IMG/VR virus record: IMGVR_UViG_2711768055_000004
Length of the DNA stretch: 13,160 nt
Source: a virus
Lineage: Duplodnaviria; Heunggongvirae; Uroviricota; Caudoviricetes
Direction: 5' to 3' (one strand)
Shown here: positions 1-13,160 of the stretch, in pieces
Layout of the letters: every line of letters begins with the position of its first letter
How positions within the stretch are numbered: the first letter of the stretch is position 1
The notes under the pieces: generated by a model
What the model was told of the DNA's origin: nothing
Database searches by the model: none
What the model saw: only the letters and a program-made list of their open reading frames with translations
Translations under genes and position numbers: made by a program

Positions 1-1236
1 CTACGATAACCGCGCATTCAACATGGCTATCTGTTCGTCGTTCATGTCATCAATCCACATACCGTAAATTTCATACACCATCTGCGCAGTTTCATGCCCC
101 ATTTGGCTGGCTATAAATGCCGGGTTCGCTCCTGCCGTCAACAGCCAGCAGGCAAAAGTATGCCGCGTATGGTACGGATTACGGCGGCGAATACCAGCAC
201 GTTTTACTGCTGCATTCCACCTTGCCCCCAAACTGCTTACCGAGTAATAAGGTTTTTGTTTTCCGTTACACACCCTGGGCATGAAAACAAAATGCAGTTT
301 TTGCTTTTCGGTTCTGCCGTACTCCCGATGATAAAAGGTGATTTCGCTTTTGCGATGATGCCCGGTCAGTTTGTATTGCTCCTTCAGTGCTTCAAGAGCA
401 GGCTGCAGTAGTGTTACTGTTCGGATCCCGGCATTTGTTTTTGGGGGACCGAACATATCAAGTATCGTCAGGTTTCTTCTGACATTCACTATTCCCTTTT
501 CGAGATCCACATCCTCCCACGCCAGAGCTGCCAGTTCCCCGTGACGAAGTCCTGAGTAAACGGCAAATTTCCACAAGTTCTGGCTCTGTCCTTTTTCACT
601 TTCCATTAATGCATTGAATTCTGTTTTAGATAACGGATCAGGCTTTATTCTGTTTCGCTGTAATTTTTTTACTCCTTCAAATGGTTTGGTTGATATAAAT
701 CCCGACTGATACGCAAAACGCAACAGCGAACAGAGCAGGGCGATATAGTTATCAACTGTGCGCACGGTTCTTCCTTTTTTGTTGGATCTTGGATTATCCA
801 GGTAAAGCGTTTCTCCATGCAGCAGTTCATTCCGGTAGTTTAAGATATCGCTATAACGAATATGTGATATCGGGGTACTTTCACAAATTATTATTCTGAG
901 TGTTTTTAATTGTGATTTCGTTTTCTTCATTGTGTTTGTTGTTAACTCTGTCTCTTTAATTTTTGTCCAGATATCACAAAGCTCTCCGAACGTTTTTATG
1001 ACTCTCGTTGTCACCATTTTTGCCCCAGTGCTGGACTGGGGAAAACGTCTTAAATACTCAAATTCACCGGAGTTTATTTCATGAACTATCAGCGCTCTTA
1101 AATTTCCGGCCTTTTTAATATTACTGTTTGTAATCTCCCAGCCTTTTAATGTTTCCCGACATCGTTTTCCTCGAAACATGAACCAGATGCGAATGTATCT
1201 ACCTCTAATCTCGACACCTGTTGGTAATTTAGACAT
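1..1236 (-). CDS. intR: Rac-type prophage integrase (tyrosine recombinase), 411 aa
   Basis: Full-length ORF from the track; stop codon (cta = tag on minus) at 1..3, ATG at 1234..1236. C-terminal tyrosine-recombinase motifs are visible (LRHGELAALAW, HTRHTFACWLL). N-terminus MSKLPTGVEIRGRYIRIWF matches my recollection of K-12 IntR. Confidence 0.93.
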   Translation of the reverse strand: MSKLPTGVEIRGRYIRIWFMFRGKRCRETLKGWEITNSNIKKAGNLRALIVHEINSGEFEYLRRFPQSSTGAKMVTTRVIKTFGELCDIWTKIKETELTTNTMKKTKSQLKTLRIIICESTPISHIRYSDILNYRNELLHGETLYLDNPRSNKKGRTVRTVDNYIALLCSLLRFAYQSGFISTKPFEGVKKLQRNRIKPDPLSKTEFNALMESEKGQSQNLWKFAVYSGLRHGELAALAWEDVDLEKGIVNVRRNLTILDMFGPPKTNAGIRTVTLLQPALEALKEQYKLTGHHRKSEITFYHREYGRTEKQKLHFVFMPRVCNGKQKPYYSVSSLGARWNAAVKRAGIRRRNPYHTRHTFACWLLTAGANPAFIASQMGHETAQMVYEIYGMWIDDMNDEQIAMLNARLS

Positions 1237-1237
1237 A

Positions 1238-1453
1238 TCATGAGTCTTTGATAAACTGATTTATCTTTGGATAGTTGTACCAGATAATCCCTCGTTTGCT
1301 GTCTGGCTTACCTAAAGGAGATACTCGTTTGAAGTGGAAGCCCTCCACCCAACAGTTCTGGCGGTATGCTTCAATTTGTCTGGCCCCCAGACCAGTGCGA
1401 AGCATCAGGCCGTATTCAACCATCCACTCTTCATTAAAGATTACTTGTGCCAT
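1238..1453 (-). CDS. xisR: Excisionase-like protein XisR/YdaQ, 71 aa
   Basis: Track ORF 1238..1477; I place the start at the internal ATG (1451..1453) because GAGGTGA sits 5 nt upstream. Product [35 protein letters not shown]. Its stop lies 1 nt from the intR start, the usual xis-int arrangement. Confidence 0.82.
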
Positions 1454-1531
1454 CGCATCACCTCTGGCAGGCGCCAATGTTAGACTGAAATTGACGCCCG
1501 ATGTTGATTATTAATAATCAGCTATGAAGTT

Positions 1532-1741
1532 TTAATTTGAATACAATGCAATTCTCGAGGACTGAAGTTTCTCGCAATTAAAATTTATCAGTTTTACTTT
1601 CTGCTCTCTGGAAACGCCTGCTTCTTTTTTACCTGAGAGCATTTTTTCGCATTCTGATTTCGTTAGTTTAGATTTTGAATATCTTGTCCAGTTAGTAGGA
1701 GTGCCACCTTCCTTTTCAATAGTGGCGGTAATTTTATACAT
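1532..1741 (-). CDS. ydaC: Rac prophage small protein YdaC, 69 aa
   Basis: Track ORF 1532..1813; start placed at the ATG at 1739..1741 (MYKITATIEKEGG...) preceded by GGAGGTG. This ATG overlaps the last codons of ralR by 8 nt. Confidence 0.75.
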   Translation of the reverse strand: MYKITATIEKEGGTPTNWTRYSKSKLTKSECEKMLSGKKEAGVSREQKVKLINFNCEKLQSSRIALYSN

Positions 1742-1928
1742 GAACACCTCCATTATTATTTCCAGTGGTTCGTTTATTCCATCTTTCGAGTGCTTCTTTT
1801 TCACTTCCACCATAACCGGTTCGGGATTCGCATCCGTTACACTTCGCTCGGTAATATCCTGAAATGGCTTTCACCGTTACTGATGGACAACCACAAAATG
1901 GACATGGTTTAACATTGTCATATCTCAT
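1734..1928 (-). CDS. ralR: RalR, zinc-ribbon restriction-alleviation protein / type I toxin (DNase), 64 aa
   Basis: Track ORF 1734..1967; start placed at ATG 1926..1928 (MRYDNVKPCPFCGCPSV...CNGC...). An alternative ATG at 1940 would add MRKI. Two CxxC pairs indicate a zinc ribbon. Matches recalled K-12 RalR. Confidence 0.82.
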   Translation of the reverse strand: MRYDNVKPCPFCGCPSVTVKAISGYYRAKCNGCESRTGYGGSEKEALERWNKRTTGNNNGGVHV

Positions 1929-1984
1929 AATTTTTCTCATAAAAAATATTTCAAGTTGGCGGTGCATTACACCGCCAGGCTGAA

Positions 1985-2794
1985 TTATTCCTCTGAATTA
2001 TCGATTACACTGTATTCCCCGGTTAATACAGAGGAATCTGCAGGATCGATTGTCAGTGGTTCCTTTTCATCCATTGATACTGCACGCTGGATCTCAATTG
2101 ATACGGGCAAATATTTGAACAGGCGACGAATAGCCGTTTTCTTTGCCATTTCTTCCCAGTGAGTTACCCACGGCCCGTTATTACCAGCTTTACTCAGGCT
2201 GCGCACCAGCTCAATCTGTTTGCGCGTCATAACTTCAAACTGAGTACCTCCGTCTTTCAGTCTTGCGACAGCATAGACGTGGGTAACCGGGGCATCTTCG
2301 TTTTCTCCCGGGCGGTGTATTAACTTTTCATCAAGGCCAAATTCGAAGCTAAACTCGTCACCTTCACGGACAACACGGGCTGACAGGCTGGCGATTTGAC
2401 CAGAACGGCGAGCCAGATCAATCATGCCGCGATAGCCAATGATTAGCTGAACGTTCTTTTTACCGCTCTTTTCGTTTTTATTACCAAAAGGCAGTAAATA
2501 TGCATGACCGAGGGCGCTACCTGGCTCAAGTCCGAGCTGTGAACACTGTACGATCGCACTGACAAAACTCATAGTGTCACAGTTTCCTAACGCCGGAACT
2601 TTACGAATTTCTGTGGTGGCGATACGGATCATACGTTCAGCCGTCATATGGCGTGGAAGAGCTGCTGCCAGTTGCTCTTTCATTGATGGCTGGTTAATAA
2701 AACTAATCACGTCGCTATTTTTAACTGCTGCTGGTGCACGGTTTCCCTGAGTTTTTTGCAGATCGGCTTTTGCGATTGGTGGTTGCTTAGTCAT
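1985..2794 (-). CDS. recT: RecT single-strand annealing recombinase, 269 aa
   Basis: Track ORF 1985..2851; start placed at ATG 2794 ([18 protein letters not shown]...), matching K-12 RecT. The recE stop (2787) overlaps the recT start by 8 nt, the classic recET coupling. Confidence 0.95.
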
Positions 2795-5387
2795 TTGCAT
2801 ATTCCTTAGCCCAGCGGGGCAGTGATAATGTCTTAATAGCTGGCCATTCATCGGTATTCAGGCAGTCAGACAGGGTTCGCAGATTGCGGTGATATTCCTG
2901 TTGACCTGCCAGTTTTGCTTCTTCGCCCATCATGAAAATTTCAACCGGATAACGTCCGCATTCAATAGTTGTGCTGGCAACCAGAAAAACGAAAGTTGGC
3001 TGCACTCCAAACTGTGCTTCATAACCGTCACTGTAGAATGCATCCTGAACGTGATAGCGGTAGTCGTAATAAGCGGTTTTGAATCGTTGAATATCCGCCG
3101 TAGTTTTCACGTCCATGATCCAGTGAAATTCAGGGATAATTTTGTCCGGACGGCACCGACACAAAATTCCTGTTTCAGGATCTTCCCAGTAAATTGATGA
3201 TTCAGCGTGTCCGGCGCTTTCAACAAGCCATTGCCCCAGCGGCAAAGCCATAACGCTTTGATACATGAGTTCAATTTTCCGGCCTTCTTCCGCAGTGATA
3301 ACCGTTTTTCCTGTGCTTGCGCATTCCATCAGAAACGCTTTCTCTTCTTCTTTTCCGGCGTTTGTACGGCGGTTAAATTCAGGTGCTACGATAAAGCGGT
3401 TACTGAATTCTTCCGGTTCAAGTACCCGGCAGTGGAAAGCAGTTCCTAAATCGAGCGTTTTTGTCTTTGTGGTGTCCACGGGGGCATTTTTACGCCACAA
3501 ATATAGTGCCGGAGTATCAGCAATGTCATCGAGCTGAGACTTACTGATACCGGGACCCGCGTGGTAATTCTCATTCGAAATTCCGTAATAAATACCTGGC
3601 TCTATGTCTTCTACGATTACGGGATCTGCGACTTCGCCAGTTTCATCACTGCAATCGCGATGCGGATCGCTGCCAGCATTCTCATTGTGCGGATGTTCAG
3701 CGCCTTCCATTTCCTCCGGATCATTTTCCTTAGCTTCAACCTGACTCTCTTCATCGAATGTTTCCTGGTATGTTGCGTCGCCCATCACCGCACCACAGTC
3801 AGGGCAGTTATCCCCGCCAGTCTGGCCGCAGGCATTGCAGGCTATTTCCGGTTCCTGTTGCACTACTGGCTCAGGTTGATTCATATCTGGGCTGGTTTTT
3901 TCCGTTTCTGGCTGGTTCTGGTACACACAATCGCGAGTCTGGATCCCCTTTACCCATTTCGGATCGTTCGGGTCGCTAATTCCGTCAACAAATTCACCAC
4001 GTGATGCAGCAAGCAATTTATCGTCATCGACAGGATTTTTTGATGGAATGTTTTTCCGGGCTTCATGGAGTTCTGCCCGCAGTTCCTGATATTTCGCATC
4101 AACAGAATTTACCTGTGACTGAGCATCCAGCGGCTGCGTGTCCTGATGATGTTCAGTTGCGTCCGGTTCCATTGTTTCAGCCTCTCCCTGTTCAACTGCC
4201 GTTGTTCCAGATGGTTGCGGTTTTTCTTCATCATCCTGTTTTCCTTCTTCTGTTACTCGCTGCGGCATCGGGGCAGAGGAGCGACCGCAGGCAATATCCA
4301 CGATTTCCGGATCAGGGTTGGCATGATCGGTTTCAGTCAGTACTTTGTTCAGATATTCAGTGACGTGCGCGGGGATGACCTCGATCCCAATTGGTGCTTC
4401 TTTTACGGACGCAACCACGATGGCGCGGGAATAATCCAGCCCGCCAGGCATGGTGATGAATTTGTCGCGGAAAACAGAAAAGGGCGGTTTATTTTCAGCG
4501 ATAATTTCCTCAATGCGTTTAGCGTGTGCCGGATGAAGGTTATAGATGTCCAGATCCATTGAACGGGCCAGTACGCCAGTGGCTACGTCGCGCGCCAGTG
4601 ACGTCAGATCGTGTACGAAACCTTCGCCGCGATCGGTGAGGTTTCCGCCGCCAGCATTAGCACCGGAAGCCGTGCGAGTGATGTGTGAAACACGATTACC
4701 CTTCATCCACTCTTTTGTCAGCAGTCCTCGATCGGTGTAGTCAGCGTTCAGGTATGCTTCGAAAAAAGCAGTTATCAGTCCCAGGTTTGAATTACCAGGA
4801 TTAGGGAAAACTTTGTCAGTGTCACGAACCAGTTTGTGGAGTTCGCGAATTTCCAGCGGGTCGAGCAGGCTGGTTTTGTGGGAAACAGCCAGGGCAGTAA
4901 CAGCCGGTAGTTCTTCAGCCCGAGCAATGTGTAATGCCTGGAGTCCGTCGCGTGAAACGTGCGTTACCGGTTTTTCGCTGCCGTGTTGAGCAAGCCAACG
5001 AATGGGCAGTTCCTGGCCAGAAATTGGGAGTAGCATATTCTCCTCAATCTCAGTCATGTCTTCGCCGTTGACGTTGGTATTGCCTTGATAGTGAGCGTTG
5101 TCTGGTGCTGCTCCCGGTTTTAGTTCCCATGTCATGGAGTCTTTGCTGAGTTGATAGCGTTCACTCCAGGTAAAATCGATCTCACCTTCAGCGGGCAGGT
5201 CATTAACGACAGGAAAATTCGTGGCAACAGCTTTAAAATAGCTGCTCAGTTTTTTACCTGACTTAACGATCAGGTAGTCCAGAGTGGCACAGGTCGATTC
5301 AAAATCGTTGCTTGCCCACAGGACGACGTCAGGTTCACCGGATGATTTTTTCGCTTTCCGTAACAGGAAGAGTGGTTTTGTGCTCAT
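2787..5387 (-). CDS. recE: RecE exonuclease VIII (5'-3' dsDNA exonuclease), 866 aa
   Basis: 866-aa ORF from the track; N-terminus [24 protein letters not shown] and acidic central linker, with the C-terminal nuclease domain, match recalled K-12 RecE. Confidence 0.95.
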
Positions 5388-5458
5388 TGTTTTTTAACCT
5401 CAACTCAGATTAAAATTCGTTTTGTTCAGTGAATGATCTTGCCGGATACACACTGTTC

Positions 5459-5490
5459 ATAGCCTGCGCCATACGCAGGCTATTTCTTTC
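5459..5490 (+). terminator. Perfect 10-bp stem-loop in the racC-recE intergenic region
   Basis: ATAGCCTGCG, loop ccata, CGCAGGCTAT (5459..5483), followed on the plus strand by TTCTTTC. It is terminator-like only in plus-strand sense; on the minus strand it sits 6 nt after the racC stop with no U-tract. Confidence 0.35.
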
Positions 5491-5764
5491 AGATTTCACC
5501 TTTTAATTTCATTGCAATTAGAGTTGCCAGAAATTCGGCTTTTTTTTCTGCGGGCAGATTCTTTCCGATATGCACCAGGCACATTTTTTTGACACCTTCA
5601 TCAAGTGTTTTTACGTTGCCTGATGGACCATCGATATCAACCACAGTGAATGGGGTTTCTTTATTTTCTGTTTTAATTACGTAGCCAATGCGCTTTCCTT
5701 CCAGATTCACCTCGTGAACAATGTCATCGGTAGTTACAACAGTGGCTTCATAATTGGTAATCAT
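5489..5764 (-). CDS. racC: RacC, 91 aa, function unknown
   Basis: Track ORF 5489..5812; start placed at internal ATG 5764 (MITNYEATVVTTDD...) because AAGGAG lies 7 nt upstream; the longer ORF start has no ribosome-binding site. Confidence 0.85.
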   Translation of the reverse strand: MITNYEATVVTTDDIVHEVNLEGKRIGYVIKTENKETPFTVVDIDGPSGNVKTLDEGVKKMCLVHIGKNLPAEKKAEFLATLIAMKLKGEI

Positions 5765-5838
5765 GTTTTTCTCCTTAATTAAGGTTGAGCGAATACCTGC
5801 CATTTCTGGCATAAATTCAGTTTCGAATAGTCAATTAA

Positions 5839-6009
5839 TTAAAGTTCATGTGCCATCTGGTCTTTTTCGGCACAAGCTTCACTGCAATATTTTCTCGGTT
5901 CGTCTTTTGATAAAATCCCGTGCATGAAGTGAAGCATTCTTTCAATAGCTTTGCTTTCTTCAACGTCTTTTTTGCAAAGGTGGTAAGCACATTTTATTTT
6001 CTTAGTCAT
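5839..6009 (-). CDS. ydaE: YdaE, 56-aa zinc-binding protein
   Basis: Not in the ORF track (below size cutoff). Hand translation of the minus strand gives [59 protein letters not shown] (6007..6009) overlaps the kilR stop (6009..6011) as TGATG; stop TAA at 5839..5841. Two Cys pairs suggest zinc binding. Confidence 0.8.
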   Translation of the reverse strand: MTKKIKCAYHLCKKDVEESKAIERMLHFMHGILSKDEPRKYCSEACAEKDQMAHEL

Positions 6010-6230
6010 CACCATGACTCCGCCTTTACAGGTAAACCATCACGACCGAGGAAGACTTTAATCATGCGGTCAGTAATGAATGTTTTTGTGGTCAGGTTAC
6101 GAATATATAGTTTTCGCTTTTTAATATTGTTTGCCGAGGCAATATATGTCCGGCCTTCATGAAGAACATAATCGCCAGGAGTCACACACTGACGTGGTAT
6201 TTCATCAGTTCCGAAGTGATGTGCAATCAT
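6009..6230 (-). CDS. kilR: KilR, FtsZ-targeting cell-division inhibitor, 73 aa
   Basis: Track ORF 6009..6242; start placed at ATG 6228..6230 ([16 protein letters not shown]...) with GGAG 6 nt upstream. Matches recalled K-12 KilR. Confidence 0.85.
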
Positions 6231-6397
6231 AATTATCTCCATTTTTACAAATGAACTTTGTTGATGCGGTGTCTGGTGCCTCCAGGTGACTGCAACCAGT
6301 TAACAATTACAGTCGGCTTTCCCACCCAAACCAATAAGGACTAACATGACTTTTAACTGTGCCACGTGCGCTTAGCCGCATTCACCGCATCACAAAA

Positions 6398-6455
6398 TTC
6401 ACTTTAAAAAGGGCGGACATCAGCCGAACTTCAAGAAAAAAACTGATGCCGCCAG
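6398..6455 (-). terminator. Intrinsic-terminator-like hairpin between sieB and kilR (minus-strand sense)
   Basis: Minus strand reads GGCGGCATCAG, a 19-nt loop, CTGATGTCCGCC, then CTTTTTAAAG: an 11-bp GC-rich stem with one bulge followed by a U-tract. Confidence 0.5.
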
Positions 6456-6671
6456 GACTACACACAGCAATGTCGTTATTTACAACCGGAGGCGCACTCC
6501 CACCATTTAAATTTAACAGACAAGACCGACTCTTTATGGATATCGGAAATGCGCCTTCGTGTTGTGCCCGGTTTTATTTCACCACCTCCGGGCTTCGGTG
6601 GTCTCGGCTATACCCCTACAGCGAGAGCTTGTGTTAACATTTCAATACCCTTACAGTTGAGAGTTATTGAT

Positions 6672-7160
6672 ATGTTGGATGTATTTACTCCATTGTTGAA
6701 ACTTTTTGCTAACGAGCCACTCGAAAGACTTATGTATACGATTATCATTTTTGGTCTCACTCTCTGGCTGATACCGAAAGAGTTTACTGTCGCATTCAAT
6801 GCTTATACTGAAATACCTTGGCTCTTTCAGATTATCGTTTTTGCCTTTTCTTTCGTGGTCGCCATTTCCTTCTCAAGATTGCGAGCACATATTCAAAAGC
6901 ATTATTCATTACTACCAGAGCAACGAGTATTGCTTCGTTTATCTGAGAAAGAAATCGCTGTATTTAAAGATTTCCTTAAAACAGGAAATCTTATTATCAC
7001 TTCTCCTTGCCGTAACCCGGTTATGAAAAAATTAGAACGGAAGGGCATCATTCAACATCAGAGTGATAGCGCAAACTGTTCTTATTATCTCGTCACCGAA
7101 AAATACTCCCATTTTATGAAGTTATTCTGGAACAGCAGGAGTAGACGTTTTAATCGTTAG
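6672..7160 (+). CDS. sieB: SieB superinfection-exclusion membrane protein, 162 aa
   Basis: Track ORF 6549..7160; start placed at ATG 6672 (MLDVFTPLLKLFANEPLERLMYTIIIFGLTLWLIPK...) with GAGAG upstream; the hydrophobic N-terminal half fits a membrane protein. Confidence 0.85.
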   Translation: MLDVFTPLLKLFANEPLERLMYTIIIFGLTLWLIPKEFTVAFNAYTEIPWLFQIIVFAFSFVVAISFSRLRAHIQKHYSLLPEQRVLLRLSEKEIAVFKDFLKTGNLIITSPCRNPVMKKLERKGIIQHQSDSANCSYYLVTEKYSHFMKLFWNSRSRRFNR

Positions 7161-7312
7161 CTTACTGTGTGCTTCTCCAACCATCGGCGCGCACCAGTTT
7201 CGGTTTTAAATGTTTTGCTTTTGGTATACGTCATGGCAGTGAACGTTCCATCCTGGTTGGGGAACACGCCGCACACCAGGGATTCGTTGTTGCCGAGGTC
7301 GATTTTTTGCAT
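7157..7312 (-). CDS. ydaF: YdaF, 51-aa small protein
   Basis: Not in the ORF track. Hand translation gives MQKIDLGNNESLVCGVFPNQDGTFTAMTYTKSKTFKTETGARRWLEKHTVS. Its stop (7157..7159) overlaps the convergent sieB stop (7158..7160). The ribosome-binding site is weak. Confidence 0.65.
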   Translation of the reverse strand: MQKIDLGNNESLVCGVFPNQDGTFTAMTYTKSKTFKTETGARRWLEKHTVS

Positions 7313-7322
7313 TTTGCGAATC

Positions 7323-7457
7323 TCACATCTTGTTGCTACGTATAGCGACTTCTGCCTGCCAGAGATCCCAGTCGTTGCTGCGTAAAGCCTGCACAGCCTG
7401 GTTGTAAGTGATACCGCAACAATCCATCAAATACTGAACTACTTCGTAATGCACCAT
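7323..7457 (-). CDS. ydaG: YdaG, 44-aa small protein
   Basis: Not in the ORF track. Hand translation, checked codon by codon, gives MVHYEVVQYLMDCCGITYNQAVQALRSNDWDLWQAEVAIRSNKM. A strong AAGGGGAGAG ribosome-binding site precedes the ATG at 7455..7457. Confidence 0.7.
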   Translation of the reverse strand: MVHYEVVQYLMDCCGITYNQAVQALRSNDWDLWQAEVAIRSNKM

Positions 7458-7619
7458 CTTATCTCTCCCCTTAACGCCGGGTGGCGGAACTAACTGCTGC
7501 ACTGCAAAATTTGAATCCCGCCGTCATGTTCATACGCCTCGGGCTGGCTACTTAACCCCTTACCACTGCCTGGTAACTCGAAGTATTGCCCGGCGTTCTG
7601 TGGGGCGGGGTGGGTGGTA

Positions 7620-7700
7620 TGCTGGAACTATAGGTAATGCCTAATTGATTGTCAATAGGCTATGCCTAATGTTTTGAGCGTAACCTAATAGGTGATGGCG
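7620..7700 (-). promoter_or_regulatory. OL-like operator/promoter upstream of ydaG (leftward)
   Basis: Read on the minus strand: ATTAGGCA (7670..7663), TTGACA (7655..7650), ATTAGGCA (7645..7638), TATAGT (7632..7627), with a 17-nt spacer. This closely mirrors the OR-like module. Confidence 0.5.
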
Positions 7701-7725
7701 ACAGCAGAAAGTGATGGGGGGGTTA

Positions 7726-7751
7726 AATAACGGAATCCAGGAGTTTTCCGT
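7726..7751 (-). terminator. Weak hairpin plus U-rich tail just downstream of the racR stop
   Basis: ACGGAA, 10-nt loop, TTCCGT (7730..7751), followed on the minus strand by UAUUUAA and then a C-run. The stem is short and the call is tentative. Confidence 0.25.
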
Positions 7752-7765
7752 CAGACCATATAAGT

Positions 7766-8242
7766 TTAAGTTCCAGTTTTTGTGATGTTCTGGCTTTTCC
7801 GTTCAGATTCAAGAGCTTTCAGATACTTACCCACTTTCATTTCCATCGCTGCTATGTAGGCGCGAACATCGTGGTCAACCCAATCTGGTTCTGTAGCATT
7901 TCCAGATAACAGGAAAGCTACAATCGCTCTTATTTCATCAGAGGCTGCTTGATAAAGGTTGTTTATATCTAAAAGTTCACTTTTTGTATCTGAATTGGTG
8001 GGGGTTGGTATGGGGTATTCGTTAAGCCCCCAATGCTCTGGACCAACAACATCAGAAAAGAAACGCCATAATTCTGGAAGTTTATCTTTACTTATAGAGC
8101 CTTTCTTAATCCAGTCATAAATTGATGGTGGTTGGACTTTAAAGTGGCGTGCGACCTCCGCCTTTGATTTGACGGATCCCGATGCGATTTTTTTGTTAAT
8201 GGCCTGCTCTATCGCTCGGCCTAAGTCTTTACCACTAAGCAT
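7766..8242 (-). CDS. racR: RacR, prophage repressor (HTH), 158 aa
   Basis: Track ORF; AGGAG 11 nt upstream of the ATG; helix-turn-helix-like segment KAEVARHFKVQPPSIYDWIKKG. Divergent from ydaS across an operator-rich intergenic region. Confidence 0.9.
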   Translation of the reverse strand: MLSGKDLGRAIEQAINKKIASGSVKSKAEVARHFKVQPPSIYDWIKKGSISKDKLPELWRFFSDVVGPEHWGLNEYPIPTPTNSDTKSELLDINNLYQAASDEIRAIVAFLLSGNATEPDWVDHDVRAYIAAMEMKVGKYLKALESERKSQNITKTGT

Positions 8243-8261
8243 TGCTTAATATTCTCCTATG

Positions 8262-8345
8262 CGCATTACATTAGGCAATCCCTACCCTTACTGCATTAGG
8301 CACAGCCTATTGACAATTGCGTTAGGCGTCGCCTAATATTTCTGT
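8262..8345 (+). promoter_or_regulatory. OR-like operator/promoter region between racR and ydaS
   Basis: ATTAGGCA at 8270..8277 and 8295..8302; -35 TTGACA at 8310..8315; 15-bp palindrome TTAGGCG-t-CGCCTAA at 8322..8336 overlapping a -10 TAATAT at 8334..8339; GGAG then ydaS ATG at 8366. Confidence 0.6.
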
Positions 8346-8365
8346 GTGTTTTTGGAGTTCATTCG

Positions 8366-8662
8366 ATGAAAAAAGAGAACTATTCATTCAAGCAAGCTTG
8401 TGCTGTTGTCGGTGGGCAATCAGCAATGGCTAGGCTTTTAGGTGTATCACCTCCAAGCGTAAATCAATGGATCAAAGGGGTACGTCAATTGCCTGCCGAG
8501 AGATGTCCAGCAATTGAACGTGCAACAAGAGGTGAGGTTCTGTGCGAAGAACTTCGTCCTGATATTGACTGGTCATATTTACGACGTTCGGCATGTTGTT
8601 CGCAGAATATGTCAGTGAAGCAACTAAATGACAGTAACAAATCCTCATTTGATCATACCTGA
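8366..8662 (+). CDS. ydaS: YdaS, Cro-like HTH protein, 98 aa
   Basis: Track ORF; GGAG upstream of ATG 8366; HTH-like segment QSAMARLLGVSPPSVNQWIKG. It is the first gene of the rightward operon opposite racR. Confidence 0.9.
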   Translation: MKKENYSFKQACAVVGGQSAMARLLGVSPPSVNQWIKGVRQLPAERCPAIERATRGEVLCEELRPDIDWSYLRRSACCSQNMSVKQLNDSNKSSFDHT

Positions 8663-8684
8663 AACATCAAGAGGCAAATGATTC

Positions 8685-9107
8685 ATGAAAATCAAGCATG
8701 AGCACATCGAATCAGTGTTGTTTGCCCTAGCAGCCGAAAAAGGGCAGGCATGGGTAGCCAATGCAATTACTGAAGAATATCTGCGCCAGGGGGGCGGCGA
8801 ATTGCCCCTGGTTCCAGGCAAGGACTGGAACAATCAGCAGAATATCTATCACCGTTGGTTGAAAGGTGAAACGAAAACGCAAAGAGAAAAAATTCAGAAG
8901 CTGATCCCAGCAATTCTGGCAATCCTTCCGCGCGAGCTGCGTCACCGACTCTGCATCTTCGATACCCTGGAACGCCGTGCATTACTGGCGGCGCAGGAAG
9001 CGTTAAGTACGGCAATTGATGCGCATGATGATGCAGTCCAAGCCGTTTACCGGAAAGCGCATTTCAGCGGCGGCGGTTCTTCCGACGATTCTGTCATTGT
9101 TCATTAA
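8685..9107 (+). CDS. ydaT: YdaT, 140 aa (reported toxic, cII-position protein)
   Basis: Track ORF immediately downstream of ydaS; MKIKHEHIESVLFALAAEKGQAW... matches recalled K-12 YdaT. Confidence 0.88.
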   Translation: MKIKHEHIESVLFALAAEKGQAWVANAITEEYLRQGGGELPLVPGKDWNNQQNIYHRWLKGETKTQREKIQKLIPAILAILPRELRHRLCIFDTLERRALLAAQEALSTAIDAHDDAVQAVYRKAHFSGGGSSDDSVIVH

Positions 9108-9119
9108 GCAAAAGTTTCC

Positions 9120-9977
9120 ATGCTGTTTGTGCTTATTCTAAGCCACCGGGCAGCATCATACGGGGCAATTATGGCCGCATTACCATACATGCAACTGTAC
9201 ATAGCTGATTACCTGGCTGACACCATGCATTTGTCAGCAGAGGAGCATGGTGCGTATTTGTTGCTGATGTTCAATTACTGGCAAACAGGAAAGCCAATAC
9301 CTAAAAACAGGCTGGCAAAAATTGCCCGTCTGACTAACGAGCGATGGGCTGATGTTGAACCATCCTTGCAGGAGTTTTTTTGCGATAACGGCGAGGAATG
9401 GGTGCATCTTCGGATTGAGGAAGATCTGGCATCAGTCAGGGAAAAATTAACCAAAAAATCAGCCGCAGGAAAAGCATCTGTTCAGGCCAGAAGAAGCAGA
9501 AAGGAAGCAGATGTTCAAACAAAACAAGAGAGAAATTTAACAGGTGTTCAAACAGATGTTGAAGTGGTGTTTGAACATGATGTCAACACAAAGGCAACTA
9601 ATAAAGATACAGATAAAGATCTAAAAACAGATCCCCCCCTAAATCCCCCCCGGGGGAATCGAGGTGTCAAAAAGTTTGACCCTCTGGATATTACTTTGCC
9701 GAACTGGATTTCTGTCTCGCTTTGGCGTGAGTGGGTTGAATTTCGCCAGGCATTGCGAAAACCGATTCGAACGGAGCAGGGCGCTAACGGGGCGATACGG
9801 GAGCTGGAAAAATTCCGCCAGCAGGGTTTTTCACCTGAGCAGGTGATTCGACACAGCATCGCCAATGAATACCAGGGCTTGTTCGCGCCGAAAGGTGTTC
9901 GACCTGAGACGTTACTCCGACAGGTTAACACCGTCTCGTTACCGGATAGTGCGATCCCGCCAGGCTTCAGGGGGTAA
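9120..9977 (+). CDS. ydaU: YdaU, DUF1376-family protein in the replication-gene (O-like) position, 285 aa
   Basis: Track ORF; the ATG at 9120 lacks a clear ribosome-binding site and an alternative ATG at about 9171 (MAALPYMQLYIADYL...) follows a GGGG motif, so the true start is uncertain. A Pro-rich linker separates two halves. Confidence 0.8.
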   Translation: MLFVLILSHRAASYGAIMAALPYMQLYIADYLADTMHLSAEEHGAYLLLMFNYWQTGKPIPKNRLAKIARLTNERWADVEPSLQEFFCDNGEEWVHLRIEEDLASVREKLTKKSAAGKASVQARRSRKEADVQTKQERNLTGVQTDVEVVFEHDVNTKATNKDTDKDLKTDPPLNPPRGNRGVKKFDPLDITLPNWISVSLWREWVEFRQALRKPIRTEQGANGAIRELEKFRQQGFSPEQVIRHSIANEYQGLFAPKGVRPETLLRQVNTVSLPDSAIPPGFRG

Positions 9978-9983
9978 CTGACC

Positions 9984-10730
9984 ATGAAAAATATTGCGAC
10001 AGGCGATGTTCTTGAACGTATCCGCAGACTGGCCCCGTCACATGTAACCGCGCCATTCAAGACGGTAGCGGAGTGGCGCGAGTGGCAACTTTCCGAAGGC
10101 CAGAAACGTTGTGAGGAGATCAACCGTCAGAATCGTCAGTTGCGGGTGGAAAAAATTCTGAATCGCTCTGGCATCCAGCCATTGCACCGCAAATGCTCGT
10201 TTTCGAATTACCAGGTGCAGAACGAAGGGCAGCGATACGCGTTGAGTCAGGCGAAATCCATCGCTGATGAACTGATGACCGGGTGTACAAATTTTGCGTT
10301 CAGCGGAAAACCTGGTACCGGGAAGAACCACTTAGCGGCAGCTATCGGGAATCGCCTGCTGAAAGACGGTCAGACAGTGATTGTGGTTACCGTGGCTGAT
10401 GTTATGAGTGCCCTGCACGCCAGCTATGACGATGGGCAGTCAGGCGAAAAATTTTTGCGGGAACTGTGCGAAGTGGATCTGCTGGTTCTTGATGAAATTG
10501 GCATTCAGCGCGAGACGAAAAACGAGCAGGTGGTACTGCACCAGATTGTTGATCGCCGGACAGCGTCGATGCGCAGCGTGGGGATGCTGACAAACCTGAA
10601 CTATGAGGCCATGAAAACATTGCTCGGCGAGCGGATTATGGATCGCATGACCATGAACGGCGGGCGATGGGTGAATTTTAACTGGGAGAGCTGGCGTCCG
10701 AATGTCGTCCAGCCAGGAATTGCGAAGTAA
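9984..10730 (+). CDS. ydaV: YdaV, DnaC/IstB-like AAA+ helicase-loader ATPase, 248 aa
   Basis: Track ORF; Walker [17 protein letters not shown] and Walker B LLVLDEIG are present. Confidence 0.9.
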
Positions 10731-10752
10731 TTTTTACCGGGAGAAAAATTTA

Positions 10753-11313
10753 ATGGAGACTGTTTTTGACGCACTGAAAGCAATGGGAAAAGCCACATCC
10801 ATAGAACTTGCTGCGCGACTTGATATCAGTCGTGAAGAAGTGCTGAACGAACTATGGGAACTGAAAAAGGCTGGTTTTGTTGATAAAAGCGCGTACACCT
10901 GGCGTGTGGCTGATAACAATGTTCAGCAGGAACAGCCAGCGCAGGCAGAACTGCCGGAAGAAATCACCACAGCAACAGTAGCGAAAATCTCAGAGTGCGA
11001 TTTAACCGCGACGATTGAACAACGAGGACCACAAACGGCTGATGAGCTGGCTACATTGTTTGGTACCACATCACGCAAAGTGGCTTCAACGCTGGCAATG
11101 GCAATCAGCAAAGGTCGTCTGATTCGCGTAAATCAGGGCGGTAAATTTCGTTACTGCATACCGGGCGATAATTTACCAGCAGAGCCGAAAGCAGCATCGG
11201 TATCTCCGCTCTGGTTATCTGCATCGTCGTCTGCCTGTCATGGGGTGTTAATCATTACCGTGATAACGCCATCGCCTACAAAGAACAGCGCGACAAAAAT
11301 GCCAGAGAACTGA
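10753..11313 (+). CDS. ydaW: YdaW, putative winged-helix protein; C-terminus runs into the Rz remnant (probably disrupted)
   Basis: Track ORF 10702..11313 overlaps ydaV by 29 nt and has no ribosome-binding site; the ATG at 10753 ([13 protein letters not shown]...) follows GGGAGA. The last ~45 codons read out of frame over spanin-homologous DNA. Confidence 0.65.
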
Positions 11314-11339
11314 AGCTGGCGAACGCGGCAATTACTGAG

Positions 11340-11642
11340 ATGCAGATGCGTCAGCGTGATGTTGCTGCGCTCGATGCAAAATACACGAAGGAGTTAGCTG
11401 ATGCGAAAGCTGAAAATGATGCTCTGCGTGATGATGTTGCCGCTGGTCGTCGTCGGTTGCACATCAAAGCAGTCTGTCAGTCAGTGCGTGAAGCCACCAC
11501 GGCCTCCGGCGTGGATAATGCAGCCTCCCCCCGACTGGCAGACACCGCTGAACGGGATTATTTCACCCTCAGAGAGAGGCTGATCACTATGCAAAAACAA
11601 CTGGAAGGAACCCAGAAGTATATTAATGAGCAGTGCAGATAG
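11340..11642 (+). pseudogene. rzpR: Rz (i-spanin) remnant, N-terminally truncated
   Basis: The ORF encodes the C-terminal ~100 aa of lambda-type Rz (…[45 protein letters not shown]…YINEQCR). Rz homology continues upstream in the same frame to about 11175 ([21 protein letters not shown]) but with no start codon and fused to ydaW. Confidence 0.8.
11401..11583 (+). CDS. rzoR: Rz1-type o-spanin lipoprotein, 60 aa, embedded in the +1 frame of Rz
   Basis: Track ORF; lipobox LVVVGC and Pro-rich mature region ([18 protein letters not shown]), fully nested within the Rz frame as in lambda. Confidence 0.8.
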
Positions 11643-11673
11643 AGCTGACCATATCGATGGGCAACTCATGCAA

Positions 11674-11967
11674 TTATTTTGAGCAATACACACGCGCTTC
11701 CAGCGGAGTATAAATGCCTAAAGTAATAAAACCGAGCAATCCATTTACGAATGTTTGCTGGGTTTCTGTTTTAACAACATTTTCTGCGCCGCCACAAATT
11801 TTAGCTGCATCGACAGTTTTCTTCTGCCCAATTCCAGAAACGAAGAAATGATGGGTGATGGTTTCCTTTGGTGCTACTGCTGTCTGTTTGTTTTGAACAG
11901 TAAATGTCTGTTGAGCACATCCTGTAATAAGCAGGGCCAGCGCAGTAGCGAGTAGCATTTTTTTCAT
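11674..11967 (-). CDS. bor: Bor-family outer-membrane lipoprotein (serum resistance), 97 aa
   Basis: Track ORF; MKKMLLATALALLITGCAQQTFTVQNK... with lipobox LITGC, near-identical to my recollection of lambda Bor. Confidence 0.9.
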   Translation of the reverse strand: MKKMLLATALALLITGCAQQTFTVQNKQTAVAPKETITHHFFVSGIGQKKTVDAAKICGGAENVVKTETQQTFVNGLLGFITLGIYTPLEARVYCSK

Positions 11968-12257
11968 GGTGTTATTCCCGATGCTTTTTGAAGTTCGCAG
12001 AATCGTATGTGTAGAAAATTAAACAAACCCTAAACAATGAGTTGAAATTTCATATTGTTAATATTTATTAATGTATGCCAGGTGCGATGAATCGTCATTG
12101 TATTCCCGGATTAACTATGTCCACAGCCCTGACGGGGAACTTCTCTGCGGGAGTGTCCGGGAATAATTAAAAACGATGCACACAGGGTTTAGCGCGTACA
12201 TGTATTGTATTATGCCAACACCCCGGTGCTGACACGGAAGAAACCGGACGTTATGAT

Positions 12258-12668
12258 TTAGCGTGGAAAGATTTGTGTAGTGTTCTGAATGCTCTCAGTA
12301 AATAGTAATGAATTATCAAAGGTATAGTAATATCTTTTATGTTCGTGGATATTTGTAATCCATCGGAAAACTCCTGCTTTAGCAAGATTTTCCCTGTATT
12401 GCTGAAATGTGATTTCTCTTGATTTCAACCTATCATAGGACGTTTCTATAAGATGCGTATTTCTTGAGAATTTAACATTTACAACCTTTTTAAGTCCTTT
12501 TATTAACACGGTGTTATCGTTTTCTAACACAATGTGAATATTATCTGTGGCTAGATAGTAAATATAATGTGAGACATTGTGACGTTTTAGTTCAGAATAA
12601 AACAATTCACAGTTTAAATCTTTTCGCACTTGATCGAATATTTCTTTAAAAATGGCAACCTGAGCCAT
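12258..12668 (-). CDS. ybcV: YbcV/YdfO-family (DUF1398) prophage protein, ~136 aa
   Basis: Track ORF 12258..12791 begins at a TTG; I place the start at the ATG at about 12668 ([18 protein letters not shown]...) with GGAAGG upstream. An alternative ATG at about 12710 would give 150 aa. Resembles DLP12 YbcV. Confidence 0.75.
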
Positions 12669-12953
12669 TGGTAAAACCTTCCATGTGATACGAGGGCGCG
12701 TAGTTTGCATTATCGTTTTTATCGCTTCAATCTGGTCTGACCTCTTTGTGTTTTGTTGATGATTTATGTCAAATATTAGGAATGTTTTCAATTAATAGTA
12801 TTGGTTGCGTAACAAAGTGCGGTCCTGCTGGCATTCTGGAGGGAAATACAACCGACAGATGTATGTAAGGCCAACGTGCTCAAACCTTCATACAGAAAGA
12901 TTTGAAGTAATATTTTAACCGCTAGATGAAGAGCAAGCGCATGGAGCGACAAA

Positions 12954-13160
12954 ATGAATAAAGAACAATCTGCTGATGATCCCTCCGTGGATCTGATTCG
13001 TGTAAAAAATATGCTTAATAGCACCATTTCTATGAGTTACCCTGATGTTGTAATTGCATGTATAGAACATAAGGTGTCTCTGGAAGCATTCAGGGCAATT
13101 GAGGCAGCGTTGGTGAAGCACGATAATAATATGAAGGATTATTCCCTGGTGGTTGACTGA
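12954..13160 (+). CDS. ybcW: YbcW-like small prophage protein, 68 aa
   Basis: Track ORF, complete (stop TGA at window end); [40 protein letters not shown]... resembles DLP12 YbcW; divergent from ybcV as in DLP12. Confidence 0.8.

Follow-up and report, generated by a model that had tools for sequence, protein, structure and literature searches.

The window, by which we mean the whole 13,160-nucleotide stretch of DNA that was analysed, is the Rac prophage carried by Escherichia coli K-12; a 1.4-kb core was 100% identical to E. coli K-12 ER1709, MT102, and JM109, and MG1655 coordinates are obtained by adding 1,411,999 to the window position. Rac is the source of RecET recombineering and of the classical sbcA suppressors. 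It ranks with the prophages to which E. coli genetics has most often turned, and is also the source of KilR and of the ydaST 'toxins'. The annotated order on the minus strand is intR, xisR, rcbA, ralR, recT, recE, racC, ydaE, and kilR, after which come sieB (plus strand), ydaF, ydaG, and racR (all minus strand), and ydaS and ydaT (both plus strand). The repressor gene, racR, lies between two cassettes of operators and promoter sequences that face in opposite directions (Table 1).

Table 1. Features of the racR region and its flanking operator/promoter cassettes (window positions)
Feature	Position	Strand	Description
Leftward operon beyond ydaG and ydaF	intR, 1-1236	minus	kilR, ydaE, racC, recE, recT, ralR, rcbA, xisR, intR
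ydaF	7157-7312	minus	with ydaG, first genes of leftward operon (together 7157-7457)
ydaG	7323-7457	minus	with ydaF, first genes of leftward operon
PL leader (predicted)	7458-7620	minus	about 163 nt to the ydaG ATG
Predicted PL	7627-7655	minus	-35 TTGACA 7655-7650; 17-bp spacer; -10 TATAGT 7632-7627
OL1, promoter-proximal left operator (predicted)	7631-7643		TAGGTAATGCCTA; 1 mismatch to TAGGC-N3-GCCTA; about -23 to -11 of PL
OL2, distal left operator (predicted)	7656-7668		TAGGCTATGCCTA; perfect; adjoins -35 hexamer; about -48 to -36
Conserved block upstream of OL2	7683-7698		CCATCACCTATTAGGT (minus-strand reading)
racR	7766-8242	minus	repressor gene, between the two cassettes (annotation)
Right operator over racR start codon	8236-8248		TAAGCATTGCTTA; 2 mismatches; published site overlapping C.Csp231I off-target site
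Right operator	8272-8284		TAGGCAATCCCTA; 1 mismatch
Right operator	8297-8309		TAGGCACAGCCTA; perfect; adjoins -35 of PydaST
PydaST, PR equivalent	8310-8339	plus	TTGACA-18-TAATAT; mapped experimentally (PMC9638921, PMC11879457)
O1	8322-8336		TTAGGCGTCGCCTAA; perfect 15-bp palindrome; covers PydaST spacer and start of -10
ydaS	8366-8662	plus	Cro analogue; first gene of rightward operon

Both cassettes are made up of copies of one inverted repeat of 13-15 bp, TAGGC-N3-GCCTA, which is in many cases lengthened to TTAGGC-N3-GCCTAA. Both cassette strings quoted in an earlier sequence-only reading of this DNA were present where that reading had placed them; the right cassette reads ATTAGGCAcagcctaTTGACAattgcgTTAGGCGTCGCCTAATAT on the plus strand (8295-8339) and the left cassette ATTAGGCAtagcctaTTGACAatcaATTAGGCAttaccTATAGT on the minus strand (7670-7627). 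A search for TAGGC-N3-GCCTA with at most one mismatch gave five matches in the 13,160 bp, compared with 0.15 expected and a number reached in none of 200 shuffles, and all five (7631-7643, 7656-7668, 8272-8284, 8297-8309, and 8323-8335) were confined to the two cassettes. Allowing two mismatches added only the match at 8236-8248, over the racR start codon, and no further sites were found in a 16.4-kb Rac stretch. Promoter scans gave TTGACA-17-TATAGT with 11 of 12 consensus positions on the minus strand (7655-7627) and TTGACA-18-TAATAT with 10 of 12 on the plus strand (8310-8339); each side of racR holds operators together with a near-consensus sigma-70 promoter, over 7627-7668 on the minus strand and over 8297-8339 on the plus strand. 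The window holds two copies of the composite arrangement of operator, TTGAC, and operator, against none in 300 shuffles, and a chance origin of the operator and cassette clustering was ruled out by these shuffles. Hairpins on the plus strand at 7656-7668 and 8321-8337, considered as intrinsic terminators, were rejected; they are the operator palindromes themselves, and the count of terminator-like structures was 2 versus 2.0 by chance.

The two cassettes were built alike. In each, the distal operator adjoins the -35 hexamer, and 4-7 bp after TTGACA the proximal operator begins within the spacer and merges into the -10 hexamer; counted from the predicted starts, the operators cover about -48 to -36 and about -23 to -11. 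Operator centres are 25 bp apart in the left cassette and 26, 25, and 36 bp apart in the right-hand cluster, and every site is a variant of TAGGC-N3-GCCTA. The sequence-only reading had described a half-site upstream of each -35 box and another in each spacer; the positions were right, but the elements are full palindromes of 13-15 bp rather than half-sites. What it took for one extra upstream half-site on the right is likewise a full, if imperfect, operator (TAGGCAATCCCTA), and the fourth right-hand site, at the racR ATG, was missed. The perfect 15-bp palindrome that it singled out on the right does exist; it is not unique, because both left sites are also palindromic operators, with 0 and 1 mismatch.

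Within the left cassette, OL2 (ATAGGCTATGCCTAA) was a full match to the published RacR consensus, (T/A)TAGGC-n3-GCCTA(T/A), while OL1 (ATAGGTAATGCCTAA) had one core mismatch to it, and so was equal in quality to the published weaker right-hand sites. The end of OL1 provides the first bases of the PL -10 hexamer. From the spacing and from the homology junction described below, we place the predicted PL start at the A at position 7620 on the minus strand (MG1655 1,419,619). The first ~30 nt of the leader are C-rich and G-poor. No known RNA family was recognized in the leader by Rfam, which matched only RalA, at 1557-1735; the leader fold had a z-score of -1.76, with a compensatory change in only 1 of 40 predicted pairs among nine variants. 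The conserved block upstream of OL2 contains everted half-sites and is possibly a weak third operator. A box for the CII-like protein YdaT (ATGATT-n6-AATCAA) was absent from the left cassette, where there was only a chance-level match with three mismatches at 7645-7662; good matches in the window were the known box at 8678-8695 and two others, at 1504-1521 and 12419-12436.

The right half of this arrangement is known. Three GCCTAA/TTAGGC repeats and RacR's binding to the intergenic region between racR and ydaS were published in 2017 (PMC5700373), and DNase footprints of RacR gave the monomer motif ATTAGGC as well as the consensus used above (PMC9638921). The right operators were published as O1-O3 and later as 'four inverted repeats' (PMC9638921, PMC11014345, PMC11879457). 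By published gel filtration RacR is an octamer, which its authors interpreted as four dimers on four intergenic sites; their paper nowhere uses the word 'loop'. The 'OL/OM/OR' of a 2025 paper are YdaT sites within the racR-ydaS intergenic region and include no left operator. In the published right-operator papers ydaG, ydaF, kilR, and sieB are never tied to an operator. The left cassette of Rac shares its operator sequence, its predicted repressor, and the order operator, -35, operator, -10 with the published right one (PMC5700373, PMC9638921, PMC11014345, PMC11879457), and the sole difference in layout is the 26 versus 25 bp between the promoter operators; whereas the right side has been footprinted and tested with reporters and has the racR promoters inside it, the left side is predicted and is without a divergent promoter. 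The sequence-only reading had stated that RacR represses ydaS-ydaT, which is indeed published together with the right module, and had known of no described left operator, in agreement with our finding no paper describing one. For any site downstream of racR, no description was found in the searchable literature; an earlier one may still exist, as EcoCyc, RegulonDB, and the sbcA and kil papers from before 2000 were outside that scope. A literature search for sbcA together with racR gave no papers, and a paper on in vitro run-off transcription (PMC3141248) mentions neither ydaG nor PL. As far as established, then, the left half would be an undescribed PL/OL of a well-known type.

If the left sites are operators for RacR, they should accompany RacR-type repressors, and the sequence-only reading had itself named repeat conservation in Rac-like prophages as a check. 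We chose relatives by RacR protein similarity alone, with no DNA criterion, and the layout was kept at all depths. An O157:H7 prophage with 86.6% nucleotide identity retained both left operators, its changes falling in the N3 spacer and in the arm that was already imperfect. Among more distant loci, the repressors of Mixta, Morganella, and Proteus were 62%, 57%, and 60% identical to RacR in amino acid sequence, and the homologues of Achromobacter and Pigmentiphaga shared only the N-terminal domain, joined to a different C-terminal domain. All five genera had the right-hand operator cluster over the repressor start and, downstream of the repressor gene and in the same direction, an operator pair exactly 25 bp apart. 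These left pairs flank TTGAC(A/T) and end in TAATAT, TATAGT, or TACTAT, and the surrounding sequence is unrelated; across genera the -35 and -10 hexamers of the left cassette matched consensus at 10-12 of 12 positions while the flanks were scrambled. The operator over the racR start was kept as TAAGCATNGCCTA in distant relatives. Residues 39-73 of RacR, its N-terminal DNA-binding domain, are nearly invariant among the distant homologues, and this accounts for the lack of drift in the half-site. Klebsiella phage KpF5, the genome of which comes from hospital wastewater and was deposited as complete, had its left pair at 5374 and 5399, past a DUF450 gene that lies between the repressor and PL. 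The sole exception was Klebsiella sp. R390, with a truncated RacR homologue, in which the left pair was absent within the 2.5-kb flank.

A scan of viral contigs that was blind to the repressor gave the same picture. The pattern TAGGCNNNGCCTATTGAC matched at least 120 contigs, 80 of which were examined; this pattern fixes TTGAC and the distal operator in advance, which leaves the proximal operator, the -10 hexamer, and the partner cassette as the sole independent observations in this set. A divergent pair of complete cassettes was found in 65 of the 80, mostly 601-630 bp apart with a second class at 0.9-2.6 kb, and a RacR-like protein (41-100% identity) was encoded by 65 of the 80. Several of the contigs without a pair had a lone module near the contig end. 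In the 46 unique PL-type modules, information peaked on the four half-sites, the -35 hexamer, and the -10 T, with spacers and flanks at background. The proximal operator was at 25 bp in all of these 46 modules and in all protein-selected relatives that had a left pair. Across these comparisons the two-cassette design recurs from Enterobacterales to Burkholderiales.

The converse situation, a Rac-like leader next to a different repressor, was found in E. coli itself. Thousands of E. coli genomes had a match restricted to window positions 7466-7620, and two of these were examined past the match. Strain E89 has the same ydaG, ydaF, sieB, and kilR arm with a different HTH repressor and a cro gene, and strain TUM14697 has a Qin-like ydfA-dicB arm with a LexA-family CI repressor. 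In both, homology to Rac spans the leader and ends no more than a few bases from the predicted +1 at 7620; the leader is 85-100% identical in such heteroimmune Rac- and Qin-like prophages. Just beyond the junction stood repeats of another kind, of the GTACTTTGTGTTCA type in E89 and of the GGTAAC-N4-GTTACC type in TUM14697, and the same repeats occurred again between each prophage's own repressor and cro. Operators therefore covary with the repressor on both sides, these two prophages having their own repeats and the RacR-type loci having TAGGC-N3-GCCTA. That homology ends at about 7620 with each prophage's own repeats beyond it indicates, at the level of sequence, that positions 7627-7668 form the left border of an exchangeable immunity cassette whose operators track the repressor, with the junction of the immunity module at the predicted PL start. 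The proposal of the sequence-only reading that an OL/OR-like pair flanks racR is supported by these heteroimmune slots and by the match of the left sites to the footprinted RacR consensus (PMC9638921).

Published expression data describe what happens to the left arm when RacR is lowered. Shut-off of racR by C.Csp231I raised kilR more than 70-fold and ydaF, ydaG, ydaE, and racC about 40-fold, and racR was the only Rac gene to fall (PMC6765115). Expression of xisR and intR rose ~100-fold only once RacR was below its native level, and the authors remarked that these genes are 'far away from RacR' (PMC11014345). Cascade roadblocks at racR +3 and +58 lowered racR RNA 20-fold and 11-fold, respectively; under the same roadblocks ydaG, kilR, ydaE, racC, recET, ralR, xisR, and intR were induced, and ydaS and ydaT rose more than 100-fold (bioRxiv 10.64898/2026.09.06.749655). 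As racR RNA falls at the roadblock while the left arm rises, leftward transcription must start downstream of the roadblock, which speaks against plain read-through out of the racR promoters. Loss of the repressor thus derepresses both early operons, although the effect on the left arm is possibly in part indirect since YdaS, YdaT, and excision are induced simultaneously. These RNA data also support the suggestion of the sequence-only reading that ydaG and ydaF, and perhaps kilR through recET, are under RacR, as the whole left arm is derepressed upon RacR depletion.

We propose that 7627-7668 is very probably a RacR-controlled leftward promoter and operator of the lambda OL/PL type, such that the left stretch would be the early-left PL/OL of the Rac immunity region and the right stretch its characterised PR/OR. 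Because the operators adjoin the -35 hexamer and run into the -10 hexamer, a RacR dimer at either of them would keep sigma-70 RNA polymerase off the promoter. As long as RacR is there, both outward promoters would stay shut, RacR on OL1 and OL2 occluding PL as it does on the two promoter-proximal right operators at PydaST. When RacR drops, PL would fire leftward from about 7620 into ydaG-ydaF and then kilR, recET, ralR, xisR, and intR, and release of PL would be the one event behind killing, recombination proficiency, and prophage excision. Sequence, statistics, conservation, covariation of the left slot with the repressor, and the published expression changes are the demonstrated parts of this account, and the occupancy of both OL1 and OL2 by RacR, the exact PL start, and a single transcript reaching intR are its inferred parts. 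The number of left operators counts against it, Rac having only two clear ones where lambda, CP-933P, and Qin have three. By analogy with CP-933P, in which PaaR2 and YdaS share operators, YdaS probably also uses OL1 and OL2.

Three other accounts of the left cassette were weighed against a RacR-controlled PL. The left sites might be auxiliary operators only, anchoring loops of the RacR octamer that tighten PydaST repression and racR autoregulation, with the hexamers incidental and inactive. RacR is octameric, lambda OL aids OR by looping (PMC8630535), and the published Rac work accounts for everything by the intergenic sites alone; yet incidental hexamers would not be expected to stay so close to consensus across genera amid scrambled flanks, and the left arm responds to RacR depletion even though racR transcription is blocked upstream. 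An auxiliary role is moreover compatible with a working PL and does not exclude one, so that as a complete explanation we regard it as very unlikely. It has also been held that kil is silenced by a Rho-dependent terminator (trac) inside racR, with read-through from the racR promoters as the only source of kil transcripts (PMC4150792), and leftward expression might accordingly be such read-through, normally terminated by Rho, past a left promoter that is an inert relic of a defective prophage. The trac model with its kil-dependent lethality of rho mutants (PMC4150792), and the lack of any predicted intrinsic terminator between racR and the left cassette, are in keeping with this. However, racR RNA goes down 11- to 100-fold just as ydaG to intR go up 40- to 100-fold, and the K-12 cassette is intact with a layout identical to that of phage KpF5; we regard this account as very unlikely. 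Rho termination and PL are in any case compatible: Rho might, for instance, act on basal transcripts from PL, and the C-rich, G-poor start of the PL leader would be the kind of sequence on which Rho loads.

The remaining account accepts a functional left promoter but makes its derepression indirect, the left sites being bound mainly by YdaS, or the promoter being activated by YdaS, YdaT, or excision, rather than freed when RacR is lost. In these experiments YdaS and YdaT do go up by more than 100-fold, overproduction of YdaS promotes excision, and in CP-933P the operators are common to PaaR2 and YdaS (PMC8630535). Against this, the fit to the footprinted RacR motif is as good for the left sites as for the right ones, the left cassette has no YdaT box, a consensus promoter requires no activator, and proteins of the Cro type usually share the operators of the repressor rather than replace it. 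We consider this explanation very unlikely, and prefer direct control of PL by RacR.

A lambda-like loop, in which a RacR octamer bridges OL and OR, would be a likely extra layer upon direct control; it is plausible because RacR is octameric and the operator clusters are 580-690 bp apart. Such a loop, if real, would depart from the published scheme of four dimers on four intergenic sites, and deletion of OL would then weaken ydaST repression and alter racR autoregulation. A broader scheme can be drawn in which PL/OL is the sole cis-element by which RacR governs all 7.6 kb of the left arm, xisR-intR among them; RacR loss brings about excision, killing by KilR, and activation of RecET directly through PL and not by way of YdaS or YdaT; an octamer loop joins OL1-OL2 to the right operators over ~0.6-0.7 kb; and the sbcA alleles that activate recE map to OL/PL or to racR. 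Taken with all its parts together, we offer this scheme tentatively, as one that is possible but somewhat more apt to fail than to hold.

Recent papers find that lowering RacR induces xisR, intR, kilR, and recET 40- to 100-fold and name no cis-element for this; PL/OL would supply one. To a phage geneticist a PL in this place would come as no surprise, but it would close a gap to which current Rac work itself points. The predicted elements provide testable point mutations, would call for a new reading of the RacR octamer and of what YdaS does in excision, and would offer a small, tightly repressed cassette with a consensus promoter.

The closest general model is lambda OL/PL and OR/PR with CI and Cro. 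As in lambda, the repressor gene lies between two outward early promoters; tandem operators about 2.3-2.5 helical turns apart lie over each promoter; the left operon has kil, recombination, and xis-int functions; the repressor forms octamers; and the operators belong to an exchangeable immunity cassette. The two differ in that lambda operators are 17 bp, compared with 13-15 bp in Rac (5-6 bp arms and a 3-bp spacer), and number three on each side, compared with two clear left and four right ones in Rac; OL and OR are 2.3 kb apart in lambda and about 0.6-0.7 kb in Rac. RacR and CI have unrelated C-terminal domains, and RacR is among the short repressors judged unlikely to self-cleave. Lambda has the N/nut system, and no N or nut was recognized in Rac.

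Closer relatives of the left cassette, with left promoters that have been tested experimentally, are found in two other prophages. CP-933P is lambdoid, has a ydaS-ydaT right operon, and has a second promoter past its repressor operon, PL933P, the -35 and -10 hexamers of which are identical to those of its own PR and which has matching operators, OL1-OL3 (PMC8630535). Reporter fusions to PL933P were repressed by PaaR2, which is octameric, and by YdaS (PMC8630535). It differs from Rac in its repressor and operator (repeats of the GTTTAGTAA type), in the toxin-antitoxin pair between repressor and PL, and in having three left operators (PMC8630535). In Qin, the same slot is held by dicBp, controlled by DicA and DicC: the repressor gene is followed by the promoter for the DUF1391 gene ydfA, which is related to ydaF, and for a cell-division inhibitor, and the repressor is short and non-cleavable (PMC10448788), as RacR probably is too. 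The DicA operators are unrelated in sequence to those of Rac. Homology between the Rac leader and the dicBp leader of K-12 Qin was considered and rejected, the short K-12 Qin leader not being alignable; it is the Qin-like prophages of other strains that match and carry the Rac PL leader. Qin, like lambda and CP-933P, has three left operators, compared with the two clear ones of Rac.

The leader between the predicted start of PL, the predicted leftward promoter (7627–7655, minus strand), and ydaG was compared with E. coli prophages. This leader was 85–100% identical across thousands of prophages with different immunity regions, and the end of the homology coincided with the predicted PL +1 at 7620. 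The first ~30 nt at its 5′ end are C-rich and G-poor, a composition resembling that of a Rho loading site. Folding of the leader gave a z of −1.76 with almost no covariation, and a search of it against Rfam matched no family. In relatives of the Klebsiella phage type, a clear intrinsic terminator, consisting of a GC hairpin followed by a T-run, immediately preceded the distal left operator; the same placement was found in several viral contigs in which only the N-terminal domain of RacR was matched. In Rac, no terminator was predicted between racR and the left operators, which may explain its dependence on Rho for stopping read-through from racR.

Just upstream of OL2, the distal left operator (7656–7668), a block was kept in the Escherichia-type prophages while the bases around it varied. 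It contains two everted half-sites, and in some strains the sequence at this position is TAGGTTACGCTTA, an operator with two mismatches located 20 bp from OL2. The block may represent a third, weak operator on the left side, or something else.

Repressors from Achromobacter (L012) and Pigmentiphaga (L013) carry a RacR-type N-terminal DNA-binding domain, ~75% identical over 77 aa, joined to C-terminal regions that are unrelated to that of RacR and much longer (the proteins are 365 and 301 aa, respectively). The operators are the same, and the arrangement resembles the product of domain shuffling in which the DNA-recognition module stays fixed. Eight viral contigs (L022, L030, L043, L052, L060, L073, L081, and L092) also contained operator/TTGACA/operator cassettes, with cores of the TAGGCAATGCCTA type; in these, tblastn detected either no RacR-like ORF or no more than a partial match (41%). 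This half-site and the layout of the cassette may be shared by repressors of more distantly related families.

Sites resembling the box of YdaT, the CII-like protein of Rac, with no more than one mismatch gave five strand-hits at three places in the whole window, versus 0.46 expected. One of these, an inverted repeat, is located upstream of xisR, 51–68 bp from its start codon (1453, minus strand), and may be the counterpart of the lambda CII-activated PI promoter, acting on xis-int.

Coordinates of features in the window and in compared loci
Feature	Location	Strand	Remarks
Block upstream of OL2	7683–7698		CCATCACCTATTAGGT (minus-strand reading)
YdaT-box-like inverted repeat	1504–1521		TTGATTATTAATAATCAG; 1 mismatch to ATGATT-n6-AATCAA / TTGATT-n6-AATCAA
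Leader, predicted PL start to ydaG	7458–7620	minus	~163 nt
Terminator upstream of PL module	L141 ~5310–5370		also L021, L027, L061, L067, L096, L099
RalA antitoxin sRNA	1557–1735	plus	Rfam RF02694, 225 bits
Achromobacter repressor	L012 2501–3598		
Pigmentiphaga repressor	L013 2501–3406		

The RalA antitoxin sRNA, which is already known in Rac, was also detected. A 5.2-kb contig (L006, JARKOR010000130.1) from a bin labelled as a 'Candidatus Nanosynbacter' MAG has all six Rac operators, and the RacR that it encodes is 100% identical to that of K-12; the contig almost certainly derives from E. coli and was wrongly assigned to that bin.

Follow-up and report, generated by a model that had tools for sequence, protein, structure and literature searches.

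The divergent racR and ydaS-ydaT genes raise the question of whether they form an addiction cassette that enforces prophage retention, as a first-pass annotation of this DNA had proposed, or the immunity switch of a lambdoid phage. We analyzed them in a 13,160-nucleotide stretch of viral DNA (the window), where each gene corresponds exactly to an open reading frame at the position given in that annotation:

7766-8242, minus strand: racR, 158 aa
8366-8662, plus strand: ydaS, 98 aa
8685-9107, plus strand: ydaT, 140 aa

The window is 100% identical to E. coli K-12 over positions 7600-9200, where the K-12 annotation reads racR, ydaS, and ydaT. With the family profile matches described below, this confirms the gene identities and coordinates. 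A 123-bp spacer (8243-8365) separates racR from the divergent ydaS, which matches the P22_Cro and HTH_3 families, in agreement with the annotated layout of an HTH repressor facing a Cro-like protein. The module is thus the immunity region of the K-12 Rac prophage, which is already well studied and whose function is already known. Further along, profile matches (including PHROGs) identify ydaU as O-like/primosomal and ydaV as DnaC-like, and an Rfam search of the window returned RalA as its sole match. The window as a whole differs from plain K-12 Rac, as it carries K-12 DLP12 sequence from about position 11500 onward; this Rac/DLP12 junction has no effect on the racR-ydaS-ydaT module.

A 13-bp palindrome, TAGGC-N3-GCCTA, occurs five times in the 13.2-kb window with at most one mismatch, against 0.15 copies expected, and none of 200 shuffled windows reached five copies. 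All five adjoin racR, three of them within the racR-ydaS spacer and the other two at 7631 and 7656. The spacer corresponds to the right operator region (OR), on which a RacR footprint has been demonstrated experimentally (PMC9638921), and it is arranged as follows:

8236-8248: degenerate operator TAAGCATTGCTTA, the published operator O3, whose 3-nt spacer contains the racR start codon (PMC9638921)
8272-8284: OR palindrome TAGGCAATCCCTA, from the palindrome search, in the spacer footprinted by RacR (PMC9638921)
8297-8309: OR palindrome TAGGCACAGCCTA, abutting the PR -35 (palindrome search; PMC9638921)
8310-8339, plus strand: PR analogue (PydaST), TTGACA, 18-nt spacer, TAATAT, matching 10 of 12 consensus positions
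8323-8335: OR palindrome TAGGCGTCGCCTA, filling the PR spacer into the -10 (palindrome search; PMC9638921)

Three strong operators and one degenerate operator overlap the divergent promoters. PydaST is strong and yields a bicistronic ydaS-ydaT transcript (PMC11879457). In Klebsiella phage KpF5, the sequence TAGGCAATGCTTA spans the racR ATG in the same arrangement as the K-12 O3.

The two remaining palindromes lie beyond the repressor gene, where they coincide with a predicted leftward early promoter and form, at the sequence level, a second operator set (OL):

7627-7655, minus strand: predicted PL-like promoter, TTGACA at 7655-7650, 17-nt spacer, TATAGT at 7632-7627
7631-7643: predicted OL palindrome TAGGTAATGCCTA, filling the PL spacer and entering the -10, same motif as in the footprinted OR
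7656-7668: predicted OL palindrome TAGGCTATGCCTA, abutting the PL -35 (palindrome search)

The interval 7766-9107 given in the first-pass annotation thus enclosed the genes correctly but missed this left block at 7627-7668. The PL-like promoter matches 11 of 12 sigma-70 consensus positions and faces ydaG, ydaF, kilR, recET, xisR, and intR. The OL and OR blocks are mirror images of each other, with a 35-nt inverted repeat at 7648-7682 and 8283-8317. Identity with the footprinted OR motif (PMC9638921) suggests that RacR would also bind the OL sites and directly control PL, whose activity is predicted from its sequence.

This organization is conserved. In K-12, in O157 (RacR 92%), and in KpF5 (RacR 56%), one palindrome abuts the -35 while the next one fills the spacer into the -10, and the O157 and KpF5 classes have the same PL hexamers and spacing as K-12. 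In KpF5, the OL pair is retained despite an inserted gene that shifts it by about 1.4 kb. Three OR and two OL sites are found in 84 of the 87 RacR-bearing loci compared, most of which are at least 99% identical, so that about three independent lineages stand behind the support for OL. Likewise, the matches in the scan of viral contigs with RacR were mostly at least 99% identical, and the scan of genome contigs with YdaS gave 11 loci.

A RacR-controlled PL would fit the published effect of RacR depletion, in which the leftward genes rise 40- to more than 100-fold (PMC6765115; bioRxiv 2026.09.06.749655); this derepression could in principle also be indirect, for example via YdaS or YdaT. The widely conserved PL leader (7503-7621) gave no significant signal in a folding test for nut-like structure (z-score -1.2). 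We found no description of a Rac OL/PL in the searchable literature of recent open-access papers. Our own additions to the knowledge of this region are small and consist of OL/PL with its conservation, the limits of the immunity cassette, the uncoupling of ydaT from racR, and the domain architecture of RacR.

A profile score of 244.6 bits for the NCBIfam RacR equivalog NF049929 (cutoff 200) identifies RacR as a member of that family. A Pfam search gave no match above threshold (HTH_17 reached 18.7 bits, cutoff 27), PHROGs has no family for it, and a PDB search found no solved relative. In the structure model, five N-terminal helices (residues 1-73), a putative HTH domain of the XRE/cI type, are followed by a linker and a three-helix C-terminal domain. 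The top Foldseek matches of the model are all HTH domains of XRE, cI, HipB, or C-proteins, with a best E-value of 0.2 that is not significant. The N-terminal half of the model thus weakly resembles XRE/lambda cI HTH domains, while judged by its sequence RacR is not a member of the lambda cI family. RacR has no match to PF00717, the S24 peptidase family, and its modeled C-terminal half consists of three helices. Since RacR lacks the S24 domain, classical induction by RecA-mediated cleavage cannot apply. In four relatives (P0103, P0105, P0114, and P0117), residues 1-73 of RacR are nearly invariant and are fused to an S24 peptidase.

RacR has been reported to be octameric and structurally similar to the CI N-terminal domain (PMC11014345). 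We regard it as an even call whether RacR controls PL through OL, with an octamer bridging the roughly 640 bp between OL and OR in a repression loop of the lambda kind. If this is true, the immunity unit is the interval 7620-8678, both arms stand under one cooperative switch, and such an OL-OR switch would explain why excision is coupled to RacR loss.

Comparison with heteroimmune Rac-like prophages delimits this interval:

7620-8678: exchangeable immunity cassette (PL/OL, racR, OR/PR, ydaS), from mosaic breakpoints, limits approximate

Against prophage L097, homology of 99.6% stops at 7619 and restarts at 8679; it restarts at 8679 in L096 and at 8681 in L098. These three prophages have an intact ydaT and the same flanks, between which lie unrelated HTH_3 repressor/Cro pairs; each repressor has different repeats of its own to either side. 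The repressor, operators, and cro are therefore swapped as one cassette, as expected for a heteroimmunity region, and ydaT lies outside it. Indeed, the K-12-type ydaT is found behind unrelated repressors in many genomes with the same prophage backbone. Among 5426 genomes, racR is present in 1086, always at full length, and ydaS in 1089, a near-perfect pairing, whereas ydaT occurs in 1506 and in heteroimmune contexts, so that racR and ydaT are not inherited as a fixed pair. The K-12-type left arm (at least 80% coverage) is also commoner than the racR cassette, with 1366 genomes.

The two genes of the rightward transcript resemble phage regulators. YdaS matches Pfam YdaS_toxin (2.6e-31), P22_Cro (3.4e-9), and HTH_3, as well as PHROG 35 (1.3e-27), and its PDB matches are Cro proteins (3bd1, 3.9e-10; 8co2 and 8c7k, about 3e-4). 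By homology, YdaS is a Cro-like HTH regulator belonging to the Cro family. Its overexpression leads to Rac excision (PMC11014345) and, unlike lambda Cro, it does not repress racR in reporter assays (PMC9638921). YdaT matches Pfam PF06254 (1.8e-11), the structures 3c4r (3e-7) and 8bt1, the YdaT of prophage CP-933P (2.2e-6), and PHROG 163, 'CII-like transcriptional activator' (2.2e-37). In KpF5, a CII protein of the Pfam family Phage_CP76 occupies the ydaT slot. The sites described for YdaT action are present in the window:

8456-8488, minus strand: PracR4, reverse promoter inside ydaS, -35 TTGACG at 8488-8483, -10 TACGCT at 8461-8456
8678-8695: YdaT box ATGATTCATGAAAATCAA, with the ydaT start codon within it, exact sequence match

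The PracR4 hexamers are 21 nt apart in the window sequence. The YdaT box has been footprinted and is needed for the 29-fold activation of PracR4, the PRE analogue activated by YdaT (PMC11879457). Homology, box, and promoter hexamers thus place YdaT among CII-type activators, with activation itself known from that study. YdaT acts as a CII-like activator of transcription and, once derepressed, is the main source of toxicity. Its toxicity runs via the host gene rcsA (PMC11014345, PMC11879457), and it leaves Rac excision unaffected (PMC11014345).

The database names 'toxin YdaS' and 'toxin YdaT family' call for caution, since together with an essential racR they make the module look like a toxin-antitoxin or addiction system; the genetic context and published experiments point instead to an ordinary lambdoid switch stranded in a defective prophage. 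A type II toxin-antitoxin pairing of YdaS with YdaT was suggested by their Pfam names (YdaS_toxin, YdaT_toxin) and an early RASTA prediction, and the genes are indeed small, adjacent, and co-transcribed, with toxicity on expression reported for both. We give this reading practically no weight. Single deletions of ydaS or ydaT are viable and co-expression leaves the toxicity without neutralization (PMC5700373, PMC5700377, PMC11014345), both proteins are DNA-binding regulators assigned to Cro and CII-like families (PMC8630535, PMC9986795, PMC11879457), and the CP-933P YdaT is nontoxic (PMC8630535). Moreover, the mosaic breakpoint parts ydaS from ydaT, and the two genes are exchanged independently, as in locus L002, where YdaS is 85% identical and YdaT only 31%. 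On published genetics, we reject a toxin-antitoxin relation between YdaS and YdaT.

The first-pass annotation had stated that racR is essential in K-12 because derepressed ydaS and ydaT are toxic, and the literature bears this out. The racR gene is absent from the Keio collection, its deletion failed even in a kilR deletion strain, and it was obtained only when ydaS-ydaT were deleted too (PMC5700373). CRISPRi of racR is toxic, and deletion of ydaS and ydaT relieves this toxicity (PMC5700377). Groups disagree on the toxic protein, YdaS being lethal in one study (PMC5700373) and not lethal in another (PMC11014345), in which ydaT expression was toxic in a Rac-deleted host.

The same experiments bear on the possibility that RacR-loss lethality comes from the leftward arm, through the FtsZ inhibitor KilR, the RalR DNase, or RecET, with ydaS and ydaT as mere upstream regulators. 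The predicted OL/PL would put kilR, ralR, and recET under RacR, whose depletion raises their expression 40- to 70-fold or more. However, ydaT is toxic in a host devoid of Rac, deletion of ydaS-ydaT alone permits deletion of racR while deletion of kilR does not, and filamentation persists after deletion of kilR or ralR/ralA (PMC6765115). We therefore attach hardly any credence to a leftward origin of the lethality, and the leftward arm as the main cause of death is already refuted by the published genetics.

The proposal that racR, ydaS, and ydaT act as an addiction cassette, keeping Rac in the chromosome by post-segregational killing, draws on several observations. As noted, the essential racR gene tolerates deletion only if ydaS-ydaT are removed as well, and racR and ydaS co-occur (1086 against 1089 genomes) with every racR match at full length. 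Two natural deletions obey the same rule: in CH4799, racR, ydaS, and the 5' part of ydaT are gone, and in PSS-07, racR is kept while ydaS through ydaV are lost. Six loci have a broken ydaS or ydaT with an intact racR and the reverse is not seen, an anecdotal count biased by loci that were mostly selected with RacR. [quoted passage not shown] The genome counts fit a tight linkage between racR and ydaS. The conditional essentiality of racR is ordinary for the repressor of a defective lysogen (Jobling, PMC5917428), and retention of racR is enforced only while PR-ydaS-ydaT is intact in cis.

Retention of the prophage is another matter. Cells without the entire Rac prophage are viable (PMC5700373), all nine sequenced suppressors of RacR deficit carried an identical 23,060-bp Rac excision (PMC11014345), and 3 h are enough for most clones to lose Rac once racR is silenced (bioRxiv 2026.09.06.749655). 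As the survivors of RacR deficit have lost Rac, the module selects for prophage loss once repression fails, and excision is the escape route. The lysogen contains no pre-made toxin pool, with YdaS undetectable and ydaS transcriptionally silent (PMC5700373), and RacR acts by transcriptional repression at the promoter (PMC5700373, PMC5700377) rather than by neutralizing a toxin. Furthermore, ydaT is found with other immunity cassettes, ydaT and the left arm are both commoner than the racR cassette, the two supposed toxins are Cro- and CII-like regulators, and PADLOC models match none of the three proteins. The addiction reading, which the first-pass annotation had favored, is already largely refuted, and we consider it very unlikely.

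Taken together, the module is very probably a lambdoid lysis/lysogeny immunity switch left running in a defective lysogen. RacR is the CI analogue, with a putative XRE/cI-type HTH and a helical oligomerization domain, and it binds TAGGC-N3-GCCTA. At OR (8236-8335), it blocks PR and keeps ydaS, ydaT, and the replication genes ydaU and ydaV silent while autoregulating racR; at OL (7631-7668), where binding is predicted, it would silence ydaG, ydaF, kilR, racC, recET, ralR, xisR, and intR. YdaS opposes the lysogenic state, and YdaT on its box activates the reverse promoter inside ydaS and thereby raises racR expression, like CII at PRE. When RacR drops, the leftward and rightward arms both fire, YdaT misregulating rcsA and the Rcs regulon, with filamentation and death as the outcome, while xis and int excise the prophage at the same time. 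Survivors are thus cured of Rac, and racR is conditionally essential, required only as long as PR-ydaS-ydaT remains intact in cis. The experimental basis of this scheme comes from others, and covers essentiality and its suppression, OR binding, PR strength, the YdaT box and PracR4, toxicity, escape by excision, and leftward derepression.

The immunity region of lambda shares much of this design, with divergent repressor and Cro-like genes around a multi-operator region, a second operator set past the repressor gene over the leftward early promoter (predicted in Rac), and a CII-type activator after cro that drives a reverse repressor promoter. Both phages have O/P-type replication genes on the right side and the kil, recombination, xis, and int functions on the left, and in both the immunity cassette is exchanged as a unit among related phages. 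The octameric state reported for RacR is a further point of similarity. In contrast to the lambda repressor, RacR lacks the S24 autopeptidase and has no significant match to cI beyond the generic XRE HTH. The Rac operators are 13-bp palindromes 25-26 bp apart, with two sites in OL, and the OL-OR distance is only about 640 bp. YdaT belongs to a different fold family (POU-like; PMC9986795) from lambda CII, and Rac is defective, so that its induction leads to excision or death without lysis (PMC11014345).

The PaaR2/YdaS/YdaT region of CP-933P in E. coli O157:H7 has the same architecture and the same YdaS and YdaT families. Its YdaT box is almost identical to that of Rac, and the two YdaT proteins cross-activate (PMC11879457). 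In CP-933P, the repressor is octameric and the PL/OL analogue has been demonstrated experimentally, and its authors describe YdaS and YdaT as Cro and CII analogues and not as a toxin-antitoxin pair (PMC8630535). It differs from Rac in its repressor, PaaR2, in its 18-bp GTTTAGTAA-type operators, and in its nontoxic YdaT, only about 30% identical to that of Rac; its repressor operon also carries a genuine paaA2-parE2 toxin-antitoxin pair, which Rac lacks. With type II addiction modules, Rac shares one gene that cannot be lost while its harmful partners remain. Rac has no constitutive toxin pool, labile antitoxin, or neutralization at the protein level, cells that lose the entire element are unharmed and even rescued by the loss, and ydaT is not co-inherited with racR. 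The Qin and e14 repressors, like RacR, are essential only through derepressible harmful prophage genes (Jobling, PMC5917428), although the proteins and their target genes are different.

As racR is among the few essential transcription factors of K-12, and RacR titration by foreign C proteins or CRISPRi results in filamentation, death, or Rac loss, the switch is relevant to strain engineering and recET-based recombineering backgrounds. With the predicted OL/PL block and the cassette limits, the joint derepression of kilR, recET, xis, and int reported in the literature can be given a direct mechanism that is open to testing. One might further suppose that the host has domesticated the switch as a circuit for stress or defense, in which YdaT remodels the envelope (Rcs regulon, LPS, P1vir resistance) with host input from OxyR. 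This is compatible with an immunity switch, as an addition and not a replacement, and we hold it to be rather doubtful: the switch is not known to be induced under any natural condition, its genes are located in the less conserved part of Rac (PMC5700373), and the PADLOC models, as noted, gave no match. In its favor, YdaT activates the host gene rcsA and YdaT-expressing cells resist P1vir (PMC11014345), OxyR represses ydaT (PMC11879457), and about 20% of the genomes retain an intact module.

The three open reading frames of the immunity module were found exactly where the first-pass annotation had placed them, with racR and ydaS divergently oriented and 123 bp apart.

7766-8242, minus strand: racR, 158 aa
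8366-8662, plus strand: ydaS, 98 aa
8685-9107, plus strand: ydaT, 140 aa

Window positions 7600-9200 are 100% identical to E. coli K-12, where the genes are annotated racR, ydaS and ydaT, and positions 1-11570 differ from K-12 Rac by a single mismatch. RacR scores 244.6 bits on the NCBIfam RacR equivalog (cutoff 200), YdaS matches the Pfam families YdaS_toxin, P22_Cro and HTH_3, and YdaT matches PF06254. The module is real, and it is already known from extensive characterisation. To this the present analysis makes incremental additions: a putative left operator/promoter block (OL/PL), the boundaries of the immunity cassette, the uncoupling of ydaT from racR, and RacR relatives fused to an S24 peptidase domain.

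The module had been proposed to act as an addiction cassette that enforces prophage retention. The essentiality on which this proposal drew is well documented, as racR deletion requires removal of ydaS-ydaT (PMC5700373) and the toxic effect of silencing racR is relieved when ydaS and ydaT are deleted (PMC5700377). Retention itself is contradicted by published data: deletion of the whole Rac prophage is viable (PMC5700373), 9/9 suppressors of a RacR deficit carried an excision of the 23,060-bp prophage (PMC11014345), and upon racR silencing Rac is lost from most clones within 3 h, followed by recovery (bioRxiv 2026.09.06.749655). YdaS is undetectable in the lysogen (PMC5700373), and therefore no toxin outlasts the element. 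An addiction cassette is also at odds with the action of RacR at promoters rather than on proteins, and with the free exchange of ydaT among immunity types, seen from breakpoints against heteroimmune loci. The module thus represents conditional essentiality of the repressor in a defective lysogen, as argued by Jobling (PMC5917428).

The module instead constrains how the cassette can decay: racR cannot be lost ahead of ydaS and ydaT. Two natural deletions are consistent with this rule. E. coli CH4799 carries a single recE-to-ydaT deletion, ending at about ydaT codon 85, that removes racC, kilR, sieB, racR, ydaS and the 5' part of ydaT. In E. coli PSS-07, a deletion reaching from the 3' part of ydaS to ydaV has fused ydaS codon 22 to ydaV, and racR is retained. 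Six loci, from a set selected by RacR and hence biased, have ydaS or ydaT broken and racR intact. Of canonical toxin-antitoxin pairs, the window contains just one, RalR/RalA (type I). Its antitoxin, the sRNA RalA, is encoded at 1557-1735 on the plus strand, opposite ralR (1734-1967, minus strand), and scores 225 bits with Rfam RF02694.

The palindrome TAGGC-N3-GCCTA, allowing at most one mismatch, occurs five times in the 13.2 kb, with 0.15 copies expected by chance; a count of five was not attained in any of 200 shuffles.

7631-7643 and 7656-7668: palindromes of the putative OL, about 100 bp past the racR stop codon
7655-7627, minus strand: predicted PL, TTGACA-17-TATAGT, 11/12 consensus match, overlapped by the OL palindromes
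8236-8248: degenerate fourth OR operator, TAAGCATTGCTTA, with the racR start codon in its spacer
8272, 8297 and 8323 (starts): OR palindromes in the racR-ydaS spacer
8310-8339: PR promoter, TTGACA-18-TAATAT, overlapped by OR operators
8456-8488, minus strand: PracR4, a reverse promoter inside ydaS, with published -35 TTGACG and -10 TACGCT

The OR palindromes, including the degenerate one, are the RacR operators footprinted by Wisniewska et al. 2022 (PMC9638921), and PR is a very strong promoter giving a bicistronic ydaS-ydaT mRNA (PMC11879457). The OL pair falls outside the interval 7766-9107 first assigned to the module. The left block mirrors the right one (a 35-nt inverted repeat), and both have the same geometry, with one palindrome abutting the -35 hexamer and the next filling the spacer and reaching into the -10. 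The predicted PL points away from racR, towards ydaG, ydaF, kilR, racC, recET, ralR, xisR and intR. Three upstream and two downstream palindromes are present in 84/87 fetched loci encoding a RacR homologue; most of these loci are near-identical, so that the independent evidence amounts to three lineages, namely the K-12 type, the O157:H7 class (RacR 92% identical to the K-12 type) and Klebsiella phage KpF5 (56%). In all three, the two OL palindromes are retained at a 25-bp spacing together with the promoter hexamers, and the N3 spacers and flanks differ. In KpF5, an extra DUF450 gene (positions 4649-5803 of locus L004) lies between the repressor and the OL pair, which remains intact 1.4 kb away. 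As this gene occupies the slot of lambda rexAB, it may be a moron or defence gene expressed in the lysogen.

RacR depletion raises ydaG, ydaF, kilR, ydaE, racC, recET, ralR, xisR and intR by 40- to >100-fold in two independent transcriptomes (PMC6765115; bioRxiv 2026.09.06.749655). The RacR binding studies consulted here covered the racR-ydaS spacer only (PMC9638921, PMC5700373), and the RacR regulon, ydaFG included, is described as lacking detailed characterisation so far (PMC11014345). An OL/PL block would be expected in Rac, since the sister prophage CP-933P has been shown to possess a PL/OL analogue and an octameric repressor (PMC8630535), and RacR is likewise reported to be octameric (PMC11014345).

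In the switch, RacR keeps PR off and would silence PL as well, and YdaS acts as a Cro-like antagonist; its overexpression triggers Rac excision (PMC11014345). Reporter assays indicate that racR is not repressed by YdaS (PMC9638921), and the toxicity of YdaS is in dispute (PMC5700373, PMC5700377 versus PMC11014345). YdaT binds ATGATTCATGAAAATCAA at the ydaT start codon and PracR4 is activated 29-fold (PMC11879457); YdaT thereby increases racR expression from PracR4, much as lambda CII acts at PRE. The published PracR4 hexamers are 21 nt apart in the window, well outside sigma-70 spacing, which fits either a promoter that depends on its activator and is otherwise silent, or true hexamers that differ from those published. 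Upon a drop in RacR, YdaT also turns on host rcsA and the Rcs regulon, leading to filamentation and death, as reported (PMC11014345, PMC11879457), and expression of xis and int results in prophage excision.

The Rac-like backbone recurs in other E. coli genomes: kilR, sieB and ydaF lie to the left, and a K-12-type ydaT, intact at 140 aa, lies to the right together with ydaU/V. Between such flanks, heteroimmune loci carry unrelated repressors (HTH_3, 135-139 aa) and Cro-type genes (75-84 aa), each locus with its own repeats on both sides of its repressor gene. Homology between the window and one of these loci (L097) runs at 99.6%, stops at 7619 and restarts at 8679. Together with the swapped repressor/Cro pairs, these breaks point to an exchangeable immunity unit of about 7620-8678, comprising PL/OL, racR, OR/PR and ydaS; ydaT and the YdaT box (8678-8695) are part of the conserved flank. 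The converse is seen in O157:H7, where RacR (92%) and YdaS (85%) are conserved but YdaT is just 31% identical and the replication genes are different. Among 5426 complete genomes, racR is found in 1086, every copy full length, ydaS in 1089, K-12-type ydaT in 1506, the full K-12 trio in 554, and the K-12-type left arm at ≥80% coverage in 1366. These counts agree with an exchangeable cassette. The 60 bp directly downstream of the predicted PL start (7562-7621) are 95-99% conserved in 3197 of these genomes, about three times the number of racR carriers, so that this leader is common to heteroimmune lambdoid prophages; RNA folding prediction gave nothing unusual for it (z = -1.2).

At the protein level, YdaS matches solved Cro proteins by sequence (3bd1, 3.9e-10; 8co2 and 8c7k, ~3e-4). 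YdaT matches 3c4r and 8bt1, the latter being the YdaT of CP-933P, which has been described as functionally equivalent to CII (PMC9986795), as well as PHROG 163, "CII-like transcriptional activator" (2.2e-37); in KpF5, the gene following the YdaS homologue encodes a CII protein of the Pfam family Phage_CP76. No solved relative of RacR was found. In its AlphaFold model (38 homologues, pLDDT 83), an N-terminal domain of five helices is connected by a disordered linker (81-87) to a C-terminal domain of three. For the N-terminal half, Foldseek returned nothing beyond weak matches to XRE, lambda cI-NTD, HipB and C-protein HTH domains (best E 0.2); the C-terminal half gave no match. RacR residues 1-73 are near-invariant at the N-terminus of genuine S24-peptidase proteins of 227-256 aa from Pectobacterium and other Enterobacterales (P0103, P0105, P0114 and P0117). 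RacR therefore appears to combine a classical phage-repressor DNA-binding domain with a non-cleavable oligomerisation domain, which argues against its RecA-mediated induction. The S24-fused relatives reflect domain shuffling between cleavable and non-cleavable repressors and, having the same DNA-binding domain, presumably share the operator specificity of RacR.

No RacR homologue was found near distant YdaS homologues (41-62% identity) from Proteus, Haematospirillum, Gallibacterium and sphingomonads. Escherichia phage record vB_EcoS-683R6 (ON470595) is 99% identical to Rac across the immunity and early regions, with RacR, YdaS, YdaT, YdaU/V, kilR, recET and ralR; its depositors labelled ydaS "repressor protein cI" and ydaT "activator protein cII". 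This record suggests that Rac-type immunity is present on inducible, packaged phages. A 5.2-kb contig binned to a Candidatus Nanosynbacter (Saccharibacteria) MAG, carrying Rac racR, ydaS (with an in-frame stop) and ydaT at 99-100%, almost certainly results from contamination during binning.

At its right end (11400-13160), the window is no longer Rac; the sequence there matches the DLP12 prophage of K-12 at 100% identity, with rzpD, bor (11674-11967), ybcV (12258-12791) and ybcW (from 12954). The Rac-DLP12 junction lies at about 11400-11570, inside homologous Rz genes, and the sole mismatch to K-12 Rac, at 11501, carries the DLP12 allele. A contiguous junction of this kind occurs in 0/5426 complete E. 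coli genomes; its geometry is consistent either with the novel joint formed when the interval from DLP12 to Rac (~0.84 Mb) is duplicated in tandem or with a chimeric assembly at the repeat.
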